From NCBI GenBank assembly GCA_965223665.1, contig OZ245011.1, positions 3,488,001-3,552,000 of the forward strand: a DNA stretch of 64,000 nucleotides. The letters run 5' to 3'. Every line of letters starts with the position of its first letter. The stretch's first letter is position 1. The notes below the pieces were generated by a model that was given only the letters and a program-made list of their open reading frames with translations, made no database searches and was not told where the DNA came from. Source of the DNA: Nitrospinaceae bacterium (GTDB taxonomy: Bacteria; Nitrospinota; Nitrospinia; Nitrospinales; Nitrospinaceae). Below, piece after piece: positions 1 to 64,000 of this stretch. The position numbers and the translations under genes are program-made.

Positions 1-567
1 ACCTATATTAGCGGAAACTCCATCCGCCCGGGTTATGTGATTATTTATAATGATGATTTATACAGGGTTATGTCTGCCGAACATCGAACCCCTGGAAATA
101 AACGCGCTTTTATGCAGGCAAAATTGAGAAATCTAAAAAATGGAAATCAAACAGAAGTTAAATTCCGGGCAGATGAGGAAATTCAAAGAGCTGTTTTAGA
201 ACAAGCAGAAATGGAATATTTATATTCAGATACTTCTGGTTATTGCTTTATGAATTGCGAAACTTATGAACAAATTTTTGTAGATGAAGATATCATTTCT
301 GACTCTAAGTCTTTTCTGCTTCCCAACACAAAAGCGCAAATCGAATTTCATGAAGGGAAACCCATTGGAATCGATTTGCCTGAAACCGTAGACTTGAAAA
401 TCATTGATACCGAGCCACCTTTAAAAGGAGCCACGGCATCTGGCTCAGGAAAGCCCGCTACTTTGGAAACAGGTTTAGTGGTTACGGTCCCTCAATTTAT
501 TGAAATTGATGAAGTTGTTCGAGTTTCAACTTCTTCTGGCCAATATTTAGAGAGGGTTAAAAAATAA
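1..567 (+). CDS. efp: Elongation factor P (5'-truncated by window edge)
   Basis: Frame is open from base 1 (TYISGNSIRPGYVI...). EF-P motifs MEYLY, KGATASGSGKPATLETG and VPQFI...G.YLER. Confidence 0.95.
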   Translation, partial: TYISGNSIRPGYVIIYNDDLYRVMSAEHRTPGNKRAFMQAKLRNLKNGNQTEVKFRADEEIQRAVLEQAEMEYLYSDTSGYCFMNCETYEQIFVDEDIISDSKSFLLPNTKAQIEFHEGKPIGIDLPETVDLKIIDTEPPLKGATASGSGKPATLETGLVVTVPQFIEIDEVVRVSTSSGQYLERVKK

Positions 568-755
568 GTATCCCTATGAGTGGTTTTCGAAGTGTATGAA
601 AAAATATAAAAGTGTGCCTTATTAGATAACATTTTTTTAATTTGAAAAAATTTTGTTTTTCTATTTTAGGCTTTTAAAATATTTTGGTAATTTATGTGAA
701 TTAATTTTAAAAGTGTTATCAACGCGTACACAAAGTGAAAAGTTGATCGATTAAA

Positions 756-784
756 TTGACAAAAAATATTATTTAAAATAAACT
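756..784 (+). promoter_or_regulatory. Putative sigma70 promoter for tolQRAB
   Basis: TTGACA (756-761), 17-nt spacer, TAAACT (779-784) in AT-rich intergenic DNA upstream of tolQ. Confidence 0.55.
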
Positions 785-861
785 TACTAAGTTAGACTGG
801 TTGAGCTTTTTTAATTAAATTATAGAACTTATCCTCCCTTTAAATTCTTTAGGAATTCTCC

Positions 862-1605
862 ATGCAGGAAGTCTCGGACACCATTGATCCATTAAGTGCT
901 TTGGAATTGATTGCTAGGTCAACTCCCACTGCCAAAGGCGTATTATTGCTTCTTTTGGTGTTTTCAATTGTTTCTTGGGCCATTATTTTTACAAAGTTTT
1001 TTATTTTCAGAAAAGCCCGAGAACAGGACAAAATGTTTATAGACTTTTTTTCCAAAAGTGAAAGCTTGAATAACATTTGTAATTTTTCCAAGGGGTTAAA
1101 GTACAGCCCAGTCGCACGTGTTTTTTTGACGGGCTATAATGAACTTTATGTATATAGGGAAGTTCAAAAATCTCCAAATGGAAACCCTGGAGATAAGACG
1201 GGTTTGACCACTAAAGATTTAAAAGGGATAAATTTAGCACTGAATAAATCCATTAACCGTGAAATAGAACGATTATCAGGCAAGCTGGATTTTTTAGCAA
1301 CCACAGGGAGTACCGCGCCTTTTATTGGATTATTTGGGACGGTGTGGGGGATTATGCACTCTTTCCGATTAATAGGCTTAAAGGGGTCAGCTAGTATAGG
1401 TGGTGTGGCTCCAGGAATAGCAGAAGCTTTGATTGCTACTGCAGCAGGTTTGGTGGCGGCCATTCCTGCAGTGGTATTTTTCAATTACCTAAACGCCAAA
1501 ATTCGCGGATTTTCACACCGGATGGAAGACTTTTCAGAAGATTTTTTATTTATGGTAGAAAAAAACTTTATGAAAGAATCTTCTGATCCTGTTCGTATTG
1601 ACTAG
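862..1605 (+). CDS. tolQ: TolQ (MotA/TolQ/ExbB proton channel)
   Basis: Motifs LATTGSTAPFIGLFGTVWGIM and GIAEALIATAAGL; AGGA SD; first gene of tol cluster. Confidence 0.93.
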   Translation: MQEVSDTIDPLSALELIARSTPTAKGVLLLLLVFSIVSWAIIFTKFFIFRKAREQDKMFIDFFSKSESLNNICNFSKGLKYSPVARVFLTGYNELYVYREVQKSPNGNPGDKTGLTTKDLKGINLALNKSINREIERLSGKLDFLATTGSTAPFIGLFGTVWGIMHSFRLIGLKGSASIGGVAPGIAEALIATAAGLVAAIPAVVFFNYLNAKIRGFSHRMEDFSEDFLFMVEKNFMKESSDPVRID

Positions 1606-1612
1606 ATAAGAT

Positions 1613-2017
1613 ATGATTGTAAAGCGTAATTCTAATTTAATGGCAGACATTAATGTCACTCCCTTTGTGGATGTAATGCTAGTATTGCTTGTCATATTTA
1701 TGATTACCGCACCCTTGATGCAACATGGCATGGATGTTGAACTTCCTCAGGAGAGTTCTTCTGTGGTTGAAGTTAAAGAAATTCCTTCTGTCACCATTCA
1801 AAATAATCGTAAAATCTATTGGAACGATGAAAATGTTCCTAACCTAATGATCCTAACTGAAAAAATAAATCAATATCTTAAGAATAATGATGAAAAGGCT
1901 GCCGTCTATTTTAGAGCTGATAAAACTTTGGACTATGGTTATGTAATGAAGGTAATGACGACTATCCGCCGTGCCGGAGTGCATAACATTGGTATGATGA
2001 CTGATCCACAGCAATGA
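1613..2017 (+). CDS. tolR: TolR (ExbD/TolR)
   Basis: INVTPFVDVMLVLLVIFMITAP and RADK..YG.VM.VM motifs. Confidence 0.93.
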   Translation: MIVKRNSNLMADINVTPFVDVMLVLLVIFMITAPLMQHGMDVELPQESSSVVEVKEIPSVTIQNNRKIYWNDENVPNLMILTEKINQYLKNNDEKAAVYFRADKTLDYGYVMKVMTTIRRAGVHNIGMMTDPQQ

Positions 2018-3591
2018 GAGCAAACCGTATTCCGTTTATTAATTTTAACCAGATGCTGGTCATATCTGTATTTGTTCATTTTGCGTTTTTAACCCTAATG
2101 ATGTTTATGCCCAAAACTCAATTAATGAAACAGAAAATAAAACCTGCATTTATGGTTGATTTGATTGAAATACCCAAATCTCCCAGTCAAGTAACTAAAC
2201 CACAGCCTGTGGTAGAAAAAAAACTGCCTCAAAAAGAACAATCCCCTCCTATTGAAAAGAGTATGGTTCCAAATAAACCAAAGAAGATTGCAAAGCCTAA
2301 ACCCGTTCCTGTGCAGAAAAAAGTGGCAGAAAAACCCAAAATGGAGGCTATAAAAGAACCCCAACCTGAACCTCTTCCCGAATTGAAGCCAATTGTACCT
2401 CCGAAACCAATTGTGACGCCTCTGATGGAAGCTCCTAAACCTTTTGACTATCAATTAAAGCCTGCACCAGAATTAAAAACTTCGGAGTTTAAGCGTAAGG
2501 AAATAGAACAATTTCAACCCGCACAGATTCCAACTCAACAGGAGATCACTGCAAAACCCTCTCTTCAATCTGAAGTAAAAAATCAACCTGTAGCGAACCC
2601 ATTACTAAAAAAATTAGACCAGATGGCAAAAATTGAGCCACAAGTTGCCAAGTCCAAACCAGTGCCAGCCAAACCTACTAGAGATCCTCTATTAGACCAA
2701 ACTTTTCAAGAGTTGAATGAAATTAGACCTGTTCCAAACACAAATCAAAAAAAATCGAAATTGGTGGTACCTGTACCTTCACATGACCCTTTTGAAGATT
2801 TTGAAAATATAAAAATGAAAAAAGATATTCAAAAGGTTGCTCCAAAACAAAATCAGATAGTGGCGGCGGCCCCAAAAAATCCTCAAGAACAAGCTTTTGA
2901 AGAGTTAACTCAAAAAAAGATCAAGTTGGACTCTGTAAAAACCCAACAACTTCCACAGTCCATTCAAAAAGAATTGGAAACGTTAAAAAATTTAAAAAGT
3001 AAGCCCGTTGTTGTGGCAAAATTAGATAAACGTACAAAGACGCGACCAAAACCTTCAAGTAGAAAAAGTTTAGCCCCTATATTAAATAAGAAATTAGATT
3101 CTTTAAAAAAGAAGTCTATTGAAGTTTCTGTGGAAATAAATACAAGTAAGAGCGCTTCAACAAAAACCCCTGCAGATTTAGTCTATAAAAGTAAGATTCG
3201 CAGTATAGAAGCGCCGGATTTAAAAACTAAAGTTGAAGTTGAAACTCCAGGGACTTCTTTTAAAAAAGTAAAACCCATGGGTACTTCCCAAATGGCCCCC
3301 AAGGGTAAGCCTTCCTCAACTGTTATTAATCATTATGCGGCAATGGTTAAAAGTCGGGTGCAAGAGCATTGGAAAGACCCAATCGGTGGAGGAAAAGGCG
3401 TAATTTTAGTTTCTTTTTATGTGTTTCCTGAAGGTAATATTGATAGCCCCGTGATAATACAAGAATCCAATGATTTCCATTTAGATAATTTAGCGATTCG
3501 AGCGATCCAGGATTCAGCACCGTTTCCGGTTTTTCCTGATGATTTAAGAATCCCCAATATGCGATTAACGCTGGAATTTAATTATGAATAA
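2014..3591 (+). CDS. tolA: TolA/TonB-family energy transducer with very long Pro/Lys-rich linker
   Basis: N-terminal TM with S-x3-H (ISVFVH), ~400-aa Pro/Lys/Gln-rich region, TonB_C-like end (LDNLAIRAIQDSAPFPVFP). Lies between tolR and tolB. Confidence 0.8.
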   Translation: MRANRIPFINFNQMLVISVFVHFAFLTLMMFMPKTQLMKQKIKPAFMVDLIEIPKSPSQVTKPQPVVEKKLPQKEQSPPIEKSMVPNKPKKIAKPKPVPVQKKVAEKPKMEAIKEPQPEPLPELKPIVPPKPIVTPLMEAPKPFDYQLKPAPELKTSEFKRKEIEQFQPAQIPTQQEITAKPSLQSEVKNQPVANPLLKKLDQMAKIEPQVAKSKPVPAKPTRDPLLDQTFQELNEIRPVPNTNQKKSKLVVPVPSHDPFEDFENIKMKKDIQKVAPKQNQIVAAAPKNPQEQAFEELTQKKIKLDSVKTQQLPQSIQKELETLKNLKSKPVVVAKLDKRTKTRPKPSSRKSLAPILNKKLDSLKKKSIEVSVEINTSKSASTKTPADLVYKSKIRSIEAPDLKTKVEVETPGTSFKKVKPMGTSQMAPKGKPSSTVINHYAAMVKSRVQEHWKDPIGGGKGVILVSFYVFPEGNIDSPVIIQESNDFHLDNLAIRAIQDSAPFPVFPDDLRIPNMRLTLEFNYE

Positions 3592-4927
3592 AATTCCCCT
3601 TAAAATTTTAAAATATTTATTGATAGCATTTCTTGTCTTAAGCATAAATTCAACAATTCATGCTCAGACTGATATTTTAATTGATCTTTCCAAGGAAACC
3701 CGGGAAGAAGTATCAATTGCTGTCACTGGATTTCAAGCGACTACAGAAAATAGCGATCCAGAGGTGGGAGTTAAAGGGCGAAAAATTTTAGAGGATGATC
3801 TAAAATTATTTGAGATATTTGTTCCTTTGGACCATGAATCATATAAAGAACTGGAAAACTTGGAGAATGGCCAAGGTGGTGTAAATTATGGGCAGTGGAA
3901 TTCATTAGGTGCTCAGTGGTTAATAAAGACGCAATATGAAACGCAAGGTAAAGATGGAAAAATTAAATTTACCTTCCGCTTATACGATGTCATTAACGAA
4001 CGATTTTTATTAGGAAAACGTTACCAAGGAACTCGAAGCTTTATCCGAAAAATAATGCACCGTTTTGCCGACAAGGTAATGGAAGAACTTACGGGTAAGC
4101 CGGGTGTGGCAGAAACCCAAATTGCTTTTCTGTCCCGGACAGAGCAGGGCAAGGAAATGTATGCCGTTGATTTTGATGGCGCCAATATTTCAAAACTCAC
4201 TAATGAAAAATCTGTTGTCCTCTCCCCAGATTGGTCTCCAGATGGACGTTCAATTGTATTTACTTCTTTTCAGGACCATAATCCAGATTTAATCATGGTC
4301 GATTCGTCTGGTCGAAGAAGGCGCGTATTATTGAAATTGCCTGGATTAAACTCAGCGCCTGCCTGGTCACCTGATGGAACGAAAATTTCCCTGGTACTAA
4401 GTAGAGATCAGAACTCAGAAATATATATTTTGAACCGTTGGAGAAAATTAACACGTCTCACCAGGCATTTTAATATCGATACCTCCCCAAGTTGGTCACC
4501 GGATGGTAAGAAAATTGCATTTACTTCCGATAGATCTGGGACAGGTCGTCCTCAGGTATATATTATGGATTCTGAAAATGGGGATAGGATGGGTGTGACT
4601 AGAATATCGTATGGATCTACCTATAATGATAATCCTGCTTGGTCACCCGATGGAGATAAAATCGCATATACGTCCTTGGTAGGTAAGGAATTTCAAATAA
4701 AGATTTATTATCCTGAATCTAAAAAAACTGTCCAAATTACAAATGGACCCGGTAGTAAAGAGGAGCCGTCATGGTCTCCAGATGGCAGATTTATTGCCTA
4801 TCACATGACCCAAGGCAAACAGTCTTCTATTCAAGTGAGGAGAATTGGAAGCCCACAAAGTAGGTCAATAACAAAGCTTGATATAGCGGCATTTAGTCCA
4901 ACTTGGTCGCCTTATCCGAATAAATAG
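3584..4927 (+). CDS. tolB: TolB beta-propeller periplasmic protein
   Basis: Signal peptide, TolB N-domain (HRFADKV..LTG), repeated P-x-WSPDG (PD40) blades. Confidence 0.95.
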   Translation: MNKIPLKILKYLLIAFLVLSINSTIHAQTDILIDLSKETREEVSIAVTGFQATTENSDPEVGVKGRKILEDDLKLFEIFVPLDHESYKELENLENGQGGVNYGQWNSLGAQWLIKTQYETQGKDGKIKFTFRLYDVINERFLLGKRYQGTRSFIRKIMHRFADKVMEELTGKPGVAETQIAFLSRTEQGKEMYAVDFDGANISKLTNEKSVVLSPDWSPDGRSIVFTSFQDHNPDLIMVDSSGRRRRVLLKLPGLNSAPAWSPDGTKISLVLSRDQNSEIYILNRWRKLTRLTRHFNIDTSPSWSPDGKKIAFTSDRSGTGRPQVYIMDSENGDRMGVTRISYGSTYNDNPAWSPDGDKIAYTSLVGKEFQIKIYYPESKKTVQITNGPGSKEEPSWSPDGRFIAYHMTQGKQSSIQVRRIGSPQSRSITKLDIAAFSPTWSPYPNK

Positions 4928-5044
4928 GTTTAGTCCGAAATCTTAAAGTGATCGATTTTTTTTAATTTGATTATTAGTATTTTTAATTTTGCTAAATCTA
5001 TTGAGAAATTAAATAAATTTATGGTTGGCAAATAGTTGATCTAT

Positions 5045-5074
5045 TTGACATTATGGATTTTGTTTTTCTATAAT
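5045..5074 (+). promoter_or_regulatory. Consensus sigma70 promoter for pal
   Basis: Perfect TTGACA (5045-5050) and TATAAT (5069-5074) with 18-nt spacer. Confidence 0.7.
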
Positions 5075-5212
5075 GGTAATTGTTTGTAAATTTGTCCAAT
5101 GAGGATCGGTATTTAGATATTTGTGTTTAACTTTAGTAAAGAAATTCGATTAGGTATGATCGTTAGTTAAATAAATATTCATTATTTTAAGGTTTCATCA
5201 CGAGGTTTCAAT

Positions 5213-6340
5213 ATGGTAAGAAACAAATTAAACAAAAAAACAAAAAAGACTTACCTTCTAGTTGCACTTTTAGCGATTACGGTTGGTACAGGGTGTGCAA
5301 AAACTTTATCCGCTCCTCCTAGTCCTGAAGCAAATAACTCGGGTTCTGCAGAGTTACAAGCAGAAAACAATGACGGTGTTAACTCCCAAGAAGGCATTGA
5401 TGAGTCAGGATTCCAGGAAAAAGGATTCGATATTCAAGGCGACTCCAGTCAAGTTGAAACATCTCCATTTATTACTGAAAGTTCTTCTGGTGATGGACCT
5501 ATTCCTGCAGATGAACCGGAAATGTCAGCTTCAGATATGGGTGAAGGAGTAGCTCCTGATTTTGATGGCAATTCATCGCAATCTGATTTTGGAGGTGGAA
5601 ACACCGGAGCAATGGCTCTTCAAGATAAACCTTATGAAGCGGACCCTTTTTCTGGTGGATCTGGAAGTGACCAAAACTCTAATTTGTCTGGAATGGACTC
5701 AGGAAATGTTATGGCAGATGGTTCATCGAATACAATGTCTTCAGATGGCTCTTCACCAATAGTGTCTAACTCCTTTACTGATTCTGGAAGCAATTCAGGC
5801 GATACGATGGCAGATGGCTCAGGATCCATGGGTGATGGTTCAGGGTCTATGGGTAATGGTTCTTCCAACAGTGGAAACTCATTTGATATTTTTGCAAATG
5901 AAGAAACCCCTCCAGTAAGTGACGGTGGAGCTTCCGGAGATGGAGGAATTGTTTCTGATTCAAACTCAGGTGCAGAGGAAGCAAGACTTCTGTCCTTTAA
6001 AAGTGAAGACCAATTAGCGGATATTCATTTTGATTTTGATCGCTATGATTTAGACGATAGCAATATGGAAATATTACGTAAAAATGCTGACTGGTTGAAA
6101 AGTAATCCAGCTACAAAGGTTGAAATTCAAGGTCATTGCGATGAAAGAGGAACAAACAACTATAACCTTACCTTAGGCGAACGTCGAGCTTTGGCTACTA
6201 AGAAGTATTTGGTTTCTTTAGGAGTCGAAGAAGACCGATTATTTACAATTAGCTATGGTGAGGAAAAGCCGTTTTGTTTTGAAAGTGATGAAAGTTGCTG
6301 GAAAAATAATCGACGAGCTCACTTTATGGTAGCAGAATAG
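5213..6340 (+). CDS. pal: Peptidoglycan-associated lipoprotein Pal with long acidic Ser/Gly/Asp linker
   Basis: Lipobox-like VGTGC (Cys28). C-terminal OmpA_C domain (IHFDFD, IQGHCDERGTNNYNLTLGERRA, SYGEEKP, NRR). Follows tolB. Confidence 0.92.
   Translation: MVRNKLNKKTKKTYLLVALLAITVGTGCAKTLSAPPSPEANNSGSAELQAENNDGVNSQEGIDESGFQEKGFDIQGDSSQVETSPFITESSSGDGPIPADEPEMSASDMGEGVAPDFDGNSSQSDFGGGNTGAMALQDKPYEADPFSGGSGSDQNSNLSGMDSGNVMADGSSNTMSSDGSSPIVSNSFTDSGSNSGDTMADGSGSMGDGSGSMGNGSSNSGNSFDIFANEETPPVSDGGASGDGGIVSDSNSGAEEARLLSFKSEDQLADIHFDFDRYDLDDSNMEILRKNADWLKSNPATKVEIQGHCDERGTNNYNLTLGERRALATKKYLVSLGVEEDRLFTISYGEEKPFCFESDESCWKNNRRAHFMVAE
5807..5869 (+). repeat. Three imperfect 21-bp tandem repeats in pal linker (MADGSGS/MGDGSGS/MGNGSSN)
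   Basis: atggcagatggctcaggatcc / atgggtgatggttcagggtct / atgggtaatggttcttccaac. Confidence 0.8.
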
Positions 6341-6388
6341 GGCTCATTGAAATTATCAAATGGCCTAACCAATTTTACTCTCAACTTT

Positions 6389-6428
6389 ATGACCGCAACG
6401 CGATATACTTGTTGCGGTCATTTTTTTT
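6389..6428 (+). terminator. Rho-independent terminator after pal
   Basis: Stem ATGACCGCAAC / GTTGCGGTCAT followed by a T tract. Confidence 0.85.
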
Positions 6429-6484
6429 GTTTTTAATACTAGCCTGATTTTACTTCTAATCTCGGTTATTCATTCAACTTTTTT

Positions 6485-8335
6485 ATGGGGATGAGAAAGA
6501 TGATGAAAAAATTTTTCTTACCTAGCATTTTGGTTTTTATGTTGGTTTCTAATAGCCATGCCCAGCTATTTGGAAATAATGAAAAGATGGATAAATTGTT
6601 AACTCGCATTAAATTAATGAATGCGAGTCTTCAAGAAAGTGTTATTCCAAAAATAAATAGTCTTAACACCGAGGTTAAAAATATTAATGGAGAAATCCAA
6701 AATATTAAAGTGAACCAAGCGAAATTATTACAGCAAATGGACTATGTGAAAAGCTCCTTTCCTGGTTTGCAAGGAGCAATTGAACAGAATAGCTCTCAAA
6801 TGATTGAACAGGTCCAGCAAATGGATTTGCGTTTGGAAGATTTAGATTCGCAGGTGAAAAAAGGGTTAGCAAAACAGCTGAATGATTTAGCCATAGCCCT
6901 CAATGATCAGGGATCAAATCAGAAATCGCAATTAGACCAATTTGTTGTGGAACAAAAAGAAAGTATGACTCAATTAATTGGAGAACAAAAAAATGAAATG
7001 GGAAACCTCAAGACTGCAATGGGAAAATTGCAGGAAGGCGTGGGTTCTCATTTAATCCAGGTAAAAGATGCAGTAGCCAAAGAGATTGAACAAATTGTGC
7101 TGCGGAATGAAAAATCGCTGAGTGGATTTTCAAACAAAAATGACCATAATTTTGTAGCAGTCCAAAATGCTTTAAATAAACAAGGGGAGCAGGTGAATCA
7201 GAAAATTGGCGAGGCAATTACTGTTATGCAAGAAGTGGTTACTGCTGTTGAGGGAAACAAGCAATCCATGGACCAAAGCTTCCAGGCAATTCAAGTTCAG
7301 AATGAAAGTATGAAAGAAGGTTTAGGGCTAGTCGATAAAAATACACAATTGATAGATCTAAAAAGTCAAAAAGTGGTTGAAGTGATGGAAAGTAGTTTGC
7401 AAAAGCAAACGGATAGTGATCTCAAACTTAATACCCTAATCGGAAACCTCAATAAAACCAATGAGAATGTTAATAGCAGTAGGGAAGCGATGTTGAGTCT
7501 GAAAAAGATTATGGACCAAAAATTGTCGCAGCTTTCTGCTGTGGGTGGAACGAATCAGGGTAAGTTTGAAAAGTTTGCGCAAAGAATTGATTTGGTAAAA
7601 GATAATTTGCTGATAGCAGATACAAAGTTGAATAAATTAGCGGATGGTTTAAAAGCTATGCAAGATCAAAATATTTCATCCACCAAAGCAATAGTTTCAA
7701 TGCAAGAAAAAGTAGCTCAGGTTCAAAGTTCAAGTCTTCAAACAGATCAAAAGTTTAATAGGCTGATTGACTCAACAAAGTCGATGTTGGCTCATTCATC
7801 TAAGTTAGGGAAAGATGTAGAGCTTTCAATGCAAAAAATAGATGCAGGTAGTAATCAGTCAAATTTAACTCAACAGAAAATAAACGAGTTGATTGAAATA
7901 TTAAAAGCAATTGCAGTTAAACAAAATGAAATTGAAGAGAAGTTTAACAGTCAACAATCTAATATTTTTCAAGCTTTATCAAATTCAAATCAAGCTATTG
8001 AAAAATCCAAGGTGGAATTGGTGAATTCTATAAATGGAACTAAAGTGCAGATTCAAAAAGATATAGGTGATTCTGCCGAACAGCTTCATGCAGAGTTGTC
8101 AAATTCTAAGGTAGACATTGGCAAGGTTATTACAGCTTCTAGAAATGAGCTTTACCAGGCGGTAGCAACTGCAAGAAATGATTTGATGCAAAGTATTGCC
8201 ACCTCACACGGAGAGTCAAAAGCATATTTAAACGATATTCGGACTATGTCTAATGCAAACAATGTTAAGAATGATAATATTCTTAATTCAATCCGTGGTG
8301 TCCGTCGAACAAAGAAATCCACAGCAAAAAAATAG
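6485..8335 (+). CDS. Secreted long coiled-coil protein (in the cpoB/ybgF position)
   Basis: Sec signal peptide (…VSNSHA), Gln/Lys/Asn/Ser-rich heptad pattern, almost no Pro, no TPRs seen. Confidence 0.75.
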   Translation: MGMRKMMKKFFLPSILVFMLVSNSHAQLFGNNEKMDKLLTRIKLMNASLQESVIPKINSLNTEVKNINGEIQNIKVNQAKLLQQMDYVKSSFPGLQGAIEQNSSQMIEQVQQMDLRLEDLDSQVKKGLAKQLNDLAIALNDQGSNQKSQLDQFVVEQKESMTQLIGEQKNEMGNLKTAMGKLQEGVGSHLIQVKDAVAKEIEQIVLRNEKSLSGFSNKNDHNFVAVQNALNKQGEQVNQKIGEAITVMQEVVTAVEGNKQSMDQSFQAIQVQNESMKEGLGLVDKNTQLIDLKSQKVVEVMESSLQKQTDSDLKLNTLIGNLNKTNENVNSSREAMLSLKKIMDQKLSQLSAVGGTNQGKFEKFAQRIDLVKDNLLIADTKLNKLADGLKAMQDQNISSTKAIVSMQEKVAQVQSSSLQTDQKFNRLIDSTKSMLAHSSKLGKDVELSMQKIDAGSNQSNLTQQKINELIEILKAIAVKQNEIEEKFNSQQSNIFQALSNSNQAIEKSKVELVNSINGTKVQIQKDIGDSAEQLHAELSNSKVDIGKVITASRNELYQAVATARNDLMQSIATSHGESKAYLNDIRTMSNANNVKNDNILNSIRGVRRTKKSTAKK

Positions 8336-8447
8336 TTAAAAAAGACCATAAATTTATAATTGAAGGTTAGAATTTGGCCAGTATGCTTGGACTCTGATCG
8401 GGAATATTCGCCCTTTACCAATACTTAGACTGGTGAAAGACTTTGTG

Positions 8448-8489
8448 AAAATCCTTTTAGAAGTTTTAAGAGGATTTTTGTTTTTTTTC
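8448..8489 (+). terminator. Possible intrinsic terminator
   Basis: AAAATCCTTTTAGAA / TTTTAAGAGGATTTT imperfect stem followed by T run. Confidence 0.45.
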
Positions 8490-8530
8490 TTTAAAGTTAA
8501 TTATTGAGCAATCTGCTTTGTTTGAGGTTG

Positions 8531-9913
8531 ATGGGAAAAGTGGTCAAGAACCTTACAGTTTATATTTGCCAATCTTGTGGACACCAGGCTCCCAAATGGT
8601 TAGGTAAATGTCCTGAATGTTCTGAGTGGAATTCTTTGGTGGAGGAAAAAATTTCCTCGTCCCATTCTTCACCTAAAAACTCTCTTGCCCTCGATTTAAA
8701 GGTTTCTCCGCTTCGACCTCTGAGTGATATTTCTTCAACCGCTCGAGAGAGAATGACCACTGGAATCGATGAATTTGACCGTGCCTTGGGTGGAGGGATT
8801 GTTTCTGGAAGTTTAATTTTGATTGGTGGAGATCCAGGAATCGGGAAATCAACCCTGGTCTTGCAAAGTATGTCTCAGTTAGCAACTAAGGGTGAAACGT
8901 TACTATATGTTTCTGGTGAAGAATCTTTAGAGCAAATAAAAATGCGAGCGGATCGACTAAAAGTTTCTTCTAATAACCTTTTGGTATATTCAGAAATATG
9001 TATTGAAGAGGTTTTAAAGAAAGTGGAGGAAATTAAACCTGATTTATTAGTTCTAGATTCTATTCAAACTTTTTTTACTTCAGAACTTCAATCTGCACCT
9101 GGAAGTATTGGTCAAGTTAGAGAAGTTGCTTTTAAGCTATTTAAAGAATGTAAACAAAGATCAGTTCCCGCAATTATTATTGGTCATATTACCAAAGAGG
9201 GAGCAATTGCAGGGCCTAAATCCTTAGAGCATATGGTCGATTGCGTATTATATTTTGAAGGAGAACGCGGTCATTCATTTCGTATTTTACGAGCCATTAA
9301 AAATCGATTCGGCTCAACCCCTGAAATGGGAGTTTTTGAAATGGGATTAGAGGGCCTAATACCAGTATCCAATCCTTCGGAGATATTTTTAGCCGAACGA
9401 CCAGAGAATTCTACAGGTTCAGTAATTGCAGCTACCTTAGAAGGGAGCCGACCCTTATTGGTTGAAGTACAAGCTTTGGTTACAGCCTCTTCAACTGTCG
9501 GTATGCCAAGGCGAGTTACCTCGAATTTAGATCCGAATCGGATAAATCTATTGGTGGCGATTATGGAAAAACGTTTAGAGCTGAATTTACAAAGAGAGGA
9601 TATTTTTGTTAATTTAGCTGGAGGAATTAAAGTTACCGAACCCGCGATGGATTTAGCTCTGGCTACTGCCATAGCCAGTAGTTTCCAAAATTTACCCGTT
9701 GATTCTAATACCATTATGATTGGCGAAGTGGGTCTTACGGGAGAAGTAAGATCTGTAATGCAATTGGATTCCAGGCTTAAGGAAGCAGCAAAATTGGGTT
9801 TTAAAAGAGCTGTGATTCCTGAATCTGCCAGGAAATCTAAATATTTATCTAACCATTCAATAGAATTAATTTTTGTGAAAAATTTGCAAGAAGCGTTTGA
9901 AGCAGTTCTATAA
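8531..9913 (+). CDS. radA: DNA repair protein RadA/Sms
   Basis: C4 zinc finger, Walker A GDPGIGKST, KNRFG motif, Lon-like C-terminus. ATG at 8531 preceded by GAGG. Confidence 0.96.
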   Translation: MGKVVKNLTVYICQSCGHQAPKWLGKCPECSEWNSLVEEKISSSHSSPKNSLALDLKVSPLRPLSDISSTARERMTTGIDEFDRALGGGIVSGSLILIGGDPGIGKSTLVLQSMSQLATKGETLLYVSGEESLEQIKMRADRLKVSSNNLLVYSEICIEEVLKKVEEIKPDLLVLDSIQTFFTSELQSAPGSIGQVREVAFKLFKECKQRSVPAIIIGHITKEGAIAGPKSLEHMVDCVLYFEGERGHSFRILRAIKNRFGSTPEMGVFEMGLEGLIPVSNPSEIFLAERPENSTGSVIAATLEGSRPLLVEVQALVTASSTVGMPRRVTSNLDPNRINLLVAIMEKRLELNLQREDIFVNLAGGIKVTEPAMDLALATAIASSFQNLPVDSNTIMIGEVGLTGEVRSVMQLDSRLKEAAKLGFKRAVIPESARKSKYLSNHSIELIFVKNLQEAFEAVL

Positions 9914-9933
9914 TCTCAGGTTTAAATTAATTT

Positions 9934-10614
9934 ATGAAAGTATCCGCAATTATTCCTGCAGCTGGTCAAGGACTAAGAATGGGAGGAAGAACTCCCAAAC
10001 AGTTTCTGAATTTAAATGGGAAGCCAATTCTTGATTATACGCTTCAAGCGTTTCAACAATGTGAAATTTTAAATTCGGTCATTCTATCTGTTCCTCAATC
10101 GGAAAAGGAAAATGCAACCAAACAGTGGCTTGGGTCCCCTCCAAAAGTTCACCAGGTGGTAACGGGCGGTGAAAAAAGGCAGGATTCAGTTTTTAATGGT
10201 TTTAAAGCGGTTGAAACTGATACCGATATCGTGGTGATTCACGATGGAGTCCGACCTTTTGTCACATCACAACTGATTGAGGATACTATTCAAGCGGCAA
10301 GGAAATATGGAGCAGCAATAACCGCAATACCAGTGAATGACACTCTTAAAAAAGGAAAAGATGATTTTGTAGAAAATACAGTTTCGCGCGAAGGATTGTG
10401 GCGTGTTCAAACCCCTCAGGCATTTACATATGAACTGCTAAACCAGGCATTTGAGAAAGCTAACCGAGATTCATTCTATGGGACTGATGAAGGAAGCTTA
10501 ATTGAGCATTTAGGAGAACCTGTTAAAATCGTAATGGGTTCTGAATGGAATATTAAAATTACCCGAGTAGACGATTTAGTTCTTGGAGAGCACATTGCTA
10601 AAAAAACTATTTGA
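9934..10614 (+). CDS. ispD: 2-C-methyl-D-erythritol 4-phosphate cytidylyltransferase
   Basis: IIPAAGQGLRM..PKQF, RQDSV, IHDGVRPF, QTPQAF, NIKIT. Confidence 0.95.
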   Translation: MKVSAIIPAAGQGLRMGGRTPKQFLNLNGKPILDYTLQAFQQCEILNSVILSVPQSEKENATKQWLGSPPKVHQVVTGGEKRQDSVFNGFKAVETDTDIVVIHDGVRPFVTSQLIEDTIQAARKYGAAITAIPVNDTLKKGKDDFVENTVSREGLWRVQTPQAFTYELLNQAFEKANRDSFYGTDEGSLIEHLGEPVKIVMGSEWNIKITRVDDLVLGEHIAKKTI

Positions 10615-10642
10615 TAAATAAGTTTTTATAGGAGTTCAAATT

Positions 10643-10888
10643 GTGAAAAGCTTATTAGTTGCAATTGCGGGATTCATAGCATTGATCTATTTGTTGAATC
10701 CAACTGCCGGATTGTTTGAAATTATTCCCGATAATATGCCCTTAATAGGAAACTTAGATGAAGCTACGGCTGTTGCAATTATTTTAGCCGCATTACGTTA
10801 TTTTGGGATCGACTTAACAGATTTTCTACGAAAATTTTTAAAGGATCCTCCAAGTAATAATGATCCTGACAACAATGAGAAATCTTGA
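10643..10888 (+). CDS. Small membrane protein, DUF1232/YkvA-like
   Basis: YLLNP..EIIPDNMPLIGNLDE motif; AGGAG SD. Confidence 0.75.
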   Translation: MKSLLVAIAGFIALIYLLNPTAGLFEIIPDNMPLIGNLDEATAVAIILAALRYFGIDLTDFLRKFLKDPPSNNDPDNNEKS

Positions 10889-11010
10889 TCTCGAAAAATA
10901 TTTTTGCTCCTCTGCCCTTTTAAAAGCATCTAACCTAAGTGTTTAACCTATCTTTATTAAAATTCGTTTTAAAAACTTTATTTTATAAACTTACTGGAAG
11001 GAGAATTCCT

Positions 11011-11448
11011 ATGCTAAAAGTAGGGACAGAAGCTCCTGATTTTTTAGTTAATGATCATAATGGTAACCGTGTCAGTTTAAAAGAACTTCGTGGAAAAAAA
11101 GTAATCTTATGGTTTTACCCAAAAGCAGATACTCCAGGATGTACGCAGGAAGGAAAGGGGTTTCGAGATGAGTTCTCCAAGTTTCAAGAAAAAGATGTAA
11201 AAGTATTTGGAGTTAGCTTGGATAATGAATCTGAAAATAAAGCCTTTGCTGAAAAATTTAATTTTCCTTATCCATTGTTGTGCGATGTAGGCCGTGAAAT
11301 TGCCCTTGCCTACCAGGCCATTCAAAGTAAGGACGATGGATATGCATCTCGAATTACATATGTTGTTGATGAGAATGGAATTATTGCTGAGGCTATAGAC
11401 CAGGTAAATACTCAAACCCACGCAAGAGATTTATGTTCTAAATTTTGA
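11011..11448 (+). CDS. bcp: Peroxiredoxin, BCP/PrxQ family
   Basis: FYPKADTPGCT peroxidatic motif. ATG at 11011 after AGGAG is the likelier start. Confidence 0.88.
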   Translation: MLKVGTEAPDFLVNDHNGNRVSLKELRGKKVILWFYPKADTPGCTQEGKGFRDEFSKFQEKDVKVFGVSLDNESENKAFAEKFNFPYPLLCDVGREIALAYQAIQSKDDGYASRITYVVDENGIIAEAIDQVNTQTHARDLCSKF

Positions 11449-11539
11449 CAAAAGCCAGTTAAAAGTTTTCTGAATGGGTTGACCTGAAATCCCTATCACG
11501 TTATTATTCTTGGCTTTGAATGTTAACTGGGGATAATCG

Positions 11540-12640
11540 ATGGCTTATAAGGATTTTTTAAATTCACTTCATAAATTAAATAAAAACGATAAAAAACTTA
11601 AAAAATCCATTTTAAGTACCCGGGTCAACCAAGTTGATTTTGATAAAATTAAAAATATTGCAGACTTGGTCGATTCTTTTAAAGATGCTTCCATCCAGGC
11701 CCGTAACGTGGGTCAATGTGCCAATATTTTTCAAAGGATGCTTAAGGATCGGGAGCGCCCAACCATCATGCTTGGGTTAGCAGGTCCCCTTATTGCCGCA
11801 GGTCTTCGCAAAGTTATCCGTGACTTAATTCATTACAATATGGTTGATGTGATTGTTTCCACAGGAGCAGTTCTGTATCAGGATTTTTACGCTGCTATGG
11901 GGGCGGGCCATTATTATGGAAGCCCAGATGCCGATGATACCCAACTGCGAGACTTATTGATAAATCGAATTTATGATACCTATGTTGATGAAGAAAAATT
12001 TGCGCAGTTCGATTCTCTTATTGGCCAATTTGCTGACTCTTTAGAACCCAGAAGTTATTCCAGTCGAGAATTTATATCTTTATTGTCTGGAGTTATTGAT
12101 GATAAAAACTCCATTTTAGTTACCGCGAGAAAAAAGGGTGTTCCCATTTTTTGTCCAGCCATTAGTGATTCAAGTATTGGAATCGGATTGACCGAGCATT
12201 ACTACGTGGCAAGAAACGAAGGTCGCCCACCCATAACCATTGACGTTATTCGCGATAATTATGAAATCACTCAAATTGTTTGTAAGTCCAAAAGAACGGC
12301 TGCTTTTTATGTAGCCGGGGGCGTACCCAAAAATTATATTAACGATTCTATTGTAATGAGTTATGTTTTTGGTCGTAGCACGGGTGGGCACAAGTATGCT
12401 ATTCAAATGACGACTGATTCTCCACACTGGGGTGGCCTAAGTGGAAGTACACTGGGCGAAGCACAGTCATGGGGAAAAATTAATAAAAAGGCAAACTTTT
12501 GTATGGCCTTTGTGGAGCCCAGTGTTTCATTACCACTAATTTATGGAGCTGCTTATCAAAGTAAATCCCATAAAAATCGAAAAAGGCTTTCCTTTTCATG
12601 GGAAGGGGATGTTTTGAAGGAACTAAAAATTGTAAATTGA
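11540..12640 (+). CDS. Deoxyhypusine synthase-like protein
   Basis: IVSTGA, INRIYDT, PAISDSSIG, GGVPKN, GGLSGSTLGEAQSWGK (catalytic Lys motif). Confidence 0.9.
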   Translation: MAYKDFLNSLHKLNKNDKKLKKSILSTRVNQVDFDKIKNIADLVDSFKDASIQARNVGQCANIFQRMLKDRERPTIMLGLAGPLIAAGLRKVIRDLIHYNMVDVIVSTGAVLYQDFYAAMGAGHYYGSPDADDTQLRDLLINRIYDTYVDEEKFAQFDSLIGQFADSLEPRSYSSREFISLLSGVIDDKNSILVTARKKGVPIFCPAISDSSIGIGLTEHYYVARNEGRPPITIDVIRDNYEITQIVCKSKRTAAFYVAGGVPKNYINDSIVMSYVFGRSTGGHKYAIQMTTDSPHWGGLSGSTLGEAQSWGKINKKANFCMAFVEPSVSLPLIYGAAYQSKSHKNRKRLSFSWEGDVLKELKIVN

Positions 12641-12643
12641 ATA

Positions 12644-12967
12644 TTAGTTCTTTTCCTCACCATAAGTATTTTTAAATCCCAAAATATAAAATTCTCTAAA
12701 TTCTAAAGGTTCCAGTGCTGAGGGATAAATCATATCTACAAAACGTTTTGTGGCCGGCGAACTTTGGTGCCTAACAACTGCCTCCTCATTTTCAAAAATC
12801 ATGGTGTGTAGAAAACGTGTGGGTCGGCCCATCTCTTGATTAGCCATATAGAACAAAGTAGTAGGTTCGTTAATTCGAATGTATTTTACAAAGTCCACAA
12901 TCACTTGCTTGCATTGTTCTACATTTTCAGGAAGAACTTGGTAATTGGCGGTCATACAAATAGGCAT
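12644..12967 (-). CDS. Antibiotic biosynthesis monooxygenase (ABM)-like dimeric barrel protein
   Basis: ~107 aa; EP.TL.Y…F…F.NEEA…H.SS pattern. Confidence 0.65.
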   Translation of the reverse strand: MPICMTANYQVLPENVEQCKQVIVDFVKYIRINEPTTLFYMANQEMGRPTRFLHTMIFENEEAVVRHQSSPATKRFVDMIYPSALEPLEFREFYILGFKNTYGEEKN

Positions 12968-12984
12968 AAAACATCCTCTCCTTG

Positions 12985-14133
12985 CTATTTAAAATTTTCT
13001 GGATATTCGAAAAAAATTCTTACCTCATCAATATGGTCTAAGTTCAGTAGGGTTTCTTTTAACTGATTAATTACTTTTGCCACCATTTTAGTTTCTTTGG
13101 AGTTCTCTTCTAAAAGAAATACTTCCAGAATGGTATGCCCTTTATGATGATGTGTTCGTAAACGCGTAAGTTTAGATATTCCTGGAAAAGAATCTACAAT
13201 AGGTTTGACCTTAGCTTCCAGTTCTCCGCGATTGTGCCAATATAGAGGTTCAAAGTCAGTGTCATCTTCTGTGTCAACATGGACTAGTACATCTTGTACA
13301 TTGTCGAAACGAGAAATTAAGTTTCTTCTAACCGATTCTGCTATTAAGTGACCCTCTGTAACGGAAGCCTCCTTATCGACTTGAACATGAACGTCCATAA
13401 GAATATCTGCTCCAATTTTTCTGGTTCTCAGGTTATGGGTTCGAATGACCCCTGGGATATTATTAATTTCATTTTCTAACCGTGTCGTATCATCTTCACT
13501 CAGACCCGTATCCATTAGATCGGCTAAACTACGAAAAGCAATATCATATCCAACTTTCAAAATCAGAATGGACACTACAATAGCAGCAATTGGATCCATA
13601 ACTGGATATCCAACCATTGCTCCTAAAATTCCTATTAATGCGGCAATTGAAGATACTGCGTCGGAACGATGATGCCAGGCGTTTGCAACAATGGAAGGGC
13701 TGTTTATTTTTTCACCGATGTTTCTGGTGTAATGGAATAACCCTTCATTGACTAGAATTGAAAAAATAGCAGCTATAAGGGAAAATACATTTGGAGTTTG
13801 ATAAGTTTTTTGTGCGATAGATTCTGAAGCTTCAAAGGCCAACCCCAAACCTGCCAGCATTATTATTGCCCCCACCACCGTAGCCCCTATAGATTCTGCT
13901 CGACCATGGCCATAAGGGTGATTTTCATCGGCAGGTTTTTGGGCGATTTTGTAGCTTATTAGTACCACTAAATCTGTTAACAAATCTGAAAAAGAATGAA
14001 TGCCATCGGCAACCATTGCTGAGCTTTTCCCAAAAATGCCTCCAGCAATTTTGAAAAGAGATAAAATTAGATTAGCAATGGCTCCAATAAAGATTACTTT
14101 TGTACCTTCTTCTGATTGTTTAAATTTTTCCAT
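12985..14133 (-). CDS. Cation diffusion facilitator (FieF-like) with extra C-terminal domain
   Basis: ADGIHSFSD, HPYGHGRAE, WHHRSDA, EGHLIAE, VHVD. Confidence 0.92.
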   Translation of the reverse strand: MEKFKQSEEGTKVIFIGAIANLILSLFKIAGGIFGKSSAMVADGIHSFSDLLTDLVVLISYKIAQKPADENHPYGHGRAESIGATVVGAIIMLAGLGLAFEASESIAQKTYQTPNVFSLIAAIFSILVNEGLFHYTRNIGEKINSPSIVANAWHHRSDAVSSIAALIGILGAMVGYPVMDPIAAIVVSILILKVGYDIAFRSLADLMDTGLSEDDTTRLENEINNIPGVIRTHNLRTRKIGADILMDVHVQVDKEASVTEGHLIAESVRRNLISRFDNVQDVLVHVDTEDDTDFEPLYWHNRGELEAKVKPIVDSFPGISKLTRLRTHHHKGHTILEVFLLEENSKETKMVAKVINQLKETLLNLDHIDEVRIFFEYPENFK

Positions 14134-14163
14134 AAGGTTTAGAGTAGAACTTTATTGGGGAAA

Positions 14164-15252
14164 TTAAATTGAGGATGATTCATTAGTTAAATACTCTACA
14201 ATTTTTACATTGGCCGCGGGAAAAGTAAATTGTTTTAGTTGCTCTGGAGAAACCCATTTCCATTGGTCACATTGAGATGCTTTGATCCTTCCTGGTTTTA
14301 ATTTACATAAAAAAACGTTGAGCGTTACTCGAAATTGAGTGTAACTGTGTTTTATAGTCATTATTTTTTTTTGTATATTAACCTGCACATCTAATTCTTC
14401 TTGAATTTCTCTCTTAAGACAATCTTCCTCGCTTTCCCTATTTTTTCTTTTTCCCCCAGGGAATTCCCAAAGGCCACCCATTAAGCCTTTATGTGGCCGC
14501 TGCTGAATAAATACTTTTCCATTGCGAAAAATGACAGCTGCGCTTACTTCAATTTTTTTGGATTGTTGTTTTGTTTTTTTAGGCGGATATTCGCTTTCAA
14601 TGTTCTGGGTTTTAGCTTGGCATAGTGTAGCCACTGGACATAATAAGCATAGTGGATTCTTTGGGATACAGATTGTTGCACCAAGTTCCATGAGGGATTG
14701 ATTGAAGTCACCTGGGCGCTTTTTTGGAACTAACTTTTCCGCATAGTTCCAAAGTTTATTTTCGGAGGCACCGTTAGCTCCATTTTCCTTTAATGTAAAC
14801 AATCGAGATATTACTCTCTTTACATTTCCATCTAACACGGGATAGGGCATATCAAAAGCTATACTTAATATAGCTCCAGAAGTATATCTTCCGATACCTG
14901 GCAATTTAATAATGTCATCCATAGTATTGGGCACCTTACCGTTATGCTCAATCAAAATAACTTTTGCCGCTTTATGTAAATTTCTTGCTCGAGAGTAATA
15001 TCCCAATCCTTCCCAAAATTTTAACACTCGGTCCTCACGAGCATGTGCAAGCTTTTCTATGGTGGGAAAGGCTATCATCCATCTTCGAAAATAGGGAATA
15101 ACCGTTTTGACTTGAGTTTGTTGTAACATGATTTCTGAGATCCAGATTTTATAGGGATCTTTGGTGTTGCGCCAAGGCATTTCTCTTTTCTGAGCATCAA
15201 ACCATTTGAGCAATTTATTTTGGAGACTGCGCGGAGAGGATTTTTGATTCAT
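14164..15252 (-). CDS. mutY: A/G-specific adenine glycosylase with C-terminal Nudix domain
   Basis: WISEIMLQQTQV, WEGLGYYSRARNL, HhH LPGIGRYT, DGNVKRV, Fe-S motif C-x6-C-x2-C-x5-C. Confidence 0.95.
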   Translation of the reverse strand: MNQKSSPRSLQNKLLKWFDAQKREMPWRNTKDPYKIWISEIMLQQTQVKTVIPYFRRWMIAFPTIEKLAHAREDRVLKFWEGLGYYSRARNLHKAAKVILIEHNGKVPNTMDDIIKLPGIGRYTSGAILSIAFDMPYPVLDGNVKRVISRLFTLKENGANGASENKLWNYAEKLVPKKRPGDFNQSLMELGATICIPKNPLCLLCPVATLCQAKTQNIESEYPPKKTKQQSKKIEVSAAVIFRNGKVFIQQRPHKGLMGGLWEFPGGKRKNRESEEDCLKREIQEELDVQVNIQKKIMTIKHSYTQFRVTLNVFLCKLKPGRIKASQCDQWKWVSPEQLKQFTFPAANVKIVEYLTNESSSI

Positions 15253-15302
15253 ATTAGGAAGGTTAAGGTTGAAAACTTGATTTGCAAGTTAGTTGGCTAT
15301 TT

Positions 15303-15941
15303 TTAAACTCCAATAGCATCCTTTCCCCAAATAGTTTTATGGAGTTGTTGTTGTATTCTAATTGGAAGATTATCTTGCAACACCCATTCAGTTAAATCTT
15401 TCAAATCCAAACGGTCGTACACTGGAGAAAATAATATGTGAGCTTTTTTATGGATTTCAAATTTATATAGGGTGGATTTGCTCCACTCATAATCTTCTCG
15501 GTTGAGTATGACAAATTTTGCTTCATCTTTTGGTTCTAAGAAATTTAAATTAGCCCATAAGTTTTTAGATACTTCTCCGCTTCCTGGACATTTTATATCT
15601 AAAATTTTGATTACTTCCTTAGGCACTTTTTCTAAGCTTAAAGATCCACCCGTTTCCAGCATTACCTCGTAACCCTGTTCAATTAGAGTGGCCATTAAGG
15701 GGTAAACCTCTTCTTGTAATAAGGGTTCACCTCCAGTGATTTCTACCAAAGAAATTCCTAAGGGTTGAATGGCATTAAGGATTTCATCTACTGTAAAATC
15801 TTTCCCTTCATAGAATGCGTATTCGGTATCGCACCAGGTGCAGCGCAGGTTGCATCCGGTCAACCGAATAAAAATGCAGGGTAGACCTACTTTGGACGAT
15901 TCGCCTTGAATACTTTTGAAGATTTCATTGACCATAAGCAT
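15303..15941 (-). CDS. queE: 7-carboxy-7-deazaguanine synthase (radical SAM)
   Basis: EIFKSIQGE, FIRLTGCNLRCTWCDT, ITGGEPL, ETGG, QLHK. Start trimmed to ATG at 15941. Confidence 0.9.
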   Translation of the reverse strand: MLMVNEIFKSIQGESSKVGLPCIFIRLTGCNLRCTWCDTEYAFYEGKDFTVDEILNAIQPLGISLVEITGGEPLLQEEVYPLMATLIEQGYEVMLETGGSLSLEKVPKEVIKILDIKCPGSGEVSKNLWANLNFLEPKDEAKFVILNREDYEWSKSTLYKFEIHKKAHILFSPVYDRLDLKDLTEWVLQDNLPIRIQQQLHKTIWGKDAIGV

Positions 15942-16018
15942 AGGAAGATTGTACACCAAATAACTAACCCAGGTCACCTGAATCTAATGGTAAATATTTG
16001 ATAGACTTTGGGTATAGA

Positions 16019-17446
16019 TCAAATTCCCATACGTTGGGTGAGGATTTTAGTTCCCATACGGGCCTTGGCCGTAAAATCAGACCAAGATTTTAATTGTGTA
16101 ATTTGCTTCATTAAATAAGTGGGGCTTCTATAAAAACGAGAGTGACATTCATTTTGGATTTGGCGAAGCTCTTCTTCTGAAAAGTCTTTATTCCAAAACC
16201 GAATTTTAAAGTCAGGGGATGGATTCTCCGCAAAGTTTTGCCAATAGTCTTCCTTTACGATTCCTTCCTTTAACATTCGAAAATACAACTCAGTTTTAGG
16301 GTAGGGTGTACAAATCGAAAATTGTGCATAATCGGGTTTTAACCTTTTGGCAAAATCAACGGTTGAGAGCATCTCTCTTTTGGTTTCGTAGGGAATTCCA
16401 ATCATCATATAAGCAAAGAAACCGATACCAGCTTGGCGGGTCCATTTACAAGCACGTTCAATTTTTTGTACATTTTGTCCTTTTTCTAAATAATCCAAAT
16501 GCCTTTGTGAGGATGACTCTATGCCAAAATGAATCCTGTAGCATCCAGCTCGTTTGAGGCTGATCAATAATTCCGGATTAATAGTGTCAACTCTTGCTGA
16601 AATTTTAAAATTGATCTTTAGCCCACGTTTAACAATCAAATCGCAAATACTTATCAGGTTTTTTTTGTTGATTGTAATTGTATCATCCACAAAAAATAAG
16701 TCGTCTACCCCCATGTCTATGATTGATTCAATCTCTTGAACAACGTTCTCAGGAGACCGCTCTCGAAATTTAGTTTTCCGTATATCGCAGAAGGTGCAAG
16801 CTGCCGGGCAACCTCTAGTCGCTTGAATGGTAAAAAATTGTTGTCCTTCTCCTATAATATGCTCGTATTTGGAAACATCAACTAAATGGCGGGCAGGTTG
16901 TGGAAGAGAATCCAGGTTTAATAACTCTGTTTCAGCAGGGTTGACTTGGATATGGTTATTCTGTTTAAATCCCAATCCTTTTATTTTACTTAAAGATTCT
17001 GTTTGGCCGCCTTTTTCTAAAGTTTGAACAAGTTTTGTAAAAATAGGTTCCCCTTCACCATATACAACATAATCAATATCCGGCAATTTTAGGGTTTCCT
17101 GAGGATATAAGTTGACATGGGGGCCACCCAAACAAATTTTTACCTTAGGATTTTCTTGTTTAATTACCTTGGCGGAAGCCATGGCATCTAATAAATTAAA
17201 TGTCATTATGCTCATAGCAACCAGATCAGGGTTCAATTCCCTGAATTTTCTTAACAATTCTGTTTGAGATATTTTTTCTGCAGGGCAATCTATGAAAGTG
17301 GGGCGGTCACCAGTAATTTTTTCATAATAAGCGGCTACATACAATAAGCCCAATTTTGGATAGTAGCCTTTTCCTCCCTCCAGGATTTTGGGCACAGAAG
17401 ATTCAATTGATAAAGTCTCAGGTGGAACTAGGAAAAGAATTTTCAT
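16019..17446 (-). CDS. Cobalamin-binding radical SAM protein
   Basis: PKLGLLYVAA, GGPHV, GEGE (B12 domain); RGCPAACTFC; FVDDT, GIES. Start trimmed to MKILFL. Confidence 0.9.
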   Translation of the reverse strand: MKILFLVPPETLSIESSVPKILEGGKGYYPKLGLLYVAAYYEKITGDRPTFIDCPAEKISQTELLRKFRELNPDLVAMSIMTFNLLDAMASAKVIKQENPKVKICLGGPHVNLYPQETLKLPDIDYVVYGEGEPIFTKLVQTLEKGGQTESLSKIKGLGFKQNNHIQVNPAETELLNLDSLPQPARHLVDVSKYEHIIGEGQQFFTIQATRGCPAACTFCDIRKTKFRERSPENVVQEIESIIDMGVDDLFFVDDTITINKKNLISICDLIVKRGLKINFKISARVDTINPELLISLKRAGCYRIHFGIESSSQRHLDYLEKGQNVQKIERACKWTRQAGIGFFAYMMIGIPYETKREMLSTVDFAKRLKPDYAQFSICTPYPKTELYFRMLKEGIVKEDYWQNFAENPSPDFKIRFWNKDFSEEELRQIQNECHSRFYRSPTYLMKQITQLKSWSDFTAKARMGTKILTQRMGI

Positions 17447-17520
17447 AAGATAAGAATTTTTAATTGATAAAAATAGGTTAAAAGTAACCCATTCATCATT
17501 CAACCGGAAAAGAGCAAACT

Positions 17521-18486
17521 ATGAAACCTAAAGTCGCCATAACTAATATTTTCCCGGATATAGCGTTGGAAAAATTAAAAACCCGTTGCGATATTCAATA
17601 CAATGACTCGGGAAAATCGCTAACCACCGAAGAATTAGGGGTTTTGGCTGCATCTTGTCAGGCGCTGGTCACTTATTTATCGGATAAAATTGATCAAAGC
17701 ATTATCCATCAAGCCCGGGATTTAAAAGTAATTTCCAATTATGGTGCGGGTTTTAATAATATTAGTGTTGCAAGTGCAAAAGAAAAACAAATTTGGGTGA
17801 CTAATACGCCAGGCGTACTCCACGAAACCACAGCAGATCTGACATGGGCCATGATTTTGGGGATGGCGCGGCAAATTATCCCAGCAGATCAATACACTCG
17901 TGAAGGAAAATTCACGGGCTGGCAAGCAAAGTTATTTTTGGGTAGTGATGTTTTCGGAAAAACTTTGGGTGTAATTGGTTGTGGAGAAATTGGAACGGCA
18001 GTGGCCCGAAGGGCTTCTGGGTTTAATATGGAAGTCCTTTATCATCAAAGAAACCCCTTGCCCCATGAGAAAGAAAAAGAATTGAACGCAAAATTCGTAT
18101 CATTAGAAGAATTGCTTAATCAATCAGATTATATCACTCTTCATGTCCCTTTAACTGATGAAACCAAATACATGATTGGTGAAAAAGAAATTGATCAAAT
18201 GAAACCATCCGCTTATTTAATACATACGGCCCGGGGAAAAGTTGTGGATGACCAGGCCTTGGTTAATGCATTAAAAACTGGGAAATTAGCAGGAGCTGCT
18301 TTAGATGTTTTTGAAAATGAACCTCTCCTTACGGATGGAATGATTGGATTAAAAAATTTAATGATACTTCCACACATTGGTAGTGCCAGCGTTGAAACTC
18401 GAGATAAAATGGCGTTGTTAGTGGCAGACAATGTATTCGATGCATTAGATGGAAATACACCTCGGTCTTTAGTGCCTTCTTGGTAA
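17521..18486 (+). CDS. D-isomer-specific 2-hydroxyacid dehydrogenase (glyoxylate/hydroxypyruvate reductase-like)
   Basis: VTNTPGVL, GCGEIG, ARG, LDVFENEP, PHIGSA. Confidence 0.92.
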   Translation: MKPKVAITNIFPDIALEKLKTRCDIQYNDSGKSLTTEELGVLAASCQALVTYLSDKIDQSIIHQARDLKVISNYGAGFNNISVASAKEKQIWVTNTPGVLHETTADLTWAMILGMARQIIPADQYTREGKFTGWQAKLFLGSDVFGKTLGVIGCGEIGTAVARRASGFNMEVLYHQRNPLPHEKEKELNAKFVSLEELLNQSDYITLHVPLTDETKYMIGEKEIDQMKPSAYLIHTARGKVVDDQALVNALKTGKLAGAALDVFENEPLLTDGMIGLKNLMILPHIGSASVETRDKMALLVADNVFDALDGNTPRSLVPSW

Positions 18487-18499
18487 TAGGAGTGGATTA

Positions 18500-19363
18500 A
18501 TGAATTTAAGGATTAAATTTTGTGTCTTTTGGATCTTGTTTAATGTTGTCAATTTTTTACCTTTATTAACGTATGCAGCAGATATTCCATTTTGGAAACT
18601 AGTAGGTAAAAGCCATTTAATTGCTCAGGCTACCCTAGAAGTACCTGAAAAAGAAATTAATAAGGTTGTTAGCTCTGGGGAACACAAATTTGTAGAAATT
18701 CAACTTAATATAAAAAATATATTAAAAGGAAATTATGACTCTAAGGAACTTAGCTTTCGTTATTTTACAAATGCTTTGGCATATGGGGGGATTTCGAGTG
18801 AGAGTCTAATTAAGTTAAATGGTAAAGAGGTCATAGTATTTCTTTTTAAGAATAAAAATTATTATCTATCAGCCAATTCACCAAAAACAGTACAAACAGT
18901 AAGTGAAAGTTTATTGAACAAAATAAATGCCGAAATAGTAACCCAAAGGCAGTTTGTAAAAAATTTCGACCGTTTTAGTCATAGTAGTTCCCTCCCTTAT
19001 GAAAAGGAAGTCGAAGAGTTGGTAGACTTTATGATTCATCCTGAACTTCCCCCTGGGAATGCCCAAGCGGTTTATGATGCGGTGATTGATTTGGGCCAAG
19101 AGGCAGTTCCCGCTATCATTAAGTTAATGGATGATCGCCGTCGTTTGACCATCCCTAAAATTTCTTTGGAGTTTTCGGATTCCGGTCAAATACAAACAGT
19201 TCATTACGGACCTGAAGTGGTAACGGATGTGATGACTGCAATATTGATGAAAATTACAGGAGAAAGTTTAACTCAAATTTATAATGGAGGCTCCGAAAAA
19301 GAACGAGAAACAGCAGTGAATTTGTGGAAAATATTGCAATGGCGACAGACAAATAAAATGTAA
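18500..19363 (+). CDS. Hypothetical exported protein
   Basis: 287-aa ORF with AGGAG SD and a signal-peptide-like N-terminus; no recognised motif. Confidence 0.7.
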   Translation: MNLRIKFCVFWILFNVVNFLPLLTYAADIPFWKLVGKSHLIAQATLEVPEKEINKVVSSGEHKFVEIQLNIKNILKGNYDSKELSFRYFTNALAYGGISSESLIKLNGKEVIVFLFKNKNYYLSANSPKTVQTVSESLLNKINAEIVTQRQFVKNFDRFSHSSSLPYEKEVEELVDFMIHPELPPGNAQAVYDAVIDLGQEAVPAIIKLMDDRRRLTIPKISLEFSDSGQIQTVHYGPEVVTDVMTAILMKITGESLTQIYNGGSEKERETAVNLWKILQWRQTNKM

Positions 19364-19380
19364 AAGAGGTTTAATGTTGA

Positions 19381-20478
19381 TTAAACATTAAATCGAAAGG
19401 TGATAATATCTCCATCTTGAACTACATATTCTTTACCTTCTAACCTTAGTTTCCCTGCTTCTTTCACTGCAGCTTCAGACTTGTATTCAACTAAATCGTC
19501 AAAATGGTAAACCACGGCTTTAATAAATCCTTTTTCGAAATCCGAATGAATCTTTCCTGCTGCTTGAGGCGCTTTTGAATTTTTTGAAATGGTCCAGGCG
19601 CGGTTTTCTTTATCGCCCACGGTAAAAAAAGTTTCCAGGTTTAATAATTCATAGCCGGCGCGAATCATTTGATTTTGACCGGGTTCAGATAAACCCATTT
19701 CTTCTAAAAATACTTCCCGCTCTTCAGGATCTTCAATTTCTAATAACTCGGTTTCCAATTTTCCGGCAACGATTACCACGGGTGCAGATTCTTCGTTTGC
19801 AATTTCTTTAACTTTTTTGACAAGGTCTCCATTAATTTCTGCTGGATCACCAATGTTGCACACATAAAGCACAGGTTTAATGGTCAAAAGATTAAGTGAT
19901 TTTACAAAACTTACTTCTGCTGGATGCTGAAAAGTTACTGCGCGAGCGGGCTGCCCATTATCAAAGGCTTCCATTAATTGAGTTATAACACTAATTTGCA
20001 TCCTGGCATCTTTATCTCCACTTTTGGCTAACTTCTCTAGTTTCATTTTTCTTTTTTCGATAGTTTCTATGTCGGCAATCATTAATTCTGTATTGATTTC
20101 ATCAATGTCTACTGAAGGATCAATGACTTTATTTACATGAGGAATATTTTCATCCTCAAAACAACGGACTACATGGGCCATGGCTTCCATTTCTCGAATG
20201 TTAGCTAAAAATTGATTGCCTATTCCTTCCCCTTTCGAAGCTCCCTTAACAAGCCCGGCAATGTCTACAAAATGCATAGTTGTTGGCACTTTCTTTTTAG
20301 CTTCAATTAATTCGTGGATTTTATCAAGTCTGGGGTCGGGGACGTTTACAATGCCAATATTGGGTTTGCTGGTACTGAAGGCATAATTTGACGACTCAGC
20401 TTTCGATTGAGTTAAAGCATTAAAAATTACTGTTTTTCCAACGTTGGGCAAACCTACCAAACCACAAGTGAAACCCAT
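19381..20478 (-). CDS. ychF: Redox-regulated ATPase YchF
   Basis: GLVGLPNVGKT, VDIAGLVKGASKGEG, AGKIHSDFEKGFI, EGKEYVVQDGD, FRFNV. Confidence 0.97.
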   Translation of the reverse strand: MGFTCGLVGLPNVGKTVIFNALTQSKAESSNYAFSTSKPNIGIVNVPDPRLDKIHELIEAKKKVPTTMHFVDIAGLVKGASKGEGIGNQFLANIREMEAMAHVVRCFEDENIPHVNKVIDPSVDIDEINTELMIADIETIEKRKMKLEKLAKSGDKDARMQISVITQLMEAFDNGQPARAVTFQHPAEVSFVKSLNLLTIKPVLYVCNIGDPAEINGDLVKKVKEIANEESAPVVIVAGKLETELLEIEDPEEREVFLEEMGLSEPGQNQMIRAGYELLNLETFFTVGDKENRAWTISKNSKAPQAAGKIHSDFEKGFIKAVVYHFDDLVEYKSEAAVKEAGKLRLEGKEYVVQDGDIITFRFNV

Positions 20479-20494
20479 AAGAGTTAACTCCGTT

Positions 20495-21910
20495 TTATTT
20501 AAAAGAAGAATGCAAAGTATTAAAGGGTTTAAGTAAAAATAAACTGATAAAAACCAAAAAAGCGTAACCGCTTATAATTTTAAAAAATAATGTATCCTCC
20601 ACCAAACTCAGTAAAGTTAAGAAAAAAACAGCTCCAACATTTCCATATGCCCCTACAACTCCAGCCATTTTCCCTGTAAGGTCTTTCCTTATAAGGGGCA
20701 CCATAGCAAAGCATGCACCATTTCCGGCCTGAACAAGTAGTGAACATATAATTGCTAAAGTGATTGCAATTGTTAAAGACCAGGAAGATGAAATGTTTCC
20801 CATAAACCAATAACACAAAATAGACCCAAACACCAAAACTAACATAACAGGTTTACGTCCAAATTTATCAGAAAGCCACCCTCCGCTAGGTCTGGAAATT
20901 AAATTAAAAAAAGCGAAGCTGGACCCCAATACTCCCGCAATGGTAACGGAAAGATTAAAGGAGTTTTCCAAGAATTCAGGAAACATGGAAACGACAGCGA
21001 GTTCTGATCCAAAAGTTAAGGCATAAACTAAGCTTAAAATGACGGTTTGTCTAAACTCATATTTTTTTTCATTAGGTATCGAACTTCTAATCCGAGAAAT
21101 GTTAAACCTATAGCAACGATAAATATTTTGGATAAGTATCCCAAACATCGCGGTAAGAATTACCCAGAAAAATAAATCAGGAATTAATTGAGTGGGAGGG
21201 GTAGATAATTTCCAAATAAAAAACGCAAAGGCGAAGAACAATGGAAACATTAATAAAATTTGTAAAACCAAATCTTTTTGAGAGGTGACCTCAATTGTAT
21301 TTTCCAAGCCAACGGGAAATTGCGGAGCTCGGCTAGGGACTTCGTGGGCATACTTATAGTATATCCAGGCCCAAAAAAAACAGAATCCACCTGAAATTCC
21401 TGTAGCTATACGCCAACCATCTTCAGGAGAAAATAGAGCTGCGATTGGGGGTAAAGTGAAGGCTGCGGCTGCGGCCCCAAAATTTCCCCAACCTGCGTAA
21501 AGACCTTGAGCGGTTCCCATTTTCTCAGGTGGAAACCATTCTGCTATCATTTTTATTCCTACTACAAAACTAGCACCTACAATTCCCATTAATAAACGGG
21601 AGATTATTAAATCAGAAAATGTTTGTGCCAGTGCAAAATGGATACTAATTCCACCGGCAAAAATTAAAATTAAAATAAAAATTTTTTTGGGTCCGTAATG
21701 ATCTACTAATGAACCAATTGCAATGCGAGCTGGAATGGTAAGGGCGACATTGCAAATCATTAAAATTTTGATTTGGTTTGTAGTTATGGATAATGAATTT
21801 TGAAGGGTGGTATTAAAGGGAGCCATGTTGAACCAGGTAAGGAATGTCAGAAAAAAGGCCATCCAAGTTAAATGAAGGATAGCCTTTTGTTTCCTATCAA
21901 ACCCAAACAT
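20495..21910 (-). CDS. narK: MFS nitrate/nitrite porter (NNP family, NarK/NrtP-like)
   Basis: LHLTWMAFF, LTIPARI, GLYAGWGNFG (nitrate signature), FGSELAVVSM, SRPSGG, GAYGNVG. Confidence 0.88.
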   Translation of the reverse strand: MFGFDRKQKAILHLTWMAFFLTFLTWFNMAPFNTTLQNSLSITTNQIKILMICNVALTIPARIAIGSLVDHYGPKKIFILILIFAGGISIHFALAQTFSDLIISRLLMGIVGASFVVGIKMIAEWFPPEKMGTAQGLYAGWGNFGAAAAAFTLPPIAALFSPEDGWRIATGISGGFCFFWAWIYYKYAHEVPSRAPQFPVGLENTIEVTSQKDLVLQILLMFPLFFAFAFFIWKLSTPPTQLIPDLFFWVILTAMFGILIQNIYRCYRFNISRIRSSIPNEKKYEFRQTVILSLVYALTFGSELAVVSMFPEFLENSFNLSVTIAGVLGSSFAFFNLISRPSGGWLSDKFGRKPVMLVLVFGSILCYWFMGNISSSWSLTIAITLAIICSLLVQAGNGACFAMVPLIRKDLTGKMAGVVGAYGNVGAVFFLTLLSLVEDTLFFKIISGYAFLVFISLFLLKPFNTLHSSFK

Positions 21911-21930
21911 TTCCTGGTAAAAAATTGGGC

Positions 21931-22245
21931 TTAAGATCTGGGAATGTTCGACATGATCTGATGATTACGTACTACGCCATTAGCATCAAATTCGACAATC
22001 AGGTTTTTTGATGTATCATCACCAAACGCTCGATAAGTATTCTGTTCATAGACATAAATGGGATGTCCATTTTGAATTCCAGTCTTATAGGGATCCCCAA
22101 ACATATCTTCAATTTCTTGTTTAGTGGTTTTCCCATTTACGATAGTTTTTGCCAAGTCAATATCAAAATCCTGGCCGACAGTCCCACATGCCGCAAATAA
22201 AAACAGACTCATTAAAATTGCGCCAAGGGATGATAGTCGTTTCAT
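21931..22245 (-). CDS. SmpA/OmlA(BamE)-like lipoprotein
   Basis: Lipobox FAAC; GKTTKQEI..MFGDP; L.VEFD.NGVV. Confidence 0.7.
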   Translation of the reverse strand: MKRLSSLGAILMSLFLFAACGTVGQDFDIDLAKTIVNGKTTKQEIEDMFGDPYKTGIQNGHPIYVYEQNTYRAFGDDTSKNLIVEFDANGVVRNHQIMSNIPRS

Positions 22246-22396
22246 AATTTCCCTCCTTAGGAAGTTCGTAATTTAGGTAGGATCACAATACCCATGCCGT
22301 TAGCGTATTCTTGCCCCTAATTTTTGAAGAATTTTATCATGAGAAAGCCCATATTCCCAACATCATTTCAAACTAATTAATGGTTGTTAGTAAAAA

Positions 22397-23944
22397 TTAA
22401 GAAATAATGTTGTATTTTTCCTCATGAAGTTTTGGATTGATTTTAACGTTAATTTCGATGTTATAAAGCTTTTCAAGCTCATCAAGAAAAGAGGTTTCCT
22501 CTTCAAAAAGGAGATCGTAAACGGGAGGAGGAACCTCTATTGTAATATTATTTTTGGTGAGGCTATTTCCAACTAATCTCTGGAGAGTGCGGATGACTTC
22601 ATTACATACCGTAGCGGTTGATTTGATATGGCCCTTACCTTCGCAATAGGGGCATGGATCACATAAAGTTTGACTTAAACTTCCGCGGACACGTTTGCGA
22701 GTCATTTCAACTAAGCCAAGTTCAGATATTTTTAAAATATTGGTCCGGGATCGATCAAATTTCAACTCCTGTGTAAGAGCATTCCAAACAATTTCTTTAC
22801 TTTCTTCTTTGGCCATATCAATGAAATCAACAATGATGATTCCCCCAATATTCCTTAAACGAAGCTGGTATACAATTTCTTTGACGGCTTCTAAGTTTGT
22901 TTTTAAGATTGTTTCTTCCGGGTCACTGTGACCTACATATTTACCTGTGTTGACATCAATGGCCACAAGAGCTTCTGTCTGGTCAATCGTAATAAAACCT
23001 CCGGATTTCAACCAAATTTTTCTACCTAAAGCTCTATTGATTTCAATTTCAATCCCGTAAAAATCAAAAATTGGGACGGGTTCTTTATATAATTCTATTT
23101 TGTCTACCAAATGTGGAAGGTAATTTGTGCAAAATTCCATGCATTTCTCAAAGTCCCCTTTAGAATCGACAACTAAGCGAAATACATCTTCGTTGAGAAT
23201 ATCTCGAATCGAACGAAAAATTAAATTTAAATCCTCATAAAGTAAGGAAGGAGCTTGTAATTCTTCTGAACGTCCTTTCAAGTTATCCCATAATTTGTGG
23301 AGAAAACGAAGATCTGACTCAAAATCTTCTTTTTTTCTTCCCAGTGCAGCTGTACGGACAATATAACCATCCCCAGGTCTGGCAATTTCAGCCACTAAAT
23401 TTTTCAAACGTTCTTTTTCATCCTCATCCTCAATACGGCGAGAAACACTGGTTTGGTTTGCTGTAGGCATATACACAATGTGCCTGCCGGCAAGGGTAAT
23501 GAACGTAGTAATTCTGGCGCCTTTAGTGCCGAGGGGATTTTTTGCAACTTGAACTACAATTTCTTGTCCTTCTGTAAGAAGGTCTTGAATGGGAATACTA
23601 GGACCCTGGTCTTTGATAGATTTGTTATCTGTTGAGGTGTCTTGATCTTCATCAAGATTAACTGAATCAGAATCATCTGCATCCTCATCAAAATCATTGA
23701 GATCAATGACATCAATGTCACCCACATAAAGAAATCCTGCTTTTTCTAGCCCAATATCCACAAAAGCAACCTGCATTCCAGGAAGGATTTTGGTGACCAC
23801 TCCCTTATAAATATTTCCAACGATTCCTTTTTTGGATTTATGTTCTATAAATATTTCAGCAAGTTGATTCTTTTCTACCAAGGCAACCCGGATTTCTCTA
23901 GGGTTTGAATTGATAATGATTTCTGATGCCATGGTTTCTGCCAA
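22397..23944 (-). CDS. rng: Ribonuclease G (Rne/Rng family)
   Basis: GNIYKG.V..ILPGM..AFVDIG S1 domain, IDVNTG, RLRNIGGIIIVDFIDM, CPYCEG. Confidence 0.95.
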   Translation of the reverse strand: MAETMASEIIINSNPREIRVALVEKNQLAEIFIEHKSKKGIVGNIYKGVVTKILPGMQVAFVDIGLEKAGFLYVGDIDVIDLNDFDEDADDSDSVNLDEDQDTSTDNKSIKDQGPSIPIQDLLTEGQEIVVQVAKNPLGTKGARITTFITLAGRHIVYMPTANQTSVSRRIEDEDEKERLKNLVAEIARPGDGYIVRTAALGRKKEDFESDLRFLHKLWDNLKGRSEELQAPSLLYEDLNLIFRSIRDILNEDVFRLVVDSKGDFEKCMEFCTNYLPHLVDKIELYKEPVPIFDFYGIEIEINRALGRKIWLKSGGFITIDQTEALVAIDVNTGKYVGHSDPEETILKTNLEAVKEIVYQLRLRNIGGIIIVDFIDMAKEESKEIVWNALTQELKFDRSRTNILKISELGLVEMTRKRVRGSLSQTLCDPCPYCEGKGHIKSTATVCNEVIRTLQRLVGNSLTKNNITIEVPPPVYDLLFEEETSFLDELEKLYNIEINVKINPKLHEEKYNIIS

Positions 23945-24039
23945 TAAAAAAAAATTATTAAATTAAAAAATGCCGGAAGGTCAATTATACCATGTAAATG
24001 ATAAATATAAGGATATCTGATTGACGGTCCGCACTTTCC

Positions 24040-25140
24040 TTAATGGACAACCCTTCTCATTTCAATATTCAATAATAACCCTAATGCAAAAAAATTCGTT
24101 AAAAGTGAGGAACCCCCATAACTTAATAGGGGAAGGGGTAGGCCGGTTACCGGGAAAATCCCTACGGTCATTCCAATATTAAAAATAATATAAAAAGAAA
24201 TAGAAGCTACTATTCCCAACCCCAGAAGTAAACCAAATCGATCCGCCGCCCGGAAAGCAATATTGAGTCCTTTTAAAATAAGAACTAAATACAAGATCAT
24301 TAGGATTATAACTCCAACAAATCCGAGTTCTTCTGCAAATACTGAAAAAATAAAATCTGTATGTTTTTCTGGAAGAAAATTAAGACGACTTTGTGTGCCG
24401 GCCATCAAACCTTTTCCCCAAAATCCTCCTGAACCTACTGCAATCTTTGACTGGATTGTATGGTAGCCGGCTCCAAGTGGATCCATTTCCGGATTGAAAA
24501 GTGTTTTTACCCGAGCTTTTTGATAGTCCTTTAAGAAAAACCAAGTCATAGGGGTTAACACCACTCCAGTTAAAATCAATTTTGCCAAAGTACGACCTTC
24601 GATTTCTATAGCCATTACCAAAACAAAGAAAATGAAAAAAATTATCATGGCTGTTCCCAAATCGGGTTGCCGGATGATTAGCCATCCCAACAATCCTGTT
24701 AAAGAAACAGGAATTATGAGGTCTTTAATTGTGTATTTGGGTTGCTGAGTTCGAGATAGGTCAAAGTATTTCGCTAGCACAATAATAAGAGAAAACTTTG
24801 CAAATTCTGAAAATTGAATTGAGAAGGAACCTATATGTATCCATCTTTTTACCCCTGAGGCACCTGTGCCAAAAAATAAGACGGAGATTAAGGCTAATAT
24901 CGTTACAAAATAAATGAAATATGCGTATCGATTGAGTAATCGGTAATCTATTAGTAGGGCAGCCAGCATTGCAATAAGCCCATAAAGAATCCAATAAATT
25001 TGTTTAATATATAGATTTTGATAGAAAGCCTCAGGGCGTGCATGGTTGGCACTATAAATTACAACCACTCCAACCGTAGAAATGGTCAATATTAGAAGTA
25101 AATACCACCAGCTAAAATGGCTTAACATCCTTCGGTCCAT
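24040..25140 (-). CDS. rodA: Rod shape-determining protein RodA (SEDS glycosyltransferase)
   Basis: KRWI, Q.SEFAK, QPDLGT, QSKIAVGSGG, FLPEKHTDFIFS, LSYGGSS. Confidence 0.93.
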   Translation of the reverse strand: MDRRMLSHFSWWYLLLILTISTVGVVVIYSANHARPEAFYQNLYIKQIYWILYGLIAMLAALLIDYRLLNRYAYFIYFVTILALISVLFFGTGASGVKRWIHIGSFSIQFSEFAKFSLIIVLAKYFDLSRTQQPKYTIKDLIIPVSLTGLLGWLIIRQPDLGTAMIIFFIFFVLVMAIEIEGRTLAKLILTGVVLTPMTWFFLKDYQKARVKTLFNPEMDPLGAGYHTIQSKIAVGSGGFWGKGLMAGTQSRLNFLPEKHTDFIFSVFAEELGFVGVIILMILYLVLILKGLNIAFRAADRFGLLLGLGIVASISFYIIFNIGMTVGIFPVTGLPLPLLSYGGSSLLTNFFALGLLLNIEMRRVVH

Positions 25141-26084
25141 AAGGTCTCTAATTGGATATTTTTCTATTAATTAATATAAATTTGTTTAAATTTAGTGGTA
25201 ATTTGAATAATTAAATAATAAATTTTATTTAATTTTTTATAGTTTAACCCTAATGAGATAAAAGTATATCACTTTCAATGGTTAATTGATCAACAATGCT
25301 TAGGTCTAAAATAAATATCTCCTTAAAAATCAAAGGTCGTGTTTTTTTGCATAAAAAATAATCGAAGTCCCTTTACGCCTTAATTTTTATTTATTTGGAA
25401 AGTAATTCCCAAAGTTTTCCACAGCTTTTTCACAATCTATGTGGATAAAAGCTCTATTAATTCAGTTAGATTGGAGGGAAGGGGTTAGGCCCGTTAATAA
25501 AAACTGTCTAACTTTACCCTATCAAATTAAGCCATAAAGACCCACCCGCTTCAATTCACCTTAAAAGAAAGGCCCTATCCCTCTATTCAATTTTGCATAC
25601 TCTTCTTGCACAATAATGGCAAAGGATGAGAGGTGTTAATTAAGTGATCCTACCGATAAGCCTTTAATTATGAAGGCTCCAGGGGTACGCAAATAATTGT
25701 CTAACATTAACCAAACAATTAGTTCATATTTTTAGAATTAAGTTATGCCTAAACCATTGAAAACAAATTATGGAAATAATTTTTGCTTAATTGGAAGAAA
25801 AATTAAAATCCCTAAAAAACTGTGGAAAACTTTTAAAGGGCAAAAATTTTGGAAAAATTTCAATGCCCTTAATCCAACCAAATTACAAAAGTATTTGAAA
25901 ATATTAAGTTAGAGCGTTTTCTATAATTTTTTTTTATCCAATAACCCAATAGTTTCTACTGATTTCCATTTCTTTTTCCATTTATCCACAGATTACTCAC
26001 AATTTCCCAAAAATTGCCCATTATATATATTTGGCAAAACGGAATTCTAATATTCGAAATTAGGGAAAATAAAATAGGCTAATT
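25141..26084. other. Candidate chromosomal replication origin (oriC)
   Basis: Non-coding gap. DnaA boxes TTTTCCACA (25415), TTTTTCACA (25426), TGTGGATAA (25440, perfect), TGTGGAAAA (25821), TTATCCACA (25982, perfect), TTACTCACA (25993). Very AT-rich tract at ~25160-25250. Confidence 0.7.
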
Positions 26085-27014
26085 TCATGGGATTTCCTGA
26101 ATCAGAATTTTGCTGGCGTAGGTTCCGAGATCTGGTGGAAAAGGAGATTGAAACTGAAGGATTTGGTTACTTTGCGGGTGTGCGAATTCTATTTCAAATG
26201 CATGGAGTGCTTGTCGGGATATAGAAGGTAATTCTTTCCCAGGGTTACCACCATAAAGAACATCTCCTAAAATTGGATTGCCGATGGAAGCCAAATGTAC
26301 TCGAATTTGATGTGTTCGCCCAGTTCTAGGGTATAAACGGACAAAGCTTGCTTTTGTATTTTGCTCAATAACTTCGTACCTGGTCTCAGCTTCACGGCCC
26401 TCTGAAAAGTTTGAGGACATTTTTTTTCGATTTATTTTATGACGGCCAATGGGCACGTTGATTTTTCCTTTTAAAGGTTTCACTTGTCCTTTGGTAAGAG
26501 CTAAATAGATTTTTTTTATAGTTCTTTGTTTAAATTGTTGACTTAGGGATTGGAGAGCTGAATCAGATTTTGCCACCAGAATAAGCCCTGAAGTATCTTT
26601 ATCCAGTCGATGGACAATTCCAGGTCGTTCCACTCCGCCAATTCCCTTTAAATCATTACAATGATGAAGCAATGCGTTGACTAGTGTCCCGCTGGAATGA
26701 CCCGGAGCTGGATGAACGACTATCCCTGCGGGTTTATCAATAACCAATATATATTTATCTTCAAAAACAATATTTAGGGGGATGGGTTCGGGTTTAACTT
26801 CCAAAGGTTTTGGATCGGGGACGGTCAAATCTACTATATCATCAACCTTAAGCTTATATTTTGCTTTCGCAGGGTTCCCATTTACGTGTACATAATTTTC
26901 TTCAATAAGCTTTTGAATGTAGGAACGTGTCAGGTCATTTTGGACTTCCACTAAAAAGTGATCCAGGCGCTTCTTTTCACAATGGGTGTTGATTTTATAA
27001 TCGTAGTGCAACAT
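26085..27014 (-). CDS. rluD: RluA/RluD-family 23S rRNA pseudouridine synthase
   Basis: S4 domain, KPAGIVVHP, RPGIVHRLDKDTSG, TGRTHQIRVH. Confidence 0.92.
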   Translation of the reverse strand: MLHYDYKINTHCEKKRLDHFLVEVQNDLTRSYIQKLIEENYVHVNGNPAKAKYKLKVDDIVDLTVPDPKPLEVKPEPIPLNIVFEDKYILVIDKPAGIVVHPAPGHSSGTLVNALLHHCNDLKGIGGVERPGIVHRLDKDTSGLILVAKSDSALQSLSQQFKQRTIKKIYLALTKGQVKPLKGKINVPIGRHKINRKKMSSNFSEGREAETRYEVIEQNTKASFVRLYPRTGRTHQIRVHLASIGNPILGDVLYGGNPGKELPSISRQALHAFEIEFAHPQSNQILQFQSPFPPDLGTYASKILIQEIP

Positions 27015-27178
27015 TCCATTTAAAGGAGGTGGAAAAGTTCGGAGAATTTTTTTTTACTTTCCGGTTTTTATTAAACTGATTAATCTGTGAAAGCATATAA
27101 AAATACAAAATTCTTTATTTGTTAATAATTTCTACCTACAATTTATCCCTTTTGGAAATAAAAAACACTTTGTCGCTG

Positions 27179-27697
27179 CTATTTTTCTAACAGCCGTGGC
27201 ATTAATTCTACTAAATTACATGGAGGATTGTTACTGTTTAGCTGATGAACCAGTATTTGGTCCCAGGCATCTTTGCAGGCCCCTGTTGAGCCGGGCAAAG
27301 CAAACATAAATGTCCCATTTGCCACACCTCCAGTGGCACGAGATTGCATGGTAGAAGTTTTAATATTTTGATAACTAAGCCATCGAAACAACTCTCCAAA
27401 TCCGGGTATTGGTTTATCATATAATTCTTCAAACGCCTCGGGAGTCACATCTCTTCCTGTAACCCCAGTACCCCCAGTTGCAATTATTACGTCAACATTT
27501 TTGTCTGCGATCCACTTTTTGAGAATTGCTTGTATGGAATCTTTTTCGTCTTTTATGATTACACGATCCACTACTTGGTGTCTTGCATTTTTAACTCGTT
27601 CGGCTAAGGTATTACCCGATTTATCATCCGCCTCTGTCCTGGTATCAGATACAGTCAAAATGGCAATATTCACACTTTTTGCTACTGGAGCATCCAT
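27179..27697 (-). CDS. moaB: Molybdenum cofactor biosynthesis protein B
   Basis: LTVSDTR…DKSG, TGGTG.TGRDVTPEA, PGFGELFR, LPGS, PCNL. Confidence 0.93.
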   Translation of the reverse strand: MDAPVAKSVNIAILTVSDTRTEADDKSGNTLAERVKNARHQVVDRVIIKDEKDSIQAILKKWIADKNVDVIIATGGTGVTGRDVTPEAFEELYDKPIPGFGELFRWLSYQNIKTSTMQSRATGGVANGTFMFALPGSTGACKDAWDQILVHQLNSNNPPCNLVELMPRLLEK

Positions 27698-27832
27698 AAA
27701 TTTCTCCTAATTTAGAAATGTTTTTAGAATAGTATCAACCTCGTGAAAATGTGTAAAGAGAGGATCCTGCCTGCATAGCCTAAAATTTCAGGGTGTGATA
27801 TAAAATATCCTTTTGTTTAATTAGGAGTAGAA

Positions 27833-28552
27833 ATGCCAACTGCAATTGTTACAGGTGGGGCCGTAAGAATTGGTAAAGCCTTGGCCTATCATTTAGTTGA
27901 AGAAGGTTGGAATTTAGCTATTCATTACCATTCTTCTTCCCCTGAATCTGTATTAAACCATGCTCAAAAATTGGGAGTGGCCTGCAAAGCCTATCAAGGA
28001 GACCTGATGGACGTGAATTTTGCAGATCAATTTATAGATAGAGTGTGTAGAGATTTTACGGATGTTGAGCTATTGATCAATTGTGCTGCGAACTTTATCC
28101 AAGAAAATGTTGAAAATACTACAACCCAGACCCTGATAAATACATTACAGTTGAATTTGATGTCCCCCTATATATTTATGCGAGACTACAAAAAGAAAAT
28201 TAATCGGGGAATGATAATTAATATTTTGGATGAAAGAATTAGTAAAAATATTCCAACGTTTGCGGCTTACTCAGTTTCAAAAGTAGGGTTAGCTCACTTA
28301 ACATCATTAGCTGCTATTGAATGGGGAGAAACTGTGAGGGTAAATGGTATTGCTCCAGGATTAATCCTGCCTCCTGCCGGTCAAGGCGAAGACTATCTTA
28401 CGCGAAATGCCAAAAATATTCCTACAAAAACTCACGGCAATTTAGATGACCTTGTTCACGGACTCGATTATTTTTTAAAGAGTGTTTTTGTCAATGGTGA
28501 GGTTCTTTTCATTGATGGAGGTGAATCCAAGGGAAGACGTAGCCAGGAATAA
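27833..28552 (+). CDS. SDR oxidoreductase, pteridine reductase/FolM-like
   Basis: TGGAVRIG, IHY, YSVSK, VNGIAPG. Confidence 0.8.
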   Translation: MPTAIVTGGAVRIGKALAYHLVEEGWNLAIHYHSSSPESVLNHAQKLGVACKAYQGDLMDVNFADQFIDRVCRDFTDVELLINCAANFIQENVENTTTQTLINTLQLNLMSPYIFMRDYKKKINRGMIINILDERISKNIPTFAAYSVSKVGLAHLTSLAAIEWGETVRVNGIAPGLILPPAGQGEDYLTRNAKNIPTKTHGNLDDLVHGLDYFLKSVFVNGEVLFIDGGESKGRRSQE

Positions 28553-28568
28553 TTTAATAGTTTATTAA

Positions 28569-30209
28569 TTAAAAACGTGCGCGGGTTAACTTAATATCAG
28601 CATTTCCCCAGATAGCTTCAAATCGTTTTTTTATTGCAGAGGCATCCTTGGTTTTCTTTTGGGCTTCTAAACTTTTCATCAGACCAAATAATGCCCACCC
28701 ATTGTCCTTATGTCGTTCCAGATCTTTTCGGAATACTCGTTCTGCCTCATCCCCATAACCTAATTCCAATAATACTGTTCCTAGTGAATGCCTTGCAGGG
28801 TAATACCAGGCAGGAGGCTCGTCGTATTTTAATTTATCTTCAGCATTAACCGCTTTGGTTAAATGGGAAAGAGCAGACTGAATTTTCTTTTGTTGGTAGG
28901 CAAGTTCACCTTCTAAAAGATGGTCAGCAATTACCAGTAAATCTGAAACATAATTGATATCCCAAAGTGAGATGTTTTTTAAGGAAGGATCTTCCATGAC
29001 CTTTTTCAAGTCTGCTAATTCTTTTTGTGCCTCCTTAACCTTTCCTAATGCAGTAAAAGCCCGACCCCGGGCGTAATGCCAAATACCTAGAGGAAAAACC
29101 ATATCTTTTTCGGGTTTGGGTGCTTTTAAAATTTCTTGCCATTTGCCAAATCTTACCCAAGCATAAAAAGGCATGACCCAATAGTTTTGCAGGGTCCCAT
29201 AACCAGGTTTGCGCATTTCTTGGCGATCTATTGCCTGAGAAAGTTGAATCGCTGCTTGAATTGCTTTTTTGCTCTGGCCGATATTTGCTGCTGCGATCCA
29301 TAAAAAATGTCGATTATGAGGCATATAAGCTAAAGGATAAATTCCTTTGGGTTTATTTTTAGATTTATAAGTTTCGTCATTTGTTATGGCATGCTCATTC
29401 ACTTTTGCGGCATCTTCATAACGGCCTATTCGCATATAAATGTGTGCTGGCATGTGCAGAAGATGGCCGGAATCAGGTGCTAATTCTCTTAATCGGTCAG
29501 CACTTTTCTCAGCACGCTGGGGATTGGGAGAAGCTTCAACCGCATGAATGTGTAAATGATTGGCACCCAATTGGTCAGGATCAATTTTTAATGCTGAATC
29601 AATAGTGTTAATAATTTCAGGTGTCCAAGGTTTAGGAGCGCCGGTTTTATCCCAATAGTCCCATGGGTGTAAATCCATCAGTGATTCAGCAAAAAGTGTG
29701 AGAACCATGGCGTCCTTGGGGAATTCTTTAGCGGCTTGTCTCATCGCATTTGCATAAGCCTGATCTAATAACTTTCTATCCTTGACTGGTTTGGGTGAAT
29801 AGCGTTGAGAAAGAGCCTTAATTAGAGCCTGATCTCTTGGAGATGCTGAGTCAGATAATTTTACTGCTGTTTGAGTAAGGTAGTAAGCCTCTGGTATGGC
29901 ATTATCCTCCATAGGAGCATTAATATTTGGACCCAAAACTAAAGCAGCTCCCCAATAACAAATTGCACATTTAGGATCTAGTTTTGCGGCCTCTTTAAAA
30001 ACTTTATTGGCTTCTGAATGATTAAATCCATATGTTAAAACCAAAGCACGATTGAGCAGGGTTTGTACATTTGTTTTCTTAGTTGGAACCTGCAGCTCCG
30101 GCTGGTTTTTAGGTTTAGTGTTTGACCTTTGAGTTATTGGGGTTTGCTGAGAAGCGCAACCAAAGATGCTTAAGATTAAAACAGCAAGAAAAATTTTATG
30201 AAAATTCAT
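28569..30209 (-). CDS. TPR-containing lipoprotein with His-rich motifs
   Basis: Lipobox IFGC, TPR-like helices, HLHIHAVE, GHLLHMPAH, YMPHNRHF. Confidence 0.8.
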   Translation of the reverse strand: MNFHKIFLAVLILSIFGCASQQTPITQRSNTKPKNQPELQVPTKKTNVQTLLNRALVLTYGFNHSEANKVFKEAAKLDPKCAICYWGAALVLGPNINAPMEDNAIPEAYYLTQTAVKLSDSASPRDQALIKALSQRYSPKPVKDRKLLDQAYANAMRQAAKEFPKDAMVLTLFAESLMDLHPWDYWDKTGAPKPWTPEIINTIDSALKIDPDQLGANHLHIHAVEASPNPQRAEKSADRLRELAPDSGHLLHMPAHIYMRIGRYEDAAKVNEHAITNDETYKSKNKPKGIYPLAYMPHNRHFLWIAAANIGQSKKAIQAAIQLSQAIDRQEMRKPGYGTLQNYWVMPFYAWVRFGKWQEILKAPKPEKDMVFPLGIWHYARGRAFTALGKVKEAQKELADLKKVMEDPSLKNISLWDINYVSDLLVIADHLLEGELAYQQKKIQSALSHLTKAVNAEDKLKYDEPPAWYYPARHSLGTVLLELGYGDEAERVFRKDLERHKDNGWALFGLMKSLEAQKKTKDASAIKKRFEAIWGNADIKLTRARF

Positions 30210-30303
30210 GTCGACCCTCAGGGAGTGGATAGAAAAAGCGATCTTTTTGGAAATTAAAAACTTGTGACTGTAATTATTATAAAGGACTAACTCATAATTA
30301 TGT

Positions 30304-30999
30304 TTAATTTATTGATTGATATGGGATGGGGTCTTTTTCTCCTATTTCTTCAAATCCTTTTAACCTAAGCAAACAGCTATCACAAATTCCACACGCCAGG
30401 CCTTCTCCATTAGGGTTATAACAACTGTGAGTCCAGCTAAAGTCAACTCCTAACAACAACCCTTTTCTAATGATATCTGCTTTGGAAAGATGAATTAGAG
30501 GAGTATGTATTTTAAATTTTGAGGATCCTTGAACTCCTGATTTTGTGGCAAGATTGGCTAAATTTTCAAAAGCCTGTATATATTCCGGGCGGCAATCGGG
30601 ATATCCACTATAATCCACTGCATTAACCCCGATAAAAATATTTTGGGAGTTATTTACTTCCGCTAGAGCTAATGCATAAGAGAGGAAAATTGTATTTCTG
30701 GCTGGAACGTAAGTAATGGGAATATCTGAAGCCATTTCTTTTTGAGATCGCTTAACGGGGACCTCAATATCATCGGTTAATGCCGAGCCTCCAAACTGTC
30801 TTAAGTCTATGGTAACTACCTTGTGCGATATTGCCCCCAAATGCTTTGATATGGATTGGGCTCGGTCTAATTCTAAGTAATGCCTCTGCCCATAATCAAA
30901 ACTTAGAGTAATGGGTGAAAATCCTTCCTTTTTGGCAATTGCCAAGGAAGTAGTAGAATCTAAACCTCCACTTAAAAGGACTATTGCAGTTTTTTTCAT
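30304..30999 (-). CDS. queC: 7-cyano-7-deazaguanine synthase
   Basis: [30 protein letters not shown]…CGICDSC. Confidence 0.96.
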
Positions 31000-31013
31000 G
31001 AATTTAAAACCAA

Positions 31014-31041
31014 TTGACAATAAACAACTGTATTATATACT
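31014..31041 (+). promoter_or_regulatory. Putative sigma70 promoter of ffh-rpsP-trmD operon
   Basis: TTGACA (31014-31019), 16 nt, TATACT (31036-31041). Confidence 0.55.
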
Positions 31042-31094
31042 AGCTTGTTAACTTTGCTTAAACCCCCACAATATCAAAGGTTATAGAATAAATT

Positions 31095-32438
31095 ATGTTT
31101 GACAATTTATCCAACCGTTTGGAAGCAATTTACAAAAAGTTAAAAGGCCGCGGAAAACTAAAAGAATCCGATGTAGATGAAGCCCTTCGTGAAATTCGAA
31201 TGGCTCTCATAGAAGCCGATGTGAGTTTACCAGTAATTAAGTCTTTTTTGGCAGAAGTTCGAGAATTATCCATTGGCCAGGAAGTACTAATGAGTCTTAC
31301 TCCGGGCCACCAGATGGTTAAAATTGTCAATGACCATCTCGAAAAACTTCTTGGCGACGGGGTGACCGATATTAGCTTTTCCAATGAACCTCCGACTATC
31401 GTGTTAATGGTTGGACTTCAGGGTTCGGGAAAGACTACTACGGTGGGAAAATTGGCAAAAATGTGGAAAAAGCAAGGTAAGAATTGTTTATTGGTTCCTG
31501 CCGATGTTTATCGCCCAGCTGCAATCGAACAATTAAATGTTTTAGGAAAAGATCTGGAAATTGATGTTTACCAAGCGGGGGATGAAAAAGATCCTGTGGC
31601 AATTTGTGAAAAGGCCGTTGAACAGGCAAAAAAGGAATTACGTTATGCCGTAATTTTGGATACTGCCGGACGTCATCAAATTGATGACGATTTAATGGAT
31701 GAAATACGGTCGATTAAGGAAAAGATAGAGCCTGATGAAGTATTATTTGTAGCTGATTCCATGATGGGGCAGCAGGCAGTAAATGTTGCTCAATCATTCA
31801 ATGAAACGGTTGGAATTGATGGTGTTGTTTTAACGAAAATGGATGGTGATGCCCGAGGTGGGGCAGCATTATCCATCAAATCAGTAACTGGAAAACCGAT
31901 AAAATTTATTGGCACCGGTGAAAAATTAGATGCCTTAGAGCCTTTTCATCCTGATCGAATTGTTTCCCGAATTTTAGGAATGGGAGATGTCATGAGCCTT
32001 ATTGATAAGGCAGAAGAGGCTTATGACTTGGAACAAAAAGAGCAACTTGAGAAAAAGATAAAAAAGAACTCTTTTGATTTGGAAGATTTCAGGGATCAAC
32101 TTCAACAGGTTAGGAAAATGGGATCAATGCAAGACTTGCTGGGCATGATTCCGGGTGGCAAAAAATTGAAAGGTTTAAAAATAGATGATAGTGCTTTTAC
32201 CCAGGTAGTGGCAATTATTAACTCTATGACCCCAAAAGAAAGGGCCAACCACAACGTCATTAATGGTAGCCGAAAAAGAAGAATTGCCCGTGGAAGTGGA
32301 ACATCTGTGAGCGAAATCAATAAACTATTAAAACAATTTGCTCAAATGAAAAAGATGATGAAGAAGTTTTCCCGTGGAGGTTTGCAGGGATTTAATTTGA
32401 AAAATATGATGGGCGGAAGAGGTATGAGTCCATTTTAA
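31095..32438 (+). CDS. ffh: Signal recognition particle protein
   Basis: GLQGSGKTT, DTAGR, TKMDGDARGGAALS, Met-rich M domain. Confidence 0.98.
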   Translation: MFDNLSNRLEAIYKKLKGRGKLKESDVDEALREIRMALIEADVSLPVIKSFLAEVRELSIGQEVLMSLTPGHQMVKIVNDHLEKLLGDGVTDISFSNEPPTIVLMVGLQGSGKTTTVGKLAKMWKKQGKNCLLVPADVYRPAAIEQLNVLGKDLEIDVYQAGDEKDPVAICEKAVEQAKKELRYAVILDTAGRHQIDDDLMDEIRSIKEKIEPDEVLFVADSMMGQQAVNVAQSFNETVGIDGVVLTKMDGDARGGAALSIKSVTGKPIKFIGTGEKLDALEPFHPDRIVSRILGMGDVMSLIDKAEEAYDLEQKEQLEKKIKKNSFDLEDFRDQLQQVRKMGSMQDLLGMIPGGKKLKGLKIDDSAFTQVVAIINSMTPKERANHNVINGSRKRRIARGSGTSVSEINKLLKQFAQMKKMMKKFSRGGLQGFNLKNMMGGRGMSPF

Positions 32439-32510
32439 TTTCTATTTTTGTGTTTTTTTGAATATAGTAGCGTTTATCTTTAACATTTTTCTTACAAAGG
32501 GGAGAAAATT

Positions 32511-32759
32511 TTGGCAGTAGTAATTCGATTGAGCAGACGAGGAGCAAAAAAGAGACCATTCTATAGAATTGTGGCTACAGATTCGCGGTCACCGAGAGAT
32601 GGTAAATTTCTGGAGGTAATTGGAACATTTGATCCTTTAAAAGAAGAAGATGGGTGTTTAGTTGATGCGGAAAAGGCTCAGAGTTGGTTGCAAAAAGGTG
32701 CACGTCCCTCCAGGACGGTTGCCTCTTTATTAAAAAAAGCCGGGGTAGGGCTATCTTAA
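32511..32759 (+). CDS. rpsP: 30S ribosomal protein S16
   Basis: [29 protein letters not shown] start. Confidence 0.97.
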
Positions 32760-32859
32760 GCTTGGGATCTTTTGATCTCTTCGTGACTCGAGTCTAGAGC
32801 ACATTTCGAATTGAAACCAGTGCGGACACCTAATATTGAGCTTGTTGGAGGAATCGGGC

Positions 32860-33090
32860 ATGAAGGATCTAATTTCTTACATCGCAAAAGCTTTGGTGGA
32901 CTTTCCTGATCAAGTTGACATCCGTGAAGTTGAGGGTGAAAAAACAACCGTATTAGAATTACGAGTGGCAAAAGATGATCTGGGTAAGGTGATCGGGAAA
33001 CAGGGGAAAACCGCTAGAGCTATGCGAACTATATTAAATGCAACAGCCACTAAATTGAAGAAAAGAGCCGTTTTAGAGATCATTGAATAA
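32860..33090 (+). CDS. khpA: KH-domain RNA-binding protein KhpA/YlqC
   Basis: [24 protein letters not shown] before ATG at 32860. Confidence 0.92.
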
Positions 33091-33093
33091 TAC

Positions 33094-33612
33094 ATGGAAC
33101 GGGTTTCTATCGGAAAATTTACCAAAACTCATGGGCTAAAGGGAGAATTAAAGTTCCATCCTTTTTGGGATGATTCAGAGATTTTATCGGAGATTAAAAA
33201 AGGTCTCCTCAACAACCCCATTGAGTTGGAATCAAAATTTCAAATCGAACAAATAAGGTTTCAGGGGAAAAGGTGGATCGTAAAAATTAAAGGGTGCGAT
33301 TCCATAGACCAAGCCAAAACCTTTGTGGGGCAGACCTTAAAAGTTTCTAGTAATTATTTCCCACCTTTGCCGGAAGGCGAATATTATTGGTTCGAAATTG
33401 AGGGTTTAAAAGTTTTCGATGATGCCGGGCGCTACCATGGAATCGTCACAGAGATCATTGCGACTGGAAGTAACGATGTTTATGTGGTAAAGGATGACGA
33501 TAAAGAGCTACTTCTTCCAATGATTGATTCTGTGGTTAAAACGATCGATTTGGAAAAACGAATTTTAATTTTTCATATCATCGAGGGTTTGCTTGAAGAC
33601 CATCCTGTTTGA
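33094..33612 (+). CDS. rimM: Ribosome maturation factor RimM
   Basis: [21 protein letters not shown]; operon position. Confidence 0.95.
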
Positions 33613-34288
33613 CATCGTATCCATTTTCCCAAAGATGTTTGACTCTCCTTTTGCTGAGAGCATATTAAAGCGCGCTCGGGAAAAAAAGCTAATTGATTTA
33701 TATTTCCATGATCTCCGAGCTTATACTCTGGACAAACACAAGAATGTGGATGATTATCCTTTTGGTGGTGGAGCCGGCATGGTGATGAATGTTGAACCCA
33801 TTGATAGAGCTCTTACTGCAATTAAGGAGAACCGGCCTCAGGCCCATTCTATTCTACTGACTCCCTCTGGAAAATTATTCACCCAATCTAAGGCTCGTGA
33901 GCTTTCATTGAAAAAAGAGATAATTTTAATATGCGGTAGGTATGAAGGGGTTGATGAACGAGTTCGCCTCTTAGTGGAAGAAGAAATATCTGTTGGAGAT
34001 TATGTTTTATCGGGGGGAGAAATTCCAGCTATGACAATTGTTGATGCCGTGTCCCGATTAGTTCCAGGAGTTTTAGGAGATGAAGAAAGTTTAAATGAGG
34101 AATCCTTTAGTGCGGGTTTATTGGAGTACCCTCAGTACACTCGGCCACAAAATTATAAAGGCTGGCAAGTTCCTGATGTTCTTCTTTCAGGAAACCATAA
34201 GGAAATTGAAAACTGGCGGCGTGAGGAATCATTAAAAAAAACAGCAACGAATCGACCAGATTTATTAAAAAAATACCTATCCGATTGA
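33593..34288 (+). CDS. trmD: tRNA (guanine-N1)-methyltransferase
   Basis: [38 protein letters not shown]. Confidence 0.97.
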
Positions 34289-34315
34289 ACCGGAAAAGAA
34301 TGGACCTTTGAAATC

Positions 34316-34894
34316 TTGTCCCATAATACCCAAAATAGAATTTATGTAGCCCTGGTGCATTTCCCGGTTTATAACAAATCTGGCGATATTGTCACCTCTT
34401 CGGTAACCACCCTTGATGTGCATGATATTTCGCGAATTTGTTGCACATACAATGTGGAGGCATTTTTTGTTGTAACTCCATTAAAAACGCAGCAGGAACT
34501 AGTACAGCGAATGATGGATCATTGGTTGTCGGGTTACGGAGCAGAATACAATCCTACAAGGAAAGAGGCCTTACTCCAAACCCAGGTTGTAAATATTCTG
34601 GATGAGGCAATTCAGGAGATTTTAGAAAAGGAAGGGAAAAAACCTTTAGTTGTTATTCCCGATGCAAAATCATTTCCCCAAAGCCAACCCTATTCACGAA
34701 TTAAAAATGAAATTTCCCAGGACCAACCCTTTTTACTTGTGTTTGGAACAGGATGGGGATTAGAGCGTGGATTGGTCGAACGTGCGGATTACGTTTTAGC
34801 ACCTATTGAGGGATTAAATGGATACAATCACTTACCCGTCAGAGCAGCGGTGGCAATTATTTTGGACCGATTATTGTCTAAAGGTTCAGGGTAA
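34316..34894 (+). CDS. SPOUT-family RNA methyltransferase (DUF2168/TM1570-like)
   Basis: ALVHFPVYNK, DVHDISR, FGTGWGL, YNHL.VR.AVAIILDRL. Confidence 0.85.
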   Translation: MSHNTQNRIYVALVHFPVYNKSGDIVTSSVTTLDVHDISRICCTYNVEAFFVVTPLKTQQELVQRMMDHWLSGYGAEYNPTRKEALLQTQVVNILDEAIQEILEKEGKKPLVVIPDAKSFPQSQPYSRIKNEISQDQPFLLVFGTGWGLERGLVERADYVLAPIEGLNGYNHLPVRAAVAIILDRLLSKGSG

Positions 34895-34995
34895 GACGGT
34901 TAAAACCTTATTAAAATGGATAGTATTGGATAATTTTATTTGAGTTTAGGGTTCCAAATCTGGTAACATCCCAAGTTCAATCCAAGGAGAAAAGC

Positions 34996-35418
34996 ATGAA
35001 TTTGGTCGATCAAATTGAAAAACAAGAAATGAAGAAAGAAACCTCTCCGGTCCGAATTGGAGATACGGTTCGAGTTCATATGCGAATCGTTGAGGGAGAA
35101 AAGGAACGGGTTCAGGTCATTGAAGGCGTGGTCATTAAAATGCGGGGCAGTCAGAATCGCAAAACGATCACGGTTCGTAAAGTGTCCTTTGGAGTAGGTG
35201 TAGAAAGAATTTTCCCATTGCATTCTCCACGTGTTGAAAAAGTGGAAATTACCAAACATGCAAAAGTGCGTCGTGCGAAATTGTATTTTTTACGTGAGCG
35301 ACGAGGTAAAGCGGCTCGCTTAAAAGAAATCAAGATCTCCCCACCAAAATCAGAGAAATCCAAGAAAAAAGGTAAAAAAGCAAAAGCTAAAAAAGCGGCG
35401 GCAGCTAAAGAAGCATAA
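34996..35418 (+). CDS. rplS: 50S ribosomal protein L19 with Lys/Ala-rich tail
   Basis: [33 protein letters not shown]. Confidence 0.97.
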
Positions 35419-35430
35419 TTCCCATGAACT

Positions 35431-35464
35431 AAAAAAAGCCAGGCTGCTAAGCCTGGCTTTTTTT
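35431..35464. terminator. Bidirectional Rho-independent terminator
   Basis: A7-GCCAGGCT loop AGCCTGGC-T7 between convergent rplS and M48 genes. Confidence 0.92.
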
Positions 35465-35485
35465 ATGTTGTTTTTTGGCTCAACA

Positions 35486-36418
35486 TTATCTTGGGGTTAA
35501 CGCTTCCCTACTGGTTGTTCCAGGACGGGTTTGCCTAGTTGTAGTTGGAGTTTGGCTTGAAGGCGCAGTTGTACTTTTTAATCGATCTTTATTTAGTGCT
35601 AATAATAAAGACTCACCTAGCCCATATTTATTCGGGTTGCGATTATAAACACTCATGGATTTGGGCAATAATTTCCGGATATCGGCAATACGAGTTTGGT
35701 CCGAAGGATGAGTAGACAATAGTTCCGGTGGCGCTTTTCCCTGTTTCATCGATTGCATTCGTTTCCAAAATCGTTCTGCCTCCCTTGGGTCGTACCCGGC
35801 CTCGGCCATGAAGGCCATACCGATCTCATCTGCTTCAGATTCGTTCCCTCTGCCAAAGGGTAAAATGACACCAACGTTAGCTCCTACACCCAGAGCAGCC
35901 ATAATTGAGTTATGATATGGGCTACCACTTAAGGAAATAGCCGCAGCAGCTAACCCTGCTTGAACTAAACTCTGTTGAGTCATGCGTTGTCCCCCGTGCC
36001 TTGCAATCACGTGTGCGATTTCATGACCCATGACAGCTGCCAATCCCGCCTCATTAGCACAAACGGGTAATATTCCTGTATAAACTGCCACCTTGCCCCC
36101 GGGGAGGGCAAAGGCATTTAACTGCTTGGATTCGATGACCCTGAATTCCCATTGTAAATTTTTAAACGCAGGGTCTTTTACGAGTTTATTAGAAGCTTCA
36201 AGAACCCTTTTCCCGACTCGTTCTACAATTCGAATTAATTGTTCATTTGTAGAAGGAGTTTCCTTTTGCAGAATCTCTTGAAAAGCTTGCACCCCCATTT
36301 TGTTTTCTTGGTCTGCGGACGTAATAATAAAAGCCTGTTTTTTCGAAACCGGTGTAGTGGTACAGGAGACAATTAGGAGTGCAATACAGCCAATTAAGAT
36401 TAATTTTATTGTTTTCAT
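35486..36418 (-). CDS. M48-family zinc metallopeptidase lipoprotein
   Basis: Lipobox IVSC, NAFALPGG, HEIAH, ESEAD, LSTHP. Start trimmed to MKTIK. Confidence 0.92.
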   Translation of the reverse strand: MKTIKLILIGCIALLIVSCTTTPVSKKQAFIITSADQENKMGVQAFQEILQKETPSTNEQLIRIVERVGKRVLEASNKLVKDPAFKNLQWEFRVIESKQLNAFALPGGKVAVYTGILPVCANEAGLAAVMGHEIAHVIARHGGQRMTQQSLVQAGLAAAAISLSGSPYHNSIMAALGVGANVGVILPFGRGNESEADEIGMAFMAEAGYDPREAERFWKRMQSMKQGKAPPELLSTHPSDQTRIADIRKLLPKSMSVYNRNPNKYGLGESLLLALNKDRLKSTTAPSSQTPTTTRQTRPGTTSREALTPR

Positions 36419-36513
36419 GCCCCAATTATATGATTCCTGTGATGAAAATTGCAACACCAGTTTTAAGTTGATTGGTCCAGGGATATACCCTATGATCTGC
36501 TTAGGGTTTTCCT

Positions 36514-37116
36514 ATGTTAGATCACGAAACCAAAGCCAAAAGAGAAGGATACCGTTGTATCGCAGGCATTGATGAAGCCGGGAGGGGGCCGCTTGCCGGA
36601 CCGGTAGTTGCGGCTGCGGTGGTTTTGCCCTTAGATATTGATTTTAATGGCTTAACTGACTCTAAAAAATTATCCCCAAGCCAAAGAGATCAATTTTTTG
36701 AAAAAATTCAAAAATCCAGCCTGGGTTACGGTATTGCAATTGTAGGCCCACAAGTTATTGATAAAATAAATATTTTGCAATCGGCCCTATTAGCGATGAA
36801 GCAAGCTGTGGATAATCTTCCTTTTATCCCGGATTTACTTTTAATTGATGGGAACAAGGCAATTGACTCTTCTTTAACTCAAAAACCCATTGTGGGGGGA
36901 GATGGTTGCAGTTTGTCAATTGCAGCAGCTTCAGTACTAGCAAAGGTAACCCGTGATCGAATAATGGAGGATTATCATAATGAGTTTCCAAAATATGAAT
37001 TTGCTAAGCACAAAGGCTATGGTACAAAGTTGCATAAGGAGCGCATTCGCCTTTTGGGACCTTGCCCTATTCACAGAAAAACCTTTAAAGGTGTGAAAGA
37101 ATTTCTCCCTTCCTGA
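36514..37116 (+). CDS. rnhB: Ribonuclease HII
   Basis: GIDEAGRGPLAGPV, DSKKL, LIDG, SIAAAS.LAKV.RD, HKGYGT. Confidence 0.97.
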   Translation: MLDHETKAKREGYRCIAGIDEAGRGPLAGPVVAAAVVLPLDIDFNGLTDSKKLSPSQRDQFFEKIQKSSLGYGIAIVGPQVIDKINILQSALLAMKQAVDNLPFIPDLLLIDGNKAIDSSLTQKPIVGGDGCSLSIAAASVLAKVTRDRIMEDYHNEFPKYEFAKHKGYGTKLHKERIRLLGPCPIHRKTFKGVKEFLPS

Positions 37117-37137
37117 CGGAGGGTTCTATTAAATTTT

Positions 37138-38880
37138 ATGCATTCTCAATTTAAACATAAATGGAAATTTGCTGATCCAGTAATGGAAACGGTAGAACAA
37201 TTAGTGGAAAAATTAAAAGTTTCTCACATTTTAGGGAAACTGATGGTTAATCGTGGAATCCAGAGTATTGAGGAAGGTAAATTTTTTTTAGAAGCACAGT
37301 TGAATAATTTACCTGATCCTTTTGAAATGCGAGGAATGAAAGAAGCGGTAGAACGTATAATTACTGCCATTAAAAATCGTGAACAAATTACGATTTTTGG
37401 TGATTATGATGTGGATGGAGTCACTTCCACTGCCTTAATGATTCATTTCTTTCGGGAATTAAATACACCCTTTGACTATTATTTGCCGGATCGTATGGAA
37501 GAAGGTTATGGAGTAAATGAGGATGCCTTAGATGAAATTAAATCTCGTGGTAGTTCTATTGTGATCACTGCTGATTGCGGTATTACTGCTGTAAAGCAAG
37601 TAGATTATGCGCAGTCAATTGGGTTAGATGTGATAGTTACAGATCATCACCAAATTAGTGATGAAGGACTTCCCAAAGCTTTAGCAATTTTAAATCCGCA
37701 TCAGCCGGACTGTGATTATCCATTTAAATTTTTAAGCGGTGTGGGTATTGTTTTTAAATTTGCATTAGGTATTCGACGAGGACTTTTAGACGCAGGTTGG
37801 AAGGCAAACGACCTGCCAAATCTGAAACAACATCTCGATTTATTTACACTGGGTACTATTGGAGATATGGCACCTTTAACTGGTGAGAACCATGTTCTTA
37901 CTTCTCATGGTTTGGAGGAAATGCGTATATCAACTAAACCCGGGTTAGTCGCTTTGAAATCTATTGCCGGTATAAATGGGAAAGTGGATTCCTTTTCGAT
38001 AGGGTTTGGATTGGGTCCTCGTTTAAATGCTGCGGGTAGACTGGGCAAAGCCGACCATGGGCTTGATTTATTGGTTTCTTCAAATTTAAACGATGCAATG
38101 GATATTGCAAAACAGTTGGATTGTTTAAATGAAGAACGTAAAGAAACTCAAAAGTGGTCTCAAAAAGAAGCGGAATATTTAATTGAGCGTCAAGTTGATT
38201 TAGAAAAAGATCGTGTCATTGTATTGGCATCAGAAAATTTTCATCAGGGAGTGATAGGGATTGTTGCCGCAAAAATTGTTCAAATGTTTTATAGGCCCAC
38301 TGTTCTGATTGCCCTTAAGGATGGCGTAGGCAAGGGTTCCGCCAGAAGTATACCAACATTTAATTTGTTTAAAGCTTTTACTAATTGTTCAGAGCATCTA
38401 ATTAGATATGGGGGGCATGCGTACGCTGCAGGATTAAATATTGAAGAAAACAAAATCGATGATTTTCGAAAGGCCATTAATGAAGTAGGCCATCAATTTT
38501 TAACGGATGATAAATTGATTCCGGAAATTAATGTGGATACAACTGTTTTATTTAGAGATCTAACTCCGGAGTTTTTTGATTGTGTACAAAACTTAGGTCC
38601 TTTTGGTCAAGTCAATACTCAACCTGTTTTTCATTCAAAAGCAATTCAAGTTCGTGACTTAAAATGGATTGGAAAGGAAAAAAATCATGTTCGGTTTCGC
38701 GCATTTCAAGAAGGAGATAGTATAAATGTTATAGGGTTTAAGCTGGCCTCTGTAGTTAAAAAACTGGATTTAGAGCAACCTATGGATATTGTTTATGAGC
38801 TTCATCCCAACGATTGGAACGGGCGGCTAAATCTTGAGTTGAAACTTATCGATATAAAACCAAGCCAAAATTTAGACTGA
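37138..38880 (+). CDS. recJ: ssDNA-specific exonuclease RecJ
   Basis: GDYDVDG, TADCG, TDHH, PRLNAAGR, GSARS, GGH..AAG. Confidence 0.97.
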   Translation: MHSQFKHKWKFADPVMETVEQLVEKLKVSHILGKLMVNRGIQSIEEGKFFLEAQLNNLPDPFEMRGMKEAVERIITAIKNREQITIFGDYDVDGVTSTALMIHFFRELNTPFDYYLPDRMEEGYGVNEDALDEIKSRGSSIVITADCGITAVKQVDYAQSIGLDVIVTDHHQISDEGLPKALAILNPHQPDCDYPFKFLSGVGIVFKFALGIRRGLLDAGWKANDLPNLKQHLDLFTLGTIGDMAPLTGENHVLTSHGLEEMRISTKPGLVALKSIAGINGKVDSFSIGFGLGPRLNAAGRLGKADHGLDLLVSSNLNDAMDIAKQLDCLNEERKETQKWSQKEAEYLIERQVDLEKDRVIVLASENFHQGVIGIVAAKIVQMFYRPTVLIALKDGVGKGSARSIPTFNLFKAFTNCSEHLIRYGGHAYAAGLNIEENKIDDFRKAINEVGHQFLTDDKLIPEINVDTTVLFRDLTPEFFDCVQNLGPFGQVNTQPVFHSKAIQVRDLKWIGKEKNHVRFRAFQEGDSINVIGFKLASVVKKLDLEQPMDIVYELHPNDWNGRLNLELKLIDIKPSQNLD

Positions 38881-38893
38881 GAATTTTTATTGT

Positions 38894-41473
38894 TTATTCT
38901 GATCGAACGGATTCTTTAGGGTTTTGTTGAGTGGCTATTATTGAAGGATACCAACCAGCTGAACAGGCTATGACCCAAAATAAAAGAGTTGCGATAACTA
39001 TGAAACCATAAGGGAAAAAAACTTGAATTGTCCAACCAAACGATTGTTTGTTAATGACAAATATTAAAAGATAAGAAACGAGAATTCCCGCAACCAATCC
39101 AAATAAAGAACCAATCCAGCCTAATAAACCAGCTTCGATTAGAATCATTTTTTTGACTTGCTCCTGAAAGGCACCGACGAATCGAAGTATCCCAATTTCC
39201 CGCCGCCGTTCAATAATCAGAGATATCAGGGTATTGAATAATCCCAAAACAGCGACACCGATTCCAATAAGTTCTAGGGAATAAGTAATAGCAAAAGTTT
39301 TGTCAAAAATATTAAGAACCTCTTTTTTGAGTTCTGAATTTGAGCGAACCAGAATTTTGTCTGAGTTCCCAATAGTTTTTATTATTTTTTTTCGTACCTC
39401 GGGGAGTTGGTTTTTATCATTTAAATAAACCACAAAACTATTTACATTGGGGTCGCGAAAATTCTTTAAATAAGTTTGCCGGTCAATAATCACATAACCC
39501 CGCTCCTGAGAGTAATCATAATAAATTGCAATGATAACTAAATTCATGCTGCCTGCAGGCGTAGGAATGCTTATTTGATCTCCTGTTTTGACTTTATGTT
39601 TGACAGAAAATGCCTCGGATATAATGGCTCGATTTTGACCTACCATTAAATTAGCAAGCTCATTAGTTGGAGGGCCATCTTTAATAACTAAATTTCCGTA
39701 TTTAGAAAGTGCTTCAAAGTCACCCGATCCTAAAATTGCTGGTTCATCATTAAATGAAATGTTAATTGCGCGAAATAAGTCTACTTCTTTTACACCCTGG
39801 ATTTGTTTAAGAGCTTTTACTTTTTCAATGGGCAGGGTGTATTGATAATCAATGTTTTTGCCAGATGCAGCACGAACAAATAAATCAGCTTTTAAAGTTT
39901 GTTCTATCCAAACTACGACAGTTTGCCGAAAACTGTGAACCATGATCGACATGCTTATTACCATCATGAAAGCAATCGCTAATGAAGAAACAGCAATGGA
40001 GTTTCGACCCACATTTTGTGCAAGATTTAAGCTTGCTAAAAGGCCTTCCCCCTGAAACAATTTCCGGCAAAGCCCTTTCGACATGTCTCGTGTGAGTAAT
40101 AAAGCTGAAGGGGCTAAAAATGAAATTCCTAAGATAATTAGAAAAACCGAGAGAAAGCCGAAATAGGGGAAATTATTTATAGAAGGAAGCAAAGAACAAA
40201 ATCCAGCCAGTAGAAGTACAATTAATGCATAATGAGTTAGTTTTTTATTGCCACGAAAAATTTTAAGGTCATAACTTCCTCGACGCATCACTGTATTTGG
40301 AGATGTAGTGGCCGCATCGTAAGCAGGAATGATGGCTGAAATGAATGAAAGTCCTATACCCATCAAAAAGTATGGACCCATTTTATCTGGGTGAAAGCTG
40401 ACTTCGGATACATTCGTAGGCACATATAGATTGTTTATCGTAAGTGCTACGGCGTCCAAAGAGAATTGAGCTAAATAATATCCAAACCAAATTCCTAAAA
40501 ATGATCCAATGGTTCCAATTACTCCTGCTTCTAACAAAAAAATGGAAGCGATTAATAGACGGGTGGCCCCTAGAGCTCTCAGGGTTCCAATCTCCATTCG
40601 ACGACGGACAACGGAAAGAGAAATCATATTGTATATAAGATACAAGCCAACTAGTAGGGCAACAAAACTTAGCGCAGAAAGATTATATTGAAAAGCTCGT
40701 AGCATTTTTTCCACTTGTTGAGTCTTTCTCTCTGGCCGGTCTACTCTTAAAAACTCAGGTAAAGACTTGGAGATTTTTTCTTTCATCCGATCAAAATTTT
40801 TATCTCGAAGAAATTCAATATCAATTCGATCCAATCTCCCGATTTTGTTAAAAACCCGTTGTGCCCCGGAGATGTCCATAAGAGCAAAATTTCCGTTGAG
40901 AGCTTTAGCGATCCCTTTATTTTCTAAAACCGCGTTGATGTTCAATTCTGTGTCTTTTCCATTTATTAGAAAATGAATTTTCTCCCCGGGTTGGAATTGG
41001 GTGTTGGGAATGAATTTTTCAGGAAGAATTATGCTGGCAGGATCTAAAATTAGAGGAATCAAACCCGCTAAATCCTTCTGTTTGGTTTTTAGTGAATAGT
41101 CTCGTATTCCGCTATCTTGAAGGAGATCAGTTCCAAGGATTTCGACTACTTCATTGGATTGGGTTTCAACGCCGTAACCCTCAATGATTGGGTAGGCCTT
41201 AATCCAATTTCTTAAAGGACTTAAATTACGAAAATACTTTTCATCGAAGGAATTGCCTTCAGCATAAATGACAGCATCTGCTCTCCCTAAAACAAGATCC
41301 ACACTTTCGCGAAAAGAAGAAAGAGTTTGATGATTGGCTAATTGAATACTTAAAAAAACCGACACTCCAATGGCCACGCCTACGATAGTAATTAGCGTCC
41401 TAAAAGGATCGCGCAACAATGGTCTTAGAATCAAAGCATTAAAAAGATCTTTAAAATAAACTATAAAACTCAT
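38894..41473 (-). CDS. ABC transporter permease with duplicated MacB-PCD/FtsX domains
   Basis: Two FtsX-like halves (RRRMEIGTLRALGA; ERRREIGILRFVGA), INKQSFGWT. Confidence 0.88.
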   Translation of the reverse strand: MSFIVYFKDLFNALILRPLLRDPFRTLITIVGVAIGVSVFLSIQLANHQTLSSFRESVDLVLGRADAVIYAEGNSFDEKYFRNLSPLRNWIKAYPIIEGYGVETQSNEVVEILGTDLLQDSGIRDYSLKTKQKDLAGLIPLILDPASIILPEKFIPNTQFQPGEKIHFLINGKDTELNINAVLENKGIAKALNGNFALMDISGAQRVFNKIGRLDRIDIEFLRDKNFDRMKEKISKSLPEFLRVDRPERKTQQVEKMLRAFQYNLSALSFVALLVGLYLIYNMISLSVVRRRMEIGTLRALGATRLLIASIFLLEAGVIGTIGSFLGIWFGYYLAQFSLDAVALTINNLYVPTNVSEVSFHPDKMGPYFLMGIGLSFISAIIPAYDAATTSPNTVMRRGSYDLKIFRGNKKLTHYALIVLLLAGFCSLLPSINNFPYFGFLSVFLIILGISFLAPSALLLTRDMSKGLCRKLFQGEGLLASLNLAQNVGRNSIAVSSLAIAFMMVISMSIMVHSFRQTVVVWIEQTLKADLFVRAASGKNIDYQYTLPIEKVKALKQIQGVKEVDLFRAINISFNDEPAILGSGDFEALSKYGNLVIKDGPPTNELANLMVGQNRAIISEAFSVKHKVKTGDQISIPTPAGSMNLVIIAIYYDYSQERGYVIIDRQTYLKNFRDPNVNSFVVYLNDKNQLPEVRKKIIKTIGNSDKILVRSNSELKKEVLNIFDKTFAITYSLELIGIGVAVLGLFNTLISLIIERRREIGILRFVGAFQEQVKKMILIEAGLLGWIGSLFGLVAGILVSYLLIFVINKQSFGWTIQVFFPYGFIVIATLLFWVIACSAGWYPSIIATQQNPKESVRSE

Positions 41474-42180
41474 ATCTCCCTTTTGCCTGATCCAGAATTA
41501 TTATTAATTGTCAATGTGCCATCGTGGATTTCGAAATGTTTGTTTCCATATTGTGCAATTTCTGGGTTATGGGTAACTATTACGATTGTTGTATTAAAAT
41601 CATTTGATGCTTTTTTCAAAAGTTCTAGAATACGATAACCATTTTTCGAATCCAGATTCCCTGTAGGTTCGTCAGCTAAAATAATCTGAGGTTGATGGAC
41701 AAGGGCTCTAGCAATTGCAATCCGCTGCATTTCTCCCCCTGATAATTCTGCTGGGAAGGATTTAGCCCGATCGGTTAGTCCGACGTAATCTAATAAAGTT
41801 TGAATTCTAGATTGGCCTTTTCTGCTTGCATGAGAAAGCAATAAAGGTAATTCGATATTTTCCCAGACGGATAGGGTGGGCAATAAATTAAAAAACTGGA
41901 AGACAAACCCGATTTCTTTACGTCGTAATTCCGTCAACTCGCGGTCATCCATTTGGGAAATCAATTTTCCATTTAGAAAAATTTCACCTTGGTCTGGAGA
42001 GTCCAGACCTCCCATACAATTTAATAAGGTGGTTTTCCCCCCACCGCTAGGCCCCATCACCGAAACAAAATCGCCTTTTTCCAAGATTAAATTTACATCG
42101 GATAAAGCGGTAACCTGTAGAGAACCGGCTTGAAAATATTTTGAAACATTTTTTAGCTGAATAATTGGGTTTGATGACAT
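41470..42180 (-). CDS. ABC transporter ATP-binding protein (LolD/MacB-like)
   Basis: GPSGGGKTT, LSGGEMQR, LADEPTGNLD. Confidence 0.93.
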   Translation of the reverse strand: MSSNPIIQLKNVSKYFQAGSLQVTALSDVNLILEKGDFVSVMGPSGGGKTTLLNCMGGLDSPDQGEIFLNGKLISQMDDRELTELRRKEIGFVFQFFNLLPTLSVWENIELPLLLSHASRKGQSRIQTLLDYVGLTDRAKSFPAELSGGEMQRIAIARALVHQPQIILADEPTGNLDSKNGYRILELLKKASNDFNTTIVIVTHNPEIAQYGNKHFEIHDGTLTINNNSGSGKREI

Positions 42181-42381
42181 TTCAGTATTTAAGGAAAAAT
42201 ATTTTAAAAAGGAATGGTATCAAAAATTGAACTGGAAGAATGGACTAAATCTATATTTTATAAAGCTGGATGGTGGAATTTTTCCTGGATCATGTTATTC
42301 TCAGGGAAATTTAAAACAAATATAGCTTTTGCAAATTTACTCAAATTGAATTTGCTATGGGAAAAAGGGCTCGGGATTTCT

Positions 42382-43566
42382 ATGACAATTTCTAGAAAAA
42401 TTCATGATTTTATGGAACAGTCCTCTTGGATTAGAAAAATGTTCGAAGAAGGAATTCGTTTAAAAAATGAATATGGCGAGGAAAATATTTTTGATTTGTC
42501 TTTGGGGAATCCTGTGGCCGAACCACCTCAAGCAGTGGTGGAGGCAATGATTGCTGCTGCCAAAGATTCATCCACCGGGTGGCACCGTTATATGCCAAAT
42601 GCTGGTTATCAGGAAGTAAGAGAAAAAATTGCTATAGCCTTGTCTAAAGAATGTGAGTCCATGATTCAAGGGGATGATGTTGTAATGATTTGTGGTGCAG
42701 CTGGTGGGTTAAACATAACGTTGAAAACCATTTTAGATCCTGATGATGAGGTTATTGTCTTTTCTCCATATTTTGTAGAATATCTTTTTTATGCTGACAA
42801 TCATGGTGGAAAAGCTGTAGCGGTCCCAACAAAAGAAGATTTTTCAATTGACCTGAATAGATTAGAACAAGCAATTCATTCCAAGACAAAAGCCGTAATA
42901 ATAAATTCCCCTAATAATCCTACAGGAGTTGTTTACAGTAAAGAATCTTTGCAGGAATTATCCCAGGTTCTCCTAAAAAAATCACAGGAAATCGGGCATC
43001 CAATTTATCTTATTTCTGATGACCCTTATAAAAAAATTGTTTTCGATGAAGTGGAAACTCCAAACATTTTTGATTTTTATTTAAATAGCCTTTACATCAC
43101 TTCTCATTCTAAAGATTTGGCCGTTCCTGGCGAACGTATTGGGTATGTGGCAGTTCACCCCGAATGTCCTACTTCAAAGGAGATTTTAGCAGGTCTAATT
43201 TTTTGTAATCGAGTTTTGGGGTTTGTGAATGCTCCGGCATTATTTCAGAGAGTGGTGAAAGAAGTGCAGGAGGTGACTGTAGATATTGAACCGTATCAAA
43301 GAAGGAGAGATTTGCTATTTCAGGAATTAACCCGCATTGGTTATGATGTTGTAAAACCTCAAGGCGCATTTTATTTCTTTCCAAAATCTCCTATTTCGGA
43401 TGAAGTAGAATTTGTCCGCTTGCTTGCTTCAAAGAAGGTATTGGTTGTTCCAGGCCGCGGTTTTGGGACCCCTGGATATTTTCGAATATCATATTGTTTT
43501 CCTGATCAGGTAATTGAAGGGGCTATCCCTGGATTAGAAGCCGCCTTTAAGGAAGCCACAGTGTAA
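42382..43566 (+). CDS. PLP-dependent class I/II aminotransferase (aspartate aminotransferase-like)
   Basis: SSWIRKMFEEG, LSLGNP, INSPNNPTG, SHSKD…PGERIG. Start trimmed to MTISRK. Confidence 0.9.
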   Translation: MTISRKIHDFMEQSSWIRKMFEEGIRLKNEYGEENIFDLSLGNPVAEPPQAVVEAMIAAAKDSSTGWHRYMPNAGYQEVREKIAIALSKECESMIQGDDVVMICGAAGGLNITLKTILDPDDEVIVFSPYFVEYLFYADNHGGKAVAVPTKEDFSIDLNRLEQAIHSKTKAVIINSPNNPTGVVYSKESLQELSQVLLKKSQEIGHPIYLISDDPYKKIVFDEVETPNIFDFYLNSLYITSHSKDLAVPGERIGYVAVHPECPTSKEILAGLIFCNRVLGFVNAPALFQRVVKEVQEVTVDIEPYQRRRDLLFQELTRIGYDVVKPQGAFYFFPKSPISDEVEFVRLLASKKVLVVPGRGFGTPGYFRISYCFPDQVIEGAIPGLEAAFKEATV

Positions 43567-43669
43567 TGAGATTTGAAGAGGATTTTTTATAGGGGTTGAA
43601 CAGAATAAATCTTTTTCGATAAAATGGCATCATTATCCTAAACATTAATATTTTTATTGAGAATTTACG

Positions 43670-44830
43670 ATGAGTTTAAATCCAGATCAAATCAATCGTT
43701 ATAGCCGCCATTTATTGTTGCCTGAAGTAGGGGTTGAAGGCCAAGAAAAAATCTGTAATTCCAAGGTTCTATGTATTGGGACCGGGGGGTTGGGATCGCC
43801 AGTCTCCCTGTATTTGGCTGCAGCGGGGGTTGGTAAGTTAGGATTGATCGACTTTGATGTTGTTGATAAAAGTAACTTGCAACGACAAATCGCGCATGGA
43901 GAATCGACAGTAGGAACTTTAAAAGTTGAGTCCGCTAAGAAACGAATTGCTGATTTGAACTCTGATGTAGATGTTGTCATTTATAATGAAAGGTTAACAT
44001 CCCAAAATGCTATGGAAATTTTTAAAGATTGGGATGTAATTGTTGATGGAACCGATAATTTCCCCACTCGTTATTTGGCAAATGATGCTTGTGTTCTCTT
44101 GGGCAAGCCATATATTTATGGGTGCATATTAAGGTTTGAAGGTCAAGCATCAGTGTTTGACGCAAAAACCGGTCCTTGTTACCGATGTTTATACCCTGAG
44201 CCACCACCGCCTGGTTTGGTTCCTAGTTGTGCAGAAGGGGGAGTGCTAGGGGTTCTGTGTGGAATTGTCGGCGGCCTTCAAACCAACGAGACATTAAAAT
44301 TGATTCTTGACAAAGGGGACACTTTGGTTGGGCGACTTGTATTATTTGATTCCTTGGCAATGAAGTTTAGAGAAATGAAATTGAAAAAGGATAAAAATTG
44401 TCCAATCTGTGGAGAGAATCCAACGATTAAAGAGCTTATTGATTATGAACAGTTTTGTGGAATTGTGCCGCCTAAAGATGAAGATGAGGAAGGAGATAGA
44501 AAATTAGAAATTGAACCTGAAACGGTAAAACAAATGTTAGATAATGGAAATAATTTTAAGTTAATTGATGTTCGTAGTGAAGGTGAATATGGAATATGTA
44601 AAATTGATGGTTCTCTTTTAATTCCCTTGGACATTATTCAAGAAAAAAACCCTGAAAAACTTAATGGATTAAAACCTTCCGATGAAATTGTTTTGCATTG
44701 TAAGGCTGGAGTTCGCAGTTTAAAAGCGGCCAAAGCCTTGAAAGAAATTGGCTTTAACAATGTCAAGAGTATGCGGGGGGGTATTGAAGAGTGGGCTGAT
44801 AAAATAGATTCATCAATTCCAAAATATTGA
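43670..44830 (+). CDS. moeB: MoeB/MoeZ adenylyltransferase-rhodanese fusion
   Basis: RYSRH, GTGGLG, SNLQRQ, PCYRC, SCAEGG, CPIC; C-terminal rhodanese HCKAGVRS. Confidence 0.92.
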   Translation: MSLNPDQINRYSRHLLLPEVGVEGQEKICNSKVLCIGTGGLGSPVSLYLAAAGVGKLGLIDFDVVDKSNLQRQIAHGESTVGTLKVESAKKRIADLNSDVDVVIYNERLTSQNAMEIFKDWDVIVDGTDNFPTRYLANDACVLLGKPYIYGCILRFEGQASVFDAKTGPCYRCLYPEPPPPGLVPSCAEGGVLGVLCGIVGGLQTNETLKLILDKGDTLVGRLVLFDSLAMKFREMKLKKDKNCPICGENPTIKELIDYEQFCGIVPPKDEDEEGDRKLEIEPETVKQMLDNGNNFKLIDVRSEGEYGICKIDGSLLIPLDIIQEKNPEKLNGLKPSDEIVLHCKAGVRSLKAAKALKEIGFNNVKSMRGGIEEWADKIDSSIPKY

Positions 44831-44944
44831 TTATTCTAAAGAAGATTTTGCTAACTTGACTTTGATAGTTAACCGTTATATCGTGGATAAGACAGTAAGA
44901 TTTTAGATTTTTTATTTTTTTTGCGGATTTTTCCTTCTTATTAG

Positions 44945-45328
44945 TTGAAAGGGGGTTCTGTGAGCCAGGCCGAAAACCCAGATCGAGATTATGAAAGACT
45001 ATCTAAAGCAATTACAGAAGCCGTTCTAAGTTCAGAGAAGGTGAGAAAAATAGTTTCTGAAATCCAAAAGAAAGATGAAATTTGTGCCCAGAGTTTTATG
45101 GTCCTGGTTTTAAAGTTGCAATCTTTAACTGAAGGTTTTGATTTGGAAGTCGAAGAGTCGATCGAAAAACCAAAGAAAAAAGTTCGGCGCTCAAAGAAAA
45201 AAATTGCGGACCAATCACAGTATATTGATGGTGAAAAACTTTCAAAAAAAGAAATCCAATTCCAGGAATTCATTAACGAGCGATTTAATTCCGAAGAATG
45301 GCTTAAAAAGAACGGGCTCATTTTTTAA
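44945..45328 (+). CDS. Hypothetical protein
   Basis: Helical, charged ORF in operon orientation. Start may be GTG at 44960 after GGGGG. Confidence 0.65.
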   Translation: MKGGSVSQAENPDRDYERLSKAITEAVLSSEKVRKIVSEIQKKDEICAQSFMVLVLKLQSLTEGFDLEVEESIEKPKKKVRRSKKKIADQSQYIDGEKLSKKEIQFQEFINERFNSEEWLKKNGLIF

Positions 45329-46040
45329 AATTTTATTTCTTTCTTTTTTAGCCACGTTCCTCCCTAATTTTTTATTTCCTAAAGCAGCTCAACCTATAGA
45401 CTTTGATATCGAGCGAAAGCGAATGGTCAAAGAAGACCTTCAGGGCCGAGATATTATTAATGCTAGGGTTCTAGGAGCGATGTCTAAGGTTCCTCGGCAA
45501 TTATTCGTAGATGAAAAATTTGCCGAATTTGCTTATCAGGATGCCCCTTTACCAATTAATGAAAACCAAACCATTAGCCAACCTTATATTGTGGCTTTAA
45601 TGACTCAAACCGCTCAATTGCAACCCAACCACCGTGTTTTAGAAATCGGAACGGGCTCTGGATATCAAGCAGCTATTCTCTCCGAAATAGTAAAAGAGGT
45701 GTATTCGGTTGAAATAATCGAGTCGCTTGCCAGAGAAGCAAAAGACCGCCTTCAATCTCTAGGATATAAAAATGCTCAAGTAAAGCATGGAGACGGATTT
45801 CAGGGGTGGGAAGAATTTGCCCCATTTGATGCCATTTTAATTACCGCTGCTACACCAAAAATTCCTCAACCCCTTTGGGATCAATTAAGAGAGGGTGGGA
45901 TTATGGTTTTACCATTAGAAGAAATTCTTGGGCAAGATTTAGTTAAGTTAACTAAAACTTCTGAAGGAATTAATAGAGAAATCATAACAGGTGTAAGATT
46001 TGTTCCTATGACAGGTAAGGTCAGGGAGAAAAAAAAGTGA
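45228..46040 (+). CDS. pcm: Protein-L-isoaspartate O-methyltransferase (start uncertain)
   Basis: VPR..F, AY.D.PLPI, QTISQPY, VLEIGTGSGYQAA, GDG..GW…APFD, RFVPM. Confidence 0.88.
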   Translation: MVKNFQKKKSNSRNSLTSDLIPKNGLKRTGSFFKILFLSFLATFLPNFLFPKAAQPIDFDIERKRMVKEDLQGRDIINARVLGAMSKVPRQLFVDEKFAEFAYQDAPLPINENQTISQPYIVALMTQTAQLQPNHRVLEIGTGSGYQAAILSEIVKEVYSVEIIESLAREAKDRLQSLGYKNAQVKHGDGFQGWEEFAPFDAILITAATPKIPQPLWDQLREGGIMVLPLEEILGQDLVKLTKTSEGINREIITGVRFVPMTGKVREKKK

Positions 46041-46846
46041 TTCCAGTTAGAGATCCTGCTGTGGCTGGCCAGTTTTATCCTAAAAAAGAAGATGAATTAT
46101 TGACAGAGGTAAAAAGCCACCTTTCCCTTGAAACAAAAAAGGAGGACGTTTTGGGAATCATATCTCCTCATGCAGGATATAAATATTCTGGGGAGGTGGC
46201 AGGTTCTGTGTATTCGCAAATCAATATTCCTGAAACGGTAATTATTATTGGTCCAAACCATACTGGATTGGGAAAACGTATGGCAATATTGACTCAAGGA
46301 ATTTGGTCTACTCCGCTGGGTAGGGTTGAAGTCGATCAAGTTCTTAGCAAAAAAATATTGGAGATTTGCCCTGAAATTCAAGAAGATCATCTTGCCCATA
46401 AAGAGGAACATTCCTTAGAAACTCAATTGCCTTTCCTTCAGTACTTTGAAAATCAAATAAAAATTGTTCCTATTTGTTTAATGCGGCTGGGTTTAGAAGA
46501 ATGTGAAATTCTCGGGAATACAATCCTTAAAGCATTAAATGTGTTAAAGCGTCAGGTCCTAATAATTGCCAGTTCAGATATGACTCACTTCGAATCACAA
46601 GAAAACGCAAAAGAAAAAGATTTTAAAGCCATAAATAAAGTTTTAGATCTTGATCCAAAAGGTCTCTTTGAGATAGTTCGCTCAAACCAAATTTCTATGT
46701 GTGGTGTGGTTCCTGTTATGGTAATGCTTATTTGTTGTTTAGGCTTAGGAGCCACTCGTGCTCAACTTGTAAATTATAAAACATCGGGTGACGTTTGTGG
46801 TGATTTGGATAATGTGGTGGGATACGCGGGAATGGTGATTAGTTAA
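46037..46846 (+). CDS. amrB: AmmeMemoRadiSam system protein B (MEMO1 family)
   Basis: PAVAGQFYP, PHAGY.YSG, GPNH, EHSLE.QLPF, ASSDMTH, MCG, VVGYA. Confidence 0.92.
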   Translation: MIPVRDPAVAGQFYPKKEDELLTEVKSHLSLETKKEDVLGIISPHAGYKYSGEVAGSVYSQINIPETVIIIGPNHTGLGKRMAILTQGIWSTPLGRVEVDQVLSKKILEICPEIQEDHLAHKEEHSLETQLPFLQYFENQIKIVPICLMRLGLEECEILGNTILKALNVLKRQVLIIASSDMTHFESQENAKEKDFKAINKVLDLDPKGLFEIVRSNQISMCGVVPVMVMLICCLGLGATRAQLVNYKTSGDVCGDLDNVVGYAGMVIS

Positions 46847-46849
46847 AAA

Positions 46850-47239
46850 TTATTTATCAGGGGACGGCTGAATTAGTTCAATTTCATATTTGTCAGGATC
46901 TTCGGTAAATATAAATGAAGAACCACTATTCGATTGAATGGGACCTTCTGTGATTGGGGCTCCTGCTTGTTCCAATCGGATCATCCATTCGTTAATATCG
47001 TCTACCTCAAATGCTAAATGGACAAGATCTTCCTGTACATCTACATTTCCACTCGAAGGAAAAGAACAAAGTTCAAGTTCACAATCAGTTCCAGGTAGTT
47101 TCAAATATACAAGTTTCGAGCCTCGAGGAGATGTTGATTGCTCTAATATTTCTAATCCCAAAACTTTAGAATAAAACTTCAGGGATTTCTCCATGTTAGA
47201 CACTCGAAACCGAGTGTGTAAAAACTTTTTTACAGACAC
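46850..47239 (-). CDS. VOC/glyoxalase I-family protein
   Basis: FLHTRFRV, ELEL, HLAF.V, DPD.YEIELI. Confidence 0.85.
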   Translation of the reverse strand: MSVKKFLHTRFRVSNMEKSLKFYSKVLGLEILEQSTSPRGSKLVYLKLPGTDCELELCSFPSSGNVDVQEDLVHLAFEVDDINEWMIRLEQAGAPITEGPIQSNSGSSFIFTEDPDKYEIELIQPSPDK

Positions 47240-48603
47240 AATTGTTCCATGTTTATATCTGATCCGTATTTTTCTAACTGCTTATAGACTACAGTTTGAT
47301 ATTCTTTTAATTTTTCAGGAGTTTTTGCTTCAAATCGTAAAACTAAAACTGGTTGGGTATTTGAAGCACGAATCAATCCCCAGCCTTGCTCAAAATTTAT
47401 TCGTACTCCATCAATATCAATCACTTCATAAGATGATCGAAAATGTTGAGTCAATTCGTCAGTAATTTTAAATTTTAACTCATCCGGGCAATCAATCCGA
47501 ATTTCAGGAGTATTATAGGTTTTGGGTAAATCTGATAGCATCTCAGATACTTTTTGGTTGGAAGCAGCTACAATTTGCAAAATTCTGCAAGCGGCATAAA
47601 TGGCATCATCAAATCCAAAGTACTTATCTGCAAAGCAAACATGTCCACTCATCTCCCCAGCTAATAAGGCATTTGTTTCCTTCATTTTTTTCTTGATTAA
47701 AGAATGGCCTGCAGCAGACATTGCCGGAATACCGCCATTCTTTTTGATGTCATCAAATAAATTTTGCGAACATTTGACTTCTCCCACAACTGCCGAACCA
47801 GGATGATCTTTCAATATATCTCTCGCAAATAATATTAAAAGTTGGTCTCCCCATAGAAGATTTCCTTTGTCGTCAACTACTCCGATGCGGTCGGCATCGC
47901 CGTCAAAACCAAGACCAATATCTGCTTGCTCAGATTTCACACGATCTATAAGATCTTTCATGTACTCTGGAATTGTGGGATCTGGGTGATGGTTAGGAAA
48001 GGTTCCATCGGGTTCACAGTATTGCTCTATTGGATTCACTCCCAAAGCTTTTAAAACTTTGGGGCCAATAATCCCGAAACAACCGTTGCCTCCATCGACA
48101 ACAACTTTAATAGGTTTATTTATTTGAATGGAGCTTTTTATGTTTTCAATATAGGCTTCCTGAACATCCTGTTCTCGCATCGTCCCAGTTCCAGTTTCAA
48201 AATCATTTTGTTCTATTAAGTTTTTTATTTGTTGAATTTTCTCTCCATAGATACTGTTTAATCCATGACTGAGTTTGAATCCATTATATTCTGGAGGATT
48301 GTGGCTACCAGTTATCATTACCCCACCATCGGATTTTAGGTGATGTAAAGAAAAATAAGCTACAGGGGTTGGAACCATTCCAATATCAATAACGTCACAA
48401 CCGGTAGAATTTAGGCTTTGGATCATAAGATCTCGAAACAGTAAGGAACTTGTTCTAACATCCCAGCCTAAAGAGATTAGCTTTCCGCCCTGTCGGCGAA
48501 AATAAGTTCCAATGGCTTTACCAATTAGCTTTACATTTTGGGGTGTTAGGTCACTTTCAACCAGACCTCTAATGTCATATTCGCGAAAAATTTGTGGATT
48601 CAT
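47230..48603 (-). CDS. Phosphomannomutase/phosphoglucomutase (AlgC-like)
   Basis: FREYDIRG, ITGSHNP, FDGDADR, GEMSGH, RASNTQP. Confidence 0.95.
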   Translation of the reverse strand: MNPQIFREYDIRGLVESDLTPQNVKLIGKAIGTYFRRQGGKLISLGWDVRTSSLLFRDLMIQSLNSTGCDVIDIGMVPTPVAYFSLHHLKSDGGVMITGSHNPPEYNGFKLSHGLNSIYGEKIQQIKNLIEQNDFETGTGTMREQDVQEAYIENIKSSIQINKPIKVVVDGGNGCFGIIGPKVLKALGVNPIEQYCEPDGTFPNHHPDPTIPEYMKDLIDRVKSEQADIGLGFDGDADRIGVVDDKGNLLWGDQLLILFARDILKDHPGSAVVGEVKCSQNLFDDIKKNGGIPAMSAAGHSLIKKKMKETNALLAGEMSGHVCFADKYFGFDDAIYAACRILQIVAASNQKVSEMLSDLPKTYNTPEIRIDCPDELKFKITDELTQHFRSSYEVIDIDGVRINFEQGWGLIRASNTQPVLVLRFEAKTPEKLKEYQTVVYKQLEKYGSDINMEQLCL

Positions 48604-48752
48604 TGTTATGTTGTAAAAAATTTTTGTTATATTGGATTAGTGCAATAATTTGAATAAGGATAAGCTATATATTTTGCAATGGCAATGCTTGAGTTTGTTT
48701 GAAGTTGATTAGTTAACGAAAAATCAATTCAACTTTTTTAAAGGAATTTTAA

Positions 48753-49814
48753 TTGGATATCGCAATTGTAACAGGGTCGGCCGGCTTGATCGGATCAGAA
48801 ATGGTCCGGTTTTTAACAGATAAAGGAATGAAAGTCCACGGCATAGATAATGATATGCGCCGAGAATTTTTTGGCGAAGATGCTTCTACTGATTGGAATC
48901 GCCAACGTCTTGAAAAGGACTGTCCTGAATATTGTCATCACGCAAAGGATATTCGATCTGAAAGCGAGATGGAGCAAATCTTTAATGAACTTAACAAAGA
49001 TATAAAATTGATTGTCCACGCAGCTGCTCAACCTTCTCATGATTGGGCAGCAAAAGATCCTTTCAAAGATTTTAGTGTTAATGCGAATGGAACTTTAGTT
49101 TTGTTAGAAATGACGCGACGATTTTGCCCTAATGCGGTTTTTATTAATATTTCCACGAACAAAGTTTACGGTGATCAACCCAATCAATTGCCGTTAGTAG
49201 AGCTAGAGAATCGATGGGAAATTGAAGATAGCCATCCTTATTATAAATTTGGTATCGATGAATTTATGAGTATTGATTCTACTACCCATAGTTTATTTGG
49301 TGTATCAAAAGCGGCGGGAGATTTATTAGTTCAAGAGTATGGGCGTTATTTTAACATTAAAACCGCTTGCTTTCGTGGAGGATGCTTAACCGGTTCAGGG
49401 CATTCCGGAACTGAACTGCATGGTTTCCTTTCTTATATTATGATTTGTGCTATTAAGAAAAAACCTTATACCGTATTTGGCTATAAAGGAAAACAAGTCC
49501 GAGATAATATTCATAGCTACGATTTGGTAAATGCTTTGTACCAGTTTTATCTTAAACCCGGTGTAGCGAAGGTATACAACATTGGTGGAAGTAGACATAG
49601 TAATTGTTCCATGTTAGAGGCGATACAACTTTGTGAGGAAATCACAGGAAATAAACTGGATTGGACCTATAGCGAAGAAAATCGAATCGGGGATCACATC
49701 TGGTGGATTAGTGATGTCAATCGCTTTAAAAAAGATTACCCGAATTGGGAATATCAATACGACCTAAAGAAATTGTTTGTCGAAATTTACAATGGGTTGA
49801 CAGCGAGAGTATAA
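48753..49814 (+). CDS. NAD-dependent nucleotide-sugar epimerase/dehydratase (CDP-paratose 2-epimerase-like)
   Basis: [36 protein letters not shown]. Confidence 0.88.
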
Positions 49815-49822
49815 ACCCTAGT

Positions 49823-50620
49823 TCAATAGGGATTTTGTAAAACACCTCCATCAACATTGAAATTGGTTCCTGTAATCCAATTTGCTTGTTTAGATGCCAG
49901 GAACAAAACCAAACCGGAAACATCTTCAGGAATTCCCATTCGTTTTAAAGGAATACTTGCAGAAGTTCCATTCTGGATTTCTCTAATCATTTGTTCTTTT
50001 GATTTTCCTGAGTGATCGGCTCCTTCCTGAGCTTCCTTTTCCCAAGATCGAGACCAAACAGGCCCGGGTGAGATAGAGTTTACGAGTATTTTATCTGACG
50101 CCAAAGTTTGTGAAAGAGAGGATGTTAAATTTGAAAGTCCTGCCTTCATGGCACTATAGTGAGGGAATATTTCCATTGGGCGACTGCCAGCAATTGAAGA
50201 AATATTTATAATTCTAGGTTGATTGGATTGTTTCAAATCCGGTATGCATAAACGGCATAAACGCACGGCAGAAAGTAAATTAATCTCAAAAGATTCTTTC
50301 CAGTCTTCATCCGTTAAATCAAAAAAGTTAGCTAATTTTCCGATGTTGCCAACATTATTAACCAGGATATCCAATCCCTTAAATTGCGAAATCATTTCGC
50401 TGTAAAAATTTTTGAGACTTTCAGGCTGTGTAACATCTACAGAACGAAACAAATGGTTTTCCCCAACGATTTCCTCGGAAAGACTATCTAATCTATTTTG
50501 AGTTCTGGCGCACCCAGCTACTTGTGCTCCTTCTTCGGCAAAGGCCAGGGCAAATTCTCGTCCTATTCCATCGCCCACTCCGGTAATAAGGACTTTACGA
50601 TTTTTTAGATTCAAATCCAT
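49823..50620 (-). CDS. Short-chain dehydrogenase/reductase
   Basis: TGVGDGIG, LVNNVG, YSAMK, VDGG. Confidence 0.9.
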   Translation of the reverse strand: MDLNLKNRKVLITGVGDGIGREFALAFAEEGAQVAGCARTQNRLDSLSEEIVGENHLFRSVDVTQPESLKNFYSEMISQFKGLDILVNNVGNIGKLANFFDLTDEDWKESFEINLLSAVRLCRLCIPDLKQSNQPRIINISSIAGSRPMEIFPHYSAMKAGLSNLTSSLSQTLASDKILVNSISPGPVWSRSWEKEAQEGADHSGKSKEQMIREIQNGTSASIPLKRMGIPEDVSGLVLFLASKQANWITGTNFNVDGGVLQNPY

Positions 50621-50668
50621 GCTACAATTTTCTCCTCAATGGATAAAAAGTTTGAAGGATTTTAAACC

Positions 50669-51025
50669 ATGGCTACAACGATTTTCCCACAAATATCTGA
50701 ATCTCCGTCTTTACCTTGGATTGTGGGTGCTATTTGTTTGCAGATTATAAATATTTTTTTGGGTTTGGCCATGGCATTTCTACAAAAGCGAATGCAATTT
50801 CGCAGAGTGCATTTAATAATTTATTTAGGGGTCACAGTTTGTTTAGCAACTTATTTAATAACTAACGGAATCCATTCCAAAAATTCTATTTGGGATTACA
50901 CGGTTGGACTTTACTTTTTTATTCTTATTCCCATTTCCCGTCGGTGGGATATTATGGTTCACGCTTTAATAACTATTGTTGGATTGACTTTATTGCCGTT
51001 ATTGATTTTATTGCAAATTTTTTAA
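50669..51025 (+). CDS. Hypothetical membrane protein (about 4 TM)
   Basis: Four hydrophobic segments in 118 aa. Confidence 0.65.
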   Translation: MATTIFPQISESPSLPWIVGAICLQIINIFLGLAMAFLQKRMQFRRVHLIIYLGVTVCLATYLITNGIHSKNSIWDYTVGLYFFILIPISRRWDIMVHALITIVGLTLLPLLILLQIF

Positions 51026-51074
51026 GGAAATAGAATAGAACCACAAATGTGGTTGGTGGGTCAAAAAGAAGATT

Positions 51075-51383
51075 CTAACCTACTAATTTCGTCTTGATCG
51101 TTATATCACCATAAACTTTAGTACGGCAACTGAGTTTCTGATTTCCCGTTAATTTATGTGCATATTTCTCAATTAATGTATGGTTATTGACATTTTCCAT
51201 TGGTTCTATTTCAACCATACAAGTTCCACACGACCCCATGCCATGACAATTGAGTTGGGCATTCAACCCTTTATATAAACCAATGTCTTTAAATTCAGCA
51301 GCTTTACGCAAATTGGCGCCATAACCCGCTTGAAAGTAAGTTTCTTCTCCAGTTTCTGAATCTTGAACTGTGATTTTTGGCAT
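51075..51383 (-). CDS. [2Fe-2S] ferredoxin
   Basis: C-x4-(S)C-x2-C (CHGMGSCGTC) plus distal LSC. Confidence 0.88.
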   Translation of the reverse strand: MPKITVQDSETGEETYFQAGYGANLRKAAEFKDIGLYKGLNAQLNCHGMGSCGTCMVEIEPMENVNNHTLIEKYAHKLTGNQKLSCRTKVYGDITIKTKLVG

Positions 51384-51489
51384 GGGAACAGTTTCCTTAC
51401 TTACGTCGATTTAATAATTTCCAGGAAAAAAAATGAACCTAGAAAATTACATAACTAGACTGGAAAGTCAACTTTCTTTTAAAAAGGCT

Positions 51490-53316
51490 TCAAATAGAGT
51501 AATTGTGACCGGTGAGAATTTTTTTATCTTTTAGAAAGGTGAGGATTTTCTCTACCGCCTTTTCAATATCAGCAGCTTCCGACAGGGTCAATACAATTTC
51601 CGGTTTTCCCTTTGGGAATTGATCGTCAGTAACTTGAACTTCAATTAAGGGGGCAGGGTGGACAAGAAGAGCAACGTTAGAATGATCTTCTTGATTAAAA
51701 ACATTTGAAGTTGAAATTACCACATGACCTGCATCTACAAATAGCTTGGCTACTTCACCAAATCTTCGTACCGCTTCACCACCCGAAAAGTATTGTTCCC
51801 TGTCCATGTCAGCTCCAACTCCAAGTTGTATATTTCGACCGTCTAGTAAATAACTTTGATAGTTTTGGTGAAAGAGTTTTTGCTCTAATTTCCCAGCTAA
51901 AGGAGCTTTTCCAACTCCAGCCTTTCCAGTAAGTAATATCATTGCTGGCAGGTGACCGTTCCGGTAAGCTCTCATATCAGAAGTGACACTCCCCTGAACC
52001 CAATGGGAATCGCGATATTCGGCTTCATCTTTTATCCGGTCAACTTCCTCCAAAGGAGTGAAACCGGTTATGATACCCCCTCCACAAACATCATATTCAT
52101 CAACTAGAACAAATCTTCCTGTTCCTGCAATGTCATTGAAAATATCCAAAGCAATAGGTTGACGAGTTTTTAGGGTTAATTCAGCAACGTCATTTTTTGC
52201 AATAAAGTTTTGATCCGGCAAAGTTTCTAATGTTGAAGCATCAATGGCTTTTTTAAATTCAACAACTTCACACTCCACATTTTGTGTGGTCAATTTTATT
52301 TGATAGGTCATTCCTAATTCAAGGTGCCTTTTGCCCATCCAAAACACGTTTGCGTCGAAGGTGGTGGTTACCTGGGGAGGATTTTCTACTAACGAAGCAA
52401 TCTCTCCACGCTCAACAAAAATCTGTTCTTGTAAACAAATCCCAACGGATTCTTCCGCTTGCACAGAAGCGGGCGGATTAGGAACACTCCAAGCTTCAAT
52501 TGACTTTATAATGCTGGATTTTTGAGAGGGAAAAAAGATAACTCGATCACCGACTTTGGCTTGTCCCGCCTCGACTCGCCCTGCGATTATCCTTCGTTCA
52601 TCAAATTTGTATACATCCTGGACAGGAAGGCGAAAGGGTCGATTGACTTGAGGTAATTTTTCCTCAAACTGATCCAACTTTTCCAAAACAGTCGGGCCTT
52701 TATACCAATCCATATGTTGTGAGGCTTTGGCAATATTTTCACCCAACTTGGCTGACACGGGAATAAAGGCATTAGGTTCAACGCCAATGCTATTTAAGAA
52801 TTCGGTATATTCTGATTTAATTTTGAAATAGGTTTCAGCGTCATAGCCTACCAAATCCATTTTGTTAATAACCACAGCAACCTGAGTTAGACCTAATAAG
52901 TGAAGGATGTATCCATGACGCCGAGATTGCTCTTGGACGCCTTCATAAGCATCGATCAACAAAATTGCGCCTTCAGCGTTGGCTGCTCCTGTTACCATAT
53001 TTTTTAAAAATTCTTTATGGCCGGGAGCATCAATTATTACATAAGGTCTTTTTTCGGTTTTAAAGAAAATTTGCGAGGTATCGATTGTGATTCCTTGCTC
53101 TTGCTCTTCTTCCAAAGCATCAAGCAAAAAGGCAAATTCGAAGGCTTTACCCTGTTGATCACAAATATCCTGGATGAAGTCCAATTTCCCTGTCGGCAGG
53201 CTATCTGTATCGGCCATGAGACGACCCACAAGCGTAGATTTGCCATGATCGACATGACCGACGATGACCAAACGCATTTGTTTGGAGATGTGCTGTTGGT
53301 GGCCATTATTTCCCAT
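51490..53316 (-). CDS. cysN: Sulfate adenylyltransferase GTPase subunit fused to degenerate APS-kinase domain (CysNC-like)
   Basis: GHVDHGKST, EQGITID, DAPGH, NKMD, TGRFVL. C-terminal LLTGKAGVGK and LLDG.NI. Confidence 0.9.
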   Translation of the reverse strand: MGNNGHQQHISKQMRLVIVGHVDHGKSTLVGRLMADTDSLPTGKLDFIQDICDQQGKAFEFAFLLDALEEEQEQGITIDTSQIFFKTEKRPYVIIDAPGHKEFLKNMVTGAANAEGAILLIDAYEGVQEQSRRHGYILHLLGLTQVAVVINKMDLVGYDAETYFKIKSEYTEFLNSIGVEPNAFIPVSAKLGENIAKASQHMDWYKGPTVLEKLDQFEEKLPQVNRPFRLPVQDVYKFDERRIIAGRVEAGQAKVGDRVIFFPSQKSSIIKSIEAWSVPNPPASVQAEESVGICLQEQIFVERGEIASLVENPPQVTTTFDANVFWMGKRHLELGMTYQIKLTTQNVECEVVEFKKAIDASTLETLPDQNFIAKNDVAELTLKTRQPIALDIFNDIAGTGRFVLVDEYDVCGGGIITGFTPLEEVDRIKDEAEYRDSHWVQGSVTSDMRAYRNGHLPAMILLTGKAGVGKAPLAGKLEQKLFHQNYQSYLLDGRNIQLGVGADMDREQYFSGGEAVRRFGEVAKLFVDAGHVVISTSNVFNQEDHSNVALLVHPAPLIEVQVTDDQFPKGKPEIVLTLSEAADIEKAVEKILTFLKDKKILTGHNYSI

Positions 53317-54116
53317 TACATATAACCTCTGGCCCTCAACTTTTGCATTGCATAAGTATTTTCTTGATCTTGCGCACGACCTGACCGCTCTGACACGGTG
53401 GTGGCCTTTAATTCCTCAATGATTTCCCTCACATTTTTGGCATTGGATTCAATGGACCCTGTACAAGGGGCACAACCTAAGGATCGATAACGACGGCCCT
53501 CTTTGGAAAAATATAGGTCGATAATTGGAATATTTTCTCTTTCGATATATTCCCAAACATTAACTTCCGTCCAATGTAAAAGGGGGTGGATTCTAATATG
53601 GGTCCCTTCTGAAAATGTGGTTTTAAATTGGTCCCATAATTCAGGAGGTTGATCCTTAAAATTCCATTCAAAATTTTTATCTCTTGGAGAAAAATAACGT
53701 TCCTTAGCACGTGTACCTTCCTCATCACGACGAATTCCCAAAATTAGGCCGGTATATCCCTCTTTTTCCATACAAATTTGCAGCCCCTGGGTTTTTAAAG
53801 CCTCACAACAGACTATACGGCCCATTTCGTGATTCATCCCCTCTTCAAGAGCTTTTTTATTTTGGCCAACCACCAAATTCAGCTTCCACTCTTTAGCATA
53901 ACGATCTCTATATTCAATCATTTGGGGAATTTTATAGCTTGTATCGATATGAACAAGCGGAATCGGACAATTGCCGAAAAAAGCTTTGCGGGCCAGCCAA
54001 AGCAATACTGTGGAGTCTTTTCCAATTGACCACAGCATGGCCAGATTTTTAAAATTTTTATAGGCCTCGCGCAAAATATAGATACTTTGGTTTTCCAATT
54101 CGCTTAAATGATCCAT
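53316..54116 (-). CDS. cysD: Sulfate adenylyltransferase subunit 2
   Basis: [41 protein letters not shown]. Confidence 0.95.
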
Positions 54117-54222
54117 TATTTCAAATTTTTCCTAAAATTCATGGGTTTGTATGCACACACTTTATCCTTTTGAGCTTATAGAATCAAGGGAATTGACTAA
54201 AAAGAGATTAAAAATTCGGTTT

Positions 54223-55779
54223 TTAACTATCGTGAAACTTTTCAACAATTTGCGGAAACTTACATCGCATACAATTATTTTCATTTTTGGTACAGAAATC
54301 TTGATAAATTTGCATTAATCCCTGAGTCTGGCGGTCGCTTGTTAGTGGTTTCAGCATTTTTTCCTGGTTTCCCAATAAGAATCTTTTCATAAACCGAATC
54401 CATTTATTATCTGCAGGTGGCTTAGGGGTGGAAAAAACCTCGCTAAGTATTGCCTCAAGTGCATTTGATTTACTTGCCCGCGCATATATGAGACCTATGG
54501 GTAAAACAATATTAATTATTATTTCGCGAGAGCGATCAGGGCCTATCAATTGTTGCGAATTTTTTAGTTGCTTTCCTCCTAAAATGTAATGCCGGCTCCA
54601 ATAATCCTCTGCCTCAATACAAAAAAAAGCAAAGCACTTTTTTAAGGCCGCTTTTTTTTCTTTGGAATTTTCCTGAAGGAGATTTACCTCCCTCAAGGTG
54701 TCTAAACAATTAGAAAATAAGCCAGAATCCCAGTTCCTTAATAGTAGATGACTTAGTCCGGCAATTCTACGGTAAGGAAAATTGGCGGGACGCATTTTCC
54801 CGAATTTCCATTCCTTGAACTGCATAATTTTATCTTTTAGTTCTGATGAATGATAATCCCAAATCGATTTTAATTTTGAAAAATAATTTTTTGCATCAGC
54901 ATTGAACGACTTTGAAGGTTCTTGAGAAAAATCTATAATATTAGATACTCCAAATAATAAGGCTTGTATTTGCAAAAGTCTTTCTTCATCTGTTTTTGCC
55001 AGTTGAGTTCTTCTTTTTAAATCTTCTAGAGGAAGAGATTCAGCTAAGGTTCTAAAGGCAATTTTATTATTGGGATATCCCATTGCTTCCGCGACACCTT
55101 CATAAAAAACCTGTTCGTAGCCCTTTATTATGATTCTGTCATGGAAACGATCCATTTTTGTTTGAATTCGTGCATCCCCAGCATTATTTAATAAGGAAGC
55201 AAACTTCTTTTGAGTAAGTTGTGAAAGAGGTTTGTAGCACAACCCATAATTAAATTGATTTAAAAGAGGATAGCTCTCAAAGTCCAATTCTTCATTGAGC
55301 TGGAGAATACCCTTCTTAAGATAGTTCTTTAACTCTAATTCGAAGATATGTGGACGTGACAGGTTTTTTTTGCTCTCTTTTCTGCGAGGTAACCTGGAAG
55401 ATGAGTTTCTTTGTTTCCATAAAAATACATGCAAAATGACATTATCATATTCATTGTTTTTAGAATGCCCATGAGATTTCCAATCCGCTCCATAAATATG
55501 CAACTCAACATCACCTTCATATAGCTTTCCTTCAATTCGAATAGCGGCACTTTTAAAATCGGGACCACTGCCGAAGTTCCAATATCCTGGAAAAACGACT
55601 TCTAAGGTTTTCCCATCGGTAGTTTTAAGCTCCTGTGTTTTTAACAGTTGGTCATTCCATACACAGCGGATGACCTTTTCAGGAACTCTGGGTTCTTCCT
55701 CTTCCTGGACCTCTGAATATAAATAAAGTTGTGTGAATTTATGATATAGGGTGGAAAAGTAGACCTGAGGCGAAATCAT
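54223..55779 (-). CDS. DUF2851-family protein
   Basis: PG..N..GPDF..A, GDVELH…W..HGH…Y..VILHV, RPANFP.RR, C-terminal C..C. ATGA overlap with cysS stop. Confidence 0.8.
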   Translation of the reverse strand: MISPQVYFSTLYHKFTQLYLYSEVQEEEEPRVPEKVIRCVWNDQLLKTQELKTTDGKTLEVVFPGYWNFGSGPDFKSAAIRIEGKLYEGDVELHIYGADWKSHGHSKNNEYDNVILHVFLWKQRNSSSRLPRRKESKKNLSRPHIFELELKNYLKKGILQLNEELDFESYPLLNQFNYGLCYKPLSQLTQKKFASLLNNAGDARIQTKMDRFHDRIIIKGYEQVFYEGVAEAMGYPNNKIAFRTLAESLPLEDLKRRTQLAKTDEERLLQIQALLFGVSNIIDFSQEPSKSFNADAKNYFSKLKSIWDYHSSELKDKIMQFKEWKFGKMRPANFPYRRIAGLSHLLLRNWDSGLFSNCLDTLREVNLLQENSKEKKAALKKCFAFFCIEAEDYWSRHYILGGKQLKNSQQLIGPDRSREIIINIVLPIGLIYARASKSNALEAILSEVFSTPKPPADNKWIRFMKRFLLGNQEKMLKPLTSDRQTQGLMQIYQDFCTKNENNCMRCKFPQIVEKFHDS

Positions 55780-57227
55780 TTTAATTTCCAAGTCGTGCCA
55801 GAGGGAGAATCTTCAATAATTACCCCCATTTTTGTCAATTCATCCCGGCATTGATCGGCTTTTTGGAATTCTTTTGATTTGCGAGCGGTGGTTCTTTGTT
55901 CGATTAAAGACTCTATTTTATTTACATCTAACCCCGTCGATTTTATTCGTAATTCTAAAGTGTCCGCAAGGTAGTCTTCTGGTTTTCGAAAAAACAATCC
56001 AAGGAGTTGGCCACAGTATTTAAGGGTTTTAGTAGATAGGTCAAAAGATAACCACTCTTCCTCACGGGGTGTCTTTTTAGCTAATAGCTTATTTAAATTA
56101 CGCAATTCTTCATTTAGGTGTGCTAGGACAACCGCCGTATTGAAGTCGTCATTCATTGCATTTTCTAACTTTTGCAATAGGGGTTGTTTTCGGAGCAGGT
56201 CCTGTTGATCCGAAATAGACGATGAAGAAAGATCACCACGAATTTTTTCAGCTTGCACAAAAAATTCATAAAAGCGATCCAATACTTTTGAGGCTTCCTC
56301 CAGGTTCTGATCTGAAAAATCTATTGGACTTCTATAATGATTGCTAATCAAAAAAAGTCGCAATGATTCAGGATGGTATTTCTCTAAAATGTCACGAATA
56401 GTAAAAAAATTTCCCAGGGATTTTGACATTTTCTCTTTATTGATATTTACGAAGCCGTTGTGAATCCAATATTTTACTGGTGGTTTACCCGTAAACCCAC
56501 AAGATTGCGCCACTTCATTTTCATGGTGCGGAAAAACCAAATCTTTTCCACCCCCATGAATATCAAATTGTTCCCCAAGATATTCATAACTCATGGCAGA
56601 ACATTCAATATGCCAACCGGGTCGTCCAGGACCCCAGGGGCTTTCCCATGAAGGTTCTCCTGGTTTACTGCGTTTCCAAAGAGCAAAATCTAAAGGATCT
56701 TTTTTGTGTTCTCCAATTTCAACACGTGCTCCGGCTAAAAGATCATCCAGGTTTCTTCCTGATAGTTTTCCATATTCCTCAAATGAGCGAACAGAATAAT
56801 AAACATCTCCATCAGATTCATAAGCTTTTCCTTGATCCACTAGAGAAGAAACCATTTTTAGCATGGTATTAATGTGCTCAGTAGCTTTAGGTTCTTGAGT
56901 AGGAGACTCTATATTTAATTGGCCCATATCTTGATAAAATGCATCAATATATTTTTCTGTCACTTCTTTCCAAGTGATGTTTTCTTCCTGAGCTCGTTTA
57001 ATAATTTTATCGTCGATGTCTGTAAAATTTCGTACATAAGAAACTTCAAAACCTAGATGCTTTAAGTACCTAAAAATTGTATCAAATACGATTGCTGCCC
57101 TAGCATGGCCTACATGGCAAAAATCATAAACCGTGACACCACAGACATACATATTCACTTTGCCATTAGTAATGGGTGTGAAGTCTTCTTTAGATAAGGT
57201 AAGAGTATTAAATATTCGCAAGCTCAT
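55776..57227 (-). CDS. cysS: Cysteine-tRNA ligase
   Basis: YVCGVTVYD.CHVGH, DFALWK, GRPGWHIECS, HGGG.DL.FPHHENE, KMSKS. Confidence 0.98.
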   Translation of the reverse strand: MSLRIFNTLTLSKEDFTPITNGKVNMYVCGVTVYDFCHVGHARAAIVFDTIFRYLKHLGFEVSYVRNFTDIDDKIIKRAQEENITWKEVTEKYIDAFYQDMGQLNIESPTQEPKATEHINTMLKMVSSLVDQGKAYESDGDVYYSVRSFEEYGKLSGRNLDDLLAGARVEIGEHKKDPLDFALWKRSKPGEPSWESPWGPGRPGWHIECSAMSYEYLGEQFDIHGGGKDLVFPHHENEVAQSCGFTGKPPVKYWIHNGFVNINKEKMSKSLGNFFTIRDILEKYHPESLRLFLISNHYRSPIDFSDQNLEEASKVLDRFYEFFVQAEKIRGDLSSSSISDQQDLLRKQPLLQKLENAMNDDFNTAVVLAHLNEELRNLNKLLAKKTPREEEWLSFDLSTKTLKYCGQLLGLFFRKPEDYLADTLELRIKSTGLDVNKIESLIEQRTTARKSKEFQKADQCRDELTKMGVIIEDSPSGTTWKLK

Positions 57228-57288
57228 GGATCACAAATTACCATTCCTCATTTGTAAAATCAAATCGGTAAAATAATGAGAAATTTAA

Positions 57289-59268
57289 TCAGGGGGTAGG
57301 ATTTAAACGGTTTTTTAATTCTTGGACATTGTTCCGCAATTGTGCGATCACTCGGTCGGCTTCAAACTTTAAAGATTCTTCTGTAGGTTTTTTCTTTTTA
57401 TTAAGACCAGAAATTTGTTTGCGTATGGAGTCTAATTGATCTTCAATAACTTTACCCCGATTCTCACTAAAACTTTTAGAAATTGCACCTTTTAGACCCG
57501 CACCATCATAATATTTGGTAATAGCAATAAGCATTCTTTTTCTGGATAAGTATTTTTTCCCATCTTTCCAGGCCCGAATCGCTTTGCTGACTTCTTCTTC
57601 AATATTATCGACCACAAGATTATAGTCCGTCTCATCCACTAAATCATGGACTTCATCGGGTTGGGAAACCGATTTGATAGTGATGTCCAAAGTTTGGTCT
57701 ACTCCAGTCAAAGACACTCCTTTGGCATGTTTTTGAACTTCTTCAGGAAACAGTCGTGGATGCCATAATGTCATAATATATTCCTGACTTTTAACCTTAT
57801 CAAAATGGAATTCTCCGTTCTCGTTTGTTCGAGCAAAATATCCATTAGGGGCTACAAATAAAGTTCCAAGCATGTCTTTGTGGATATTGCAGCGAAGAAT
57901 TACCGGCCCAGGCTGCGAAAGCTTAATTTCTTTCCCCGTTCCTGCAGCCATAGCACCCAGGTTGAACTGGTTGTTTAGAGATTTTGAATATATGTTATGT
58001 ACTTCTCGATCATCATTTACAAATGTAATTGTAGATCCAACCATCACGACAGAATTACTGGGTACGAATTGCATGTTTCGTTGAAAAATTTTAATTTTTT
58101 GCGATGTTTGATCAGGAACTTTTAATTTGTTTGTTGTTTCTAAATAAACAATGCCGCGAGAATCTACGGGTTCCCCATTGATAGTTGCTGATCCTTTTAT
58201 ATTTGTAATGGGATTAACAATTTTTGCTGCGGACCCATCCGATCCCTCTTGTTTATGGTCAGAACCCTCTTCTTTTTTTGCTTTTTCGTCTAACTTTGCA
58301 GTTTTTGTTGTTTCTTTTTTCTTGTCTGATTTCTTGGGAGAGGGTTTTAAAGGTGCTTTTTTCATACCTTTTCCGGGATTTTTTAATCCCATAGCAGTTA
58401 AAAACTGTACAACAAATGGTTTTTCGTATTGCTTGTCCAACTCAATCGCTTTTTGAAAATGGGGGGCAGCTTTTTCAAATTTTTTCTGTAAACTTCTAAC
58501 AATTCCAAGATTGAAATGACCTTGGGCAAAGTCGTCCTTTATTTCTAAAGCTTTCACATAATTCGCTTCTTCATTTTTAAAATCTTTTTTTAATCCATAG
58601 CTCTTTCCTAAATAATTGTATGCCAGATAATGTTTAGGATCGAGTTCTACTGTTTTTTTAAAAAGTTTAATAGCTTCATCTGATTTTTTTTCATGCAAGC
58701 GAGATAAGCCCCAATTGAAAGTTATTTCTGAATCGTTGGGGGCTAATTGCAGGGCTTTTTCGAAGCGTCTATTAGCACCCTTGAATTTTTTTTGCATTCG
58801 TAAGGATGCTCCCCAGATGGAATAAACTTCCGGGGAGTCAGGGCTTAACTCAGCTGCTTTCTCAAACTGAACGTCAGCCAATTCATATTTGCCCTTTTCT
58901 GTAAGTTCCATTCCTTTAGAAATAAACTGTAATGCCTCAGGAGAAATCGCTGCTTTTGACTTTGGTTTCTCAAAAGGTTTTTCAGGGGATGGGGAAACTT
59001 CTTTTTTTATACTGTTTGAAGGTTCTGTTTGTTTGGTTTTTGATAAAGGTTCTTTACTCTTTATATTTGTTGAAGTGGGCTTTTCATTTTCGGGGCTTTC
59101 AAGGGTCGCGGCTGTTTTTTTGAATTTATTGTAAGGTTCAAGTTTATTTTTTGGGAGTGTAAAAGTAATCAGCCCCCAAACTAAGAGACCGGTTGCAACC
59201 AAGCCTAATACAACTTTGACCCAGGAAGTGGATGATGAAGTATTTTTAGATTCTTTGTTAAGTCCCAT
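57289..59268 (-). CDS. Membrane-anchored TPR + cupredoxin-like multidomain protein
   Basis: N-terminal TM, ~5 TPRs, Lys-rich linker, F.N.D..HNIYS…RCNIHKDM, helical C-terminal domain. Confidence 0.78.
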   Translation of the reverse strand: MGLNKESKNTSSSTSWVKVVLGLVATGLLVWGLITFTLPKNKLEPYNKFKKTAATLESPENEKPTSTNIKSKEPLSKTKQTEPSNSIKKEVSPSPEKPFEKPKSKAAISPEALQFISKGMELTEKGKYELADVQFEKAAELSPDSPEVYSIWGASLRMQKKFKGANRRFEKALQLAPNDSEITFNWGLSRLHEKKSDEAIKLFKKTVELDPKHYLAYNYLGKSYGLKKDFKNEEANYVKALEIKDDFAQGHFNLGIVRSLQKKFEKAAPHFQKAIELDKQYEKPFVVQFLTAMGLKNPGKGMKKAPLKPSPKKSDKKKETTKTAKLDEKAKKEEGSDHKQEGSDGSAAKIVNPITNIKGSATINGEPVDSRGIVYLETTNKLKVPDQTSQKIKIFQRNMQFVPSNSVVMVGSTITFVNDDREVHNIYSKSLNNQFNLGAMAAGTGKEIKLSQPGPVILRCNIHKDMLGTLFVAPNGYFARTNENGEFHFDKVKSQEYIMTLWHPRLFPEEVQKHAKGVSLTGVDQTLDITIKSVSQPDEVHDLVDETDYNLVVDNIEEEVSKAIRAWKDGKKYLSRKRMLIAITKYYDGAGLKGAISKSFSENRGKVIEDQLDSIRKQISGLNKKKKPTEESLKFEADRVIAQLRNNVQELKNRLNPTP

Positions 59269-59382
59269 TTAATTGGCCCTAATTCCAAAATAAGTTAAGA
59301 ATAAAATAGAGCGGGTTTTTAATATAATATTCCCACAAAATTGATTTATTGCTTTTACCTCGAGCAAAATTTTGGTTGAAAA

Positions 59383-59631
59383 TTAAAGTTCAGACCTAAG
59401 TCGAGGGATGGGCAATTTAAAAATATCTTTATTTGGATAATCTTTAATGGTCGCAGGATTAGAAGAGTCTTTTGAAGACCCCTGAATTTTTGAGGCAAAT
59501 GTAGACAATTTGTAATTCACCCGCGATGACCCGCATACTTCGCAGGCCGTTTCATCTTTATTTGTAGAAGTGGATTGTAGAAGAGTGAACGGCTTCTGAC
59601 AATCTTCACAAAAATATTCGTATAAAGGCAT
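59383..59631 (-). CDS. FmdB-family zinc-ribbon protein
   Basis: MPLYEYFCEDC…CEVCGS…LSTF. Confidence 0.85.
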   Translation of the reverse strand: MPLYEYFCEDCQKPFTLLQSTSTNKDETACEVCGSSRVNYKLSTFASKIQGSSKDSSNPATIKDYPNKDIFKLPIPRLRSEL

Positions 59632-59802
59632 TAAATAAGTCTTTTCTATAAAAATCTTTAGTTGCAAAGTTTTGAATATTAGGATTTAATCATAGCTCCA
59701 ATTGACCTGTCAATTGTATTTTCCTCTAGATTGCAGGTCGGCGAGGCTTCTTTAAGCCGTTATTTGCCAAATTCAATACTTTCCAGGTTTCCAGAAGGTT
59801 CC

Positions 59803-60975
59803 ATGAAAACTTTAACTGCTAAATCTTTAGCCAACAAATCGTTCGAGAAAAAAATTAAAGGTAAATCAGGATATATTCCGGACCACATTATTGAGCTGGC
59901 TTGCCATCAAGGATTAATACGAACTGAAAGCACTTTATGGGATAGCCAAATTCAACCGGTGAGTTTAGATTTGCGTTTAGGCGAACGGGCTTATCGTATT
60001 CAAAGTAGTTTTTTACCTGAAAATGAAACCGTAGATGCTAAGCTTCGGGATCTTTTACTTTATGAAATTGATATTCGGGATGGGGGTATTTTGGAGAAAG
60101 GGGCTATTTATTTAATTCCTCTTGCTGAAGAATTAGAACTTCCTCCTACAGTTTATGGTTGTACCAACCCGAAAAGCTCTACCGGCCGATTAGATATGTT
60201 CACTCGTGTAATTATTGACAGAGGACATCGCTTTGATGAAATTTCTCCGGGTTATAAGGGAAAGTTGTTTTTGGAAGTAATTTGTAGATCTTTTCCTGTC
60301 CGGGTTAAAGAAGGTATCACTTTAAATCAGTTACGCTTAGTTCAAGGGGATCCGGATCTTTCTGATTCGAAATTTAGGGCATATTTCAAAAAGAAACCTA
60401 TTTTATATGGAAAAAGTGGCGCTCCCTTAAAAGTGGATCAAGTCAAAATTGAAAATGGGCTTTATATTAGTGTGGATTTACAGGGAAGCGGGAAAAATCC
60501 GATAGTCGCCTATAAGGCGAAAACGAATAGCAGTGTTATTGATCTTACCCGGACGAATTATTATAACCCGGAAGACTTTTGGGAGCCGGTCCATCTTCAA
60601 AAGAAAAATAGGCTTATTTTAGAACCAGAAAGTTTCTATATTATGATGTCTCAAGAAAAAATATGTATTTGGCCAGATCTTGTGGGTGAAATGGTCGCTT
60701 ATGAACCGAATAGCGGAGAATTGCGAACCCACTATGCAGGATTCTTCGACCCTGGGTTTGGATGGCATGGGGGTTCGCAAATAAAGGGGCAGGGAACCCG
60801 TGCGGTAATGGAAGTCAGGCCGCATGATGTGCCATTTATGATTGAGGATGGGCAAACATTTTGTCGATTAAAGTTTGAAAAAATTCTATCTAAACCAAAC
60901 CGAGTTTACGGCAGAAAAATATCCTCACACTATCATTCCCAAGAATTAGCCCTAAGCAAATATTTTAAGAGTTAA
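59803..60975 (+). CDS. dcd: dCTP deaminase, long two-domain type
   Basis: IQPVSLDLRLG, NPKSSTGRLD.FTR, GELRTHYAGFFDPGFG, EVRPHDVPF. Confidence 0.87.
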   Translation: MKTLTAKSLANKSFEKKIKGKSGYIPDHIIELACHQGLIRTESTLWDSQIQPVSLDLRLGERAYRIQSSFLPENETVDAKLRDLLLYEIDIRDGGILEKGAIYLIPLAEELELPPTVYGCTNPKSSTGRLDMFTRVIIDRGHRFDEISPGYKGKLFLEVICRSFPVRVKEGITLNQLRLVQGDPDLSDSKFRAYFKKKPILYGKSGAPLKVDQVKIENGLYISVDLQGSGKNPIVAYKAKTNSSVIDLTRTNYYNPEDFWEPVHLQKKNRLILEPESFYIMMSQEKICIWPDLVGEMVAYEPNSGELRTHYAGFFDPGFGWHGGSQIKGQGTRAVMEVRPHDVPFMIEDGQTFCRLKFEKILSKPNRVYGRKISSHYHSQELALSKYFKS

Positions 60976-61043
60976 GTCATTAATAAATCTTTGCGGTCCT
61001 CAAATAATCCCGATAAAATAAAAACCTGACAGAGGAATAAACT

Positions 61044-61712
61044 GTGGAACGAAACGAATTAAAAGCAATCCTGGAAAATCTCCTTTTGGCGGCAGATACT
61101 CCTATCAGCATCGATGAACTGCAGCAAGTTTTTATTAATGGTGTAGATAAGGGAGAGTTGCAGGCTTCCATGGAAGAACTGCAGCAGGATTATAATGCGA
61201 ATAATTTACAAATTATTGAAGTGGCGGAAGGTTTCCAACTTTGTACTCGCCAAGAATATTCTGAATGGATCCGAAAGTTTTTTAAATTAGATAAAACATT
61301 CCGTCTTTCGCAACCTGCTTTAGATACCTTATCTATTATTGCCTATAAACAACCCATTACTCGTGTAGAAGTCGAGGAAATTCGTGGTGTAGATTGTAAT
61401 GGCGTGATTAAAACATTATTGGAAAAAAAGATCATTGGTACTGCAGGGCGTAAGGATGTTCCAGGTAAACCCATAATGTATAAAACTACACCTAAGTTTT
61501 TAGAATACTTTGCATTAAAAGATTTAAACGAACTACCTACCTTAGATGATTTTAATGAAGAAATTGAGGGAGAAGATAGTCCCGTTCAAGCTGAATTGTT
61601 TAATGAAAATGAACCTCCAAAAACCTCAGGAAATGGCCACAGTCAAGAGGTAGAATCGGGAAAACCTTCGCAGGAAGAGTTGAATCCTGAGGGTGATTTA
61701 AAAAGCGAATAA
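61044..61712 (+). CDS. scpB: SMC-Scp complex subunit ScpB
   Basis: LSQPALDTLSIIAYKQPITR..E.IRGV, GR…PG.P..Y.TT..FL..F.L..L.ELP. Confidence 0.95.
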   Translation: MERNELKAILENLLLAADTPISIDELQQVFINGVDKGELQASMEELQQDYNANNLQIIEVAEGFQLCTRQEYSEWIRKFFKLDKTFRLSQPALDTLSIIAYKQPITRVEVEEIRGVDCNGVIKTLLEKKIIGTAGRKDVPGKPIMYKTTPKFLEYFALKDLNELPTLDDFNEEIEGEDSPVQAELFNENEPPKTSGNGHSQEVESGKPSQEELNPEGDLKSE

Positions 61713-61737
61713 TATCTCTTCTTTATTCAAAATAATT

Positions 61738-62469
61738 ATGGCAATGCGACTCCAAAAAATTATTTCCCTTGCAGGAATTGCTTCACGCCGTGAGGCTGAA
61801 AGACTGATTGACCAGGGCAAAGTTACTGTTAATGGAGCGGTCATTCGCCAGCAAGGCTGTTTAGCCGACCCCGAAAAAGATAAAATAAAAGTGCTGGGAC
61901 GTTTGGTTCCCATGCCGGAAAAAAAAGTTTATGTGGTGTTTAATAAACCACGTGGTTGTTTAACGACCACCAAGGATGACCAGGATAGACCTACTGTGAT
62001 GGATTTTATTAATAAAGTACCTGGCCGGATTTTTCCCGTGGGACGGTTGGACTTTAATACAGAAGGCCTTTTATTGCTTACCAATGACGGGAACTTATCA
62101 AAAAAATTATTGGATCCCAGTTACCAGGTTCCACGAACTTATAGGGTAAAGGTTCGGGGAATTCCTGACGCAAAGGTATTAGGAAAGCTTGCTAAAGGAA
62201 TTCCAGTGGATGGTCTACCTTCGCAACCTATGGAAGCAAGTATCTTTAGAGTAACCGGGAAAAACTCCATTCTAACTTTGACCTTGAGGGAAGGTAAAAA
62301 TCGCCATATTCGTAAGGTCTGTGAAAAAGTAAGACACCCTGTGGTTAAGATCAACCGAATTCAGTTTGGGTCTATCGACTTAACCGGTTTACCCATTGGG
62401 GCTTATCGGTTTTTGAGTCCTCTGGAAGTTCGTTCCTTAAAGTCCTTAGTCTCAAAGAAAAAAGATTAA
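61738..62469 (+). CDS. rluB: RsuA/RluB-family rRNA pseudouridine synthase
   Basis: RLQK…GIASRR.AE S4 domain, NKP.G, PVGRLD..TEGLLL.TNDG, EGKN. Follows scpB. Confidence 0.88.
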   Translation: MAMRLQKIISLAGIASRREAERLIDQGKVTVNGAVIRQQGCLADPEKDKIKVLGRLVPMPEKKVYVVFNKPRGCLTTTKDDQDRPTVMDFINKVPGRIFPVGRLDFNTEGLLLLTNDGNLSKKLLDPSYQVPRTYRVKVRGIPDAKVLGKLAKGIPVDGLPSQPMEASIFRVTGKNSILTLTLREGKNRHIRKVCEKVRHPVVKINRIQFGSIDLTGLPIGAYRFLSPLEVRSLKSLVSKKKD

Positions 62470-63521
62470 TGCTTTTGATTGCTCCACGATGGTTTTCCAT
62501 TATCAATCCTGTTCTAGGATGTTTTCTCACTTTTCTATTTATTTGGGAAAACCCAGGAATATGTTATGCGGAAATGGAATCAGGATTTAAGTATGAGGTT
62601 ACCGGTGAAGCCACGGTAAAGAAAGAAAATTATATGCGTGCCAGAAAAAAGGCAGTTAAGTTTGCTTTTCAAAATGCCCTGGAAAGAGCACTGCATGAGA
62701 TTTTGGGTGAATCCGTCGTAAACTCAAACCAAAAGAAAATTAATAGACTGTTAAGAAAAGCCAGGCATTTTGTGAAAAGTTACCGGTTTATAGAAACGAT
62801 CAATAGTCCGGTTGAAAAAATTACAAGAGTTAAGTTGGAAGTGACCTTGTTTACCAAAGCTATAAACCAACAACTGAGTTCTTTAGGAGTAATGAAATCT
62901 TTAATTAAAGAGCGAACTGTTATCATTTTAATTCATGAAAAAAGTTTATCAACTGAGACTCCTCCTGACTTTTGGGATTACACCCCAATCGCAGAGGTGG
63001 CTTTATTGCAAAACTTAACTGCTTCGGGAATCCAGGTCGTTAATCGGAATAAAGCGCGAGAATTGATTGATGAACAATCTGTAATTGATGCTGCCCAAGG
63101 GGATATTAGTTCAGCCGTTGATATTGGAATAAAAGTGGGCGCGGATATAGTAATAGTCGGAAACGCTATATCCAGCCGTGTTGGGGATTCTTCGGGTTCC
63201 TTAGAAGGTGGCATCCAATCCAGTTTGAATATAAAAGCGATTTCGGCTCTGAAATCCATGATCATTGCCGCCAAAAGTGAAATGGCTAGAGTAAATGTAA
63301 AAGATGATTTCCAAGGGGAACTTCAGGCGTTTGAATTAGCATCAAAAAAAATGGCTGGATTTTTATTGGGTGCCATGAATCGCTATTGGAACCCAGTGAT
63401 TGAACCGAATGTGGACGAATTTTCTGAAGGTAATGAAATAAATTCAATAGAACCTGAACAAACAAAACCTCCACAAGCTCCAATACAAGAAGTTACTCCA
63501 CAAATGATGGATGATTTGTAA
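62469..63521 (+). CDS. Exported protein, FlgT-N / CsgG-like alpha-beta domains (tentative)
   Basis: Signal-like N-terminus; V.GEA…AR..A…A…A (FlgT-N-like); VVNR…GADIVIVG. Confidence 0.55.
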   Translation: MLLIAPRWFSIINPVLGCFLTFLFIWENPGICYAEMESGFKYEVTGEATVKKENYMRARKKAVKFAFQNALERALHEILGESVVNSNQKKINRLLRKARHFVKSYRFIETINSPVEKITRVKLEVTLFTKAINQQLSSLGVMKSLIKERTVIILIHEKSLSTETPPDFWDYTPIAEVALLQNLTASGIQVVNRNKARELIDEQSVIDAAQGDISSAVDIGIKVGADIVIVGNAISSRVGDSSGSLEGGIQSSLNIKAISALKSMIIAAKSEMARVNVKDDFQGELQAFELASKKMAGFLLGAMNRYWNPVIEPNVDEFSEGNEINSIEPEQTKPPQAPIQEVTPQMMDDL

Positions 63522-63523
63522 CT

Positions 63524-64000
63524 ATGGAAATAGCTAATAAAAGATTATTCTATGGATTATTGATAACCACACTTTTGCTGTTTATTTTTTTATATTTTTC
63601 AAGAAGGGTGGTCACTCCTTTTTTCATTGCCTTTGCTTTGGCCTATTTATTGGATCCTTTAGTGGATCGATTGGAAGAGGCAAAAATCTCCAGAACACCC
63701 TCAGTAATCATCTTAATGGTGGGTTTTTTCCTGTTGGTATTTTTAGCAGGGATTATTTTTTTACCGCTTTTAAAAGTACAAGTGGAACATGTTGCTCAAA
63801 AATTACCAGATTATATGGGTATTTTACAGAGTTGGTTTCACCCTATCGTTGAGAACATTGCTGGTTTGGATCAAACAAAAATTAAAGAAATTCTAAAAGT
63901 GGCCAGTGATAAGCTTGGTACTTTGCCATTAGAAGTTCTTGGTTCCGCTTCTAATATTGTATGGACTTCTCTGGCCAGTTTGATGAATTTAATTTTAGTT
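63524..64000 (+). CDS. AI-2E (PerM) family transporter, 3'-truncated
   Basis: Read manually from ATG 63524: …VVTPFFIAFALAYLLDPLVDRLE…KISR…QKLPDY. Open to window end. Confidence 0.85.
   Translation, partial: MEIANKRLFYGLLITTLLLFIFLYFSRRVVTPFFIAFALAYLLDPLVDRLEEAKISRTPSVIILMVGFFLLVFLAGIIFLPLLKVQVEHVAQKLPDYMGILQSWFHPIVENIAGLDQTKIKEILKVASDKLGTLPLEVLGSASNIVWTSLASLMNLILV

What the first reader, a model, noticed from the sequence alone, without database searches (positions are those of the whole stretch)
862..8335. A 'stretched' Tol-Pal system: every periplasm-spanning component is elongated
Seen: TolA is 525 aa, Pal is 375 aa (typical Pal is about 170 aa), and the gene after pal encodes a 616-aa signal-peptide coiled coil. 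Known: tolQRAB-pal is normally followed by cpoB/ybgF, a short coiled coil plus TPR protein. Tether length relates to envelope spacing, and nitrite oxidisers such as Nitrospina and Nitrospira are described with wide periplasms. Inference: this is a co-adapted long-reach envelope constriction/tethering apparatus with a new structural component.
Basis: partly seen in the sequence, partly recalled or inferred. Interest (0 to 1): 0.75.

Follow-up and report, generated by a model that had tools for sequence, protein, structure and literature searches.

The report
Length-matched Tol-Pal system with coiled-coil partner
A marine nitrite-oxidiser relative has an envelope-tethering (Tol-Pal) gene cluster in which TolA, Pal and an uncharacterised secreted coiled-coil protein are all unusually long, and across related genomes their lengths change together, as if all three were measured against the same gap in the cell envelope.

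Summary
The window encodes tolQ-tolR-tolA(525 aa)-tolB-pal(375 aa), followed by a 616-aa secreted, all-helical protein with no family match.

The order efp-tolQRAB-pal-coiled coil-radA is conserved across the window's order of Nitrospinota. In 51 non-redundant operons, TolA (349-730 aa), mature Pal (184-444) and the mature coiled coil (342-809) co-vary. Raw r is 0.83-0.91. Phylogenetically independent contrasts give r = 0.91 for TolA-coiled coil and 0.72-0.73 for the pairs with Pal.

TolR, TolQ, FtsZ, IF-2 and an unlinked CpoB-like lipoprotein do not track them after correction. Genome size (0.52-0.60) and a TonB-like protein (0.38-0.56) track them partly. Sister orders have short TolA (276-323 aa) and shorter Pal (162-320 aa). 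Their post-pal gene is either a short coiled coil or a CpoB with a long coiled coil plus TPR.

The "new component" is therefore probably a TPR-less, expanded descendant of the CpoB coiled coil. "Every spanning component is stretched" is overstated.

Unproven:
- Any link to periplasm width. I found no measurements for Nitrospina.
- Binding of the coiled coil to TolA. The one complex prediction gave no verdict.

I read it as a length-matched TolA/Pal/coiled-coil set working across an enlarged outer membrane-to-wall gap (confidence 0.5).

The parts
37..567 (+). efp (elongation factor P), the conserved upstream neighbour of the cluster
   Evidence: ORF. An EFP gene lies on the fragment upstream of tolQ in 44 of 51 non-redundant operons.
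862..1605 (+). tolQ, 247 aa, ordinary length
   Evidence: TIGR02796 222.8 bits (cut-off 221) and PF01618 123.8 bits. ORF lengths are 237-271 aa across relatives.
1613..2017 (+). tolR, 134 aa, not elongated
   Evidence: PF02472 105.5 bits. TIGR02801 123.7 bits is just under its cut-off of 127.3. Lengths are 130-150 aa in 51 operons.
2014..3591 (+). tolA, 525 aa. It has an N-terminal membrane helix, a long Lys/Pro-rich domain II (about residues 46-430; bases 2149-3303) that carries short amphipathic helix motifs, and a C-terminal TonB-like domain (bases about 3304-3588).
   Evidence: PF13103 37.4 bits at residues 440-512 and PF03544 26.8 bits. Position between tolR and tolB. Composition K68/P54 in residues 46-430. 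Motif hits at residues 198, 231, 260 and 321.
3584..4927 (+). tolB, 447 aa, ordinary length
   Evidence: TIGR02800 361.7 bits (cut-off 343.15), plus TolB_N and PD40 repeats.
5045..5074 (+). promoter-like site, a 12 of 12 match (TTGACA, 18 nt, TATAAT), in the 285-bp tolB-pal spacer
   Evidence: The scan as a whole is not enriched over shuffles (26 found, 24.5 expected), so this is only a lead.
5213..6340 (+). pal, 375 aa. It has a lipoprotein signal with Cys28, a 226-residue acidic Ser/Gly/Asp/Asn-rich linker (bases 5297-5974), and an OmpA-like peptidoglycan-binding domain (bases 5975-6337).
   Evidence: TIGR02802 133.2 bits at residues 271-372 and PF00691 74.2 bits. Linker net charge -35. A 21-bp repeat of 2.3 copies lies at 5814-5862.
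6399..6416 (+). weak terminator-like hairpin between pal and the coiled-coil gene
   Evidence: 7 pairs, 3 of them G-C. The scan is not enriched over shuffles.
6485..8335 (+). post-pal secreted coiled-coil protein, 616 aa. The signal peptide is residues 1-26 (bases 6485-6562) and the mature protein has 590 residues.
   Evidence: No Pfam match. All-helical AlphaFold2 model. Conserved N-terminal, middle and C-terminal motifs in 30 homologues. The family is found only in the window's order. It always lies directly after pal (51 of 51).
8504..9913 (+). radA, the conserved downstream neighbour
   Evidence: Pfam architecture. RadA lies on the fragment in 42 of 51 operons.

Best explanation
This is the Tol-Pal cluster of a member of the Nitrospinota (by record titles, Nitrospinales/Nitrospinaceae). 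In this order three parts have been lengthened and are kept matched in length:
- the flexible stalk of TolA (domain II), which reaches from the inner membrane towards the outer membrane;
- the disordered linker that hangs Pal's wall-binding domain from the outer membrane;
- a secreted, all-helical rod encoded right after pal.

The rod is most likely a TPR-less, expanded descendant of the coiled-coil (trimerisation) part of CpoB/YbgF, the usual post-pal gene. A separate CpoB-like lipoprotein, with coiled coil plus TPR, is kept elsewhere in the genome.

I read the matched lengths as a shared geometric constraint. The parts that cross or fill the space between the outer membrane and the wall (Pal linker, TolA stalk, rod) scale together. 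TolR, which reaches only from the inner membrane to the wall, does not. The rod would work as a spacer or scaffold alongside TolA in that space.

Shown: gene identities, conserved synteny, lineage restriction, and correlated length evolution with controls. Inferred: derivation from CpoB, any physical contact, the oligomeric state of the rod, and the link to actual envelope spacing.
For: Synteny. tolR-tolA-tolB-pal-coiled coil lie on the same strand in the same order in 51 of 51 non-redundant operons. These were kept from 97 loci examined: 27 lacked at least one of the five genes (26 are short fragments or contig ends; in L045 my script assigned no Pal), 18 were duplicates, and 1 had a split tolA.

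Ranges. TolA is 349-730 aa, mature Pal 184-444 and the mature coiled coil 342-809.

Correlations.
- Raw Pearson r (n=51): TolA-Pal 0.86, TolA-coiled coil 0.91, Pal-coiled coil 0.83. The coiled coil/TolA length ratio is 1.07 +/- 0.08.
- Independent contrasts on a TolQ+TolR+TolB+RadA+EFP tree (n=50 contrasts): 0.73, 0.91 and 0.72.
- Without the most extreme genome: 0.71, 0.85 and 0.66.
- Contrasts of the same sign: 38 of 47, 37 of 44 and 39 of 45.

Controls after phylogenetic correction.
- CpoB-like lipoprotein: -0.20 to -0.41.
- IF-2: -0.17 to 0.20.
- TolA-coiled coil stays at 0.92 in the same subsets.
- FtsZ, raw only: -0.01 to -0.18.
- TolR is only 130-150 aa throughout.
- Partial correlations controlling for genome size and IF-2 length, on raw data (n=27): 0.76 (TolA-Pal), 0.89 (TolA-coiled coil) and 0.74 (Pal-coiled coil).

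Sister orders of the same class.
- TolA is 276-323 aa in 8 of 8 genomes measured, and Pal is 162-320 aa.
- The post-pal gene is a coiled coil without TPR of 184-337 aa in three families, and a 405-497-aa lipoprotein with a long coiled coil plus YbgF-type TPR in one family. In one family there is no co-directional gene after pal.

Homology chain.
- Profile of the window's family against the 337-aa sister protein: hhalign probability 88%, E = 3e-6 over 120 columns.
- That sister protein against the coiled-coil part of the TPR-bearing post-pal protein: BLASTP E = 4e-8.
- The TPR-bearing protein has a weak TolA_bind_tri hit (20.9 bits) plus TPR_6 at 63.5 bits.

Mode of growth. In the longest homologue the rod carries nine copies of one motif at 42-residue spacing, where other members have one. 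Its TolA carries 13 short helix motifs, against 4 in the window.

Established knowledge. E. coli CpoB is a trimeric coiled coil plus TPR that binds TolA domain II (PMC7391070, passages). Lpp acts as a length-setting brace, and Pal becomes essential when Lpp is lengthened (PMC8824477, passages).
Against: - No measurement of envelope spacing in any Nitrospinota was found.
- Genome size co-varies with all three lengths even after correction (0.52-0.60), so a general expansion or streamlining trend contributes.
- The rod has no lipid anchor, no cysteine and no recognised wall-binding domain, so how it would be held in place is unknown.
- The CpoB-like lipoprotein does not scale.
- The homology chain to CpoB rests on coiled-coil sequence. 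The direct profile comparison with the TPR-bearing protein is not significant (probability 3%). The profile-profile match to the sister group covers only the signal peptide and N-terminus.
- Both monomer models have low confidence (pTM 0.22 and 0.25), so whether the rod is extended or folded back is open.
- Gene starts were set by my own motif rules.
- The lengths used for IF-2, FtsZ and the TonB-like protein are stop-to-stop frames.
Confidence: 0.5

Rival explanations
1. Direct co-assembly without any change in envelope spacing. The rod binds lengthwise along TolA domain II, with TolA's short amphipathic helices docking on the coiled coil. Every added TolA module then needs added rod. Pal follows for a separate reason.
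For: - TolA-coiled coil is the tightest pair (contrast r = 0.91, ratio 1.07 +/- 0.08).
- TolA domain II carries conserved short helix motifs whose number grows with length.
- E. coli CpoB binds TolA domain II (PMC7391070).
Against: - In E. coli it is the TPR part that binds TolA, not the coiled coil, and the rod has no TPR.
- It does not explain why the Pal linker also scales (0.72-0.73).
Confidence: 0.22
2. Parallel but functionally uncoupled expansion. Larger genomes in this order tolerate longer low-complexity and repeat regions, streamlined genomes trim them, and the three proteins merely share that trend.
For: - Genome size correlates with TolA, Pal and rod length. Raw r is 0.64, 0.82 and 0.69 and contrasts are 0.52-0.60.
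- IF-2 length correlates in the raw data (0.56-0.60).
Against: - The IF-2 correlation vanishes after phylogenetic correction (-0.17 to 0.20).
- FtsZ and the CpoB-like lipoprotein, which also has an acidic disordered linker, do not follow.
- Partial correlations controlling for size and IF-2 remain 0.74-0.89.
- Rod growth is by structured helical modules with conserved motifs, not by low-complexity sequence.
Confidence: 0.15
3. The coiled-coil protein is only a neighbour of pal and works in something else, for example as a lipid-binding, apolipoprotein-like helical protein or as a periplasmic stress or scaffold protein.
For: - The only hits outside its family are apolipoprotein A-I/A-IV and a designed helical bundle (E >= 7e-5).
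- The Apolipoprotein Pfam model scores 15.9 bits.
- There is a possible own promoter region, and a weak terminator-like site lies between pal and this gene.
Against: - Those hits are far under the thresholds (Pfam cut-off 90 bits).
- The gene sits directly after pal in 51 of 51 operons, and in sister orders too.
- Its length tracks TolA.
Confidence: 0.08

Closest known systems
CpoB/YbgF (TIGR02795; Pfam TolA_bind_tri PF16331 plus TPR), the usual gene after pal
   Same: - Same place in the cluster, directly after pal.
- Secreted, with an N-terminal coiled coil.
- A chain of similarity leads through sister-order proteins to a post-pal lipoprotein with coiled coil plus YbgF-type TPR.
- 4 of 30 family members give weak TolA_bind_tri hits (best E = 1.5e-4).
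   Different: - No TPR domain at all.
- Two to three times longer than E. coli CpoB, which is given as 28 kDa in PMC7391070.
- No lipobox, whereas most non-proteobacterial CpoB are lipoproteins (PMC12204202).
- A separate CpoB-like lipoprotein (328 aa; TIGR02795 66.8 bits, under the cut-off of 90.1) is encoded about 2.6 Mb away.
Braun's lipoprotein Lpp of E. coli, a coiled coil that braces the outer membrane away from the wall
   Same: A periplasmic coiled coil whose length could set or match a distance. In E. coli, lengthening Lpp makes Pal, OmpA, YiaD and TolC essential (PMC8824477, passages). This is the experimental counterpart of the natural co-variation seen here.
   Different: - No lipid anchor and no cysteine.
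- The C-terminal residue is lysine in only 28 of 51 homologues.
- About ten times longer than Lpp (58 residues, recalled).
- No sequence similarity was detected.
Canonical E. coli-type TolA and Pal
   Same: Same domain order and same operon place. The Pal OmpA-like domain and the TolA C-terminal domain are recognisable.
   Different: - The Pal linker is about 226 residues. The whole E. coli-type Pal model has 171 positions.
- TolA domain II is about 385 residues and Lys/Pro-rich, against 110-335 (median 192) in Proteobacteria (PMC12204202).
TolA/TonB domain II length co-variation reported across Proteobacteria (PMC12204202)
   Same: The same idea that linker lengths may reflect periplasm width. 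A TonB-like protein here also tracks TolA moderately (contrast r = 0.45).
   Different: That paper reports only a weak correlation (0.28) and says the link to periplasm width is untested. Here the correlation is strong, survives phylogenetic correction, and involves Pal and a third, uncharacterised protein.

Membership tests
Tol-Pal system (tolQRAB-pal) | TolQ/TolR stator pair | tested here: met
   TolQ: TIGR02796 222.8 bits (cut-off 221). TolR: PF02472 105.5 bits (cut-off 25.4), with TIGR02801 at 123.7, just under 127.3.
Tol-Pal system (tolQRAB-pal) | TolA: N-terminal membrane helix, long domain II and C-terminal TonB-like domain, encoded between tolR and tolB | tested here: met
   PF13103 37.4 bits and PF03544 26.8 bits at residues 440-524. 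Hydrophobic N-terminus and gene position.
Tol-Pal system (tolQRAB-pal) | TolB beta-propeller and the Pal lipoprotein with an OmpA-like domain | tested here: met
   TIGR02800 361.7 bits and TIGR02802 133.2 bits, both over their cut-offs. Cys28 follows a hydrophobic leader.
CpoB/YbgF | C-terminal TPR domain (TIGR02795) | tested here: not met
   The 616-aa protein has no TPR hit, and no TPR family appears among the families listed for the 30 homologues scanned. In the whole genome, none of 53 TIGR02795 matches passes the cut-off. The best (69.5 bits) lies in an unlinked lipoprotein.
CpoB/YbgF | N-terminal trimerising coiled coil (PF16331) | tested here: inconclusive
   4 of 30 homologues hit PF16331, best E = 1.5e-4. 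None of 7 further checked members and neither of the 2 sister-order proteins hit at E<=0.05. Indirect similarity runs through sister-order proteins.
CpoB/YbgF | Encoded directly after pal, and secreted | tested here: met
   51 of 51 operons. Signal peptide present.
Lpp-type brace lipoprotein | Lipobox cysteine and a C-terminal lysine for wall attachment | tested here: not met
   No cysteine in the mature protein. The C-terminal residue is lysine in 28 of 51 homologues.
Lpp-type brace lipoprotein | Trimeric coiled coil standing between the outer membrane and the wall | not testable with these tools
   The monomer models are helical but have pTM of 0.22 and 0.25. Oligomeric state and orientation need experiment.
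Apolipoprotein A1/A4/E (PF01442) | Pfam match over the gathering score | tested here: not met
   15.9 bits against a cut-off of 90. 4 of 30 members hit, best E = 0.0059.

The most novel reading that the evidence does not exclude
The post-pal coiled coil is a free-standing molecular ruler. It would be a non-lipidated counterpart of Lpp, derived from CpoB, that sets the distance between the outer membrane and the wall in Nitrospinales. TolA's stalk and Pal's linker would then be selected to match it. On this reading, the natural series from 342 to 809 residues predicts a graded series of envelope widths across species.
Probability: 0.22. Interest if true: 0.85.

Novelty: new variant of a known kind. 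Interest (0 to 1): 0.66.

Why it matters
How Gram-negative cells set and sense the spacing of their envelope layers is known mainly from engineered Lpp length variants in E. coli. A recent survey of TolA and TonB found only a weak length correlation and noted that the link to periplasm width is untested.

Here a whole bacterial order offers a natural series. A force transducer (TolA), a wall tether (Pal) and an uncharacterised rod change length together about two-fold, while the inner-membrane-to-wall component (TolR) stays fixed.

This makes three things directly testable:
- whether tether length follows envelope spacing in nature;
- which gap (outer membrane to wall) is the variable one;
- what the coiled-coil half of CpoB does when freed of its TPR domain.

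It also gives a name and a context to a family that databases list only as hypothetical proteins, in the main marine nitrite oxidisers.

Tried and rejected
- **Complex prediction.** I submitted the shortest orthologous pair: the mature coiled coil (342 aa) with the periplasmic part of TolA (310 aa), each with a 51-row alignment. The scores were ipSAE 0.01 and 0.00 and the verdict was "no answer". This is not evidence either way.
- **RNA runs.** No RNA holder is listed, so nothing can be said on expression.
- **Solved structures and Atlas.** A profile search of solved structures gave only apolipoprotein and designed-bundle helical matches, E >= 7e-5. The protein Atlas returned only the protein's own family.
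- **Fold search.** Not run, because both models have pTM of 0.25 or less.
- **Charge pairing.** The Pal linker is always acidic (-5 to -36) and TolA domain II is mostly basic, but their net charges do not correlate (r = -0.15). I rejected electrostatic matching as the explanation.
- **Lpp-like wall attachment.** Attachment through a C-terminal lysine is not supported (28 of 51).
- **Self-BLAST for internal repeats.** It returned no off-diagonal hits. Motif counting was used instead.
- **Other outer-membrane PG-binding lipoproteins.** I looked for one as a second yardstick. The three other OmpA-domain proteins in the genome are inner-membrane-anchored MotB-like proteins.
- **TonB as a positive control.** Orthology is uncertain, because most hits cover only the C-terminal domain. 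I therefore treat that result as weak.
- **Profile-profile comparison with the sister group.** The 92% probability covers only the signal peptide and N-terminus, so I did not count it.
Full report
**1. What is in the window**

One search gives seven co-directional ORFs on the + strand after efp:
- tolQ, 862-1605 (247 aa)
- tolR, 1613-2017 (134 aa)
- tolA, 2014-3591 (525 aa)
- tolB, 3584-4927 (447 aa)
- pal, 5213-6340 (375 aa)
- an ORF at 6485-8335 (616 aa)
- radA, 8504-9913

Pfam and NCBIfam identify TolQ, TolR, TolB and Pal. TolQ, TolB and Pal pass their NCBIfam equivalog cut-offs. TolR is 3.6 bits under its own but is well over the Pfam ExbD cut-off. TolA is recognised only through its C-terminal TonB-like domain (residues 440-524) and its position.

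The Pal match is confined to residues 271-372. Before it lies a lipoprotein leader with Cys28, then about 226 residues rich in Ser, Gly, Asp and Asn with net charge -35. The E. coli-type Pal model has 171 positions.

TolA domain II, by my delineation residues 46-430, is Lys/Pro-rich. At about 385 residues it is longer than the 110-335 reported for Proteobacteria (PMC12204202, passages only).

The 616-aa protein has these features:
- a cleavable signal peptide and no cysteine;
- no Pfam family at E<=0.01, and only a 24.7-bit SMC match in NCBIfam;
- an AlphaFold2 model with four long helices (34-215, 223-352, 358-453, 461-610) at low confidence (pLDDT 57, pTM 0.22);
- a hydrophobic periodicity of 3.56 residues, well above shuffled controls.

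**2. Where it comes from, and how far the gene order reaches**

Homologues of the 616-aa protein were found in 36 of 41 related genomes, own genome included.

A pattern scan of one genome per species returned 61 loci. 58 record titles name Nitrospinota, Nitrospinae, Nitrospinales, Nitrospinia, Nitrospinaceae or Nitrospina. The other three are labelled Nitrospirae, Opitutia and uncultured bacterium.

A profile search of 1.84 billion representative proteins found only 248 at E<=1e-3. Every named relative is a "hypothetical protein" of Nitrospina or Nitrospinae, without Pfam domains.

Within the phylum sample, 91 of 120 genomes match at E<=1e-8. All of them are in the window's order (by family 19/20, 62/70, 6/6 and 3/5). 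None of 18 genomes in the five other families of the class match. The 11 non-matching genomes of the order are 59-86% complete.

I examined 97 loci (the window plus L021-L116). Of these:
- 27 lacked at least one of TolR, TolA, TolB, Pal or the coiled coil: 26 are short fragments or contig ends, and in L045 my script assigned no Pal;
- 18 were the same genome fetched twice;
- 1 (L031) had tolA split into two ORFs.

In the remaining 51 non-redundant operons, the order tolR-tolA-tolB-pal-coiled coil on one strand holds in 51 of 51. RadA is on the fragment in 42 and EFP in 44.

**3. Do the lengths go together?**

I set gene starts by conserved landmarks: the TolA N-terminal motif, the Pal lipobox cysteine, and the conserved mature N-terminus of the coiled coil.

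| Protein | Range (aa) |
|---|---|
| TolA | 349-730 |
| Mature Pal | 184-444 |
| Mature coiled coil | 342-809 |

Medians are 429, 244 and 448 in the first 47 operons.

| Pair | Raw Pearson r, n=51 | Independent contrasts, n=50 | Contrasts without the most extreme genome | Contrasts of the same sign |
|---|---|---|---|---|
| TolA-Pal | 0.86 | 0.73 | 0.71 | 38 of 47 |
| TolA-coiled coil | 0.91 | 0.91 | 0.85 | 37 of 44 |
| Pal-coiled coil | 0.83 | 0.72 | 0.66 | 39 of 45 |

The coiled coil/TolA length ratio is 1.07 +/- 0.08. The regression slopes are 1.31 for coiled coil on TolA and 0.78 for Pal on TolA. Because relatives are not independent, the contrasts were computed on a FastTree tree of TolQ+TolR+TolB+RadA+EFP with a midpoint root.

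**4. Controls**

TolR is 130-150 aa and TolQ 237-271 aa throughout.

An unlinked CpoB-like lipoprotein has one strong orthologue in 41 of 41 relatives. Its mature length is 284-383 aa. It is, if anything, negatively related to the three lengths: raw r is -0.49 to -0.54 (n=23) and contrasts are -0.20 to -0.41 (n=22).

FtsZ frame length is unrelated (raw -0.01 to -0.18). IF-2 frame length correlates in the raw data (0.56-0.60) but not after correction (-0.17 to 0.20).

Two variables do track the set after correction:
- genome size, 0.52-0.60;
- the best TonB-like hit, 0.38-0.56. Its orthology is uncertain and its lengths are stop-to-stop frames.

Partial correlations among the three, controlling for genome size and IF-2 length on raw data, remain 0.74-0.89 (n=27). 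In the same subsets TolA-coiled coil stays at 0.92.

So there is a background trend with genome size, but it does not account for the three-way coupling.

**5. Sister orders**

I fetched the tol-pal loci of 13 genomes from the five other families of the class and read their ORFs. TolA is 276-323 aa in 8 of 8 cases where it lies on the fragment and was identified. Pal is 162-320 aa.

The gene after pal differs by family:

| Sister family | Gene after pal |
|---|---|
| f5 | secreted coiled coil without TPR, 337 aa |
| f7 | secreted coiled coil without TPR, 232 aa |
| f8 | coiled-coil lipoprotein, 184 aa |
| f6 | no co-directional gene |
| f9 | lipoprotein of 405-497 aa (longest-ORF calls): long coiled coil, proline-rich linker and a YbgF-type TPR |

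For the f9 protein, TPR_6 scores 63-73 bits and YfiO 40-48 bits. One of the three scanned also gives a weak TolA_bind_tri hit of 20.9 bits.

The similarity evidence runs as follows:
- The window family profile matches the 337-aa protein at hhalign probability 88%, E = 3e-6, over 120 columns that include the family's invariant Gly-x-x-Glu motif.
- The match to the 232-aa protein is weak (28%).
- The 337-aa protein matches the coiled-coil part of the TPR-bearing protein at BLASTP E = 4e-8.
- The direct comparison of the window family with the TPR-bearing protein is not significant.
- A profile-profile match of 92% covers only the signal peptide and N-terminus, and I do not count it.

Taken with the constant position after pal, the most economical reading is this. 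The ancestral post-pal gene was a CpoB with a coiled coil and a TPR. The window's order carries a TPR-less, much expanded version of the coiled coil at that place. A coiled coil+TPR lipoprotein is encoded elsewhere, in the window's genome at about 930.7 kb of the same contig: 328 aa, with TIGR02795 at 66.8 bits, under the cut-off of 90.1. This step is inferred, and coiled-coil similarity can mislead.

**6. How the parts grow**

- The Pal linker is low-complexity and contains a 21-bp repeat.
- TolA domain II consists of short amphipathic helix motifs separated by Lys/Pro-rich spacers. My motif rule finds 4 in the window, 3 in the shortest TolA and 13 in the longest (sequences seen).
- The coiled coil has conserved N-terminal, middle and C-terminal motifs, with helical segments inserted or deleted between them.
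- In the longest homologue, one motif that occurs once elsewhere is present nine times, mostly at 42-residue spacing.
- The short orthologue's model has one confident 171-residue helix (pLDDT 72-93 along it), followed by four shorter helices (pLDDT 69.6, pTM 0.25).
- At the textbook 0.15 nm per helical residue, that helix is about 25 nm long. The window's first helix of 182 residues is about 27 nm, and all helices placed end to end come to about 84 nm.
- Whether the rod is extended, folded back or oligomeric cannot be told from these models.

**7. Mechanism**

Shown: identities, synteny, lineage restriction, and correlated length evolution with controls.

Inferred: the three parts answer to one distance. 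TolR, which reaches only from the inner membrane to the wall, is constant. The Pal linker (outer membrane to wall) and TolA (inner to outer membrane) vary. This points to the outer membrane-wall gap as the variable one, with the rod acting as a spacer or scaffold there and probably working with TolA, as CpoB does in E. coli (PMC7391070, passages). The E. coli Lpp work gives the experimental precedent that a coiled-coil length and the reach of Pal must fit each other (PMC8824477, passages).

Against this reading:
- I found no envelope measurements for any Nitrospinota. I ran search listings, and read passages of PMC3578206, PMC8026999 and PMC8494671. The last of these documents a wide periplasm only for Nitrotoga.
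- The rod has no recognisable anchor.
- The single complex prediction gave no verdict. It is listed under things tried only.

**8. Novelty**

The searches found no paper on Tol-Pal of Nitrospina or on this protein family. PMC12204202 has no occurrence of "Nitrospin" in its main text. Its supplements were not seen and may list such species.

That paper reports a weak TolA/TonB length correlation (0.28) and leaves the link to periplasm width open. The strong, phylogenetically corrected three-way co-variation and the CpoB-derived free coiled coil therefore appear to be undescribed.

I file this as a new variant of a known kind: a Tol-Pal system with a remodelled CpoB module. It is not a categorically new system.

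**9. Verdict**

- Observation: confirmed.
- Confidence in the length-matched, shared-gap explanation: 0.5.
- Interest: 0.66.

Noticed in passing
G000 contig 1, about 930,717-931,700 (- strand); locus L001:1483-2469: An unlinked 328-aa lipoprotein with an acidic disordered linker, a coiled coil (about residues 100-190) and a YbgF-type TPR. It is the best CpoB candidate in the genome, though under the NCBIfam cut-off. It has a conserved orthologue in 41 of 41 relatives and lies between a NifS/IscS-like gene and a glycosyltransferase.
   Followed up: yes
window 5045-5074 (+): A perfect sigma-70 consensus (TTGACA, 18 nt, TATAAT) in the 285-bp tolB-pal spacer suggests that pal, and perhaps the coiled-coil gene, has its own promoter. 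The scan overall is not enriched over shuffles.
   Followed up: no
L148:1495-2853 (-) = G000 contig 1, about 2,012,477-2,013,832: A TonB-like protein of 452 aa with a long Ser/Lys/Pro-rich middle part that contains three similar repeats of about 40 residues. Two further TonB-like genes encode proteins of 345 and 453 aa, so TonB homologues here are also long.
   Followed up: partly
L162:1468-2967 (-) and L163:1387-2919 (-), own genome: Two paralogous proteins of about 500 aa with a long N-terminal, apparently cytoplasmic coiled coil, one membrane helix and a C-terminal OmpA-like domain. This is an unusual MotB-like architecture.
   Followed up: no
L023:5733-6293 (+), a relative (G003): An extra 186-aa ORF between tolA and tolB with its own signal-like leader. 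It resembles the TolA C-terminal domain (E = 4e-20 to window TolA residues 421-524).
   Followed up: no
L047:5096-6484 (+), a relative (G033): An extra 462-aa ORF between tolA and tolB. It matches both window TolB (E = 1e-30) and TolA residues 213-524 (E = 3e-27). It may be a hybrid or a duplicated gene.
   Followed up: no
L031:5020-6416 (+), a relative (G011): tolA is split into two ORFs of 289 and 171 aa. This could be a frameshift, an assembly error or a real split. The locus was left out of the length statistics.
   Followed up: no
L169, L171, L172, L174-L176 (sister family f9): The Pal linkers and the opposite strand of pal in these genomes are highly repetitive. Their post-pal CpoB carries tandem short repeats in its coiled coil.
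   Followed up: partly
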